In this document: positions 1 through 64,000 of the stretch, in pieces | Layout of the letters: every line of letters starts with the position of its first letter | Numbering within the stretch: the stretch's first letter is position 1 | NCBI RefSeq assembly: GCF_044324875.1 | Contig: NZ_CP172185.1 | From: Escherichia coli | GTDB lineage: Bacteria; Pseudomonadota; Gammaproteobacteria; Enterobacterales; Enterobacteriaceae | Reading direction: 5' to 3' (one strand) | Length of the DNA: 64,000 nucleotides | The notes under the pieces: generated by a model | Database searches by the model: none | What the model saw: only the letters and a program-made list of their open reading frames with translations | What the model was told of the DNA's origin: nothing | Program-made: the position numbers and the translations under genes

Positions 1-8920: not shown

Positions 8921-9397
8921 ATGATATTATTTGTTGGATTTTTGTTGATGGAAATTGTTATGCCTCAGATTAGCCGGACCGCACTGGTACCCTACAGCGC
9001 GGAGCAAATGTATCAGTTAGTGAATGACGTTCAGTCTTATCCTCAGTTTTTGCCGGGTTGTACCGGAAGTCGGATTCTGGAGTCCACTCCTGGGCAGATG
9101 ACTGCGGCGGTAGATGTCTCTAAGGCTGGGATCAGCAAAACGTTTACTACCCGCAACCAGTTGACCAGTAACCAAAGTATTCTTATGAATCTGGTGGATG
9201 GGCCGTTCAAGAAATTGATCGGTGGATGGAAGTTTACGCCGCTGAGCCAGGAGGCGTGTCGTATCGAGTTTCATCTCGATTTTGAGTTTACCAATAAGTT
9301 GATTGAACTCGCCTTTGGTCGCGTGTTTAAAGAGCTGGCGGCTAATATGGTCCAGGCTTTTACGGTTCGTGCGAAAGAGGTTTACAGTGCCAGGTAA
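8921..9397 (+). CDS. ratA: Ribosome association toxin RatA (PasT), SRPBCC-family
   Basis: 158-aa ORF; conserved synteny divergent from smpB. Confidence 0.8.
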
Positions 9398-9677
9398 AAT
9401 TGCCGTTGAGGTGGCTTATGCGCTACCTGAGAAGCAGTACCTGCAGCGCGTGACGCTGCAGGAGGGAGCGACGGTTGAAGAAGCTATTCGCGCCAGTGGT
9501 TTGCTGGAATTGCGTACCGATATCGATTTAACTAAAAACAAAGTCGGCATTTACAGCCGTCCGGCCAAACTGAGCGATACCGTGCATGATGGCGATAGGG
9601 TGGAGATTTATCGTCCTCTCATTGCCGATCCGAAAGAGCTGCGCAGGCAACGAGCAGAAAAATCAGCGAATAAATAA
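9387..9677 (+). CDS. ratB: RatB (YfjF), small protein co-transcribed with ratA
   Basis: GTG start at 9387 with AAAGAGG ribosome-binding site at 9375-9380; 96 aa; overlaps the ratA 3' end by 11 nt. The ORF track start at 9303 is an upstream extension. Confidence 0.75.
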
Positions 9678-9738
9678 CAGACAGAAAAAAGGTGCTCATT
9701 GAGCACCTTTTTTAACGTCTTTGAGAGCAACTTTATTA

Positions 9739-10080
9739 TTAGTTACCACTCAGCGCAGGTTTATTATCAATATTGGTCAACACCCCGCTACTATTAAAGG
9801 TCAGCGTCAGCGTTTGCTGCGTTACACCTTCATGACCTGGTTGCTGGCGGAAGACATAGAACCAGGTATTCGTACCAAATGGATCGGACATCAGCGGTGT
9901 ACCCAATGCGTACGCAACTTGTTGTTGCGTCATGCCAACACGTATTTTGGATACGTCGTTAGCGGTCAGATAGTTCCCCTGGTTGATGTCAGGACGGTAA
10001 ACCACTCGCTCCAGAGTGGAACAGCCTGCGGTCAACATCAATAGTACTGCTGCTGCAGCAGTCAGCGTTTTACAGCGCAT
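9739..10080 (-). CDS. bamE: Outer membrane protein assembly factor BamE (SmpA) lipoprotein
   Basis: 113-aa ORF with lipoprotein signal ...LTAGCSTLE. Confidence 0.9.
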
Positions 10081-10228
10081 AGTGATTTGATTCCTTTTCG
10101 GGCCCGAGCAGTACGTGGCTCATCTGTAATATGCCGATGATAATAGACCTTTCATCACTTTAAAACCTTTTGCTTTCCGGTCTTACGGCGTTTTGCTGTT
10201 TACTCTGACCGTGAAGCAGGAAAAAAGT

Positions 10229-11890
10229 TTACGCCGCAAGTAGTTCTTTCGCATTCGCCAGTGTGTTACGTGTGACTTCACTGCCACCAAGCAGGCGCGC
10301 CAGCTCTTGTAACCGCGCTTTTTTATCCAGGGATTGCATATGCGTTTCTGTCATCGCACCATCGGTTTCTTTGCTGACAAAATAGTGTTGATGACCACAT
10401 CCCGCGACTTGTGGCAAGTGGGTAACACACATCACCTGAGTTGATTCGCCAAGTTGACGCAGCAGTTTGCCGACAACTGCCGCTGTTGGACCGCTAATCC
10501 CTACATCCACTTCATCAAAAATCAGTGCCGGGGTTTCCATTTTACGCGCCGTGATGACCTGAATTGCCAATGCGATGCGGGACAATTCACCACCGGATGC
10601 AACTTTGGCAATAGGCTGCATTGGCTGACCTGGGTTGGTGGTTACCCGAAACTCAATACGATCAGCGCCGTCAGCGCCCAGGTGATGCTCGTCAAATTTA
10701 ATATCGATCGTAAACTGCCCATGTGGCATAGAGAGCGCATGCATACTTTTGGTGATCAGCTGTGCCAACTCATTTGCATAATGCTGGCGTTGCAGGTGTA
10801 ATGCGTGCGCGGTTTCCAGTGCCTGCTGATGATGTTTCGTTACCGCCAGCGCGAGCGTTTCTTGTGAGTCGGCCTGATCGTCCAGTTGCTGCTGTTCTTC
10901 CAGTAGCGACTGGTAATACTGTGGCAATGCCTCAGGGCTGACGTGATGTTTACGTGCCAGCGAAATCTGTTTTGAGATGCGCTGTTCAAGTTCAAACAGT
11001 CGGTTGGGATCGAGATCCAGACGATCGCAGTAGTGGCGCAGTTCATCGCTGGCTTCAGTAATCTGGATGGTAGCTTCTTCCAGCATATCAAGTACGCCGG
11101 ACAGTTTGCTGTCCATGCCAATCAATTCGCTCACCAGTTGTTTAGCCGTGTAAAGCTGACTTTGCAGGTTTGCGTCTTCACCGTCGGCCATTACTGCCAA
11201 TGCATTCTGGCTGGTAGTCAGCAATTGACCGCTGTTCGCCAGACGTTTGTACTCTTCGTCGATTTGCTCAAACTCTCCGGGCTGCGGATTAAATTCGTTA
11301 AGTTCTTTTAATTGGTATTGCAGCAGTTCTGCACGGGCGGCGCGTTCCTGACTTAACTGTTGATGATGCGCGAGGTCACGGCAGCTTTGATGCCACAACT
11401 GATAACGTGCGGTCATTTCCTGGAGTAGAGAGGTTTCATTGGCATAGCCATCAAGCAGGAATTTTTGGTGCTCGGGTTTGGTGAGTAACTGATGAGCGTG
11501 CTGACCATGGATCTGAATCAGCAACTGACCCAGTTCGCGCAGTTGTGAAAGAGGAACCGCTGTACCGTTGATAAAACCACGGGAGCGACCATCGCTGCTG
11601 ATTACGCGACGAAGCAAACATTCATGCCCGTCTTCAAGCTGGTTTTCTTCCAGCCAGCGCAGGGCCGCTGGCGTATCTTTCAGAGAAAAACGGGCGCACA
11701 GGTCGGCACGAGCAGCGCCGGTACGCACCATGTCGGCTTCAGCGCGACCACCGAGACAAAGGCCGAGGGCATCTATTGCAATAGATTTACCCGCGCCGGT
11801 CTCGCCAGTTATTACGGTCATGCCGCTATGAAAATCAATCTCAAGCTCACGAACGATAGCAAAGTTGCTGATGGTCAGTTGTGCCAACAT
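10229..11890 (-). CDS. recN: DNA repair protein RecN
   Basis: 553-aa ORF with N-terminal Walker A GETGAGKS and SMC-like coiled coil. Confidence 0.95.
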
Positions 11891-11975
11891 AGTTGTTTTC
11901 CTGTATGAAAAACCATTACTGTTATTGTGTACAGTATAAACTGGTTTTATATACAGTAAAGAGGCTGGCGTAAAA

Positions 11976-12854
11976 TTAGAATAATTTTTTTGACCAGCCG
12001 AGCTTGGTGCTTAATGTATTGAAATAACTGTAATCTTTCGGATGAATCAGATTCAGATGGTAATCACAGCGACGAATCAGGACATCTTCACCTTCCTGAA
12101 TCGGCAGTGCTATCTGGCTGTCGCAACTGATTTCCAGGTCGTTACGGCGATGCGAAAAACGCAGACGGATCGTGCTGCTGCTGTTTATCACCAGCGGTCG
12201 CGCTGACAACGTATGCGGGAACATGGGCACCAGGGTAATCGCATCCAGAGAGGGTGTCAGAATAGGACCGCCCGCAGAGAGGGAATAGGCGGTGGAGCCT
12301 GTTGGCGTCGAAATAATTAGTCCATCAGATCGCTGAGAAAACGCAAAGATCTCGTCGATATACACTTCGAACTCAATCATATGCGCCACTTTGCCTGGAT
12401 GAAGCACCACTTCATTTATCGCGGTGCTGATGCGTTTCTGGCAATCTTGCTGACAGACTTGCGCTTCCAGCAAAAAACGTTTCTCGCTTATGTAGTGACC
12501 TTCCAGCACATCGGCTAATTGTTGCTGGGCGTTATCGGGGTCAAGGTCAGTCAGGAAACCCAGGTTGCCACGGTTGATTCCAATAACTTTAATATCGTAA
12601 CGGGCGAGCGTGCGCGCCGCGCCCAGCATATTACCGTCGCCACCAACGACTACCGCGAGATCAGCCAGTTGCCCAATCTCCGCGAGCGTGCCAGTTTTCA
12701 CATTCTTCAGTTGCAGTTCGTGAGCGATTTGTTGCTCAACGATGACCTCGTAACCTTTTGTGCACAGCCAGCGGTAGAGCATTTCATGTGTTGTCAGTGC
12801 AGTGGGGTGCCGTGGGTGTCCCACAATGCCAATACACTTGAAATGATTATTCAT
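11976..12854 (-). CDS. nadK: NAD kinase
   Basis: 292 aa starting [14 protein letters not shown]; GGDG motif present. The ORF track start at 13031 is an upstream in-frame extension. Confidence 0.9.
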
Positions 12855-12902
12855 TTTTCCGAGGTCCTTGTTGCGAAGATTGATGACAATGTGAGTGCTT
12901 CC

Positions 12903-12931
12903 CTTGAAACCCTGAAACTGATCCCCATAAT
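12903..12931 (+). promoter_or_regulatory. Sigma-32 (heat-shock) promoter of grpE
   Basis: CTTGAAA at 12903-12909 and CCCCATAAT at about 12923-12931, about 45 nt upstream of the grpE ATG; matches the sigma-32 consensus CTTGAAA / CCCCATNT. Confidence 0.6.
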
Positions 12932-12951
12932 AAGCGAAGTTAGCGAGATGA

Positions 12952-13569
<618 letters not shown>

Positions 13570-13591
13570 TTTCTGCTTTCGTAATAATTCA

Positions 13592-13621
13592 CGGCCCTGC
13601 ATGCGAATGCAGGGCCGTTTT
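13592..13621. terminator. Rho-independent terminator between convergent grpE and yfjD
   Basis: Perfect 11-bp stem CGGCCCTGCAT / ATGCAGGGCCG with GCGA loop, followed by TTTT. Confidence 0.65.
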
Positions 13622-13623
13622 CG

Positions 13624-14910
13624 TTACTCCGCCACACTCTCGCGCAGCGGTTTCACAGGAAAAACTTTTACCTGCTTAATCATATTGTCCTGTACGTCGA
13701 GAATATCAATATCGTACTCGCCAATACGCACGCGGGTGCCTGCGACAGGGATCTCTTCCAGTGCCTCAAGAATGACGCCATTAACCGTGCGGGCATCATC
13801 TTCCGGTAGATGCCAGTTAAAGGCTTTGTTGATTTCCCGCACGTTGGCAGTGCCATCAATAATCACCGAACCGTCGTTTTGCGGAGTGACTTCTTCGGCA
13901 AGTGTTGGCGACATCGACGTGGTGAAATCACCAACTATCTCTTCCAGAATATCTTCAACCGTCACCAGCCCCTGAATGTCTCCATATTCGTTGACGACCA
14001 GGCCGACTTTCTTTTTGTTGCGCTGAAACTTCACCAACTGCGTGCTGAGGGGCGTACCTTCCGGGACAAAATAGATCTCGTCCGCGGCGCGCAGCATGGT
14101 TTCTTTGGTGAACTCTTTTTTCTCCGACATCAACCGCCAGGCTTCACGTACTCGCAGCATACTGATGGCGTCGTCCAGCGAATCACGGTAGAGCACGATG
14201 CGCCCGTGAGGTGAGTGGGATAGTTGGCGCAGAATCGATTTCCAGTCATCGTTGATATCAATACCGATAATTTCACTGCGCGGCACCATGATGTCATCAA
14301 CGGTCATCTTTTCCAGATCGAGCACAGACAGCAGCATATCCTGATTGCGACGGGAAATTTGTGAGCGCGACTCATGCACGATAGTGCGCAACTCTTCTTT
14401 GCTCAAAGAGCCGCTAACCACGATATCGGTTTTGATACCCATCATGCGCATCAGCATACGGGTGATAGCATTCAGCAACCAGACCAGCGGCATCATCAAA
14501 ATTTGCAGCGGAGCCAGCAGAAAACTACTCGGATAAGCGACTTTTTCCGGGTACAGCGCGGCAATGGTTTTCGGCAATACCTCAGCAAAAACCAGTACGA
14601 CAAAAGTCAGCACACCAGTCGCAATTGCCACGCCCGCATCGCCGTACAAACGCATCCCAACAATAGTGCCGAGCGCGGAGGCAAGAATATTGACCAGGTT
14701 ATTGCCGATTAATACCAGGCTTATCAGGCGGTCTGGCTTACGCAGCAATTTTTCGACGCGCTTGGCCGAGCGATTACCCTGTTTCGCCATATGTCGCAGA
14801 CGATAGCGGTTGAGGGTCATCATTCCGGTTTCGGACCCGGAAAAATAGGCTGAAATGACCACCATGATGATCAGAATAATGATCAACGTAGTAGTAGAAA
14901 TGTGTTCCAG
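13624..14910 (-). CDS. yfjD: CNNM/CorC-family inner membrane protein YfjD (DUF21 + CBS pair + CorC_HlyC)
   Basis: Body is the ORF-track ORF 13624-14886 (TTG start). I extend 8 codons to CTG at 14908-14910 because a perfect AAGGAG sits 6 nt upstream of it; the start codon is uncertain (see findings). Confidence 0.75.
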   Translation of the reverse strand: MEHISTTTLIIILIIMVVISAYFSGSETGMMTLNRYRLRHMAKQGNRSAKRVEKLLRKPDRLISLVLIGNNLVNILASALGTIVGMRLYGDAGVAIATGVLTFVVLVFAEVLPKTIAALYPEKVAYPSSFLLAPLQILMMPLVWLLNAITRMLMRMMGIKTDIVVSGSLSKEELRTIVHESRSQISRRNQDMLLSVLDLEKMTVDDIMVPRSEIIGIDINDDWKSILRQLSHSPHGRIVLYRDSLDDAISMLRVREAWRLMSEKKEFTKETMLRAADEIYFVPEGTPLSTQLVKFQRNKKKVGLVVNEYGDIQGLVTVEDILEEIVGDFTTSMSPTLAEEVTPQNDGSVIIDGTANVREINKAFNWHLPEDDARTVNGVILEALEEIPVAGTRVRIGEYDIDILDVQDNMIKQVKVFPVKPLRESVAE

Positions 14911-14930
14911 GGGAAACTCCTTTTCTGGGT

Positions 14931-15722
14931 TTAGCTGATTAACTGCTGGACAATTCGGCTGCCGAAGTAGGCCAGTGTCAGAATGACTGCACCCGCAACG
15001 TTAAACCAGACGACGCGACGTCCACGCCATCCTTCATGATAATGTCCCCACAGCAGCACAATATAGACAAACCACGCCACGATAGAGAGCACGGCCTTGT
15101 CGATATTTTCCATGCTAAATAAGTTGTGCATGTAGAACAGGCCAGTGCAAAGCGTGAGCGTTAGCAGCACCACGCCAATCTGCGTGATGTGGAACATTTT
15201 ACGCTCGATACTCATTAATGGCGGCATTTCCTGGTTAAACGCCAGCTTCTTGTTCTTCAGTTGGTAATCAATCCACGCCAGTTGCAGCGCGTACAGGGCG
15301 GCGATAATCAGCGTGGCATAGGAAAAGAGCGATAAGCCAATGTGCACCAGCATCCCAGGCGTTGCTTCCAGATGAGTGATGTATTCATTGGGCATGAAGG
15401 TCGCCAGCGCCAGGTTGATAAGCGCAAAGGCATAGACAATGGGTAGCAGCAACCAGCCACGATTGCGAGAAGCCACAATGGTCATTACCGTACAGATCAT
15501 CAAACTGACCAATGAACCAACGTTCAGCAGGCTGAGGTTTTGTCCGCTATCACCGTCGGGCAGGATGCGGGCTTCCAGAGCGATTGCGTGGCAGACCAGC
15601 GCAATGACCGCAGAAATAATAGCCATGCGCCGCCAGCCGCCGTTTTTTTGCAGCAGACCGGGAACAATCAGCGCAAGACTGACGGAGTAGGCGACAAGCG
15701 CGAGCAGAGCAAAAACGGGCAT
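14931..15722 (-). CDS. ypjD: Inner membrane protein YpjD (cytochrome c assembly-like family)
   Basis: 263 aa starting MPVFALLALVAYSV; polytopic membrane protein. The ORF track start at 15797 is an upstream extension. Confidence 0.8.
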   Translation of the reverse strand: MPVFALLALVAYSVSLALIVPGLLQKNGGWRRMAIISAVIALVCHAIALEARILPDGDSGQNLSLLNVGSLVSLMICTVMTIVASRNRGWLLLPIVYAFALINLALATFMPNEYITHLEATPGMLVHIGLSLFSYATLIIAALYALQLAWIDYQLKNKKLAFNQEMPPLMSIERKMFHITQIGVVLLTLTLCTGLFYMHNLFSMENIDKAVLSIVAWFVYIVLLWGHYHEGWRGRRVVWFNVAGAVILTLAYFGSRIVQQLIS

Positions 15723-15888
15723 AGTGATGTCGACAGTTTGAGCAATAAGAAAGAGAAGCAGTATAGCGTCAGGTGAACGCTGCTCCAACCGTTGCATAAC
15801 AACAAAGACGCCTTCATGTTATACTGCGGCAAAATACTGATGATGTGTCGCGATTGCGGCCAACCGTTTCCACCCCAGGCGAGAGACA

Positions 15889-17250
15889 ATGTTTGATAAT
15901 TTAACCGATCGTTTGTCGCGCACGCTGCGCAATATCAGTGGCCGTGGACGCCTCACTGAAGACAACGTAAAAGATACGCTGCGCGAAGTGCGCATGGCGC
16001 TGCTGGAGGCGGACGTCGCTCTGCCGGTAGTGCGTGAGTTTATCAATCGCGTAAAAGAGAAAGCGGTTGGTCATGAAGTTAATAAGAGCCTGACGCCGGG
16101 GCAGGAGTTCGTCAAAATCGTCCGTAACGAACTGGTTGCGGCGATGGGCGAAGAGAACCAGACCCTGAACCTGGCTGCGCAACCGCCTGCGGTCGTGCTG
16201 ATGGCAGGCCTGCAAGGTGCCGGTAAAACAACCAGCGTTGGTAAACTCGGTAAGTTCCTGCGCGAGAAGCACAAGAAGAAAGTGCTGGTGGTTTCTGCCG
16301 ACGTCTATCGCCCGGCGGCAATCAAACAGCTTGAGACGCTGGCTGAGCAGGTGGGCGTTGATTTCTTCCCTTCTGATGTTGGTCAGAAGCCGGTTGATAT
16401 TGTTAACGCGGCGTTGAAAGAAGCCAAACTGAAATTCTACGACGTGCTGCTGGTGGATACCGCTGGTCGTCTGCACGTTGACGAAGCGATGATGGACGAG
16501 ATCAAACAAGTCCATGCGTCGATTAACCCGGTTGAAACCCTGTTTGTGGTTGACGCCATGACCGGTCAGGATGCGGCCAATACGGCAAAAGCATTTAATG
16601 AAGCGTTACCGCTTACCGGCGTAGTGTTGACCAAAGTGGACGGCGATGCCCGCGGCGGTGCGGCGCTCTCTATTCGTCACATCACTGGCAAACCGATCAA
16701 GTTCCTCGGTGTTGGCGAGAAAACTGAGGCGCTGGAGCCGTTCCATCCGGACCGCATCGCGTCGCGTATTCTCGGCATGGGCGACGTACTGTCGCTGATC
16801 GAAGATATCGAAAGCAAAGTTGACCGCGCGCAGGCAGAGAAATTAGCCAGCAAGCTGAAAAAAGGCGACGGCTTCGATCTCAACGACTTCCTTGAGCAGC
16901 TGCGGCAGATGAAAAATATGGGCGGCATGGCCAGCTTGATGGGCAAACTGCCGGGCATGGGGCAGATCCCGGATAACGTCAAGTCGCAGATGGACGATAA
17001 AGTGCTGGTGCGTATGGAAGCCATCATCAACTCAATGACGATGAAAGAGCGCGCTAAGCCAGAAATCATCAAAGGTTCACGTAAGCGTCGTATCGCCGCC
17101 GGTTGCGGGATGCAGGTACAGGACGTTAACCGCCTTCTGAAGCAGTTCGACGACATGCAGCGCATGATGAAGAAAATGAAGAAGGGCGGAATGGCGAAGA
17201 TGATGAGAAGCATGAAAGGGATGATGCCGCCGGGATTTCCTGGTCGCTAA
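15889..17250 (+). CDS. ffh: Signal recognition particle protein Ffh
   Basis: 453 aa; GTPase motif GLQGAGKTT and Met-rich C-terminal M domain. Confidence 0.95.
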   Translation: MFDNLTDRLSRTLRNISGRGRLTEDNVKDTLREVRMALLEADVALPVVREFINRVKEKAVGHEVNKSLTPGQEFVKIVRNELVAAMGEENQTLNLAAQPPAVVLMAGLQGAGKTTSVGKLGKFLREKHKKKVLVVSADVYRPAAIKQLETLAEQVGVDFFPSDVGQKPVDIVNAALKEAKLKFYDVLLVDTAGRLHVDEAMMDEIKQVHASINPVETLFVVDAMTGQDAANTAKAFNEALPLTGVVLTKVDGDARGGAALSIRHITGKPIKFLGVGEKTEALEPFHPDRIASRILGMGDVLSLIEDIESKVDRAQAEKLASKLKKGDGFDLNDFLEQLRQMKNMGGMASLMGKLPGMGQIPDNVKSQMDDKVLVRMEAIINSMTMKERAKPEIIKGSRKRRIAAGCGMQVQDVNRLLKQFDDMQRMMKKMKKGGMAKMMRSMKGMMPPGFPGR

Positions 17251-17420
17251 TCGGCCTGGCTTGTTTGCCATTTTGGCACCGGGGTGTGCTCGTCATCCTC
17301 ACGTACTGCGTGTACGCTCCGGTGACTGCGCGCACTCCGGCACCAAACTGGCTGCACCGCCGACGGCCTTTTACAGCAGAGTTAGCAACTGTTGATTGCA
17401 ATTTCCGCAAAAATGAGTAA

Positions 17421-17747
<327 letters not shown>

Positions 17748-17765
17748 TCTGTCACGGTGGTCATG

Positions 17766-18314
17766 ATGAGCAAACAACTCACCGCGCAAGCACCTGTTGA
17801 TCCCATCGTTTTGGGAAAAATGGGTTCGTCTTACGGTATTCGTGGGTGGCTCAGAGTGTTTTCTTCCACCGAAGACGCCGAAAGCATTTTTGACTATCAG
17901 CCCTGGTTTATCCAGAAGGCGGGTCAGTGGCAGCAAGTCCAGCTGGAAAGCTGGAAGCACCACAATCAGGACATGATCATCAAGCTGAAAGGCGTTGACG
18001 ATCGTGATGCGGCGAACCTACTGACGAATTGTGAAATTGTCGTGGATTCATCGCAGCTGCCTCAGCTTGAAGAGGGTGACTACTACTGGAAAGACCTGAT
18101 GGGCTGCCAGGTAGTAACCACTGAAGGCTACGATCTCGGTAAAGTCGTCGATATGATGGAAACCGGATCTAATGATGTTCTCGTCATTAAGGCAAACCTG
18201 AAAGATGCGTTTGGTATCAAGGAACGTCTCGTACCGTTCCTCGATGGGCAGGTTATCAAGAAAGTCGATCTCACTACTCGTTCAATCGAAGTAGATTGGG
18301 ATCCTGGTTTTTAA
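17766..18314 (+). CDS. rimM: Ribosome maturation factor RimM
   Basis: 182 aa starting [10 protein letters not shown]; part of the rpsP-rimM-trmD-rplS operon. Confidence 0.9.
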
Positions 18315-18344
18315 ACCACCGGATAAACGGTAAAAGACGGCGCT

Positions 18345-19112
18345 ATGTGGATTGGCATAATTAGCCTGTTTCCTGAAATGTTCCGCGCAATTACCGATTA
18401 CGGGGTAACTGGCCGGGCAGTTAAAAATGGCCTGCTGAGCATCCAGAGCTGGAGTCCTCGCGACTTCACGCATGACCGGCACCGTACCGTGGACGATCGT
18501 CCTTACGGCGGCGGACCGGGGATGTTAATGATGGTGCAACCTTTGCGGGACGCCATTCATGCAGCAAAAGCCGCGGCGGGTGAAGGCGCAAAGGTGATTT
18601 ATCTGTCACCACAGGGACGCAAGCTTGATCAAGCGGGCGTCAGCGAACTGGCAACGAATCAAAAATTGATTCTGGTGTGCGGTCGCTACGAAGGTATAGA
18701 TGAGCGCGTGATCCAAACCGAAATTGACGAAGAATGGTCAATCGGCGATTACGTTCTCAGTGGTGGTGAGTTACCAGCAATGACGCTGATTGACTCCGTT
18801 TCCCGGTTTATTCCGGGAGTACTGGGACATGAAGCCTCGGCAACGGAAGATTCCTTTGCTGAAGGATTGCTGGATTGCCCGCACTATACGCGGCCTGAGG
18901 TGTTAGAAGGGATGGAAGTTCCGTCAGTGTTACTGTCGGGCAACCATGCCGAGATACGTCGCTGGCGTTTGAAACAGTCGCTGGGCCGTACCTGGCTTAG
19001 AAGACCTGAACTTCTGGAAAACCTGGCTCTGACTGAAGAGCAAGCAAGGTTGCTGGCGGAGTTCAAAACGGAACACGCACAACAGCAACATAAACATGAT
19101 GGGATGGCGTAA
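18345..19112 (+). CDS. trmD: tRNA (guanine37-N1)-methyltransferase TrmD
   Basis: 255-aa [16 protein letters not shown]... Confidence 0.95.
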
Positions 19113-19150
19113 GCCCCCGAGATATCAGTTTACCCAGGATAAGAGATTAA

Positions 19151-19501
<351 letters not shown>

Positions 19502-19530
19502 GGTTTCGCTTAAGCGACATCCTGTTAAGA

Positions 19531-19560
19531 AGGGCTGGCCAATTGGCTGGCCCTTTTTTT
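19531..19560 (+). terminator. Rho-independent terminator of the rpsP-rplS operon
   Basis: GC-rich hairpin GGGCTGGCCAATTGGCTGGCCC followed by a run of 7 T. Confidence 0.6.
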
Positions 19561-19577
19561 ATCTGTTTGCTCGTGTT

Positions 19578-20060
19578 TTAAGGGGTAGTAATCACCACTG
19601 CGACGCGGCGGTTCTCGGCGCGGCCCTGGGCGGTCTTGTTACTGGCTATGGGATATTTTTTTCCTAAACCCTGTGTGGTGAGATTGCTGCGCGGAATTTG
19701 TCCACCCATAGCCCATGCATCGGCCACGACATTCGCCCGTTTCAATGATAAGGCTTCGTTGTAACTGTCTTCACCATAGTTGTCGGTGTGTCCATCCATA
19801 CGGGCATGCGTTAGCCCTGTCGAGGCCAATTTGGCTGCCATGGTTTGGATCTGTTGCTGGCTTTCCGGGAGCAATTTGTAGTCATTTTTTGCGAACAGAA
19901 TGGCATCTGATAAGCCCAACGACCAGTCGCCGGCGGATTCAGTAAATCCATAAGATTGCATAGCGGCGACTTGCTCAGGAGTAAACTTTCCCTGAGGGGA
20001 CTGGCAGCCAGTCAGTATTAGCGAGGTGAAAATCAGGGGTACTACCAGGTGCTTTATCAT
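19578..20060 (-). CDS. yfiB: OmpA-family outer membrane lipoprotein YfiB
   Basis: 160 aa with lipobox ...LTGCQS. Confidence 0.9.
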   Translation of the reverse strand: MIKHLVVPLIFTSLILTGCQSPQGKFTPEQVAAMQSYGFTESAGDWSLGLSDAILFAKNDYKLLPESQQQIQTMAAKLASTGLTHARMDGHTDNYGEDSYNEALSLKRANVVADAWAMGGQIPRSNLTTQGLGKKYPIASNKTAQGRAENRRVAVVITTP

Positions 20061-20075
20061 ATCGATATATCCTTG

Positions 20076-21302
20076 TTATCTCACCAGCTTTTCGGCACGC
20101 TGGTGTTTGGCCTGATACATATTGTGATCGGCCAGCTCTTGTAATTTTTCCGCAGAGGCATGCTCAATGGTCATCGCGTAACCAATGCTTAATGTCATGG
20201 TGGTCTGATGACCATTATGAAGATCAAACGGGCGATTAAAGATTTGTGTCAGTGCTGAGCAAATCCGCTGTACTTCGGATTCCGACTGTACACCAAAGAG
20301 GACCATCGCAAATTCATCGCCGCCTATGCGGTATGCTTTATGTTGCAGCCCGCCAAATTCAGCTAACCGTTTTGCTACCTCAATCAAGACACGATCGCCC
20401 GTCGCATGACCCCAGGTATCATTGATATATTTGAAATTATCGCCATCAAGAAATAGTAACGCCGACGTTTTTCGGGCGTCGGAACTGCTCATCAACGTGT
20501 TGATACCGCTACGAAACGCTGCGCGGTTAGCCAGCCCGGTTAATGGGTCATGTAGCGCGGTACGTAGAAGCTGCGCATTTTTGGCCTGTAAACGAAGCTG
20601 CCACTCTTCCATTTCATCCAGCAGACTGTTGAAGTCGAGTGCGAAGCGGTGAAATTCTGCAATGCGTTCTTCCGAAACTCGTCGGGAAAAATTGCGGTTG
20701 GAACGTACGTCATGCACGACATCGGTGATATTTTTCAATGCTTCCACCAGGCCATTGTGCAAATGGCGGGTGAGGGTAATTGCGATGCCTGATGCCAGCA
20801 GAATGCAGGCGGTCAGGACAGCGAGCGAAAACCAGATAAAATGGCTGATTGAACTGTCGCGAGCGGTTAAGCGTACTTCGCCAATGGTTTCACCATTGTG
20901 ACGAATCGGCTGAATGATGGGGGCAGGGAAGAGCCAGTGGCTTATGAAATTGCTTAAAGTATCGCCTGGATCCTTACGGGTGTAATGCCAGGATGCCAGA
21001 ATATTTTGCTGCTTATCACGTACTTCTGCAGTTGAAAATTGCCCTTGCTGGCCCAGCGCTGCCAGTGTTTCAGTTGCTGCAGGGCCATCGGCAAAAACGA
21101 CAGCTGCTTCCAGACTGTAAGTCATTGTTGCTGCTGTCAGTGCCAGGTTTTTTTGCGCGTACTGTTTCAGGGTCAGCACCGAGGTCACGGAAAGCAGCAA
21201 CCAGATCAGCATCATAGTGATAAATATGCTGGTCATACTGATGTTGCGTAATGCTCTTTTAAACGTGGGGCGCTTATTAAGAGAATTATCGTTATCCATC
21301 AT
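20076..21302 (-). CDS. dgcN: Diguanylate cyclase DgcN (YfiN): periplasmic sensor, HAMP, GGDEF
   Basis: 408 aa; GGDEF signature RIGGDEF present. Confidence 0.9.
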
Positions 21303-21810
21303 TTTTCTTCCGTGCGAGCATCAAGACATCCGGGTTGACCTTTACACCGCTACGCGATAAGGCATCCAGGTTTACGGCAAATCTGACGTCATTATTGTGG
21401 ATGATCAGACAAAAGGCGCTACCAATAATGCACTCGGTATTTTGTTCGGCAATTAATAATAACGCCTTTGACGGATATTGTTCGGTTAATTCCATCTGGA
21501 ATGTCGGTGACTCGTTGCCAAAATAAAAACCATTGCAGCCTGAAATCATCGCCTCTTGTTGAGTGTGAATGATGACAGGCAAATAAGGCAAAGATGTCGC
21601 GGCATTCTCTTGTAGGGCGGTACTAAAACGTGAAGATGAAAAGATACATAACTTTGGTGGCCCTGATAGCGCAGGCCAGCGGGTGTAACTGACAATACCG
21701 GAAACCATCATACGCACGTTTTTCGCAACGTCAGAAGGCTCCTGAGCGAGTATTGGTGCTCCCGTCAGCAGGAGAATCAGCAGTAAGAACAGTCGGTGAG
21801 AAAAACGCAT
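21292..21810 (-). CDS. yfiR: Periplasmic repressor YfiR of DgcN
   Basis: 172 aa with signal peptide; overlaps the dgcN start by 11 nt. Confidence 0.88.
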
Positions 21811-21956
21811 TCAGGGATCCTCACCATCTTCGCTCGAAATGCATCGATATTTTTTCAGAATGCTCATTAAAATATCATCCTTTCATGCGGTCGTCATCAA
21901 TGTGAGAAATAAAACATAATGAGTAAAATCTCATGCTTAATTTATTTGGGGGGTAA

Positions 21957-22322
21957 TTAATTTAATCGTATTGTGCTGGCATTTTCATCAGCCCCTTTTC
22001 GCCATACTTCATGCAGTTGGCTGGCATTTTCAACATTATTGCAGCTGGCAGGAAAGCTTTTACCAGAAAGTCCTCGGGCATAAGTAAAATCGGTCTGGCA
22101 AGTTTTCTTTTGTCCTTCGGCATATCCTTTAAGGTATAGACCGCGATCCGCCTGTGAATCGCTAAATGCATCGTCATCTTTTATGGCGCTGCCCGATATC
22201 GCATCTTCCATACCGACATCATACCAGTCGGTGCTGGTCAAGGTTGGCGCGTGAGTATAAGGATCAATCTGACATCCGCTAACCAGTAAAGCCAACAAGG
22301 GGGCGATAAACTTTTTCATCAT
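21957..22322 (-). CDS. yfiL: Lipoprotein YfiL
   Basis: 121 aa starting MMKKFIAPLLALLVSGCQ. The ORF track start at 22340 is an upstream extension. Confidence 0.8.
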   Translation of the reverse strand: MMKKFIAPLLALLVSGCQIDPYTHAPTLTSTDWYDVGMEDAISGSAIKDDDAFSDSQADRGLYLKGYAEGQKKTCQTDFTYARGLSGKSFPASCNNVENASQLHEVWRKGADENASTIRLN

Positions 22323-22359
22323 TTCTTTCTCCTTTTTCAAAGCATAGCGGATTGTTTTT

Positions 22360-22440
22360 AAAGGAGGTGTAAATTTATTTGTACGAAATAAGCATCAAAA
22401 GCGCGAGTAAATTGTTCCTGTAAAGAAAAATGTACGAAAT
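22360..22440 (+). promoter_or_regulatory. aroF promoter region with TyrR-box-like palindromes
   Basis: TGTAAATTTATTTGTACA and TGTAAAGAAAAATGTACG resemble the TyrR box TGTAAA-N6-TTTACA; aroF is TyrR-repressed in E. coli. Confidence 0.45.
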
Positions 22441-22530
22441 ATGGATTGAAAACTTTACTTTATGTGTTATCGTTACGTCATCCTCGCTGAGGATCAACTA
22501 TCGCAAACGAGCATAAACAGGATCGCCATC

Positions 22531-23601
22531 ATGCAAAAAGACGCGCTGAATAACGTACATATTACCGACGAACAGGTTTTAATGACTCCGGAACAACTGA
22601 AGGCCGCTTTTCCATTGAGCCTGCAACAAGAAGCCCAGATTGCTGACTCGCGTAAAACCATTTCAGATATTATCGCCGGGCGCGATCCTCGTCTGCTGGT
22701 AGTATGTGGTCCTTGTTCCATTCATGATCCGGAAACTGCTCTGGAATATGCTCGTCGATTTAAAGCCCTTGCCGCAGAGGTCAGCGATAGCCTCTATCTG
22801 GTAATGCGCGTCTATTTTGAAAAACCCCGTACCACTGTCGGCTGGAAAGGGTTAATTAACGATCCCCATATGGATGGCTCTTTTGATGTAGAAGCCGGGC
22901 TGCAGATCGCGCGTAAATTGCTGCTTGAGCTGGTGAATATGGGACTGCCACTGGCGACGGAAGCGTTAGATCCAAATAGCCCGCAATACCTGGGCGATCT
23001 GTTTAGCTGGTCAGCAATTGGTGCTCGTACAACGGAATCGCAAACTCACCGTGAAATGGCCTCCGGGCTTTCCATGCCGGTTGGTTTTAAAAACGGCACC
23101 GACGGCAGCCTTGCAACGGCAATTAACGCTATGCGCGCCGCCGCCCAGCCGCACCGTTTTGTTGGCATTAACCAGGCAGGTCAGGTTGCGTTGCTACAAA
23201 CTCAGGGGAATCCGGACGGACATGTGATCCTGCGCGGTGGTAAAGCGCCGAACTATAGCCCTGCGGATGTTGCGCAATGTGAAAAAGAGATGGAACAGGC
23301 GGGACTGCGCCCGTCTCTGATGGTAGATTGCAGCCACGGTAATTCCAATAAAGATTATCGCCGTCAGCCTGCGGTGGCAGAATCCGTGGTTGCTCAAATC
23401 AAAGATGGTAATCGCTCCATTATTGGTCTGATGATTGAAAGTAATATCCACGAAGGTAATCAGTCTTCCGAACAGCCGCGTAGCGAAATGAAATACGGCG
23501 TGTCTGTAACCGATGCCTGCATTAGCTGGGAAATGACCGATGCCTTACTGCGTGAGATCCATCATGATCTCAACGGGCAGCTGACGGCTCGCGTGGCTTA
23601 A
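22531..23601 (+). CDS. aroF: DAHP synthase, Tyr-sensitive
   Basis: 356 aa starting [24 protein letters not shown]. The ORF track start at 22462 is an upstream extension. Confidence 0.95.
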
Positions 23602-23611
23602 GAGGTTTATT

Positions 23612-24733
23612 ATGGTTGCTGAGTTGACCGCATTACGCGATCAAATTGATGAAGTCGATAAAGCGCTGCTGAATTTATTAGCGAAGCGTCTGGAACTGGT
23701 TGCTGAAGTGGGCGAGGTGAAAAGCCGCTTTGGACTGCCTATTTATGTTCCGGAGCGCGAGGCATCTATGTTGGCCTCGCGTCGTGCAGAGGCGGAAGCT
23801 CTGGGTGTACCGCCAGATCTGATTGAGGATGTTTTGCGTCGGGTGATGCGTGAATCTTACTCCAGTGAAAACGACAAAGGATTTAAAACACTTTGTCCGT
23901 CACTGCGTCCGGTGGTTATCGTCGGCGGTGGCGGTCAGATGGGACGCCTGTTCGAGAAGATGCTGACACTATCGGGTTATCAGGTGCGGATTCTGGAGCA
24001 ACATGACTGGGATCGAGCGGCTGAAATTGTTGCCGATGCCGGAATGGTGATTGTTAGTGTGCCAATCCACGTTACTGAGCAAGTTATCGGCAAATTACCG
24101 CCTTTACCGAAAGATTGTATTCTGGTCGATCTGGCATCAGTGAAAAATGGGCCATTACAGGCCATGCTGGCGGCGCATGATGGTCCGGTGCTGGGGCTAC
24201 ACCCGATGTTCGGTCCGGACAGCGGTAGCCTGGCAAAGCAAGTTGTGGTCTGGTGTGATGGACGTAAGCCGGAAGCATACCAATGGTTTCTGGAGCAAAT
24301 TCAGGTCTGGGGCGCTCGGCTGCATCGTATTAGCGCTGTCGAGCACGATCAGAATATGGCGTTTATTCAGGCTCTGCGCCACTTTGCTACTTTTGCTTAT
24401 GGGCTGCACCTGGCAGAAGAAAATGTTCAGCTTGAGCAACTTCTGGCGCTCTCTTCGCCGATTTACCGCCTTGAACTGGCGATGGTTGGGCGACTGTTTG
24501 CTCAGGATCCGCAGCTTTATGCCGACATTATTATGTCGTCAGAGCGTAATCTGGCGTTAATCAAACGTTACTATAAGCGTTTCGGCGAGGCGATTGAGTT
24601 GCTGGAGCAGGGCGATAAGCAGGCGTTTATTGACAGTTTCCGCAAGGTGGAGCACTGGTTCGGCGATTACGCACAGCGTTTTCAGAGTGAAAGCCGCGTG
24701 TTATTGCGTCAGGCGAATGACAACCGCCACTAA
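23612..24733 (+). CDS. tyrA: Bifunctional chorismate mutase / prephenate dehydrogenase (T-protein)
   Basis: 373-aa [40 protein letters not shown]... Confidence 0.95.
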
Positions 24734-24775
24734 TAATCCAGTGCCGGGTGATTCACATCATCCGGCACCTTTTCA

Positions 24776-25936
24776 TCAGGTTGGATCAACAGGCACTACG
24801 TTCTCACTTGGGTAACAGCCCAATACCTTCATCGAACGGGTGATGTCCCCTAACTCTTTCAATGCTTTTTGCATTTCCGCTGATTCAAGATTGGCCTGAA
24901 TATCCAGATAAAACATCTCTTCCCATGGATTACCGTGAATCGGGCGTGACTCCAGACGGGTCATAATCAGATTGTGGTTGCGCAGTACCAGCAACGCTTC
25001 AACCAGCGCACCAGCTTGTTGCCCGGTCGCCATTAACAACGTCGTTTTCGCTGGAACCTGGTCAGACACGTTAATGGCTTTACGTGCCAACACCACAAAT
25101 CGGGTGAAGTTTTGTCGCTGATTCGCTTCAATACGCTCCAGTACCTGCAAACCGTACAAAGTGCCGCCAGCTTCGCTTCCCAACGCAGCAACATGCGGTG
25201 ATTTTGCCTGTGCAACCTTTTCCATTGCCGCAGACGTACTTTCGGTATATTCAATCTTCCAGTGCGGATAACGATTAAGGAATTTGCTGCATTGCTGGAA
25301 TGGCTGCGGATGGCTGTAGACCGTATTGATGGTGGATAAATCAGTAGTGCCGGAGACCAACAAACAATGGTCGATAGTTAACGTCATCTCGCCAACAATC
25401 GACAAACTGGTATGTTGTAGCAGATCGTAAACGTCATTTATGGCACCGGAGCTGGTATTTTCAATCGGTACGACGGCATAGTCGGCCTGGCCGGTTTCCA
25501 CCTGATTAAAAATATCGGCAAATTTGGCGCAGCCACTTTCAATGAATTGCTCAAAGTGACGGGCAGCATACTGGCGCGCCGCAAGATGGGAATAAGAACC
25601 TTTGGGGCCGAGAAAAGCGATGCGTGCTGAGTGCGGATTAATTTTATTGAGATGTTGCTGGAGCAAAGCCTGCTGAGTTAATACGGAATCTTCAATGATG
25701 AGCTGGAACAGGCGAGTAATGTAATGGGCGTCCAGATGGTGCGCTTTACCGAGCGTAATTAATCTTTCCAGCAAATCGCGTTCACGATCAATATCACGTA
25801 CCGGGCGATGCGAGAGCAGTTTGGCTTTTCCCACCTCAACGGCCAGTTCGCGCCGCTCTGCCAGTAATGCTAATAATTTTTCATCCAGCGCGCTGATTTT
25901 CTCACGCAGCGCCAGTAACGGGTTTTCCGATGTCAT
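24776..25936 (-). CDS. pheA: Bifunctional chorismate mutase / prephenate dehydratase (P-protein)
   Basis: 386-aa [42 protein letters not shown]... Confidence 0.95.
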
Positions 25937-25959
25937 AGTGTTGCCTTTTTTGTTATCAA

Positions 25960-25990
25960 TAAAAAAGGCCCCCCGATTTGGGAGGCCTTA
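25960..25990 (-). terminator. pheA attenuator terminator hairpin
   Basis: On the minus strand: AAGGCCTCCCAAATCGGGGGGCCTTTTTTATTG, a GC-rich stem followed by a U-tract, between pheL and pheA. Confidence 0.6.
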
Positions 25991-26035
25991 TTGTTCGTCT
26001 TCGCATTCTGTTTCACACGACGAAACGCCTCCCAT

Positions 26036-26083
26036 TCAGGGGAAGGTAAAAAAGAATGCGAAGAAAAACGGTGTGTGTTTCAT
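26036..26083 (-). CDS. pheL: phe operon leader peptide (15 aa, 7 Phe)
   Basis: Minus strand ATGAAACACACACCGTTTTTCTTCGCATTCTTTTTTACCTTCCCCTGA encodes [15 protein letters not shown]. Under 60 aa, so absent from the ORF track. Confidence 0.85.
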   Translation of the reverse strand: [15 protein letters not shown]

Positions 26084-26186
26084 GTTTGTTTCCTTAAGTG
26101 ACTTTAGTACAGTACCCGTACTGTTTTCACGCTGTCAACAAAAAACGCGCCCGAAGGCGCGTTGGCGATACACTCAATATAAAGGA

Positions 26187-26582
<396 letters not shown>

Positions 26583-26798
26583 TCAAAATGTGTGATGGAA
26601 ATCTCATAATTTTGTCACTTTTTGTCAACGAATCTTTTTTGTGAGAAATCGCAGGAAGAGGTGTTTTTTTACTTGAGGAATATCTCAAAGCGAGCCATAT
26701 TTGATGAGATCGATAGTGACTAAATCGCTTCAGTTTCACAACTAACAGAATAAAAAAACGGCAGCTCAAGGGCTGCCGTTTTGTGTTTCAGGTTTTTG

Positions 26799-27536
26799 TT
26801 ATGTATTGCTGCTGTTTGCAGCGATGATTTTCGCTACTTTTTCAGCTTGCGCATTCATCTGCATCTGACGGTATGCATTTTCCATCAGCGGCAGCGCATC
26901 ACGCGTAGCCTGGGTATCCGGGTAGTCGCGCAACATGCCTTCTACGCGGTTAACGACGGCAACCCATGCACCACGTTCTGTATAGTACTCGGCAACGGAG
27001 TATTCATATTTCGCCAGACGATCTTTCAGGAATACCAGACGTTTGGTGGCATCGGTGGTGTACTGACTGTTCGGATAGCCGCGCACCAGTTTGGAAAAGT
27101 CACTAAACGCAGCTCGTGCATGTTGAGGATCGCGATCGCTACGGTCAACGCCAAAGAACCCTTGCAGTGCACTGTCATCGAGCGCCATATTGGTCAGGCC
27201 ACGCATGTACATGACATAATCGATATTCGGATGGGTCGGGTTAAGGCGAATAAAACGATCGATGGCAGCCTGTGCTAACGGCAAATCGGCGTTTTTATAG
27301 TAGGCGTAGATGAGATCCAGCTGCACCTGCTGCGAATACGGACCAAACGGATAGCGATTATCTAACGCTTCCAGTTGCGTTATTGCCTGTCTCCAGTTAC
27401 CGTCCTGCAGCTTTTGTTGTGCAGTCGCGTAAATTTCATTTGGCGGATTATCAGGTACTTCTTCCTTTGACCCCGAGCAACCCGCCAAAAACAGGCTTAG
27501 TGTGGCGGCTGCCACCAGATATTTCATGCGCGTCAT
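26799..27536 (-). CDS. bamD: Outer membrane protein assembly factor BamD (YfiO) lipoprotein
   Basis: 245 aa with lipobox [12 protein letters not shown] and TPR-like content. Confidence 0.95.
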
Positions 27537-27670
27537 GACGTTTTGACTTTCCTCAAAATGTAATACGGGAGATTCTCTGTTCCTGCTCCCGGTTAAGACC
27601 AGCTACAATAGCACACTATATTAAACGGCAAAGCCGTAAAACCCCAACGATAAACGAAGAAGCAGTATAT

Positions 27671-28651
27671 ATGGCACAACGAGTACAGCTCACTGCAACG
27701 GTGTCCGAAAACCAACTCGGTCAACGCTTAGATCAGGCTTTGGCCGAAATGTTCCCGGATTATTCACGTTCGCGGATAAAAGAATGGATCCTCGACCAGC
27801 GCGTGCTGGTTAACGGCAAAGTTTGTGATAAGCCGAAAGAAAAAGTATTGGGTGGCGAGCAGGTGGCCATCAACGCTGAGATTGAAGAAGAAGCGCGTTT
27901 TGAACCGCAGGATATCCCGCTGGATATCGTCTATGAAGATGAAGATATCATCGTCATTAATAAACCACGCGACCTGGTGGTACATCCTGGCGCGGGTAAC
28001 CCGGATGGTACGGTACTGAATGCGTTACTTCATTACTATCCGCCCATTGCCGATGTACCGCGTGCGGGCATCGTCCATCGTCTGGATAAAGACACCACCG
28101 GCCTGATGGTTGTGGCAAAAACCGTTCCGGCTCAGACGCGTTTAGTCGAATCTTTGCAACGGCGTGAAATTACTCGTGAGTATGAAGCGGTGGCAATTGG
28201 TCATATGACCGCTGGCGGTACAGTAGATGAACCAATCAGCCGCCACCCGACCAAACGTACTCACATGGCGGTGCATCCCATGGGCAAACCGGCGGTCACT
28301 CACTATCGCATCATGGAACACTTCCGTGTGCACACGCGTCTGCGGTTGCGTCTGGAAACTGGACGTACGCACCAGATCCGCGTGCATATGGCCCATATCA
28401 CTCATCCGCTGGTGGGCGATCCGGTTTATGGTGGCCGTCCGCGTCCGCCAAAAGGTGCTTCGGAAGCGTTTATCTCCACGCTGCGTAAATTTGACCGCCA
28501 GGCGCTTCATGCAACCATGCTGCGTCTTTATCACCCGATCTCCGGTATCGAAATGGAATGGCATGCGCCTATTCCACAAGATATGGTGGAGCTGATTGAG
28601 GTGATGCGCGCCGATTTCGAAGAGCATAAAGATGAAGTGGACTGGTTATGA
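27671..28651 (+). CDS. rluD: 23S rRNA pseudouridine(1911/1915/1917) synthase RluD
   Basis: 326 aa; S4 domain and motif HRLDKDTTGLMVVAKT. Confidence 0.95.
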   Translation: MAQRVQLTATVSENQLGQRLDQALAEMFPDYSRSRIKEWILDQRVLVNGKVCDKPKEKVLGGEQVAINAEIEEEARFEPQDIPLDIVYEDEDIIVINKPRDLVVHPGAGNPDGTVLNALLHYYPPIADVPRAGIVHRLDKDTTGLMVVAKTVPAQTRLVESLQRREITREYEAVAIGHMTAGGTVDEPISRHPTKRTHMAVHPMGKPAVTHYRIMEHFRVHTRLRLRLETGRTHQIRVHMAHITHPLVGDPVYGGRPRPPKGASEAFISTLRKFDRQALHATMLRLYHPISGIEMEWHAPIPQDMVELIEVMRADFEEHKDEVDWL

Positions 28652-29379
28652 GTAAGCTGATTGTCCCGCAGTGGCCGCTGCCAAAAGGTGTTGCGGCCTG
28701 TAGCTCTACTCGTATCGGCGGCGTGAGCGTGCCCCCGTATGACTCGCTCAACCTCGGTGCCCATTGTGGCGATAACCCGGATCACGTTGAGGAGAATCGC
28801 AAGCGACTTTTTGCTGCGGGCAATTTGCCTTCAATACCGGTCTGGCTTGAGCAGGTACACGGCAAAGATGTGCTTAAGCTTACTGGCGAACCTTATGCCT
28901 CAAAACGAGCAGATGCCTCTTATAGCAACACGCCGGGCACGGTTTGCGCAGTGATGACTGCCGACTGCCTCCCCGTGCTGTTTTGCAATCGAGCGGGAAC
29001 GGAAGTCGCCGCCGCTCATGCTGGCTGGCGTGGACTGTGCGCAGGCGTGCTGGAAGAGACGGTTTCCTGTTTTGCTGATAATCCGGAAAATATTCTCGCC
29101 TGGTTAGGGCCGGCAATTGGTCCACGCGCGTTCGAAGTGGGGGCGGAGGTTCGCGAGGCGTTTATGGCAGTAGACGCCGAAGCGAGTACAGCTTTCATTC
29201 AGCATGGTGATAAGTATCTGGCGGACATTTATCAGCTTGCCCGGCAGCGTCTGGCGAGAGTTGGTATTGAACAAATTTTCGGCGGCGACCGTTGTACATA
29301 TACGGAAAATGAGACTTTCTTCTCTTATCGTCGCGACAAGACCACCGGTCGTATGGCAAGTTTCATTTGGCTGATATAA
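28648..29379 (+). CDS. yfiH: Purine nucleoside phosphorylase / laccase-domain protein YfiH (PgeF)
   Basis: 243 aa; 4-nt overlap with rluD. Confidence 0.9.
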   Translation: MSKLIVPQWPLPKGVAACSSTRIGGVSVPPYDSLNLGAHCGDNPDHVEENRKRLFAAGNLPSIPVWLEQVHGKDVLKLTGEPYASKRADASYSNTPGTVCAVMTADCLPVLFCNRAGTEVAAAHAGWRGLCAGVLEETVSCFADNPENILAWLGPAIGPRAFEVGAEVREAFMAVDAEASTAFIQHGDKYLADIYQLARQRLARVGIEQIFGGDRCTYTENETFFSYRRDKTTGRMASFIWLI

Positions 29380-29441
29380 CCTAAAGAATCAAGACGATCC
29401 GGTACGCGTGATTTTCTTTTCACATTAATCTGGTCAATAAC

Positions 29442-29470
29442 CTTGAATAATTGAGGGATGACCTCATTTA
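29442..29470 (+). promoter_or_regulatory. Putative sigma-32 promoter of clpB
   Basis: CTTGAAT at 29442-29448 and CCTCATTTA at 29462-29470, about 40 nt upstream of the clpB ATG. Confidence 0.5.
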
Positions 29471-29508
29471 ATCTCCAGTAGCAACTTTGATCCGTTATGG
29501 GAGGAGTT

Positions 29509-32082
29509 ATGCGTCTGGATCGTCTTACTAATAAATTCCAGCTTGCTCTTGCCGATGCCCAATCACTTGCACTCGGGCACGACAACCAATTCATCGAACC
29601 ACTTCATTTAATGAGCGCCCTGCTGAATCAGGAAGGGGGTTCGGTTAGTCCTTTATTAACATCCGCTGGCATAAATGCTGGCCAGTTGCGCACAGATATC
29701 AATCAGGCATTAAATCGTTTACCGCAGGTTGAAGGTACTGGTGGTGATGTCCAGCCATCACAAGATCTGGTGCGCGTTCTTAATCTTTGCGACAAGCTGG
29801 CGCAAAAACGTGGTGATAACTTTATCTCGTCAGAACTGTTCGTTCTGGCGGCACTTGAGTCTCGCGGCACGCTGGCCGACATCCTGAAAGCAGCAGGGGC
29901 GACCACCGCCAACATTACTCAAGCGATTGAACAAATGCGTGGAGGTGAAAGCGTGAACGATCAAGGTGCTGAAGACCAACGTCAGGCTTTGAAAAAATAT
30001 ACCATCGACCTTACCGAACGAGCCGAACAGGGTAAACTCGATCCGGTGATTGGTCGTGATGAAGAAATTCGCCGTACCATTCAGGTGCTGCAACGTCGTA
30101 CTAAAAATAACCCGGTACTGATTGGTGAACCAGGCGTCGGTAAAACTGCCATCGTTGAAGGTCTGGCGCAGCGTATCATCAACGGCGAAGTGCCGGAAGG
30201 GTTGAAAGGCCGCCGCGTACTGGCGCTGGATATGGGCGCGCTGGTGGCTGGGGCGAAATATCGCGGTGAGTTTGAAGAACGTTTAAAAGGCGTACTTAAC
30301 GATCTTGCTAAACAGGAAGGCAACGTCATCCTGTTTATCGACGAATTACATACCATGGTCGGCGCGGGTAAAGCAGATGGCGCAATGGACGCCGGAAACA
30401 TGCTGAAACCGGCGCTGGCGCGTGGTGAATTGCACTGCGTAGGTGCCACGACGCTTGACGAATATCGCCAGTACATCGAAAAAGATGCTGCGCTGGAACG
30501 TCGTTTCCAGAAAGTGTTTGTTGCCGAGCCTTCTGTTGAAGATACCATTGCGATTCTGCGTGGCCTGAAAGAACGTTACGAGCTGCACCACCATGTGCAA
30601 ATTACTGACCCGGCAATTGTTGCAGCGGCGACGTTGTCACATCGCTACATTGCTGACCGTCAGCTGCCGGATAAAGCCATCGACCTGATCGATGAAGCAG
30701 CATCCAGCATTCGTATGCAGATTGACTCAAAACCAGAAGAACTCGACCGACTCGATCGCCGTATCATCCAGCTCAAACTGGAACAACAGGCGTTAATGAA
30801 AGAGTCTGATGAAGCCAGTAAAAAACGTCTGGATATGCTCAACGAAGAACTGAGCGACAAAGAACGTCAGTACTCTGAGTTAGAAGAAGAGTGGAAAGCA
30901 GAGAAGGCATCGCTTTCTGGTACGCAGACCATTAAAGCGGAACTGGAACAGGCGAAAATCGCTATTGAACAGGCTCGCCGTGTGGGGGACCTGGCGCGGA
31001 TGTCTGAACTGCAATACGGCAAAATCCCGGAACTGGAAAAGCAACTGGAAGCCGCAACGCAGCTCGAAGGCAAAACTATGCGTCTGTTGCGTAATAAAGT
31101 GACCGACGCCGAAATTGCTGAAGTGCTGGCGCGTTGGACGGGGATTCCGGTTTCTCGCATGATGGAAAGCGAGCGCGAAAAACTGCTGCGTATGGAGCAA
31201 GAGCTGCACCATCGCGTTATTGGTCAGAACGAAGCGGTTGATGCGGTATCTAACGCTATTCGTCGTAGCCGCGCAGGGCTTGCTGACCCGAATCGCCCGA
31301 TTGGTTCATTCCTGTTCCTCGGCCCAACGGGTGTGGGGAAAACTGAGCTTTGTAAGGCGCTGGCGAACTTTATGTTTGATAGCGACGAGGCGATGGTCCG
31401 TATCGATATGTCCGAGTTTATGGAGAAACACTCGGTGTCTCGTCTGGTTGGTGCGCCTCCGGGATATGTCGGTTATGAAGAAGGTGGCTACCTGACCGAA
31501 GCGGTGCGTCGTCGTCCGTATTCCGTCATCCTGCTGGATGAAGTGGAAAAAGCGCATCCGGATGTCTTCAACATTCTGTTGCAGGTACTGGATGATGGGC
31601 GTCTGACTGACGGGCAGGGGAGAACGGTCGACTTCCGTAATACGGTTGTCATTATGACCTCTAACCTCGGTTCCGATTTGATTCAGGAACGCTTCGGTGA
31701 ACTGGATTATGCGCACATGAAAGAGCTGGTGCTCGGTGTGGTAAGCCATAACTTCCGTCCGGAATTCATTAACCGTATCGATGAAGTGGTGGTCTTCCAT
31801 CCGCTGGGTGAACAGCACATTGCGTCGATTGCGCAGATTCAGTTGAAACGTCTGTACAAACGTCTGGAAGAACGTGGTTATGAAATCCACATTTCTGACG
31901 AGGCGCTGAAACTGCTGAGCGAGAACGGTTACGATCCGGTCTATGGTGCACGTCCTCTGAAACGTGCTATCCAGCAGCAGATCGAAAACCCGCTGGCACA
32001 GCAAATACTGTCTGGTGAATTGGTTCCGGGTAAAGTTATTCGCCTGGAAGTTAATGAAGACCGGATTGTCGCCGTCCAGTAA
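29509..32082 (+). CDS. clpB: Chaperone ClpB (Hsp100 disaggregase)
   Basis: 857 aa starting [18 protein letters not shown]; two AAA+ modules ([18 protein letters not shown]). The ORF track start at 29497 is 4 codons upstream. Confidence 0.95.
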
Positions 32083-32196
32083 TGATAAAACGAGCCCTTC
32101 GGGGCTCGTTTTTGTCTATAAATTAGACGGAAAAGACTATATTTAAGATGTTTTGCCTGAAAAATGAGCGAACGATAAAGTTTTTATATTTTTCGC

Positions 32197-32224
32197 TTGT
32201 CAGGCCGGAATAACTCCCTATAAT
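32197..32224 (+). promoter_or_regulatory. rRNA operon promoter P1
   Basis: TTGTCA (32197-32202), 16-nt spacer, TATAAT (32219-32224); AT-rich UP-element-like sequence upstream. Confidence 0.7.
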
Positions 32225-32313
32225 GCGCCACCACTGACACGGAACAACGGCAAACACGCCGCCGGGTCAGCGGGGTTCTCCTGAGAATCTCAACAGAGAA
32301 AAGCAAAAAATGC

Positions 32314-32341
32314 TTGACTCTGTAGCGGGAAAGCGTATTAT
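32314..32341 (+). promoter_or_regulatory. rRNA operon promoter P2
   Basis: TTGACT (32314-32319), 16-nt spacer, TATTAT (32336-32341). Confidence 0.7.
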
Positions 32342-32522
32342 GCACACCCCGCGCCGCTGAGAAAAAGCGAAGCGGCACTGCTCTTTAACAATTTATCAGA
32401 CAATCTGTGTGGGCACTCGAAGATACGGATTCTTAACGTCGCAAGACGAAAAATGAATACCAAGTCTCAAGAGTGAACACGTAATTCATTACGAAGTTTA
32501 ATTCTTTGAGCATCAAACTTTT

Positions 32523-34064
<1,542 letters not shown>

Positions 34065-34149
34065 CCTTAAAGAAGCGTACTTTGCAGTGCTCACACAGAT
34101 TGTCTGATAGAAAGTGAAAAGCAAGGCGTCTTGCGAAGCAGACTGATAC

Positions 34150-34225
34150 GTCCCCTTCGTCTAGAGGCCCAGGACACCGCCCTTTCACGGCGGTAACAGG
34201 GGTTCGAATCCCCTAGGGGACGCCA
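34150..34225 (+). tRNA. gltW: tRNA-Glu (UUC) in the 16S-23S spacer
   Basis: GTCCCCTTCGTCTAGAGGCCCAGGACACCGCCCTTTCACGGCGGTAACAGGGGTTCGAATCCCCTAGGGGACGCCA, 76 nt. Confidence 0.95.
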
Positions 34226-34418
34226 CTTGCTGGTTTGTGAGTGAAAGTCGCCGACCTCAATATCTCAAAACAGACTGTTAAGTCTTGTTTGAGATATTTG
34301 CTCTTTAAAAATCTGGATCAAGCTGAAAATTGAAACACTGAACAACGAAAGTTGTTCGTGAGTCTCTCAAATTTTCGCAACACGATGATGAATCGAAAGA
34401 AACATCTTCGGGTTGTGA

Positions 34419-37323
<2,905 letters not shown>

Positions 37324-37422
37324 ACAACGCCGAAGATGTTTTGGCGGATGAGAGAAAGATTTTCAGCCTGATACAGATTAAATCGACAGGTCATAACGAG
37401 ACGTGTTGATAAAACAGAATTT

Positions 37423-37541
37423 GCCTGGCGGCCGTAGCGCGGTGGTCCCACCTGACCCCATGCCGAACTCAGAAGTGAAACGCCGTAGCGCCGATGGTAG
37501 TGTGGGGTCTCCCCATGCGAGAGTAGGGAACTGCCAGGCAT
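37423..37541 (+). rRNA. rrfG: 5S ribosomal RNA
   Basis: TGCCTGGCGGCCGTAGCGCGGTGGTCCCACCTGACCCCATGCCGAACTCAG...CTGCCAGGCAT. Confidence 0.9.
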
Positions 37542-37552
37542 CAAATTAAGCG

Positions 37553-37581
37553 AAAGGCCATCCGAAAGGATGGCCTTTTTG
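37553..37581 (+). terminator. rRNA operon terminator
   Basis: Stem GGCCATCC, loop GAAA, stem GGATGGCC, then TTTTT. Confidence 0.7.
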
Positions 37582-37597
37582 CATTGGTGCAAAAAAA

Positions 37598-37640
37598 TGC
37601 CGGATGCGACGCTGGCGCGTCTTATCCAGCTTACGCAGGC
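37598..37640. repeat. REP (repetitive extragenic palindrome)-like element
   Basis: TGCCGGATGCGACGCTGGCGCGTCTTATCCAGCTTAC resembles the enterobacterial REP consensus. Confidence 0.5.
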
Positions 37641-37888
37641 ACGATTGGGGGCAGCTTATTCCTCCACATACGCCAGCGAATACGGCTTCCCCAACTTGCT
37701 CACTTCCATATGTGTCCTCCTTACCAGAAATTTATCCTTAAGCTCCTCAATAACCATTTTCCTGCTAACTAAATTCATGGTTAAGGTTGCATAATGATAC
37801 GCAACAAATGTATAACATTTTCTTTACCAAAAAAAATAAACAACAGCGACCGACAAAAGCATCGGATTACGGCAGGAGATATAATGGC

Positions 37889-39187
37889 ATGGCTGAAAGT
37901 ACTGTAACGGCAGACAGCAAACTGACAAGTAGTGATACTCGTCGCCGCATTTGGGCAATTGTGGGGGCCTCTTCAGGTAATCTGGTCGAGTGGTTCGATT
38001 TCTATGTCTACTCGTTTTGTTCACTCTACTTCGCCCACATCTTCTTCCCTTCCGGGAACACGACGACTCAACTACTGCAAACAGCAGGTGTTTTTGCTGC
38101 GGGATTTCTGATGCGCCCAATAGGCGGTTGGCTATTTGGCCGCATAGCCGATAAACATGGTCGCAAAAAATCGATGCTATTATCGGTGTGTATGATGTGT
38201 TTCGGCTCACTGGTTATCGCCTGTTTGCCAGGCTACGAAACAATCGGTACCTGGGCTCCGGCATTATTGCTTCTTGCTCGTTTATTCCAGGGATTATCCG
38301 TTGGCGGAGAATATGGCACCAGCGCCACCTATATGAGTGAAGTTGCCGTTGAAGGGCGCAAAGGTTTTTACGCATCATTTCAGTATGTGACGTTGATCGG
38401 CGGGCAACTACTAGCTCTACTGGTTGTCGTGGTTTTACAACACACCATGGAAGACGCTGCACTTAGAGAGTGGGGATGGCGTATTCCTTTCGCGTTAGGA
38501 GCTGTGTTAGCTGTTGTGGCGTTGTGGTTACGTCGTCAGTTAGATGAAACTTCACAACAAGAAACACGCGCTTTAAAAGAAGCTGGATCTCTGAAAGGAT
38601 TATGGCGCAATCGCCGTGCATTCATCATGGTTCTCGGTTTTACCGCTGCGGGCTCCCTTTGTTTCTATACCTTCACCACTTATATGCAGAAGTATCTGGT
38701 AAATACTGCGGGAATGCATGCCAACGTGGCGAGTGGCATTATGACTGCCGCATTGTTTGTATTCATGCTTATTCAACCACTTATTGGCGCGCTGTCGGAT
38801 AAGATTGGTCGTCGTACCTCAATGTTATGTTTCGGTTCTCTGGCAGCCATTTTTACCGTTCCTATTCTCTCAGCATTGCAGAACGTTTCCTCGCCTTATG
38901 CCGCTTTTGGTCTGGTGATGTGCGCCCTGCTGATCGTGAGTTTTTATACTTCAATCAGTGGAATACTGAAGGCTGAGATGTTCCCGGCACAGGTTCGTGC
39001 ATTAGGTGTTGGTCTGTCATATGCGGTCGCCAATGCTATATTTGGTGGTTCGGCGGAGTACGTAGCGTTGTCGCTGAAATCAATAGGAATGGAAACAGCC
39101 TTCTTCTGGTATGTGACCTTGATGGCCGTGGTGGCGTTTCTGGTTTCTTTGATGCTACATCGCAAAGGGAAGGGGATGCGTCTTTAG
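37889..39187 (+). CDS. kgtP: Alpha-ketoglutarate permease (MFS transporter)
   Basis: 432 aa starting [38 protein letters not shown]; ribosome-binding site GGAGA upstream. The ORF track start at 37787 is an upstream extension. Confidence 0.9.
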
Positions 39188-39507
39188 TGACGGGTCAGTT
39201 GCCAGACGGTATAGCCAGTAGTTGCACCGGCGACATCCCAGGTAAAATCTTTCCAGCTCCAGCCGCTCCCCTCGGGGCGGCTATCCCAAAGTTCTTTTGA
39301 CGCGCCCAGCCCAACAGAGAACATCAGCCCGAAAGTGGCACTGCGATCGCGACTCATCCCCTGATGCTGTGCATATTCATTTCCGGCGGCGGAAAGCATC
39401 GCCGAGGCGATAAAGTGTTGAGCTTTATCCTGCCCGCTCCAGCTATCGTTAGCCATATGGCTGCATCCAGAAAGTAACAATAGCGAACAGACAAAAAGAA
39501 TACGCAA
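39184..39507 (-). CDS. yfiM: Lipoprotein YfiM
   Basis: 107 aa with lipobox LLLSGCSHM. Confidence 0.85.
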
Positions 39508-39550
39508 AACGTGGCCTCCAAAACAAACCCCGTACAGGACGGGGTTGTGA

Positions 39551-40906
39551 TTACAGGATGCGGCTAATTAATCGGTCGATGCGGATACGGCGCAAACGAC
39601 GTATGAGTTTACGAACCTTCACCGGATAATCGGCAATACTTTGCAGGTCGCGATAGTGCTTAACGATGGTGGTATGCTCGCGGATCAGCTCCAGTTCTTT
39701 CTCTCGCTGTGGCGCAAGCTCCAGTTGCGGATCGTGGATCAAAATAGCGTTTTCCAGATCCAGACGCCAGGCGCGCGGGTTCAGGTTATTACCAGTGATC
39801 AACATCCACTTATCATCAACCCACATCCCTTTCAGGTGATAGGTGTTGTCGTCATCTTTCCATAACCGAACCACTAACTGGTCAGTGTTGACGTAATACT
39901 GCAAACGGCTCAGGAAACGACGCAGATTGATCTCATAGAGATAAGGCAATGCGCCAATTATCTTGAAAGGTTCATCTTCCGGAATGTAGAAGTCATTCGC
40001 GGTTTTATCACCAACAATAATTTCGACCTTTTTCCCTTCGCGCAGCAACTGGATAATATTGCGCACAAGGATTGCTGGCAGGTTGAAGTAAGGTGTGCAG
40101 ATGGTTAGTTTCTGCTCGGCACAAGGCATAAGATGGAAAATGGTCTTGTTCAACAGACTCGATTTCCCCAGCCCCACTAGCGGCGTTACGGAAAGCTGAT
40201 CGTTGTCGGCATCGCCCTGGAAATGATAAGCGGCATCACGCAGCTCCTGGCGGAACAGACGAATATCGTTCTTGATTTCCGGGCTTTTTGGCCGATTAAC
40301 ATCATCCAGACGATTAACGCCGCGGCCATTCATAATATTCTGTGTAACCCATTCAAACATAATGTCTGACATCTTACGGTTACGGATCAGATGATAACGG
40401 TCGTAGCGATATTTATCGTGCTGATGCAGGTAAACATCGTTCAGGCTGGCACCGCTATAAAGTACGCTATCGTCGATGATAAAGCCTTTAAAGTGCAGAA
40501 CACCAAGGGCTTCACGGGTATTGATTGGAACGCCATAAACCGGAACATCTACGCCCGGATTTTCCTGCGCCATGCGGCAGTACCAGTCAGCGTTAGTGTT
40601 AGATGCCGCAGCGCCAATGCGTCCACGTTGTGCACGATGCCAGTCGACCAGCACCCGCACATCCAGTTCCGGACGCTGCCTTTTAGCCTCATACAACGCG
40701 TTCAGAATGCCTTTGCCACCGTCATCCTGTTCGAGATACAGGGCGACAATGCAAATGCGCTGCTTCGCGCTGGCTATTTTTTCCAGCAACGTCTCCCGGA
40801 AGTCGGCGGGAGCGTAAAAGAAATCGACATCATCAACTGATTGAGAAATCTTGGGTAGTTGGGCAAGGTGTTGTTGATGTTTATTACGCTTAAATTTTGA
40901 CAACAT
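39551..40906 (-). CDS. pssA: CDP-diacylglycerol--serine O-phosphatidyltransferase (phosphatidylserine synthase)
   Basis: 451 aa (second Met of the track ORF); phospholipase-D-like HKG/HxK motifs. Confidence 0.9.
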
Positions 40907-41019
40907 CACAGTGCATTTCTTCTCTGTTCATTGAAGGGTCCTCTGTGCAATGCAGACGACATAAGCGGGCAATAATAACACCAGTCCCGATTAAGTGGTC
41001 AACATTTCCAGTACCTTAC

Positions 41020-43680
41020 TCATGATTCCTCGCGCTGGGCAAGACTTAGCGTAAGCCCAACGATCCCCTCTTCGAGCTGGATATCAACGTTAAACCCTAG
41101 CTTGCGGGCCAGCGCCACCATGCCACGATTGTTTGGCATCGTAATACCATTCAGACGTTGTAGTCCGTGATCTCGCGTATAGGTAATCAACTTTTCCATT
41201 AAGCGTCGACCTAAGCCTAACCCTTTGAGATCCGAGCGAACCAGCACGGCAAATTCGGCATCGATGTTATCAGGGTCGGAGATCGCACGTGTGACGCCGA
41301 GGATCTCTTCCGTTTGATCAATTCGTCGTACCGCTACAAATGCCATTTCCCGATCGTAGTCGATCTGCGTCATGTTGGCTAAATCTTCATGGGTAAATTC
41401 GTTGATCTCGCTAAAGTAGCGGTAATAAAGATCTTCTTTGGTGACTCGCGAAATGAATTGCTGAAGCTGTGGCTCATCTTCTGGCAAAATCGGGCGGAAC
41501 AAGCAGCGTTCACCGTTTTTCAATTCTACCCATTCTTCCAGCTGATGCGGATAAGGGCGCACAGCCAGCCGGCTCTCGTTATCACCTTCAAACGGCGCGA
41601 TATCCAGCGTGACATCCAGCGCGGTAAATTCACTGCCAGAAGCCAGCAAAGGATGAATATCCAGACGCTGAATTTCCGGGCAATCGACAATCAAGTTGGA
41701 AACCTGCACCAGAAGCTGGCTCAAGCCTGCAACATCCAATGGGCGTAGCGCACTGCGCGCACGAATCTTTTTACTTTTGATCCCCTGAATAACCAGATAG
41801 CGGGCCAGGTTCATGTTCAGCGGCGGCAGTGCGACGACGGCTTGATCTTCAGGACGCCACTCCACACCGCCTTCACCCAGCATGATTAACGGCCCGAAAA
41901 CTGGATCGTGCTCAACCACAACCCGCAACTCCTGAGCGCCAGCACGGTTAGCCATACTTTGCACCAACAGGCCGTGGACCCGCGCCTGCGGCCAGGCCAT
42001 TTTTACGCGATCGAAAATAGCGTTTGCCGCTTGCTGGACTTCATTGGCTGTACGTAAGTAGAGCATGACGCCCTGAACTTCCGATTTATGTGGAATATCC
42101 GGCGAGCGCAATTTCAGTGCCACCGGATAGCCAATCTGTTCGGCAATATGTACCGCTTCGGTGCTATCACTGGCAATCCAGGTAGGGAGAGTATTCATAC
42201 CATACGCTTGCAGGATGGGCTGAACTTCATGGGTATCAAGCGACGTAGCCCCTTCGGCAATCGCGTGTTGCAACAGAAGATGCGCTTCTGCGGTATTGGA
42301 GGTCAGATTGCTGGGCAACGCCGGCGTTTCGCGTAGTTGCTTCTGATTACGCCGGTACTCCACCATATGCATAAAAGCAGTGATGGTTCCTTCCGGCGTG
42401 CGATAGGTCGGCAGCCCGGCTTCACTGAATAATCGTCGTGCCTCTTGCGAGGAGTACTCGCCACACCAGTTCGTCAGCAGAGAAACATACTTGCTGCGGG
42501 GATGATGCTTTACCGCTTCAATTAATACTTGCGCGCTTTCTGTTGCGGGAGCAGCGGCGCTGGGCGAATGAATAACCATCAGCGCATCAAAATCCTGGCT
42601 GTGGAGCAGAATGTCCAGCGTTTTGACATAATGCTCGCTGCTGGCGTCATCGCGCAGATCGAGCGGGTTAGAGATTGCCACATGTCCTGGCAGTGCATCG
42701 CGCAGTTTCTGGCAGGTTTCTTCGCTTAGCGTTGCCAGCTTGCCATTGCGTGACCATAAGGCATCCAGCGCCAGCGCGGCAGGCGCAGCACCGTTGCTGA
42801 TAATCATCAACCGGTCGCCACGCAGCGGGCGCATATGGCTAAGGGTTTCCACCGCCGAAAACAGTTCGTGGGTGTCCTGTACCCGCAACAAACCGGCACG
42901 CTGAATAGCCGCATCCCACGCCGGATCCATTCCTGCCGTGGTGTTCAACAGACGTTGAGCCGCCGGGCTACGTCCGCTTTTAATCACCAGAATCGGTTTA
43001 TTGCGAGAGGCACTACGGGCCGCCGAAACAAAGCGTCGCGCGTCGCTTAACTGTTCGAGATAGAGCAGGATGGCGCTGGTTTTACTGTCGCGCGCCAGAT
43101 AGTCGAGCAATTCATCAACGTCGATATCCAGGCTGTCGCCGAGCGCAATAAAGTAGGAAAAGCCCATCTCACGCTGTTGCGCCCAGTCGAGGATGGTGTT
43201 GGAGACGGCAGCCGATTGCGAAATAAACGCCAGTTTGCCGCGTTTAATCGGCACAGGCGAAAAGCTGGCATTCAGACCCTGCCAGGGAGCCAGTAAGCCC
43301 AGACTGTTTGGTCCTAGCAGGCGCATGTTATGGCGTAGGGTGCAGGCGCGGAGATCTTCATGTTGCGATGCCGGGGCGGAAAGAATAATGCAGGTTTTAC
43401 AGCCTTTCTCGCCGAGCTCTTCCAGAAGAGCAAGATTACGGCTGGCATTGGTACATAAAACCGCAAGGTCGGGTGTAAAGGGCAAGCTGGCAATATCCGG
43501 CCAGGCCAACACACCCAACACCGCTTTCCAGGCTGGCGTCACCGGGAGTACCGGTCCGTTAAAGCCTCCCGCCAGCAGGTTACGCATCATCAGGTAACCT
43601 GCGCGATTGGGTTTCATCGATGCGCCAATTACCGCAATCGATTTTGGTCGCAGTAGTGCTTCCAGTCCTCGCTGACTCAT
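41020..43680 (-). CDS. patZ: Protein lysine acetyltransferase Pat/PatZ (YfiQ): CoA-binding + ATP-grasp-like + GNAT
   Basis: 886-aa ORF; C-terminal GNAT motif RRLGLGRRLM. Confidence 0.9.
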   Translation of the reverse strand: MSQRGLEALLRPKSIAVIGASMKPNRAGYLMMRNLLAGGFNGPVLPVTPAWKAVLGVLAWPDIASLPFTPDLAVLCTNASRNLALLEELGEKGCKTCIILSAPASQHEDLRACTLRHNMRLLGPNSLGLLAPWQGLNASFSPVPIKRGKLAFISQSAAVSNTILDWAQQREMGFSYFIALGDSLDIDVDELLDYLARDSKTSAILLYLEQLSDARRFVSAARSASRNKPILVIKSGRSPAAQRLLNTTAGMDPAWDAAIQRAGLLRVQDTHELFSAVETLSHMRPLRGDRLMIISNGAAPAALALDALWSRNGKLATLSEETCQKLRDALPGHVAISNPLDLRDDASSEHYVKTLDILLHSQDFDALMVIHSPSAAAPATESAQVLIEAVKHHPRSKYVSLLTNWCGEYSSQEARRLFSEAGLPTYRTPEGTITAFMHMVEYRRNQKQLRETPALPSNLTSNTAEAHLLLQHAIAEGATSLDTHEVQPILQAYGMNTLPTWIASDSTEAVHIAEQIGYPVALKLRSPDIPHKSEVQGVMLYLRTANEVQQAANAIFDRVKMAWPQARVHGLLVQSMANRAGAQELRVVVEHDPVFGPLIMLGEGGVEWRPEDQAVVALPPLNMNLARYLVIQGIKSKKIRARSALRPLDVAGLSQLLVQVSNLIVDCPEIQRLDIHPLLASGSEFTALDVTLDIAPFEGDNESRLAVRPYPHQLEEWVELKNGERCLFRPILPEDEPQLQQFISRVTKEDLYYRYFSEINEFTHEDLANMTQIDYDREMAFVAVRRIDQTEEILGVTRAISDPDNIDAEFAVLVRSDLKGLGLGRRLMEKLITYTRDHGLQRLNGITMPNNRGMVALARKLGFNVDIQLEEGIVGLTLSLAQREES

Positions 43681-43711
43681 ACCGGTCTCCCGCAGAAGTG
43701 ACCGAATGATT

Positions 43712-44410
43712 TTAAACGCTTTCTAACTGTTCTGCTGTGATGCTACCCAGATGTTGCGTTTTTCCTGCCAGATAGCGTGTTTTAAAGCGGGTAAAATGCT
43801 CGCCTAACCCTGCCGCCGCCCCGGTATCGCCGGCCATATCTAACAGTGCGATGGCTACTTCGGCAGTACAATATTGGCCTTCAGCCTGGGCTTCACGCAG
43901 GCGATAGGCAGAAAGCCGGGAAAGATCGACGGAAATGACGGGAAGATTATCCAGATACGGACTTTTACGAAACATCTTGCGAGCTTCCGGCCAGGTACCA
44001 TCGAGCATGATAAACAGCGGTGGCTTACCGGCAGGTGGTGTGAAGATCACTTCCCGTTGCTCGTCAGCATACGAGGCGGGAAAGACCACCATTGGTTGAT
44101 AGTCCGGGTTTTGCACCAGATCCAGCAAATCTTGCGAGGGTTCGGTACGCGACCATTGAAACGCAACGGTATCAGGCAAAATATCAGCAATCAGACGCCC
44201 GGTATTACTGGGCTTCATTGGCTCGGTGTCGAACATCAGCAAACAAAAGCGACTTTTTGCTTGTGCTGGGGTAATTGTCGAACAGAGACATAATTTCTCT
44301 GGCAAAAGACAGCGTTGGCAGCGACGAACGCGATTTCCGCGGGCAAGAAAAGGACGTGTTGCGCGCGCAATACGCTCGGCGCGTAACTGGAGAACAGCGT
44401 TTTCGGTCAT
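43712..44410 (-). CDS. yfiP: DTW-domain tRNA-uridine aminocarboxypropyltransferase (YfiP/TapT)
   Basis: 232 aa starting MTENAVLQLRAERIARA; Cys-rich CQRCLLPEKLCLC and DGTW motif. The ORF track start at 44461 is an upstream extension. Confidence 0.85.
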   Translation of the reverse strand: MTENAVLQLRAERIARATRPFLARGNRVRRCQRCLLPEKLCLCSTITPAQAKSRFCLLMFDTEPMKPSNTGRLIADILPDTVAFQWSRTEPSQDLLDLVQNPDYQPMVVFPASYADEQREVIFTPPAGKPPLFIMLDGTWPEARKMFRKSPYLDNLPVISVDLSRLSAYRLREAQAEGQYCTAEVAIALLDMAGDTGAAAGLGEHFTRFKTRYLAGKTQHLGSITAEQLESV

Positions 44411-44478
44411 AAGAGAGTGTCGAAAAAACGCTATTGTCGCAGAGGAGAAAACGGGGCACAAGATGCGCCCCGGTAAGA

Positions 44479-44898
44479 TTAAAGAGATTCGTTCAGCCAG
44501 CTGTCGAACGGCGCTTTCGGTACTGCGCCATTAAGCATGTCGACAACCTGACCGTTTTTGAAAATCATGATCGTCGGTATGCTACGAATTCCAAAGCGGC
44601 TGCTTAATTCACGTTCAGCTTCGGTATTCACTTTCACAAAGCGCACTTTACCGCTACGCTCTTGCGCGACATCTTCAAAAATTGGTGCGAAATTACGGCA
44701 GGGACCGCACCACGGTGCCCAGAAGTCGATCACCACAGGTAGATCATCTTTCAGCAATTTGTCGAACGTTTCACCGGTCGCATTAATAACCTCTCCGTCA
44801 AACAAGTCGTGACCGCAGCGTCCGCATTTTGCCGCATCTTCGATCCGATCGTCGGGAATGCGATTGATGGCCTGACAATGGGTACAAACGGTATTCAT
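44479..44898 (-). CDS. trxC: Thioredoxin 2
   Basis: 139 aa; N-terminal zinc finger CTHCQ...CGRCGH and active site WCGPC. Confidence 0.92.
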
Positions 44899-45104
44899 AA
44901 CTAACCTCGGGATGAGTAAGGAGACTTATCGGCAACGACGCCGGTATGTTTCTAATATGTTACATATTATCGGGGACATTGTTCCAGACAACAATCTGTT
45001 TTATTCAATAGGTATGATAGTCGCAGGCTTTGGTACGAAATCATGGCGAACCGCGCGCACTTCGGGTAATCTGCGCGCTTCGCGCAGCGCTGGTGGAGAA
45101 AAGC

Positions 45105-46142
45105 ATGAACGATGAAATGAAAGGTAAAAGCGGCAAGGTCAAAGTGATGTATGTCCGCAGTGATGATGATTCTGATAAACGTACCCACAACCCGCGTACC
45201 GGGAAAGGGGGCGGGCGTCCAGGAAAATCTCGTGCTGACGGTGGCCGTCGCCCCGCCCGCGATGACAAACAAAGTCAGCCCCGTGACCGCAAGTGGGAAG
45301 AGTCGCCCTGGCGTACAGTTTCCCGCGCGCCGGGTGATGAGACGCCGGAAAAGGCCGATCACGGTGGCATAAGTGGTAAAAGTTTTATTGATCCGGAAGT
45401 TTTGCGTCGTCAGCGTGCGGAAGAAACCCGCGTCTACGGCGAAAATGCATGTCAGGCACTGTTCCAGAGCCGTCCGGAAGCGATTGTTCGCGCCTGGTTT
45501 ATCCAGAGTGTAACGCCGCGTTTTAAAGAAGCCTTGCGCTGGATGGCGGCAAACCGCAAAGCGTACCATGTGGTGGATGAAGCGGAACTGACAAAAGCGT
45601 CAGGCACGGAACATCACGGCGGCGTTTGCTTCCTGATCAAAAAGCGTAACGGTACAACCGTGCAGCAGTGGGTAAGCCAGGCAGGCGCGCAGGATTGTGT
45701 ACTGGCCCTGGAAAACGAATCTAACCCGCATAACCTGGGGGGCATGATGCGCAGCTGTGCGCACTTCGGCGTGAAAGGCGTTGTGGTGCAGGATGCGGCA
45801 CTGCTGGAATCGGGTGCGGCTATCCGTACCGCAGAAGGCGGCGCAGAGCACGTTCAGCCGATTACTGGCGACAACATTGTTAACGTGCTGGATGATTTCC
45901 GACAGGCGGGTTACACCGTGGTGACCACTTCCAGCGAGCAGGGTAAACCGCTGTTCAAAACCAGTCTACCAGCGAAAATGGTGCTGGTGTTGGGTCAGGA
46001 ATATGAAGGGTTACCGGATGCCGCACGCGATCCGAACGATTTGCGCGTGAAGATTGATGGTACTGGCAACGTTGCCGGGCTAAATATCTCTGTCGCAACC
46101 GGCGTTTTACTTGGTGAATGGTGGCGTCAGAATAAAGCCTGA
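45105..46142 (+). CDS. yfiF: SpoU-family RNA 2'-O-methyltransferase YfiF
   Basis: 345 aa starting [17 protein letters not shown] with an Arg/Lys-rich N-terminal extension. The ORF track start at 45030 is an upstream extension. Confidence 0.85.
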
Positions 46143-46189
46143 TAAATCAGCCGGGTGGTAACTCTGCCATCCGGCGTTTTCCCGCAAAT

Positions 46190-46879
46190 TTACTCACTCT
46201 CTGCCGGTAATACTGGCATCCAGTCAATCGGCGTCTCGCCACGTTGTTCCAGCCACTGATTTGCCTGCACAAAATGGTTACAGCCAAAGAATCCACGATG
46301 CGCAGAAAGCGGCGACGGATGCGGTGCTTTCAGTACATGATGGCGTTGCTTATCTATAATCGCCCCTTTCTTTTGCGCATGTGATCCCCATAACAAAAAC
46401 ACCACACCTTCGCGGTGCTGGTTAATCAGGCTGATGACTTTATCTGTAAACGTCTCCCAGCCGAGGCTGGCGTGGGAATGCGCCTGACCTGCGCGAACCG
46501 TCAAGACGGTATTGAGCAGCAGAACGCCCTGACGCGCCCAGCTTTCAAGATAACCATGATTAGGGCGGGTGAAGCCGGGAATAGTATTTTCCAGCTCTTT
46601 ATACATATTCAGCAGTGACGGCGGTGTCGCAATGCCGGGGCGAACGGAAAATGCCAGACCATGCGCCTGTCCCGGTCCGTGATAAGGATCCTGACCGAGG
46701 ATCACCACTTTAACGTCACCCAACTCTGTAAAGCGGAAGGCGTTAAAGACATCTTTTTGTGGTGGATAGATAGTGACGCCGGACTGCCGCTCGCTGGCGA
46801 CGGTCTGAAGGGTATTAAGAAAATAGGGTTGCTGCTTCTCTTCTGCCAGCACATCATGCCAGGTTAATTCGTTAGCCAT
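46190..46879 (-). CDS. ung: Uracil-DNA glycosylase
   Basis: 229 aa; motifs GQDPYH and HPSPLS. Confidence 0.95.
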
Positions 46880-47182
46880 CTCGCTCTCCTGCGAATCTTC
46901 AATCCGCCTAGCTTAACTGCTTCTTTCTACAGAACAAAATCATGCTCATTTTATAGACAAAAAGACATGCAAAAAAATGTAAATTGGTAAAATTTCACAC
47001 CTGCATAAGTTGATGTAAAACAATAAAACCCATTTGTGACCACACTCGATATGTGTTTTTTATTGATTTAAATCAAAGAATCAAGGGTGATTGAGGAGTA
47101 TATATACACTCAAGCAACAATGGTTTTACCAATTGGCCGCGACAGGCTGAACAAATCAATAATTTTGCCGGGGAGGCATCAC

Positions 47183-47566
47183 ATGATTACAGGTATCCAG
47201 ATTACTAAAGCCGCTAATGACGATCTGCTGAACTCTTTCTGGCTGCTGGACAGCGAAAAAGGCGAAGCGCGTTGCATCGTTGCGAAAGCAGGTTTTGCAG
47301 AAGACGAAGTGGTTGCAGTAAGCAAACTGGGTGACATTGAGTACCGTGAAGTTCCAGTAGAAGTGAAACCAGAAGTTCGCGTTGAAGGTGGTCAACACCT
47401 GAACGTTAACGTTCTGCGTCGTGAAACTCTGGAAGATGCAGTTAAGCATCCGGAAAAATATCCGCAGCTGACCATCCGTGTATCCGGTTATGCAGTTCGC
47501 TTTAACTCTCTGACTCCGGAACAGCAGCGCGACGTTATCGCTCGTACCTTTACTGAAAGCCTGTAA
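47183..47566 (+). CDS. grcA: Autonomous glycyl radical cofactor GrcA (YfiD)
   Basis: 127 aa starting [14 protein letters not shown]; C-terminal glycyl-radical motif RVSGYAV; ribosome-binding site GGGAGG upstream. The ORF track start at 47087 is an upstream extension. Confidence 0.9.
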
Positions 47567-47621
47567 GGCTTAAGTAGCAAGTTACTAAGCGGAAGAGGGC
47601 GACTTCTTCCGCTTTTTTTCG

Positions 47622-48209
47622 TTAATAGAAAATGCGTACCGCGCAATAGACCAGCAACAGGGCAAGCACGATATTTAACTGGCGACCATACTGGCGAAAC
47701 AATCGCTGAAACAGATGCCCCGCCAGCGCCCAGCACACATTGCCAAACGTCCCAATCATCGCCAGCAAAACGCTGACGCCAACTACCCAGCTTAGCGCCT
47801 GCGTTTGCGGCAGGACAAACGTCGACAGTGCCGTAACGCCATACAAAATGATTTTGACGTTCACAAACTGCAAAGCAAAGCTGGCCCAAAAGCTGATTGG
47901 TTTTGCCTGAAGTCCGTCTTCCTTTGTTGGACTGGTAGCGATTTTCCACGCCAGCCAGACAATGTATGCCGCTCCTGCCCAACTCAACAGATGCACTGCT
48001 GCCGGGTCGATAACAGCCAGTGAAAACGAAATTCCCGCACACAGCAACATGACGATTAAAAATCCCAGACTCATCCCTGCCAGCACGCGGGTACTCTGAC
48101 GAAATCCGTGCGATGTGGCTGAGCTAAGGGCGAGAATATTGTTCGGTCCTGGCGTCATGGCGGTAATCAGGGTGTAAGTCCAAAAAGCACTTAAAAGGGT
48201 CGGTGTCAC
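47622..48209 (-). CDS. eamB: Cysteine/O-acetylserine exporter EamB (YfiK), LysE family
   Basis: 195-aa membrane protein MTPTLLSAFWTYTLITAMTPGPNN... Confidence 0.88.
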   Translation of the reverse strand: MTPTLLSAFWTYTLITAMTPGPNNILALSSATSHGFRQSTRVLAGMSLGFLIVMLLCAGISFSLAVIDPAAVHLLSWAGAAYIVWLAWKIATSPTKEDGLQAKPISFWASFALQFVNVKIILYGVTALSTFVLPQTQALSWVVGVSVLLAMIGTFGNVCWALAGHLFQRLFRQYGRQLNIVLALLLVYCAVRIFY

Positions 48210-48311
48210 TTGTTATCTCCTCTGTTTTGGTAGACAGTACCCGACACGGAACATTTAAAAAAATGAATGTTTTTACATTCTGAATTCGATATTTTTGATA
48301 GGTTTGGAGTT

Positions 48312-49193
48312 ATGGATCTGCGCCGTTTTATTACGCTTAAAACCGTGGTGGAAGAGGGTTCCTTTTTGCGAGCTTCGCAAAAATTGTGCTGTACACAATC
48401 GACGGTGACTTTTCATATTCAGCAGCTTGAACAGGAGTTCTCGGTACAGTTGTTTGAGAAAATTGGTCGACGGATGTGCCTCACTCGCGAAGGAAAAAAG
48501 CTGCTGCCGCACATCTATGAACTTACCCGAGTGATGGATACGCTTCGTGAGGCTGCCAAAAAAGAGTCGGATCCGGACGGGGAACTACGCGTTGTTTCGG
48601 GCGAAACGTTGCTCTCTTACCGAATGCCGGAGGTGTTGCAGCGTTTTCGGCAACGCGCACCAAAAGTGCGTTTATCGTTGCAGTCGCTGAACTGTTACGT
48701 GATCCGTGATGCACTACTGAATGATGAGGCCGATGTTGGCGTCTTTTATCGCGTAGGAAATGATGATGCTTTGAACCGACGGGAGTTGGGTGAACAATCG
48801 CTGGTGCTGGTGGCTTCACCACAAATTGCAGATGTCGATTTTACTGAGCCGGGAAGACATAACGCCTGTAGCTTTATTATCAACGAACCGCAATGTGTCT
48901 TCCGGCAGATATTTGAGAGCACGCTGCGTCAGCGGCGGATCACGGTGGAAAACACCATTGAGCTGTTAAGCATTGAAAGTATCAAGCGTTGTGTCGCGGC
49001 GAATATCGGGGTCAGTTACTTACCGCGTTTTGCGGTGGATAAAGAGCTTGAGAGCGGAGAATTAATTGAATTGCCTTTTGGCGAACAGTCGCAGACCATT
49101 ACGGCCATGTGCGCACACCATGCTGGAAAAGCGGTTAGCCCGGCGATGCACACTTTTATTCAGTGTGTTGAAGAGTGTTTTTTGCCGGGATAA
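48312..49193 (+). CDS. yfiE: LysR-family transcriptional regulator YfiE
   Basis: 293 aa starting MDLRRFITLKTVVEEGSF (helix-turn-helix); divergent from eamB. Confidence 0.85.
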   Translation: MDLRRFITLKTVVEEGSFLRASQKLCCTQSTVTFHIQQLEQEFSVQLFEKIGRRMCLTREGKKLLPHIYELTRVMDTLREAAKKESDPDGELRVVSGETLLSYRMPEVLQRFRQRAPKVRLSLQSLNCYVIRDALLNDEADVGVFYRVGNDDALNRRELGEQSLVLVASPQIADVDFTEPGRHNACSFIINEPQCVFRQIFESTLRQRRITVENTIELLSIESIKRCVAANIGVSYLPRFAVDKELESGELIELPFGEQSQTITAMCAHHAGKAVSPAMHTFIQCVEECFLPG

Positions 49194-49225
49194 AAATAAT
49201 GCCGGGCTTAAACCCGGCATTGAGA

Positions 49226-64000: not shown

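Follow-up and report, generated by a model that had tools for sequence, protein, structure and literature searches.

The ratA and ratB genes of Escherichia coli share 11 nucleotides, and the sequence of this junction together with its conservation leads us to consider it likely that ratB translation is coupled to that of ratA by termination-reinitiation within one bicistronic operon. The locus was analysed within a 64,000-nucleotide stretch of E. coli DNA, here referred to as the window, and the coordinates of its features are collected in Table 1. The overlap was already annotated and published and the additions of the present analysis are confirmatory. An earlier note on this DNA, made from the sequence alone, had called the arrangement known rather than novel, which is correct as it is present in reference annotation, in the supplement of PMC10666635 and in bioRxiv 10.64898/2026.05.04.722385. 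The same note had placed the pair next to smpB-ssrA, and both of these minus strand genes indeed adjoin ratAB. Descriptions of the wider RnfH-START-SmpB-SmpA neighbourhood date from 2006 (PMC1779556) and 2014 (PMC4131195).

Table 1. Features of the ratAB locus and its neighbours, in window coordinates.
Feature	Position	Strand	Evidence
ypjA/ehaD autotransporter	2866-7569	+	annotation
ssrA (tmRNA)	7730-8092	-	Rfam RF00023, 292.8 bits; ARAGORN tag peptide ANDENYALAA
smpB, divergent from ratAB	8307-8789	-	Pfam PF01668 and annotation
-10 element TGATATTAT of the ratAB operon	8922-8930	+	sequence reading, conservation, PMC11988751
ratA/pasT, 145 aa, START/Coq10-like lipid-binding protein	8960-9397	+	PGAP, Pfam, NCBIfam, PDB
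Shine-Dalgarno GAGGT for ratB	9377-9381	+	sequence reading and comparison
ratA-ratB 11-nt overlap, ratB GTG to ratA TAA	9387-9397	+	sequence and annotation
ratB/yfjF/pasI, 96 aa, RnfH-family ubiquitin-like beta-grasp protein	9387-9677	+	Pfam, NCBIfam, PDB
hairpin terminator	9685-9713	both	terminator scan; RNA fold -20.7 kcal/mol, z=-7.0
bamE (smpA), convergent with ratB	9739-10080	-	Pfam PF04355 and annotation
recN	10229-11890	-	annotation

The ratA frame ends in AAA GAG GTT TAC AGT GCC AGG TAA, with the stop codon at 9395-9397, while the ratB frame begins with GTG (9387-9389) and continues CCA GGT AAA ATT GCC GTT GAG. Counted from first base to first base, this GTG precedes the ratA stop codon by 8 nt, and 11 bases are common to both frames, so that the GTG start and the overlap length given in the earlier note are both borne out by reading the sequence. 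The same overlap is obtained from reference annotation, both from the PGAP/RefSeq annotation of a 100% identical strain (ratA at 8960-9397 and yfjF at 9387-9677 when converted to window coordinates) and from that of K-12 MG1655 (yfjF 2754008..2754298, ratA 2754288..2754764). The 951-nt locus (window 8790-9740) was found in 5425 of 5426 complete E. coli genomes and is 100% identical to that of other E. coli strains, its RatB being 98% identical to the K-12 protein. The 60-nt ratA-ratB junction was matched in 5424 of the 5426 genomes, with at least 99% identity in 4234 of 5425 records, and even the most divergent E. coli alleles (UTI89, GN04204) carry only synonymous changes in ratA and retain GAGGT, GTG and TAA.

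The Shine-Dalgarno (SD) sequence of ratB, GAGGT, is situated 5 nt upstream of the GTG and is formed by the RatA codons Glu140 (GAG) and Val141 (GTT), within a Lys-Glu-Val stretch, which places the entire ratB initiation region within the last seven codons of ratA. Alignment of 80 diverse RatB homologues shows a conserved core, I.VEV.YA, that commences at residue 5 following a short variable N-terminus, and the Pfam RnfH match in RatB likewise begins at residue 5. It is very improbable that ratB instead begins past the ratA stop, at the in-frame GTG at 9411-9413, in which case the genes would not overlap at all; this codon is preceded by GAG, but the GAGG there abuts it with zero spacer, and a start at this position would delete residues 1-8 of RatB and with them the RnfH domain's conserved first strand (I.VEV). 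Moreover, PGAP and the K-12 annotation both select 9387, and most species lack any start codon downstream of the ratA stop, as detailed below. Candidate starts further upstream (GTG 9369, TTG 9315 and TTG 9303) were rejected, being unconserved and devoid of an SD. The supplements of an N-terminomics paper (PMC13245402) were searched for evidence on the RatB start site and none was found. By the comparative data GTG 9387 is established as the ratB start. Any ratA deletion or C-terminal tag disturbs the ratB ribosome-binding site.

To place the E. coli junction among those of its relatives, 80 loci from 80 species were fetched via the RatB alignment, representing the orders Enterobacterales, Pasteurellales, Alteromonadales, Vibrionales and Aeromonadales, plus a few Betaproteobacteria. 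In 71 of the 80, ratA is located immediately upstream of ratB on the same strand, and for 60 of these 71 there is not a single in-frame ATG, GTG or TTG from the ratA stop to the RatB core, which means that the ratB start must lie inside ratA. The overlap thus exceeds chance, as it is forced in 60 of the 71 species with adjacent genes. The RatB core codon lies 2 nt past the last base of the ratA stop in 44 loci, a spacing shared by the E. coli locus described here. When overlap classes were assigned by ranking candidate ratB starts on their SD, an overlap of 8 nt was the commonest (40 loci), followed by 11 nt (20 loci, including most of the Enterobacteriaceae sampled), 4 nt (4 loci, from betaproteobacteria and one Alteromonadales locus), 17 nt (2 loci, Citrobacter) and 20 nt (2 loci, Pectobacterium). 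Comparison of ...AGT GCC AGG TAA with ...AGT GCC TGA indicates that the 11-nt form is a one-codon variant, in both frames, of the commoner 8-nt overlap. These figures accord with the table of Huber et al. 2023 (PMC10666635 supplement), where E. coli ratA/yfjF is entered at -11 nt and the COG2867@COG2914 pair has a median of -8 nt (q1 -11, q3 -1, n=356 gene pairs).

The initiation signals themselves are also retained. GTG serves as the ratB start codon in 55 of the 71 loci and GAGGT accompanies the chosen start in 50 of the 71 species. At the SD position the Glu codon is GAG in 55 cases and GAA in 2, as compared to 280 GAG and 294 GAA at the other Glu codons of the same ratA genes (Fisher p=4.5e-14, not corrected for phylogeny), a bias which points to synonymous constraint on the internal SD. 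RatA residue 143 is Ser (AGT) or Arg (CGT) depending on the species, and GTG is preserved either way. Both the overlap and its internal SD therefore appear to be conserved by selection, given the 60 of 71 loci in which overlap is forced, the 50 of 71 with GAGGT and the 55:2 codon ratio.

Some loci depart from this pattern. That of Acerihabitans arboris (locus L047, 2340-2500) has 157 nt between the ratA stop and the RatB core; should the conserved overlapping GTG with its SD be used there, RatB would acquire an Ala/Pro-rich N-terminal insertion of about 50 residues, and if it is not used this species no longer has the overlap. Nine species of Pasteurellaceae (Haemophilus, Rodentibacter, Aggregatibacter segnis, Pasteurella bettyae and Cricetibacter) possess ratB without ratA within 2.5 kb (loci L051, L054, L055, L056, L060, L061, L063, L067 and L070, with ratB at approximately 2501-2790 in most), and at several of these the next gene is adjacent or overlaps by 4 nt and is roxA/ycfD-like as judged by its N-terminal sequence only.

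With respect to transcription, ratA and ratB are co-directional and would be read as one bicistronic unit, extending from the TGATATTAT promoter to the hairpin terminator that follows ratB, and the overlap leaves zero intergenic space. A scan between the ratA and ratB starts returned no plus strand promoter, and the lone terminator-like match in the same interval (9263-9280, within ratA) has a weak 6-bp stem and occurs at chance frequency, whereas the terminator after ratB is strong. In the proposed mechanism a ribosome terminating at the ratA TAA would halt 8 nt past the ratB start and, since the ratB initiation region lies inside the last seven ratA codons, would still cover the ratB SD; the terminating ribosome or its 30S subunit could then be recaptured by the SD and restart at GTG 9387, whereby RatB synthesis would be tied to that of RatA. 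From the conserved overlap and the internal SD we infer that ratB translation probably depends on ratA translation, in agreement with the suggestion of translational coupling made in the earlier note.

The overlap could alternatively represent compact packing, with ratB translated independently by free 30S subunits that bind GAGGT and start at GTG 9387. We regard this as the less likely explanation, though one deserving some weight. The SD is good and optimally spaced from the GTG, and the predicted RNA around the ratB start lacks inhibitory structure: the predicted fold of 9340-9440 does not exceed shuffled sequence in stability (z=0.02) and contains no unusual structure masking the SD, for which reason an RNA structure that hides the SD and renders coupling obligatory was rejected. 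In addition, an overlap of -11 nt narrowly misses the window of -8 to +10 nt that was experimentally characterised by Huber et al. 2023 and taken as predictive of coupling (PMC10666635), most relatives having -8 or -4 nt. Against independent translation, the overlap varies among 4, 8, 11, 17 and 20 nt in gamma- and betaproteobacteria and yet the ratB start is kept within ratA, which suggests selection for proximity of stop and start beyond mere compaction. Furthermore, short overlaps in other E. coli gene pairs give tight termination-reinitiation coupling, which is lost at a spacing of about 20 nt (PMC10666635; review PMC12548453). Termination-reinitiation therefore continues to be our preferred reading. 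RatA and RatB copy numbers are similarly low, at about 30 and 50 per cell respectively (Schmidt 2015, as cited in PMC7424257); the usual stoichiometry rationale for coupling is at most tentative for this pair, as a RatA-RatB complex was not found by Zhang and Inouye (2011) according to the account given in a later paper.

Programmed frameshifting to a RatA-RatB fusion was also considered and rejected, as a reading of 9370-9397 by eye revealed no heptanucleotide slippery-site motif. Rare RatA-RatB fusion gene calls (P0004, P0007 and P0015) do occur in metagenome or draft assemblies; the frame switch is at a different position in each, so these are attributed to indels or sequencing errors and not to programmed frameshifting.

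The position of the operon promoter bears on the ratA start and on the interpretation of published deletions. K-12 annotation begins ratA at ATG 8921 (158 aa) while PGAP begins it at ATG 8960 (145 aa, Met14 of the longer form). The ATG at 8921-8923 supplies the TG of the extended -10 element TGATATTAT, meaning that the promoter overlaps the old start codon. Nearly all Enterobacterales loci have a TGnTAnnAT element 38-39 nt before the Met14 ATG, and several of the Alteromonadales loci have similar elements at -34 to -36. The Met1 extension is unconserved, its frame often being interrupted by a stop codon 5-6 codons ahead of Met14, and NCBIfam NF007999 covers residues 14-157 of the 158-aa form. 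These observations are consistent with a published sigma70 -10 box located inside the annotated ratA ORF, the 5′ end of the transcript being downstream of that box (PMC11988751). The native promoter makes only the Met14 form, and the toxicity ascribed to RatA belongs to an artificial Met1 form (PMC11988751). The real ratA start is ATG 8960 and the 158-aa annotation is probably wrong.

Deletions built on the 158-aa annotation would also remove the -10 box of the operon. RatB was reported to decrease with a log2FC of -6.75 upon deletion of ratA (bioRxiv 10.64898/2026.05.04.722385). Although such a loss would be expected from coupling, it is not diagnostic of it, since removal of the -10 box at 8922-8930 may explain the drop under independent translation of ratB. 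Published ΔratA phenotypes, as well as the reported loss of RatB, should be read with this possible promoter removal in mind.

The terminator hairpin downstream of ratB is flanked by A-runs and T-runs on both sides and is common to the convergent ratAB and bamE transcripts. A further terminator-like hairpin, followed by a T8 run, was noted on the plus strand at 8886-8902, in the divergent smpB-ratA intergenic region just 5′ of the ratA -10 box. It has no plus strand gene ahead of it to terminate, and may be due to chance or represent an AT-rich promoter-upstream element. On the other side of smpB, ypjA/ehaD directly adjoins ssrA (7569-7730), the CP4-57 prophage that occupies the tmRNA site of K-12 being absent. 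An Rfam search of 7000-10500 identified tmRNA as the sole RNA gene. Elsewhere in the window Rfam matches comprise an rRNA operon with tRNA-Glu (32523-37539), the Phe leader (25959-26084, minus strand), RyfD (29390-29528), the AsrC antisense RNA (55619-56450, minus strand), rncO (59234-59448) and OhsC (62860-62936, minus strand).

RatA matches Pfam PF03364 over its full length (E=1.3e-38, 132.5 bits with a cut-off of 23.4, covering all 126 profile positions), scores 304.8 bits against NCBIfam NF007999 (threshold 258) and is similar to PDB 1T17 (E=1.7e-19), which makes it a member of the Coq10/START (Polyketide_cyc) family. In agreement with its description as a Coq10-like factor for ubiquinone (PMC7424257; bioRxiv 10.64898/2026.05.04.722385), RatA is a Coq10-like ubiquinone-binding protein or chaperone and not a toxin. 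The earlier note had referred to RatA/PasT as a toxin-like ribosome-association factor, which is true to the older literature but is contradicted by PMC7424257 and PMC11988751.

The idea of ratA-ratB as a type II toxin-antitoxin module, whose overlap would keep the production of toxin and antitoxin under joint regulation, is scarcely credible. It draws on earlier papers reporting toxicity of over-expressed RatA/PasT and rescue by PasI, and RefSeq and NCBIfam still name the protein a type II toxin-antitoxin system toxin. That toxicity, however, requires the non-physiological Met1 form, while the native promoter yields Met14 only (PMC11988751; bioRxiv 10.64898/2026.05.04.722385). Growth inhibition was not seen by Fino et al. 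and a ratB deletion is viable, and, again as relayed by the later paper, neither a RatA-RatB complex nor neutralisation was seen on plates. RatA possesses a START/Coq10 fold, with human COQ10 and Caulobacter CC1736 having been tested as its functional equivalents (PMC7424257), and the two genes are not obligate companions, ratB occurring alone in the nine Pasteurellaceae species and ratA alone in many bacteria (PMC7424257). RatA thus belongs to no growth-arresting family and its native form is not toxic. The toxin-antitoxin interpretation has already been largely refuted and persists only in database product names, among them the outdated RefSeq name 'type II toxin-antitoxin system toxin RatA'.

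RatB, for its part, is a member of the RnfH family (Ub-RnfH beta-grasp), matching Pfam PF03658 over its full length (E=1.9e-35, 121.4 bits with a cut-off of 23.7, covering all 83 profile positions) and NCBIfam NF002490 (154.7 bits, threshold 75), as well as PDB 2HJ1 (E=3e-28) and RnfH chain 8AHX_H (E=1.4e-13). Beta- and gammaproteobacteria have retained an overlap of 4 to 20 nt through a very long span of evolution, the ratB ribosome-binding site being set in the C-terminal codons of RatA, and this raises the thought that RatB is a stoichiometric and perhaps co-translationally assembled partner of a RatA ubiquinone shuttle, a notion we hold to be improbable. By way of example, such a partner might serve to dock RatA at a membrane redox complex, whether of Rnf/Rsx type or another, and RatB would, if so, have a role in quinone trafficking. 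A positive two-hybrid result has been reported for an RnfH-like/RnfB-like pair of Legionella, this being the sole reported positive, with none for E. coli Rsx. The presence of ratB alone in nine Pasteurellaceae species suggests that RatB may also have a role independent of RatA.

In comparison with known systems, the locus corresponds to ratA (b2619) and yfjF-ratB (b2618) of E. coli K-12 and to pasT/pasI of UPEC, with the same genes, gene order and 11-nt overlap and with smpB-ssrA and bamE as neighbours; nothing of substance differs. The K-12 locus carries the CP4-57 prophage after ssrA, where ypjA/ehaD directly follows here. RatA belongs to the same Pfam family as mitochondrial Coq10 and Caulobacter CC1736, is homologous to PDB 1T17 and has been reported to be functionally equivalent to these proteins (PMC7424257). 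Most Coq10/RatA homologues are solitary, and only in beta- and gammaproteobacteria are they paired with an RnfH gene (PMC7424257). RatB shares family PF03658 with RnfH of the Azotobacter Rnf complex (8AHX chain H) and with HI0395 (2HJ1); unlike the RnfH-type genes of rsx/rnf operons, ratB adjoins ratA and smpB. With regard to translationally coupled overlapping gene pairs of the termination-reinitiation class (Huber et al. 2019, 2023), the ratA/yfjF pair is marked 'CMPLX not' in the Huber table (PMC10666635), that is, it is not known to encode a heteromeric complex, and its E. coli overlap of 11 nt differs from the canonical 4, 1 or 8 nt. Like those pairs, ratAB is co-directional and borne on one transcript, has the start and SD of its second gene within the ORF of the first, and displays an overlap that is conserved across hundreds of species.

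What the first reader, a model, noticed from the sequence alone, without database searches (positions are those of the whole stretch)
14884..14925. yfjD start: perfect Shine-Dalgarno positioned for a CTG codon, with the first conventional start (TTG) 8 codons downstream
On the minus strand the sequence reads AAAAGGAG-TTTCCC-CTG GAA CAC ATT TCT ACT ACT ACG TTG ... A perfect AAGGAG lies 6 nt upstream of CTG (14908-14910); the nearest canonical-class start in frame is TTG at 14884-14886, 30 nt after the Shine-Dalgarno, which is too far for normal initiation. Either translation initiates at the rare CTG codon, or this strain carries an ATG-to-CTG change at the start codon that could lower expression of this CNNM/CorC-family membrane protein.
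Basis: seen in the sequence. Interest (0 to 1): 0.3.

Follow-up and report, generated by a model that had tools for sequence, protein, structure and literature searches.

The report
Known CTG start codon of yfjD
The E. coli membrane-transporter gene yfjD does begin at a rare CTG codon behind a strong ribosome-binding site, but this was already shown experimentally, is in the reference annotation, and is present in 5425 of the 5426 E. coli genomes searched, so it is not a peculiarity of this strain.

Summary
On the minus strand, AAGGAG (14922-14917) is followed by a 6-nt spacer, CTG (14910-14908), seven codons, then in-frame TTG (14886-14884).

The CTG is the real yfjD start and is already known. 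EcoGene 3.0 (PMC3531124) reports that start-codon mutagenesis with protein fusions confirmed it. Mutating the formerly annotated TTG at codon 9 had no effect. RefSeq, including K-12 MG1655 b4461, starts the 428-aa CDS at this CTG.

The "ATG-to-CTG change in this strain" alternative is excluded. The C is present in 5425 of 5426 complete E. coli genomes, and no ATG, GTG or TTG variant exists.

Across 79 Enterobacteriaceae species, residues 2-10 are conserved through synonymous changes. Conservation stops at the start position, and codon 9 is TTG in only 7.

One side result may be new. The start position is CTG in 36 species, TTG in 30, GTG in 13 and ATG in none. CTG nearly always comes with a full AAGGAG, whereas TTG and GTG come with weaker AAGGAA/C/T. 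Nine of 11 distant orthologs also lack ATG.

Verdict: real feature, already known, low interest.

The parts
14917..14922 (-). Shine-Dalgarno sequence AAGGAG of yfjD
   Evidence: Read directly. It lies 6 nt upstream of the CTG. It is invariant in the E. coli, E. albertii and Salmonella sequences aligned. Duplex energy with the 16S 3' end is -8.2 kcal/mol.
14911..14916 (-). 6-nt spacer TTTCCC between the Shine-Dalgarno sequence and the start codon
   Evidence: The spacer is 6 nt in 33 of 36 CTG-type species.
14908..14910 (-). CTG initiation codon of yfjD
   Evidence: This is the first base of the RefSeq CDS in strain 7/2, an O16:H48 strain, K-12 MG1655 b4461, AST85 and ChlosBP-23-1. It was confirmed by mutagenesis according to PMC3531124. 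The C is present in 5425 of 5426 E. coli genomes.
14887..14907 (-). Codons 2-8 (E H I S T T T), the part of the protein that only the CTG start can encode
   Evidence: In 79 species, residues 2-7 are invariant or nearly so, yet each is written with 2-4 different codons. The triplets upstream are scrambled, and 60 of 79 loci have an in-frame stop within 8 triplets upstream.
14884..14886 (-). TTG at codon 9, an internal Leu codon and the formerly annotated start
   Evidence: Mutating it had no effect on expression (PMC3531124). It is TTG in only 7 of 79 species; the others have CTG, CTC, CTA, CTT or TTA. No Shine-Dalgarno-like sequence precedes it.
14863..14865 (-). ATG at codon 16, an internal Met codon that automatic gene callers wrongly choose as the start
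   Evidence: Logan and ENA gene calls for E. coli-like contigs begin MVVISAYF... (P0002, P0006, P0007, P0010, P0011). No Shine-Dalgarno-like sequence precedes it.
13624..14910 (-). yfjD coding sequence: 428 codons plus stop, a CNNM / CBS / CorC_HlyC transporter
   Evidence: Pfam finds CNNM at 8e-54, CBS at 1e-8 and CorC_HlyC at 2e-19. NCBIfam equivalog NF008604 scores 866.7 bits against a cut-off of 475 and aligns from residue 1. An identical protein, WP_010723175.1, is in RefSeq.
14931..15722 (-). ypjD (cytochrome c assembly family), the upstream gene of the same transcription unit; its stop TAA is 14931-14933
   Evidence: RefSeq annotation mapped onto the window. Pfam Cytochrom_C_asm at 4e-48. 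No terminator-like site lies between ypjD and yfjD.
13591..13618 (.). G+C-rich hairpin with T tracts between the convergent genes yfjD and grpE; likely the terminator that ends the ypjD-yfjD unit
   Evidence: Terminator scan: 12-bp stem with 8 G-C pairs. This is a consensus match only.

Best explanation
The CTG at 14910-14908 is the genuine initiation codon of yfjD, the second gene of the ypjD-yfjD unit. yfjD encodes a CNNM/CorB-type inner-membrane transporter.

Proposed mechanism: the 30S subunit is positioned by pairing of the full AAGGAG with the 16S rRNA 3' end, 6 nt upstream. Initiator fMet-tRNA reads CUG with a first-position C-U mismatch. The protein therefore starts fMet-Glu-His-Ile-Ser-Thr-Thr-Thr-Leu.

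CUG initiates at roughly 1-2% of AUG in reporter systems. The codon would therefore hold YfjD synthesis low relative to the mRNA, and the strong Shine-Dalgarno sequence would partly offset this.

Shown in the literature: the CTG is required for expression and TTG codon 9 is not. Shown here: this is the annotated start, the base is fixed in E. coli, and coding-type conservation begins exactly at this codon.

Inferred: decoding as fMet, the low-output role, sensitivity to IF3, and any contribution from ribosomes terminating at ypjD 20 nt upstream.
For: 1. [quoted passage not shown]

2. Annotation: the RefSeq CDS is 1287 nt and begins at this CTG in 5 of 5 records inspected, including NC_000913.3 b4461. 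The NCBIfam equivalog NF008604 aligns from residue 1.

3. No alternative start: no canonical or near-cognate codon lies in frame between the upstream stop at 15003 and the CTG.

4. Population: the C is present in 5425 of 5426 complete E. coli genomes, and no ATG, GTG or TTG allele was found.

5. Comparative: in 79 Enterobacteriaceae species the homologous codon is CTG in 36, TTG in 30 and GTG in 13. Residues 2-10 are conserved with synonymous variation. The upstream triplets are scrambled and carry an in-frame stop within 8 triplets in 60 of 79 loci. Codon 9 is TTG in only 7.

6. Ribosome-binding site: AAGGAG sits at a 6-nt spacing. 32 of 36 CTG loci have a Shine-Dalgarno duplex of -8 kcal/mol or stronger, against 0 of 43 TTG/GTG loci.

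7. Efficiency: CUG gives 1-2% of AUG (bioRxiv 10.1101/063800), or 0.86% as quoted in PMC11497404.
Against: The mutagenesis is cited in EcoGene 3.0 as unpublished results (D. Dague and K.E. Rudd), with no data shown. I found no N-terminal peptide or start-site ribosome-profiling record for yfjD. TRAINSPOTTER's supplements have no entry for it, and no supplements are held for the Ribo-RET preprint.

The motif alone is not rarer than chance. The Shine-Dalgarno/start-codon compensation holds in only 7 of 9 phylogenetically independent pairs (p = 0.09). Four CTG species have a weak Shine-Dalgarno sequence.

Nothing here measures YfjD output, the identity of the first residue, or coupling to ypjD.
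Confidence: 0.93

Rival explanations
1. Translation really starts at the downstream TTG (codon 9, the old annotation) or at ATG (codon 16, the choice of automatic gene callers). On this view the AAGGAG-CTG arrangement is coincidental.
For: TTG 14886 is the first canonical-class start in the ORF. Gene callers pick ATG codon 16. AAGGAG-N5-8-CTG is expected about 1.4 times by chance in a window of this size.
Against: Mutating the TTG had no effect, while the CTG was confirmed as the start (PMC3531124). No Shine-Dalgarno-like sequence precedes either codon. Codon 9 is TTG in only 7 of 79 species. Residues 2-8 are under clear purifying selection, with synonymous changes only, and the conservation boundary falls exactly at the CTG position. 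In 43 species that position holds a canonical TTG or GTG.
Confidence: 0.03
2. This strain, or a sub-lineage of E. coli, carries an ATG-to-CTG mutation at the yfjD start that lowers expression.
For: None beyond the general rarity of CTG starts: 0.024% of annotated bacterial starts, as quoted in PMC11497404.
Against: 5425 of 5426 complete E. coli genomes have the C, and zero hits were found for the ATG, GTG or TTG alleles. K-12 MG1655 is identical here. E. albertii and Salmonella also have CTG. None of 79 Enterobacteriaceae species has ATG.
Confidence: 0.01
3. The CTG is used, but mainly by ribosomes that have just terminated at the ypjD stop 20 nt upstream (translational coupling or re-initiation), rather than by free 30S subunits recruited through the Shine-Dalgarno sequence. 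yfjD output would then be tied to ypjD translation.
For: Only 20 nt separate the ypjD TAA from the CTG, with no terminator or promoter-like site between them. The ffh / ypjD / yfjD arrangement is kept in orthologs of only 43-50% identity, often with gaps of 7-20 nt. All 9 distant orthologs that sit behind a ypjD-like gene have non-ATG starts. One of the two with ATG has no ypjD upstream, and the gene upstream of the other was not identified.
Against: A full, conserved AAGGAG at ideal spacing argues for ordinary Shine-Dalgarno-led initiation. In several Enterobacteriaceae (Raoultella, some Citrobacter, Intestinirhabdus) no ypjD stop lies within 40 nt, yet CTG plus AAGGAG is kept. No experiment bears on coupling. 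This reading complements the main explanation rather than excluding it.
Confidence: 0.25

Closest known systems
yfjD (b4461) of E. coli K-12 MG1655, CTG start as curated by EcoGene and GenBank/RefSeq
   Same: It is the same gene. The sequence from the ypjD stop through codon 16 is identical, the CDS start coordinate is the same, and the protein is 428 aa. EcoGene 3.0 calls it the second confirmed CTG start in the K-12 genome.
   Different: Nothing at the start site. The window comes from another strain: 100% identical to strain 7/2 over 401 nt, against 98.3% for a K-12-like O16:H48 strain.
hda of E. coli, the first chromosomal gene shown to start at CTG (as cited in PMC3531124)
   Same: A CUG initiation codon in a chromosomal E. 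coli gene. The earlier annotation had used a different start.
   Different: The gene and function are unrelated (regulator of DnaA inactivation). I did not examine its ribosome-binding site here.
infC and pcnB of E. coli, which have ATT starts
   Same: Near-cognate start codons of the 1-2% class. They keep output low, and for infC they make it respond to IF3. This last point is textbook knowledge, not tested here.
   Different: The mismatch is at the third codon position rather than the first. infC has a demonstrated autoregulatory loop, and nothing comparable is known for yfjD.
CNNM / CorB / MpfA family of Mg2+-linked transporters
   Same: The domain architecture is CNNM (DUF21) transmembrane domain, CBS pair and CorC_HlyC domain. 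E. coli YfjD and Salmonella CorB are placed in the CNNM phylogeny of bioRxiv 10.1101/2021.02.11.430706.
   Different: This concerns the protein's function, which was not at issue in the finding. No transport assay for E. coli YfjD was found in the library searched.

Membership tests
Bacterial genes initiated at CUG (hda and yfjD in E. coli K-12) | No canonical in-frame start codon can encode the conserved N-terminus | tested here: met
   The first ATG/GTG/TTG of the ORF is codon 9. Nothing lies in frame between the stop at 15003 and the CTG. Residues 2-8 are conserved in 79 species.
Bacterial genes initiated at CUG (hda and yfjD in E. coli K-12) | Shine-Dalgarno sequence at functional spacing (about 5-9 nt) from the CUG | tested here: met
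   AAGGAG with a 6-nt spacer. Duplex energy -8.2 kcal/mol.
Bacterial genes initiated at CUG (hda and yfjD in E. coli K-12) | Coding-type conservation begins at the proposed start and not before it | tested here: met
   Only synonymous variation at codons 2-10. Upstream triplets are scrambled, with in-frame stops within 8 triplets in 60 of 79 loci.
Bacterial genes initiated at CUG (hda and yfjD in E. coli K-12) | Loss of expression when the CUG is mutated, and no loss when downstream candidate starts are mutated | not testable with these tools
   Reported for yfjD in PMC3531124, where it is cited as unpublished results.
Bacterial genes initiated at CUG (hda and yfjD in E. coli K-12) | N-terminal residue is (f)Met, encoded at the CUG, by protein sequencing or mass spectrometry | not testable with these tools
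   No yfjD entry in the N-terminomics supplements searched.
YfjD / CorB equivalog (NCBIfam NF008604); CNNM, HlyC/CorC family transporter | Whole-protein score above the curated equivalog cut-off | tested here: met
   866.7 bits against a cut-off of 475. Residues 1-427 align to model positions 1-427 of 428.
YfjD / CorB equivalog (NCBIfam NF008604); CNNM, HlyC/CorC family transporter | CNNM (DUF21) membrane domain, CBS domain and C-terminal CorC_HlyC domain | tested here: met
   PF01595 at 8e-54, PF00571 at 1e-8 (one stretch reported) and PF03471 at 2e-19.
Strain-specific start-codon mutation (ATG to CTG) | Other strains or close relatives carry ATG at the homologous position | tested here: not met
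   0 genomes matched the ATG, GTG or TTG alleles, and 5425 of 5426 have C. 0 of 79 species have ATG.

The most novel reading that the evidence does not exclude
The rare CTG may be one state of a long-maintained 'never ATG' rule for yfjD/CorB orthologs that sit behind ypjD.

Across Enterobacteriaceae the start toggles among CTG, TTG and GTG: about 10 changes on the gene tree and none to ATG.

The weakest codon, CTG, is accompanied by an upgraded Shine-Dalgarno sequence (AAGGAG instead of AAGGAA/C/T). This would imply stabilising selection on a low, set level of transporter synthesis relative to YpjD.
Probability: 0.45. Interest if true: 0.35.

Novelty: already known. Interest (0 to 1): 0.15.

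Why it matters
For the finding as given, it matters little. It re-discovers from raw sequence one of the few curated CTG starts of E. coli.

It is a useful reminder that automatic gene callers still mis-start this gene. Logan and ENA calls begin at Met16, which removes part of the first transmembrane helix. Several distant orthologs are called from Met30/31.

The comparative side result, if it holds, gives a clean natural example of start-codon strength and Shine-Dalgarno strength being traded against each other to hold the output of an operon's second gene at a set level. It also makes yfjD a convenient native reporter for IF3-dependent start-codon discrimination.

Tried and rejected
1. mRNA structure around the start: a 100-nt fold has z = -0.61, no better than shuffles. 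There is no evidence for a structural switch.

2. Promoter and terminator scan: nothing between ypjD and yfjD. An internal promoter is neither supported nor excluded.

3. Motif statistics: AAGGAG-N5-8-CTG is not enriched in the window, so the motif alone proves nothing.

4. Start-site mapping data: the TRAINSPOTTER supplements have no yfjD entry, and no supplements are held for the Ribo-RET preprint. The MazF-regulon paper lists yfjD only in a table, with no bearing on the start.

5. The search for homologous proteins returned only relatives of 86% identity or more. It could not reach other families, so I used the 50%-representative library instead and looked up the DNA of 11 representatives.

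6. I suspected that representatives beginning at Met30/31 might hide further CTG starts. The two I examined (L086, L087) have an in-frame TTG at the expected position.

7. The naive 2x2 association of CTG with a strong Shine-Dalgarno sequence (p = 4e-18) is inflated by shared ancestry, so I rejected it as a test. The independent-pairs test gives only 7 of 9, p = 0.09.

Full report
**1. Observation**

On the minus strand:

- AAGGAG occupies 14922-14917.
- The spacer TTTCCC occupies 14916-14911.
- CTG occupies 14910-14908.
- Seven codons follow (GAA CAC ATT TCT ACT ACT ACG).
- TTG at 14886-14884 is in-frame codon 9.

The in-frame translation reads ...EKEFP-L-EHISTTTLIIIL.... The stop of the upstream gene ypjD (TAA, 14933-14931) lies 20 nt before the CTG, in a different frame. 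The nearest upstream in-frame stop is TAA at 15003-15001. Between it and the CTG there is no ATG, GTG, TTG, CTG, ATT, ATC or ATA in frame. The mechanical ORF list accordingly begins this ORF at the TTG.

The bare motif AAGGAG-N5-8-CTG is not improbable. It occurs once in the window, against 1.44 expected from shuffles. The case therefore rests on context, not on the motif.

**2. What it is**

The ORF is yfjD. Pfam finds CNNM (8e-54), CBS and CorC_HlyC domains. The NCBIfam equivalog NF008604 scores 866.7 bits against a cut-off of 475 and aligns from residue 1 of the 428-aa product. The neighbours are ffh (divergent), ypjD (same strand, upstream) and grpE (convergent).

RefSeq annotates a 1287-nt CDS whose first base is this CTG. 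This holds in all five records I opened:

- strain 7/2, which is 100% identical to the window over 401 nt;
- a K-12-like O16:H48 strain;
- K-12 MG1655 itself (b4461, 2748774..2750060);
- two divergent strains, AST85 and ChlosBP-23-1.

The literature settles the main question. EcoGene 3.0 (Nucleic Acids Res 2013, PMC3531124) has a section titled 'CTG start codon verification'. [quoted passage not shown] The underlying data are cited there as unpublished results.

**3. Is it a peculiarity of this strain?**

No. I built a 55-nt query with the C of CTG at position 28, so that every 28-nt megablast seed must span that base.

- The query hit 5425 of 5426 complete E. coli genomes, once per chromosome.
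- The same query with ATG, GTG or TTG hit nothing. This also serves as a control for the seed logic.

An alignment of the window, MG1655, the two most divergent E. coli hits, E. albertii and Salmonella enterica subsp. arizonae shows AAAGGAGTTTCCCCTGGAAC invariant. Variation is confined to synonymous sites and to the ypjD-yfjD spacer.

**4. Comparative evidence for the start**

One genome per species gave 79 usable Enterobacteriaceae loci. At the homologous position the codon is CTG in 36, TTG in 30, GTG in 13 and ATG in none.

- Residues 2-10 (E H I S T T T L I) are invariant or nearly so, while each is written with 2-6 different codons.
- The eight triplets upstream are scrambled, with 8-17 different 'amino acids' at all but one of them (4 at the triplet inside the conserved Shine-Dalgarno sequence).
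- 60 of 79 loci carry an in-frame stop within those eight triplets.
- The coding region therefore begins exactly at this codon.
- Codon 9 is TTG in only 7 species and otherwise CTG, CTC, CTA, CTT or TTA. It cannot be the conserved start.
- Neither TTG codon 9 nor ATG codon 16 is preceded by a Shine-Dalgarno-like sequence.
- Automatic gene callers nevertheless start E. coli-like copies at Met16, giving MVVISAYF....

**5. How it most likely works**

Shown: the CTG is needed for expression (literature). It is the annotated start, it is fixed in the species, and it marks the conservation boundary (this work).

Inferred from established knowledge of bacterial initiation:

- The 30S subunit is placed by AAGGAG pairing with the 16S 3' end. 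The duplex energy is -8.2 kcal/mol and the spacing is 6 nt.
- Initiator tRNA reads CUG with a weak first-position C-U pair (structural discussion in PMC11497404).
- CUG gives roughly 1-2% of AUG output in reporters (bioRxiv 10.1101/063800; 0.86% as quoted). The codon should therefore keep YfjD synthesis low.
- As a near-cognate start it should be sensitive to IF3 discrimination. This comes from my own knowledge of the infC literature and was not tested.

There is no notable mRNA structure around the start (z = -0.61). No terminator or promoter-like site lies between ypjD and yfjD. The two genes probably share a transcript, and ribosomes terminating 20 nt upstream may contribute. That coupling is possible but untested.

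**6. Side result**

*Shine-Dalgarno strength tracks the start codon.*

- 31 of 36 CTG loci have AAGGAG, and one more has GGAGG.
- 32 of 36 CTG loci have a duplex of -8 kcal/mol or stronger.
- All 43 TTG/GTG loci have AAGGAA, AAGGAC, AAGGAT or similar. None reaches -8 kcal/mol; the means are -6.1 (GTG) and -5.9 (TTG).
- On a neighbour-joining tree of the CDS with the first nine codons excluded, parsimony gives about 10 start-codon changes and 8 Shine-Dalgarno changes, with a TTG root.
- In 9 phylogenetically independent CTG versus non-CTG pairs, the CTG member has the stronger Shine-Dalgarno sequence in 7 (one-sided sign test p = 0.09). This is suggestive, not established.
- If changes at the first codon base were neutral, about a third should lead to A. 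None of about 10 did. My arithmetic for that is (2/3)^10, about 0.02.

*More distant orthologs.* I took representatives of 43-50% identity from the 50%-clustered library and fetched DNA for 11 of them.

- Start codons are TTG in 7, GTG in 2 and ATG in 2. For two of the TTG cases (L086, L087) the gene call was truncated to Met30/31, and an in-frame TTG lies at the expected position.
- All nine non-ATG cases lie directly behind a Cytochrom_C_asm (ypjD-like) gene. Three of them also have ffh called on the far side.
- Of the two ATG cases, L096 has no ypjD and the upstream gene of L091 is unidentified.
- Four of the 11 were chosen because their calls looked odd. Among the 7 chosen blind, 5 are non-ATG.
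- For comparison, about 18% of annotated starts in model genomes are non-ATG.

**7. Comparison with what is known, and novelty**

The feature is the yfjD CTG start already curated by EcoGene, GenBank and RefSeq. It is the second confirmed CTG start in K-12, after hda. It works like the other near-cognate starts of E. coli (infC and pcnB, both ATT) in being a low-efficiency codon. No regulatory loop is known for it.

Novelty: already known.

The only possibly new element is the 'never ATG, Shine-Dalgarno compensates' pattern across species. It needs a proper phylogenetic test.

**8. Limits**

- I could not find start-site profiling or N-terminal proteomic data for yfjD.
- The key mutagenesis is reported without data.
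- The gene tree is a quick neighbour-joining tree of the gene itself.
- The megablast seed argument proves invariance of the C only, not formally of the T and G. Those two bases are identical in all 85 aligned or inspected sequences.

Noticed in passing
L003-L082 (start position = match start minus 3, usually 1498-1500): In 79 Enterobacteriaceae species the yfjD start codon is CTG in 36, TTG in 30, GTG in 13 and never ATG. Parsimony gives about 10 changes on the gene tree, none of them to ATG.
   Followed up: partly
L003-L082, the 25 nt upstream of the start: Shine-Dalgarno strength tracks the start codon. CTG goes with AAGGAG (32 of 36 at -8 kcal/mol or stronger). TTG and GTG go with AAGGAA/C/T (0 of 43). 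This holds in 7 of 9 phylogenetically independent pairs (p = 0.09). The exceptions are L060, L067, L075 and L076, which combine CTG with a weak Shine-Dalgarno sequence.
   Followed up: partly
L086-L096 (orthologs of 43-50% identity from metagenomes and genomes): All nine orthologs that lie behind a ypjD-like (Cytochrom_C_asm) gene have non-ATG starts: TTG in 7 and GTG in 2. Three of them also have ffh called on the far side (L087, L088, L094). The two with ATG are L096, which has no ypjD, and L091, whose upstream gene is unidentified.
   Followed up: partly
P0002, P0006, P0007, P0010, P0011, P0085; P0131, P0158 and about 12 other representatives: Automatic gene calls truncate this protein. E. 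coli-like copies are started at Met16. About 14 of the 150 representatives are started at the conserved Met30/31, which removes the first transmembrane helix. In the two I checked (L086, L087) the likely true start is an upstream in-frame TTG.
   Followed up: partly
L085:270-300 (E. coli ChlosBP-23-1, from a Chlorocebus host): The ypjD-yfjD spacer is 9 nt longer than in other E. coli. The extra CCCCAGTAA looks like a tandem duplication that includes the stop-codon region. AAGGAG-N6-CTG is unchanged.
   Followed up: no
L008, L018, L023-L025, L032 (some Citrobacter, Raoultella, Intestinirhabdus), the 40 nt upstream of the start: No ypjD stop codon is visible within 40 nt of the yfjD start. The upstream sequence is unrelated and G+C-rich, which suggests an inserted element or a longer spacer between ypjD and yfjD. 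These loci still have CTG plus AAGGAG.
   Followed up: no
window 15722-15797, minus strand: The ypjD reading frame is open for 25 codons upstream of the annotated ATG at 15722. A further in-frame ATG lies at 15797, giving 288 aa instead of 263 aa.
   Followed up: no
window 13591-13618: A 12-bp G+C-rich hairpin flanked by T/A runs lies between the convergent genes yfjD and grpE. It is probably a bidirectional terminator.
   Followed up: no
window 11976-13031, minus strand: The ORF that contains the NAD kinase gene (nadK/yfjB) extends well upstream of the conserved MNNHFKCIG... start and overlaps the grpE region on the other strand. This is probably just an open frame and not a real extension.
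   Followed up: no

Follow-up and report, generated by a model that had tools for sequence, protein, structure and literature searches.

The DNA analyzed here (the window) is a stretch of 64,000 nucleotides from Escherichia coli, on the minus strand of which the ORFs of yfiR, dgcN (also named yfiN), and yfiB are close neighbors with one orientation and with the gene order seen in RefSeq genomes (Table 1). The gene neighborhood, which reads rplS / yfiB-dgcN-yfiR / yfiL / aroF, is canonical for E. coli, and the RefSeq annotation of 8 E. coli genomes gives the same ORF lengths, the same 11-nt overlap, and the same 15-nt gap. Each of the three ORFs has one terminal stop and no internal stops. An earlier note on this DNA had claimed that all three are undamaged and had proposed an alignment to reference as a check. 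The frameshift or premature stop to be looked for was not found when the ORFs were compared codon by codon, without gaps, with two RefSeq genomes (0 frameshifts and 0 premature stops in yfiR, dgcN, and yfiB against the K-12–like genome), and the claim stands, with limits exact to the base. The ORFs are not chance occurrences because the Pfam E-values are as low as 2e-42 (DUF4154, 5e-31; GGDEF, 2e-42; CHASE8, 7e-34; OmpA, 8e-18). The yfi locus was present at ≥80% query coverage in 5371 of the 5426 complete E. coli genomes (~99%), and an intact locus is therefore the ordinary, default state. Rare strains with an IS1-associated deletion of the locus exist, and it is only against these or Shigella flexneri that intactness is notable. 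The window being from Shigella was ruled out by the exact DgcN sequence, which sits in E. coli records, and by 6 kb that are 100% identical to the E. coli contig GCA_044683685.

Table 1. Features of the yfiR-dgcN-yfiB locus in the window, with the basis of each assignment.
Feature	Position	Strand	Description	Basis
yfiR	21292..21810	-	172 aa; periplasmic repressor of DgcN	ORF, Pfam, NCBIfam
dgcN (yfiN)	20076..21302	-	408 aa; inner-membrane diguanylate cyclase	ORF, Pfam, NCBIfam
yfiB	19578..20060	-	160 aa; outer-membrane OmpA/Pal-like lipoprotein	ORF, Pfam, NCBIfam
yfiR stop / dgcN start overlap	21292..21302	-		sequence, RefSeq annotation
dgcN-yfiB spacer	20061..20075	-	15 nt	sequence
GC-rich hairpin, rplS/yfiB convergent gap	19527..19558	.		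terminator scan
yfiL-yfiR intergenic region, presumed operon promoter region	21811..21956	-	146 nt	promoter scan, sequence
Divergent dgcN haplotype tract	20133..20955	-	codons ~116-390	difference list, pairwise matrices

The identities given to the three proteins in the earlier note were borne out, as the NCBIfam equivalog cut-offs were passed, the structures of the Pseudomonas aeruginosa proteins could be aligned, and the context is canonical. YfiR matched Pfam PF13689 (DUF4154), a family described by Pfam as "YfiR/HmsC-like," with 108 bits against a threshold of 24.9 (E = 4.9e-31), and it scored 168 bits with NCBIfam NF053586 ("regulatory sequestration protein YfiR"), whose cut-off is 85. 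It had no amino acid differences from the protein of the K-12–like genome, and an exact-sequence look-up returned YFIR_ECOLI. A plain hydropathy scan, rather than a dedicated signal-peptide predictor, placed an N-terminal hydrophobic signal sequence at residues 3-25, ending in ...GAPILA/QEP. YfiR was aligned with P. aeruginosa YfiR (5y61/4yn7, E = 1e-16), and its cysteines, C55, C92, C127, and C134, were each paired with a cysteine in the 5y61 alignment; the two conserved cysteine pairs are reported to be redox-sensitive disulfides (PMC4992967). YfiB matched Pfam OmpA at residues 55-151 (E = 7.7e-18), NCBIfam NF053585 ("outer membrane lipoprotein YfiB") with 232 bits against 128, and NF007424 (PRK09967) with 348 bits against 155, and it carries the lipobox L-T-G-C19. 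In its alignment with P. aeruginosa YfiB (4zhv, E = 1e-31), F39 and W46 of the activation-helix patch correspond to F48 and W55, and D93 and G96 of the peptidoglycan-binding site correspond to D102 and G105. YfiB differs from the K-12 protein by 3 amino acids, and the exact protein was found on 824 contigs.

DgcN scored 502 bits with the NCBIfam equivalog NF007423 (DgcN/YfiN), which has its cut-off at 325. The TM segments were assigned from two hydrophobic stretches by hydropathy and the domain limits from Pfam, resulting in a layout of TM1 (~20-46), a periplasmic CHASE8 domain (45-146), TM2 (~150-179), a HAMP-like linker (~180-245), and a GGDEF domain (249-403). The segment between TM2 and the GGDEF domain has been termed HAMP (PMC4992967). 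Pfam HAMP was not reported on the 180-245 linker even at E<=10, and residues ~164-243 gave weak NCBIfam matches to the HAMP regions of sensor kinases (E ~2e-4 to 5e-4), such as BaeS at 168-236 (E = 4.6e-4) and PRK15347 at 164-243 (E = 2e-4). Residues 17-232 also matched NF053592 (E = 6e-23), under the cut-off of that model. In the alignment with TpbB (7a7e, which covers HAMP-GGDEF; E = 7e-29), RIGGDEF at residues 325-331 lies opposite RLGGDEF, so that the motif is intact as the earlier note had said, with the refinement that K-12 has RLGGDEF and that Ile326 is a feature of the window allele. The I-site position (318-321) reads GLQH (GLRH in K-12), without an RxxD five residues upstream of GGDEF, and the sole RxxD is at position 357, downstream of GGDEF. 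E. coli YfiN, like most of its homologues, is reported to be without I-sites (PMC10127611). Gene integrity, family membership, diagnostic residues, and synteny are shown by these data for the operon.

The 11-nt overlap between yfiR and dgcN has the sequence ATGATGGATAA, the minus strand reading ...GGAAGAAAAATGATGGATAACG..., and a Shine-Dalgarno–like GGAAG lies upstream of it. Such an overlap between the stop of one gene and the start of the next is typical of translational coupling. Because dgcN opens with ATG-ATG, the second of which is at 21299, its product could also be a 407–amino acid protein with an 8-nt overlap, which we regard as quite possible, though somewhat short of probable. Met2 is invariant in 21 of the 21 aligned DgcN orthologues, whereas Met1 is found only in Escherichia-type sequences; in Citrobacter, Salmonella, and Enterobacter, the orthologues have their first residue at the Met2 position, and a gene caller used the second Met on a related contig (L011), giving an 8-nt overlap. 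On the other hand, RefSeq annotates the first ATG in 8 of the 8 genomes inspected, and GGAAG is located 4-5 nt upstream of the first ATG, a spacing acceptable for both starts. The NCBIfam DgcN model begins at residue 11 and therefore does not discriminate between them. Given the invariant Met2 and the call on the related contig, the length of 11 nt in the earlier note holds for the annotated start and would be shortened to 8 nt with the second.

With regard to the remaining signals, the dgcN-yfiB spacer contains a Shine-Dalgarno–like AAGGA 8 nt 5' of the yfiB ATG. For rplS, on the plus strand, the terminator scan identified the hairpin in the rplS/yfiB gap as a clear intrinsic terminator. On the minus strand its stem is followed only by TTCTTAAC, and therefore its role in ending the yfi transcript is plausible but weak. 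A consensus scan for a promoter upstream of yfiR found no minus-strand sigma-70 match in the yfiL-yfiR intergenic region, although the scan was uninformative, with 7 matches in total against 4.6±2.1 expected. No Rfam match was obtained anywhere in 19400-22400, and a structured RNA or known sRNA in or beside the operon was thus discarded as a candidate.

DgcN differs from the K-12 protein at 11 residues (F116L, G165A, N272S, N273S, I309V, R320Q, L326I, Y336F, D337G, Q346R, and L357R) and from that of strain 2012C-4221 at 1. The ORFs might therefore be intact while the DgcN allele behaves unlike that of K-12, for example by being partly insensitive to YfiR or by having an altered catalytic output, but we consider this very improbable. 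Among the substitutions, G165A in TM2, R320Q in the degenerate I-site, L326I beside GGDEF, and Y336F/D337G/Q346R/L357R in the GGDEF domain could be named as the causes, with equally slight expectation. Such a view could appeal to P. aeruginosa YfiN, in which the TM2 substitutions G162S, A171V, and G173S/D and substitutions in HAMP render the protein YfiR-insensitive and activated (PMC3375315); the likeness of G165A to G162S and G173S/D lies in the shared TM2 segment. It could also appeal to the ten further changes, 8 of which are in the GGDEF domain, but the same P. aeruginosa screen yielded no activating mutation in that domain (PMC3375315). Moreover, A165 is a standing polymorphism, carried by the E. 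coli strains 7/2 and FDAARGOS_1290. The 101-nt stretch around codon 165, a query that includes four window-specific differences, was matched at 99% identity by 449 complete genomes, the codon itself having been checked in 7/2 and FDAARGOS_1290 only. A165 is also native in the DgcN orthologues of Trabulsiella and Yokenella, and I326, G337, R346, and R357 are the residues that orthologues from related lineages and genera have at these positions. The 120 DgcN homologues listed were essentially all from Enterobacteriaceae, and the PDB entries span only the HAMP-GGDEF part. The exact DgcN protein was, furthermore, found on 184 public E. coli contigs, and the dN/dS of the allele is 0.10. The idea of G165A as a private, possibly activating mutation is unsupported, given that further E. 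coli strains and orthologues from other genera have the same residue.

The nucleotide differences in dgcN are concentrated in a tract of codons ~116-390, which spans the end of CHASE8, TM2, the linker, and most of the GGDEF domain. The tract diverges by 5.6% from K-12, EcN, and O157:H7, against 0-2% in the flanks. The boundary is sharp, with 0 differences from K-12 in codons 1-115 and a dS of 0.19 in codons 116-408. The dN/dS values, 0.10 for dgcN (the same in codons 116-408) and 0.15 for yfiB, together with the lack of any amino acid change in YfiR, indicate purifying selection on the yfi genes, including the dgcN tract. The tract is a rare haplotype, as seen from identity bands over 5425 genomes.

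Pairwise matrices among E. coli revealed at least three haplotype classes in the tract and a divergence of up to 5.6%, compared with 0-2.9% in yfiR, the 5' part of dgcN, and yfiB. The divergence between lineages was alike across the yfi genes (9.5-17.5%), and therefore the excess in the tract is specific to within-species diversity. An import of the tract from the relatives carrying the P0050 and P0051 proteins, whose DgcN is 90% and 88% identical to that of the window, respectively, was rejected, since all E. coli allele classes are equidistant from them (16.2-17.5%). The number of classes, the excess over the neighboring segments, its confinement to diversity within the species, and the sharp breakpoint could all be accommodated by balancing or diversifying selection on distinct output-domain haplotypes, as opposed to neutral recombination. 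We nevertheless hold such selection to be very improbable. The change in the tract is mostly synonymous, the pattern would be explained equally well if the tract had come from a moderately divergent lineage outside the sampling, in E. coli or a cryptic clade, and had then recombined patchily, and the nearest neighbors differ among yfiB, yfiL, and aroF, indicating mosaicism across the locus. It is, likewise, very improbable that selection has preserved the tract as one among several old alleles of the output domain, giving DgcN a set-point or partner interaction other than that of K-12; YfiR sensitivity altered through G165A or FtsZ/ZipA binding might be examples of such an interaction, at similarly long odds.

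Taken together, the region is, with a probability of roughly 0.93, the native yfiR-dgcN-yfiB (YfiBNR) operon of the E. coli chromosome, predicted to function as in E. coli and P. aeruginosa. The proteins for which synthesis by DgcN, repression by YfiR, and relief by YfiB or by reduction have been reported are solely those of K-12 and P. aeruginosa (PMC4992967, PMC3375315), and we infer every biochemical step for the window operon from the literature (PMC4992967, PMC10127611, PMC3375315). In this scheme, YfiR would be exported to the periplasm, fold by means of two disulfide bonds, and bind the periplasmic CHASE8 (PAS-like) domain of inner-membrane DgcN, by which the cyclase would be held inactive. 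Under reducing conditions or upon the loss of DsbA, YfiR would misfold and release DgcN; alternatively, YfiB, anchored to peptidoglycan by its OmpA-like domain, may sequester YfiR upon envelope stress. Upon the release of DgcN, TM2 and the HAMP-like linker would relay the conformational change, and GTP would be converted into c-di-GMP by the GGDEF dimer, probably with no product feedback since DgcN is without an RxxD I-site. The expected output is a decrease in motility and an increase in cellulose and biofilm, and a second envelope-stress signal in E. coli may move DgcN to the Z ring, leading to division arrest. The gene packing (11- or 8-nt overlap and 15-nt spacer) fits an expression in which the repressor and the cyclase are translationally coupled and made in stoichiometric amounts.

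The window strain should thus retain a YfiR-controlled c-di-GMP synthesis that responds to redox and envelope stress, as well as DgcN-mediated division arrest. The confirmation is useful mainly as annotation, as this is a textbook c-di-GMP module, and neither its location nor its condition is unusual. Diversity within the species has a local hotspot in the cytoplasmic half of dgcN, where the mosaic boundaries are sharp. This could interest specialists in c-di-GMP or population geneticists, and because of this diversity the laboratory results obtained with the K-12 allele may not hold exactly for every E. coli lineage.

Among the known systems, HmsCDE of Yersinia pestis is presented in PMC5550408 as a homologous tripartite system, consisting of YfiR-like HmsC, GGDEF protein HmsD, and OmpA-like HmsE; it belongs to a different genus, its output is the Hms biofilm in the flea, and it is likened to the window operon by description. 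The YfiBNR system of P. aeruginosa (YfiB, PA1119; YfiN/TpbB, PA1120; and YfiR, PA1121), for which the mechanism has been modeled (PMC2837407, PMC3375315, PMC4887326, PMC4655355), has the three-component architecture in common with the window. Its proteins are distant orthologues with ~30-45% identity in the aligned parts, and the YfiR cysteines, GGDEF, and the activation-helix and peptidoglycan-binding residues of YfiB are common to both. The downstream outputs are Pel/Psl and small-colony variants in Pseudomonas and, in E. coli, cellulose/curli, YcgR-dependent motility control, and Z-ring arrest (PMC4992967). In Salmonella enterica, whose DgcN orthologue (P0106) is ~75% identical to the window DgcN, repression by YfiR and midcell localization have been reported and yfiB is absent (PMC4992967), whereas the window has yfiB. 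The dgcN of S. flexneri 2457T (S2841), at the same locus and with >97.9% nucleotide identity to K-12 dgcN, is cut short by a stop at codon 120 (PMC11327459), in contrast to the uninterrupted dgcN of the window. The operon of E. coli K-12 (b2603-b2605; YfiR, P64548-type; DgcN, P46139) has the same context, ORF lengths (172, 408, and 160 amino acids), 11-nt overlap, and 15-nt spacer as the window. The identity to K-12 is 100% for YfiR, 97.3% (397/408) for DgcN, in which L326I turns RLGGDEF into RIGGDEF, and 98.1% (157/160) for YfiB, which carries A7V, V10I, and G103A. Each exact protein sequence is present in public E. coli records, and the YfiBNR operon in the window is an already known system, as the earlier note had recognized.

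The minus-strand operon of yfiR, dgcN (yfiN) and yfiB consists of three consecutive open reading frames (ORFs), each with one stop, which is terminal, and the limits previously assigned to them proved exact. Their undamaged state, as the earlier note had claimed, was borne out by these single stops and by a comparison with a K-12-like genome, in which no indels were found in yfiR, dgcN or yfiB and the window differed by 3 nucleotides and no amino acid in yfiR, by 9 nucleotides and 3 amino acids (A7V, V10I and G103A) in yfiB, and by 46 nucleotides and 11 amino acids in dgcN. The yfiR stop codon and the annotated dgcN start have 11 nt in common, the overlap being read on the minus strand as GGAAGAAAA-ATGATGGATAA with a Shine-Dalgarno-like element, GGAAG, and dgcN is separated from yfiB by a 15-nt gap that contains AAGGA. 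The reported overlap of 11 nt thus holds with the annotated first ATG; however, dgcN opens with ATG-ATG, and, because, of the two Met residues, the second alone is invariant in the cross-genus orthologue alignment and the second ATG was chosen by the gene caller on one related contig, the true overlap may be 8 nt. Either overlap suggests translational coupling of yfiR and dgcN.

Features of the yfi locus and of the rest of the window
Feature	Position	Strand	Length	Basis or remark
DUF5507/DUF5508 protein	607-2061			near ssrA
AIDA/pertactin-type autotransporter adhesin ORF	2866-7569		1567 aa	GTG start
ssrA (tmRNA)	7730-8092			
Hairpin	19527-19558			predicted terminator
yfiB	19578-20060	minus	160 aa	ORF list and raw sequence
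dgcN	20076-21302	minus	408 aa	ORF list and raw sequence
Divergent dgcN tract	20133-20955		823 bp	codons about 116-390
yfiR	21292-21810	minus	172 aa	ORF list and raw sequence
yfiL, mechanical ORF	21957-22340		127 aa	TTG start; RefSeq start 22322, 121 aa
yfiL-aroF intergenic difference cluster	22349-22425		77 bp	
TyrR-box-like site	22368-22385			
TyrR-box-like site	22419-22436			
aroF, mechanical ORF	22462-23601		379 aa	RefSeq start 22531, 356 aa
Phe leader	25959-26084			Rfam
RyfD	29390-29528			Rfam
Complete rrn operon with tRNA-Glu and StyR-44	32523-37539			Rfam
AsrC (antisense to rseC)	55619-56450			Rfam
rncO	59234-59448			Rfam
OhsC antitoxin sRNA	62860-62936			Rfam

The assignment to a YfiBNR module was upheld, as all three products exceeded the curated cut-offs of their NCBIfam equivalogs (YfiR, 168 bits against 85; DgcN/YfiN, 502 against 325; YfiB, 232 against 128, and 348 against 155 for PRK09967) and carried the diagnostic features of their families, the HAMP profile excepted. 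The Pfam domains were DUF4154 (YfiR/HmsC-like) in YfiR, CHASE8 and GGDEF in DgcN, and OmpA in YfiB, and all three aligned with the solved Pseudomonas aeruginosa proteins (YfiR, E=1e-16; TpbB, the YfiN of that species, E=7e-29; YfiB, E=1e-31). YfiR has a predicted hydrophobic export signal at its N-terminus and four cysteines (C55, C92, C127 and C134), each aligned opposite a P. aeruginosa cysteine. In DgcN, CHASE8 lies between two transmembrane stretches, the GGDEF site is intact, and the RxxD I-site is absent, with GLQH at its position; Pfam HAMP was not reported even at E<=10, and residues about 164-243 gave weak NCBIfam matches to sensor-kinase HAMP regions. YfiB has the lipobox LTG-C19 and counterparts of P. 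aeruginosa F48/W55 in the activation helix and of D102/G105 in peptidoglycan binding.

When a 2.6-kb query across the locus was compared with 5426 complete E. coli genomes, 5425 were matched, 5371 with a query coverage of at least 80%, always on the chromosome and annotated as yfiB, dgcN and yfiR. In all eight genomes inspected in detail the gene lengths and the 11-nt overlap were identical, and the locus lay between rimM-trmD-rplS and yfiL-aroF-tyrA. Public E. coli records also contain the exact proteins (DgcN on 184 contigs, YfiB on 824 and YfiR on at least 1000), and over the 6-kb neighbourhood the window is matched at 100% identity by a contig of the draft E. coli assembly GCA_044683685. 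Therefore, an undamaged yfi locus is the norm in E. coli: the system is already known, its intactness is the default of the species, and the observation of the earlier note is confirmed and its interpretation supported. Damaged loci are represented by strain SW07163, in which an IS1-mediated deletion has removed most of dgcN together with the 3' end of yfiR, and by S. flexneri, in which dgcN codon 120 is a premature stop (PMC11327459).

RIGGDEF, reported earlier as intact, is present at DgcN residues 325-331. The K-12 motif is RLGGDEF; the Ile is a feature of the window allele, which shares it with strains 042, AF39 and 2012C-4221 and with the DgcN proteins of two more divergent relatives (P0050 and P0051). 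This change from Leu to Ile is conservative and does not touch the catalytic GGDEF residues. The substitution G165A in TM2 was singled out because YfiN of P. aeruginosa is activated by substitutions of TM2 glycines (PMC3375315). G165A is a recurrent natural variant in E. coli, and Ala is native in the Trabulsiella and Yokenella orthologues.

All 46 nucleotide differences of dgcN from K-12 fall in codons 116-390, with none in codons 1-115, and yfiR differs by 0.6%. The resulting tract (dS 0.19, dN/dS 0.10) has a sharp boundary and is 5.6% diverged from K-12, E. coli Nissle and O157:H7. Of the 5425 genomes, 4371 (K-12, BL21, Nissle and O157:H7 among them) had a tract 90-95% identical to it, 1053 had one that was 95-99% identical, and a single genome, strain 2012C-4221, had one of at least 99% identity. 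Among ten sequences, the tract fell into three or more haplotype classes that differ by 3-5.6%; in these comparisons the differences were 0-2.9% in yfiR, the 5' part of dgcN and yfiB. Which strain is closest to the window differs by segment (7/2 for rimM-rplS, AF39 for yfiB, 2012C-4221 for the tract and FDAARGOS_1290 for yfiL), a classic recombination mosaic. Import of the tract from the two divergent relatives retrieved was rejected, because each of them is equally distant from all E. coli classes (16.2-17.5%). Since this import was rejected and G165A is recurrent and native elsewhere, the tract was treated as an ordinary, selectively constrained polymorphism, with a small residual chance of a functional difference between haplotypes. 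Separately, three DgcN-like proteins from short metagenome/Logan contigs (P0053, P0055 and P0058) combine an E. coli-identical N-terminal half with an Enterobacter-like GGDEF half; they probably arose by chimeric assembly, although they could be genuine recombinants between genera.

Around the operon, the hairpin is predicted to be a clear terminator for convergent rplS and to act only weakly on the yfi transcript; at 19554, in the T-run of its tail, the window has one T more than other E. coli. A promoter scan of the 146-nt yfiL-yfiR spacer gave no convincing sigma-70 promoter, and relative to other E. coli the spacer has a 3-bp deletion at about 21953, 4 nt past the end of yfiL. The yfiL-aroF cluster comprises about 20 differences from K-12, most of them common to 2012C-4221, and overlaps two TyrR-box-like sites (TGTAAAN6TTTACA, 2 mismatches); the aroF regulatory region may be an allele other than that of K-12. 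The upstream extensions of the mechanical yfiL and aroF ORFs are artefacts of ORF listing. Two loci of more divergent relatives (L011 and L012) differed from the window (17900-23500) by 9.5-17.5% in the yfi genes and yfiL, about 7-8% in aroF and only about 1.6-1.8% in rimM-trmD-rplS, and the yfi locus evolves much faster than its housekeeping neighbours.

No Rfam family matched inside or beside the operon, and all matches elsewhere in the window, at the gathering threshold, are expected for this chromosomal region. The adhesin ORF and the DUF5507/DUF5508 protein directly flank ssrA, the site of the CP4-57 prophage in K-12; no integrase-size ORF was found between them, and CP4-57 seems to be absent. 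As the identity to the 5426 complete RefSeq genomes (tested on 38000-60000 and 19400-22000) was at most 99.0% over 22 kb, with strains 135, 042 and relatives as the best matches, the collection contains no complete genome close to this lineage.

With respect to known systems, periplasmic YfiR represses YfiN, to whose PAS-like/CHASE8 domain it binds, YfiN is released when the YfiR disulfides are broken by reducing conditions or loss of DsbA, YfiR is sequestered at the outer membrane by the lipoprotein YfiB in P. aeruginosa, and activation reaches the GGDEF dimer by way of the TM and HAMP segments (PMC3375315; PMC4992967). Because E. coli YfiN has neither I-site, c-di-GMP synthesis is not feedback-limited and can deplete GTP (PMC10127611); upon a second, envelope-stress signal this YfiN moves via FtsZ and ZipA to the Z ring, where it blocks division (PMC4992967). 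The dN/dS values against K-12 were 0.10 for dgcN and 0.15 for yfiB, with yfiR free of amino-acid change. By all that sequence can show, the window is consistent with an operational YfiBNR system.

Follow-up and report, generated by a model that had tools for sequence, protein, structure and literature searches.

Introduction

Regulation of pheA by transcription attenuation depends on ribosome stalling at the phenylalanine codons of a leader peptide gene, pheL, on competing downstream stems and on a terminator. For the leader of E. coli K-12, the alternative pairing that forms the antiterminator is established in the literature.

The coding sequence of pheL itself has been compared across species. 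In the study of 53 pheL genes by Gurvich et al. (2011; PMC3082878), a CCC_UGA group is defined by a UUC_CCC_UGA end together with a proline codon at -10, that is, codon 5. The nucleotide sequence of the group is described there as highly conserved, and its members as varying everywhere but at the AUG start and at the Phe codons that serve regulation. The same paper reports a high level of +1 frameshifting at UUC_CCC_UGA, dependent on the nascent peptide. Frameshifting was still at the wild-type level when all residues ahead of the last three codons had been scrambled, and the proline at -10 alone had an effect, a two-fold one.

Here, we have analysed the pheL gene in a stretch of 64,000 nucleotides of E. 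coli DNA, referred to below as the window. A sequence-only reading of the window had pointed out that codon 4 of pheL is ACA (Thr) where it expected ATA (Ile) as in K-12, and had considered that this may be a natural allele or that its expectation for K-12 may be wrong.

Results

The pheL coding sequence lies at 26036-26083 on the minus strand, has 15 codons and a TGA stop, and reads ATG AAA CAC ACA CCG TTT TTC TTC GCA TTC TTT TTT ACC TTC CCC TGA. At the matching place, E. coli genomes carry the annotation 'pheA operon leader peptide PheL' (WP_001386991.1). Translation of this segment confirmed that codon 4 (26072-26074, minus strand) is ACA and encodes threonine; in the alignment with K-12 MG1655 its middle base, 26073, is C in the window and T in K-12, where the codon is ATA (Ile). 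Phenylalanine accounts for seven of the 15 residues, at positions 6-8 (TTT TTC TTC), 10-12 (TTC TTT TTT) and 14 (TTC), so that all the Phe codons that the sequence-only reading had described as intact are indeed present. That reading was also right that pheL is missing from the track of open reading frames on account of its length, since a short frame of this kind is dropped only by length cut-offs. With ACC TTC CCC TGA at its end (and hence TTC_CCC_TGA) and CCG, the proline at -10, as codon 5, the window's pheL falls in the CCC_UGA group. A full-text literature search for either of the two allelic PheL peptide strings found no paper.

The gene is embedded in a Phe leader RNA (Rfam RF01859; 25959-26084, minus strand), an attenuator made up of the leader ORF, a long 1:2 stem with pause hairpins, and a terminator. 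The match to the Phe_leader model spans model positions 1-125 of 125 and scores 132.2 bits (E = 9.4e-25) against a curated gathering score of 55 bits; this full-length match rules out pheL as a chance ORF. The predicted fold of the leader is far more stable than that of shuffled sequence (z = -5.97). The intrinsic terminator (25959-25989, minus strand) is a stem-loop, AAGGCCTCCC-AAATC-GGGGGGCCTT, followed by a T run, and it is situated between the leader ORF and pheA. Its stem at 25989-25965, where a terminator hairpin had been placed at 25960-25990 by the earlier reading, has 10 pairs, 7 of them G-C, enclosing a 5-base loop, and runs into TTTTTT. The terminator helix is also part of the Rfam consensus structure and of the minimum-energy fold, both of which represent the terminated form (1:2 plus 3:4) only. 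The leader sequence 3' of codon 4 is the same as that of K-12 in the MG1655 alignment. Given the single-base difference from the K-12 leader, we infer that read-through into pheA would be under Phe-dependent control.

The gene under control of the attenuator, pheA (24776-25936, minus strand), is a 386-residue ORF that is annotated in the matching E. coli DNA as bifunctional chorismate mutase/prephenate dehydratase, and it starts 23 bases past the end of the leader match on the same strand. The upstream neighbour raiA (26187-26528, minus strand; an ORF of 113 residues) is outside the attenuator. In 5425 of 5426 complete E. coli genomes, the corresponding region is annotated in the order raiA, Phe leader region with pheL, pheA. 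In Escherichia albertii, Huaxiibacter and Pseudenterobacter, the small RNA RyfD (Rfam RF02768, 111-125 bits) is found about 3.3 kb from the Phe leader, and its recurrence there in several genera points to conserved synteny around pheL.

Between raiA and pheL, a putative promoter for pheL-pheA can be read by eye at 26109-26138 on the minus strand, with TTGACA at 26138-26133, an 18-base spacer and TACTGT at 26114-26109. A sigma-70 consensus scan of 25800-26300 called no promoter, because the second hexamer of this candidate matches at only 3 of 6 positions. Just upstream of the promoter region, raiA is followed by a strong terminator hairpin (26144-26163, minus strand) of 8 pairs, 6 of them G-C, and then TTTTTT. 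The equivalent 3' region of raiA in K-12 is annotated as the small RNA RaiZ (b4805), and the window is identical to K-12 there.

The expectation that K-12 carries isoleucine at this position was correct: codon 4 of MG1655 pheL (NC_000913.3, b2598, NP_417089.1) is ATA. Gurvich et al. (PMC3082878) describe the pheL of Shigella flexneri as identical to that of K-12. The probability that K-12, too, has Thr4 is virtually nil, and the second of the two options falls away. The earlier reading had allowed for a reference pheL that also encodes threonine, in which case the finding would be unremarkable; K-12 has isoleucine, and the difference is unremarkable anyway. Over the 321 bases at 25900-26220, the window differs from MG1655 at three places. 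Within the 126-base leader the base in codon 4 alone differs (ACA in the window, ATA in K-12), the A run before the start of pheA has six A in the window and five in K-12, and an early pheA codon is CGT in the window and CGA in K-12.

To place codon 4 within the species, we used 61-base queries with the variable base at their centre and counted the genomes that match exactly, out of 5422 complete E. coli genomes in which a match was obtained; in a query of this length, one mismatch lowers the identity to 98.4% and puts a genome outside the '>=99%' band. The window's form (ACA, Thr4) was matched exactly in 3560 of the 5422 genomes, O157:H7 strains and strain 042 among them, and the K-12 form (ATA, Ile4) in 1383 (26%), which include K-12 derivatives. 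A third form, WP_001700969.1, with threonine at residue 4 and isoleucine at residue 13, accounted for 428. By subtraction, about 51 genomes have none of the three 61-base forms, and their residue 4 is mixed; strain N96, sampled from the genomes that match neither the ACA nor the ATA form, has the synonymous ACG (Thr). Altogether, threonine is found at residue 4 of PheL in at least 3988 of the 5422 complete genomes (74%). The Thr4 of the window is thus the majority natural allele of E. coli, and the isoleucine of K-12 is the minority. Of the two options left by the sequence-only reading, a natural allele is the one that holds, as RefSeq genomes carry Thr4 (ACA) under the PheL accession WP_001386991.1, and the allele is already known in the sense that it is annotated in thousands of genomes.

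The third allele was seen in E. coli strains 4012, SL124 and ACN001, and its change in codon 13 falls within a pyrimidine-rich segment, which is paired in the stems of the attenuator. A different kind of variant is found in E. coli PCN061 (NZ_CP006636.1; L009 171-218), in which the pheL stop is changed from TGA to AGA, the leader ORF is extended, and the gene is listed in RefSeq as a pseudogene (incomplete). The loss of the stop may be a real leader variant or a sequencing error; a ribosome that reads further into the leader could alter attenuation in this strain.

A sequencing or assembly error, or a mutation private to the source strain, would also give rise to ACA at codon 4. No complete E. 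coli genome matches the window at 100% over the 321 bases at 25900-26220, as would be the case if the window carried such a change. However, 3560 independent complete genomes share the 61-base stretch around codon 4 without a mismatch, RefSeq lists the peptide under an accession of its own, and the uniqueness of the 321 bases comes from a combination of variants that are individually common. We consider the probability of an error or private mutation to be negligible.

Over the 321 bases, the 11 haplotypes most similar to the window have G at 26105, a position at which the window shares A with K-12. This A/G polymorphism (minus strand) is located between the putative -10 hexamer and the start of pheL, near the likely transcription start. 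A 61-base query centred on 26105 had an exact match in 4699 of 5421 genomes, and the window's A is the majority state. We also considered whether the missing 321-base match is unusual in itself and rejected this, as the A at 26105 is in the majority, the 61-base core around codon 4 is widespread, and the haplotype is a reshuffling of common variants. On a larger scale, window positions 16000-36000 (clpB, an rRNA operon, ffh, dgcN, pheA and others) reach a best identity of 99.2% among 5426 complete RefSeq E. coli genomes, with 24 records reaching 99%. A best identity of only 99.2% over these 20 kb suggests that the source strain is not closely represented in the collection; it could be from a sparsely sampled lineage of E. 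coli or, the collection being one without Shigella, from Shigella.

Codon 4 was compared across species by scanning a single genome from each species for the pattern ATGAAACAY NNN CCN TTY TTY TTY GCN TTY TTY TTY NNN TTY CC. The scan returned 28 loci and is non-exhaustive: the representative of E. coli itself, Salmonella and E. fergusonii are absent from its results. Threonine is encoded in Escherichia albertii (ACT), Escherichia sp. MOD1-EC7003 (ACA), Citrobacter amalonaticus (ACC), Huaxiibacter chinensis (ACA), Pseudenterobacter timonensis (ACG) and Enterobacteriaceae RIT714 (ACG). Leucine is found in most Pantoea, one Erwinia and two Enterobacter; valine in Phytobacter, one Enterobacter and one MAG; and glutamine in Pantoea eucrina and one MAG. 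Isoleucine was found in none of the 28 species representatives returned by this non-exhaustive pattern scan. The Rfam consensus has a weakly conserved 'aua' at codon 4, which indicates that isoleucine does occur elsewhere in the family. Across Enterobacterales, codon 4 is free to vary (Thr, Leu, Val, Gln, Ile), and in leaders that are otherwise identical no position varies more; in the 28-species scan, the remainder of the peptide is fixed by the search pattern.

Five of the outgroups with threonine (E. albertii, the cryptic-clade Escherichia MOD1-EC7003, C. amalonaticus, Huaxiibacter and Pseudenterobacter) were matched to the Phe_leader model, and all five gave full-length matches of 115-137 bits. 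By parsimony over these few outgroups, Thr4 is probably the ancestral state in Escherichia and the ATA of K-12 a derived C-to-T transition (ACA to ATA), which K-12 would share with about a quarter of E. coli genomes.

To see how the two alleles may differ at the RNA level, we compared their predicted structures. The variable base corresponds to Rfam model position 12, in the 5' part of the leader where model positions 1-15 are unpaired in the structure line. Both alleles are predicted to adopt one and the same minimum-energy structure, at -52.2 kcal/mol, and truncated nascent transcripts of 75, 95 and 115 nt likewise have minimum energies that do not differ between the alleles. In the ensemble of the full leader, the pairing probability of the variable base is 0.04 with C and 0.29 with U, a modest difference between two low values. 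The earlier reading had guessed that regulation is probably unaffected. Its guess fits the unpaired base, the equal minimum energies and the free variation of the codon, and it stands as a probability rather than as a proof: on these predictions, regulation would be unchanged between the Thr and the Ile allele.

The two codons also differ in usage. In the long ORFs of the window, ATA occurs 5.2 times and ACA 8.1 times per 1000 codons, and ATA is the rarest isoleucine codon, making up 8% of all Ile codons. Moreover, decoding of AUA needs a minor, lysidine-modified tRNA-Ile2. As ATA is rarer than ACA, translation of the first leader codons may differ slightly in its kinetics between the alleles.

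These properties of ATA would speak for a functional role of the Thr/Ile difference, either by altering the speed of early elongation (rare AUA vs ACA) or by making a shortage of a different amino acid stall the ribosome ahead of the Phe codons. The outcome would be a lineage-specific shift in basal read-through, or 'superattenuation' of pheA. On the general model of attenuation, a ribosome stalled at codon 4 would free segment 1 to pair and so favour termination. Against such a role, codon 4 is the freest position in the otherwise identical leaders of the 28 species, which argues against selection; both alleles are common in E. coli; their predicted structures are identical; and a single non-regulatory codon is expected to add little beside seven Phe codons. 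Taken together, we regard a functional effect of the Thr/Ile difference as improbable. If either allele is kinetically special, it would be the ATA of K-12 and not the ACA of the window.

Discussion

The locus in the window is very probably a standard pheL-pheA transcription attenuator of E. coli that carries the commonest natural leader allele, Thr4, with Thr/Ile at this position being an effectively neutral polymorphism. In such an attenuator, when charged tRNA-Phe is scarce, the ribosome would stall at the Phe codons, the antiterminator would form and RNA polymerase would read into pheA; when tRNA-Phe is plentiful, the ribosome would run through, and the GC-rich terminator hairpin and its U run would stop transcription. 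Since codon 4 precedes the regulatory Phe codons and is not part of any stem, a change from Thr to Ile would be expected to leave this mechanism as it is, and it is on this ground that we infer the difference to be neutral.

An effect of residue 4 on +1 frameshifting at CCC_UGA was also considered, and we rejected it because, in the experiments of Gurvich et al. (PMC3082878), frameshifting withstood the scrambling of upstream residues; the codon that did matter there, the -10 proline, is intact in the window.

It is conceivable, though highly improbable, that the derived AUA at position 4 of the K-12 leader slightly alters ribosome loading, or couples pheA attenuation to the supply of isoleucine or tRNA-Ile2. 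If this were true, the strain from which the textbook account of pheA attenuation derives would differ subtly in basal pheA expression from the roughly 74% of E. coli genomes that, like the window, encode threonine (ACA) there.

With a standard attenuator and an effectively neutral polymorphism as the preferred reading, the Thr4 result matters little. The difference from K-12 is real, and it represents an ordinary, majority and probably ancestral state at a position that varies freely. We would like to point out that K-12 does not always have the consensus sequence of E. coli, and that a mismatch to K-12 alone is no sign of anything unusual.

How the window's pheL relates to the described forms can be summarized as follows. 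The PheL of WP_001386991.1 (Thr4; e.g. strains 06-00048, Z1323HEC0462 and N96) has a peptide identical to that of the window and is the same allele. The form WP_001700969.1 likewise has Thr4 and shares the locus and the architecture, but it has isoleucine for threonine at residue 13 (ACC to ATC) and a base change past the stop (TGAATG to TGAAAG), neither of which is found in the window. K-12 pheL has in common with the window the locus raiA-pheL-pheA, the length, the seven Phe codons, the UUC_CCC_UGA end and the terminator. Compared with the CCC_UGA group as characterized by Gurvich et al. (PMC3082878), the window's pheL shows no difference, and its variation at codon 4 falls among the positions at which the group itself is variable.

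Follow-up and report, generated by a model that had tools for sequence, protein, structure and literature searches.

The window, that is, the whole stretch of 64,000 nucleotides of Escherichia coli DNA analyzed here, contains on its + strand, from 27.6 to 37.5 kb, the genes rluD, yfiH and clpB and an rRNA operon. This is the E. coli arrangement, and in E. coli K-12 the genes at this place are likewise rluD, yfiH, RyfD, clpB and the rrn operon. The clpB coding sequence (29509..32082, +), defined by its open reading frame and translation and by the RefSeq annotation of a 99.9%-identical genome, encodes full-length ClpB95 of 857 aa. Pfam identifies Clp_N, AAA, AAA_lid_9, AAA_2 and ClpB_D2-small domains in the product, which thus has the N domain, the two AAA+ modules and the ClpB D2-small domain of a class-1 Hsp100 and is a clpB orthologue; the gene is annotated in 5425 E. 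coli genomes.

The start codon ATG 29509 is the RefSeq start in the closest genome (99.9% identical) and is served by a primary Shine-Dalgarno (SD) sequence GGAGG (29500..29504, +), visible in the sequence and recovered by the SD scan. The mechanically called open reading frame begins at ATG 29497 (MGGVM...), four codons 5′ of the annotated ATG 29509; this ATG overlaps the SD of the real clpB start, and no SD of its own was found upstream of it. A match to the RyfD sRNA family (29390-29528, +, 125 bits) lies on the clpB-sense strand, covers the spacer between yfiH and clpB and the promoter region of clpB, and reaches 20 nt into the CDS, at the same place as the ryfD annotated in K-12. Within this region, 5′ of clpB, CTTGAA (29442-29447), a 14-nt spacer and CCTCATTT (29462-29469, +) together make up a putative promoter (29442-29469, +) that we take to be of the heat-shock (sigma-32) type, judging by eye against the consensus.

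A complete rRNA operon (32523-37539, +; 16S, tRNA, 23S, 5S) follows directly 3′ of clpB. The annotation of a near-identical genome gives the tRNA of the operon as tRNA-Glu, the spacer between 16S and 23S contains a StyR-44 match (34303-34411), and the operon is preceded by a near-consensus sigma-70 promoter (32197-32224, +; TTGTCA, 16 nt, TATAAT; 11 of 12 matches). The other Rfam matches, namely tmRNA (7730-8092, −), the Phe leader (25959-26084, −), AsrC, the antisense of rseC (55619-56450, −), the rncO leader (59234-59448, +) and the OhsC antitoxin sRNA (62860-62936, −), are all expected in an E. coli chromosome segment.

Sequence of the internal start at codon 149

Inside clpB, the first-pass annotation had pointed to a GGAGG at 29941-29945 followed by an in-frame GTG and had equated the pair with the known internal initiation site of ClpB. 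The sequence and a script both confirm the GGAGG, which occurs only once in the clpB CDS, and show the SD to be longer than claimed, with 8 nt instead of 5. The internal SD GGAGGTGA (29941..29948, +), picked out by the SD scan and by anti-SD duplex energy, matches the complement of the 3′ end of 16S rRNA over 8 nt and is spelled by the codons for Gly145 (GGA), Gly146 (GGT) and Glu147 (GAa). The GTG (29953..29955, +) is likewise borne out as codon 149 of the clpB frame, since 29509 + 148*3 = 29953; it encodes Val149 in the long form and would be read as fMet in the short one. It stands 4 nt from GGAGGTGA and 7 nt from the GGAGG core, a functional spacing. Reading from this codon in the clpB frame to the clpB stop gives the ClpB80 frame (29953..32082, +; 2130 nt, 709 aa), which has the length of the ClpB80 CDS of K-12.

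That the site corresponds to the known one is settled by comparison with K-12, where MG1655 RefSeq lists two CDSs under b2592: clpB (2731600..2734173; NP_417083.1) and “ClpB80” (2731600..2733729; YP_010051194.1). The latter is 444 nt shorter and thus starts at codon 149, with an SD, spacer and GTG identical to those in the window. Alignment to this reference, which had been proposed as a check, gives 98.68% nucleotide identity over clpB, with no amino acid difference and 34 synonymous nucleotide differences. None of these 34 falls between codons 86 and 174; they lie elsewhere in clpB and are its only difference from K-12, and the two sequences are identical from CDS nt 256 to beyond the internal start. 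The codon-149 internal start is therefore real and already known: it is the textbook ClpB80 start, intact here and ordinary.

The internal SD and GTG exceed chance expectation. The predicted duplex of GGAGGTGA with the anti-SD has an energy of −10.6 kcal/mol, the most stable in clpB, against a gene-wide mean of −2.4, and among the 49 internal in-frame ATG, GTG and TTG codons of the gene only GTG 29953 has a correctly placed SD of at least 5 nt. We shuffled the synonymous codons of clpB 5000 times with the protein and its codon usage unchanged; 1.9% of the shuffles placed an 8-nt SD ahead of some internal in-frame start codon, and 1.1% reproduced the exact 8-mer together with GTG at codon 149. 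The SD depends on the GGA at Gly145, although GGA is the rarest glycine codon in clpB (3 of 63). These figures bear on the reading in which GGAGGTGA is a by-product of a conserved Arg-Gly-Gly-Glu linker and the GTG is just one of the four valine codons, with no initiation taking place. The linker itself speaks for such a by-product, since the peptide R-G-G-x-x-V is kept in 71-76 of 79 species for protein reasons; the rare GGA and the 1.1% of shuffles argue against it. It has also already been refuted for K-12 and Salmonella by Ribo-RET and mutagenesis (10.1101/520783, PMC11005335), and we give it practically no credence.

Published experiments, made independently, mark this codon as the internal initiation site. 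Meydan et al. (10.1101/520783) named three E. coli genes whose internal starts had been characterized before, infB, mrcB and clpB, and found specific Ribo-RET peaks at the clpB internal start in E. coli BW25113 and BL21, all three genes serving as positive controls. In infB (IF2-alpha/beta) and mrcB (PBP1b), an in-frame internal SD and start codon likewise yield an N-terminally truncated isoform from one mRNA; the proteins are unrelated to ClpB, whereas the clpB truncation drops one complete folded domain. In Salmonella, a HiBiT blot resolved two ClpB bands (Fijalkowski et al., PMC11005335), and in Salmonella Typhimurium (ClpB-L/ClpB-S) experiment has proven that the short form starts at the homologous GTG, nt 445 (Val149). 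Salmonella is another species, and the short:long ratio of about 1:9 in the condition tested there may not transfer to the window strain.

Conservation within and beyond E. coli

The first-pass annotation had also called the internal start conserved, and this holds at close range. Of 5426 complete E. coli genomes, 5425 have a match to the 2.7-kb clpB region (best 99.9%), and in 5145 of these the whole gene shows 95-99% identity to the window. A stretch of 55 nt surrounding the internal start is 100% identical in 5377 of the 5425, and the 30-nt core from SD to GTG is present as an exact word in 5416 of the 5426. In strain N96, the one variant sampled, the differences from the window are all synonymous and lie downstream of the internal start. 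Across four Enterobacteriaceae, namely the window, E. albertii, Citrobacter werkmanii and Enterobacter cloacae, whose synonymous-codon identity to the window over the whole gene is 82% in E. albertii, 65% in C. werkmanii and 61% in E. cloacae, the 2574-nt CDS contains only four invariant runs of at least 20 nt: nt 1-41, 277-299, 425-449 and 2113-2138. The first is the primary initiation region of clpB, and the third is a 25-nt run (29933..29957, +) that covers the internal SD and the GTG. The other two, of 23 and 26 nt, lie at 29785-29807 and 31621-31646 (+). Together with the shuffle frequencies, the exact cores and the 25-nt run amount to synonymous constraint on the site, whose invariant synonymous positions are a further argument against a mere by-product of the linker. 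Judged by these alignments, E. coli and the enterobacteria close to it conserve the SD and GTG module at codon 149.

At greater distance the claim fails at the DNA level. One scan of species-representative genomes gave 80 clpB loci from gamma- and betaproteobacteria (66-100% aa identity), in 79 of which codon 149 could be mapped. The protein is well conserved here: residue 149 is Val in 76 genes and Ile in three, and Gly-Gly precedes it in 71 of the 79. The codon is not, as GTG was observed at position 149 in 36 genes where the valine codon usage of each gene predicts 35.7. A general enrichment of GTG across species is therefore rejected, and agreement with codon usage is what a by-product of the linker would also give. 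GGA encodes Gly145 in 11 of the 79 genes against 5.4 expected (P = 0.016), and the SD energy falls within the best 2% of its own gene at 16 of the 79 loci, 13 of which have GTG against 7.0 expected (P = 0.0012), with SD scores at codons 145-146 inflated in all species since GGN GGN (Gly-Gly) is inherently SD-like, and with P values from tests (Fisher, Poisson-binomial) that treat species as independent, which they are not. At the remaining 63 loci GTG is slightly under expectation (23 vs 28.8). The co-occurrence suggests that SD and GTG work as one functional unit in the genes that have both, and it tells once more against the by-product reading.

The module is missing from Photorhabdus (GGT GGT ... 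GTT), Providencia (no SD), Vibrio hannami (GTT, no SD), V. mexicanus (GTG, no SD), and Shewanella and all sampled Pseudomonas (GTC, no SD). A strong SD with GTG is scattered elsewhere, in Rodentibacter, Pseudidiomarina, Xanthomonas massiliensis and Alcanivorax. No nearby in-frame alternative start preceded by an SD was found in the taxa that lack the module or in the species without GTG at codon 149; such starts occur in only four species, all of which have GTG at 149 as well. The overall pattern points to a lineage-restricted unit, and with moderate confidence we favor the view that the module has been repeatedly gained and lost and is not a general feature of bacterial clpB. The description of this GTG as highly conserved was drawn from protein alignments (PMC6168691). 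Conservation of Val149 in the protein does not imply conservation of the internal start, because a start-capable codon and an SD are needed at the DNA level, and strong SD and GTG are found together in only 13 of the 79 genes.

Beyond these groups, M. tuberculosis, Leptospira, Thermus and Synechococcus are reported to have ClpB in two sizes, the short one without the N-terminal domain (PMC6168691, PMC6941012), but their start codon and SD differ from those of E. coli, and any homology would concern the Val residue and not necessarily the initiation module itself. In Leptospira, for example, the internal start of clpB is an ATG with AGGGAA, unlike the GTG of E. coli. The module is absent from Anaplasma (PMC11268196).

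Domain boundary, transcript and the source of ClpB80

Codons 1-148 (29509..29952, +) encode the N-terminal domain, which consists of two Clp_N repeats by Pfam. Both Clp_N stretches (best 17-68) end before residue 149, and the first AAA module begins at about residue 180-203, which places codon 149 in the linker that joins the N-terminal domain to NBD1. Initiation at this codon would thus remove exactly the N-terminal domain, and the Pfam boundary agrees with the earlier description of the product as an isoform without the N domain. The same position fits another reading, in which anti-SD pairing at the internal SD would serve mainly to pause elongation, giving the N-terminal domain time to fold, with initiation as a secondary effect. 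It has been proposed, although the proposal is disputed, that SD-like sequences inside genes slow elongation in E. coli. A pause needs no start codon, yet the strong SD co-occurs with GTG, and the domain boundary is the same in most species, where it is found without any SD. Furthermore, mutation of nothing but the GTG abolishes the short protein in Salmonella (PMC11005335). We regard a primary role in pausing as highly improbable.

Neither the promoter scan nor the predicted RNA fold singles out this region. Within clpB, a scan of the + strand 5′ of codon 149 for the sigma-70-like consensus gave no match, and the 120-nt fold around the internal start has an MFE of −28.1 kcal/mol against −25.8 ± 3.4 for shuffles (z = −0.67). 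Local mRNA structure was therefore rejected as a regulator of the internal start, and the sequence here gives no account of the reported heat-dependent change in isoform ratio. In the MFE fold, the internal SD (29941-29948) pairs weakly with the upstream CCACCGCC (29904-29911, +), an anti-SD-like sequence inside the CDS; with the fold not significant, this pairing may be due to chance. Taken together, the empty sigma-70 scan and a fold like that of shuffled sequence suggest, as the simplest mechanism, that ribosomes bind the internal SD of the full-length mRNA directly.

The scan also bears on other origins of an 80-kDa species, namely an internal promoter or transcript, proteolysis of the N domain, or initiation at Met143 (ATG 29935). 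For a transcript origin one may cite Leptospira clpB expressed in E. coli, where one non-heat-inducible transcript start lies upstream of the internal start (PMC6941012), and for Met143 the gene-calling pipeline that placed the Salmonella Ribo-RET signal there (PMC11005335). The former is opposed by the absence of a sigma-70-like match in the scanned part of clpB. Met143 can be dismissed as the start, as no SD lies upstream of ATG 29935 and as the mutants in Salmonella refute it: the Met143 mutant keeps both forms, while GTG445->CTT (Val149) leaves the long form only (PMC11005335). Taken as a group, we consider these origins very improbable.

Initiation at codon 149 is the explanation that we prefer: the site is almost certainly an internal translation initiation site of E. 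coli clpB and the source of ClpB80. Under this model, one heat-inducible clpB mRNA would be read from two starts. Ribosomes binding the 5′ SD (29500-29504) would begin at ATG 29509 and produce full-length ClpB (857 aa, about 95 kDa), and those binding directly to the internal SD GGAGGTGA would begin at GTG 29953 and produce ClpB80 (709 aa). By its sequence, the window strain would probably make the short isoform too. Our own analysis covers sequence, frame, spacing, identity with K-12, synonymous constraint and position at the domain boundary; the literature supplies initiation at the codon, the need of the short form for the GTG and the synergy of the hetero-oligomer. According to the summaries in PMC6941012 and PMC11268196, which go back to Squires 1991, Park 1993, Chow & Baneyx 2005 and Nagy 2010, the N domain, which interacts with substrate, is missing from the short form, and the two isoforms hetero-oligomerize as mixed hexamers, the mixture disaggregating better than either isoform.

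Work on the ClpB80 start goes back to the early 1990s; the K-12 reference annotates it, and methods for mapping start sites use it as a positive control. In the closest genome to the window, the automated annotation gives the long clpB CDS only; automated pipelines list one clpB CDS in this lineage, which leaves the ClpB80 proteoform unannotated outside K-12. If the lineage-restricted reading is true, claims of a “highly conserved GTG” made from protein alignments would go too far, and full-length ClpB would be the only product of this region in many bacteria.
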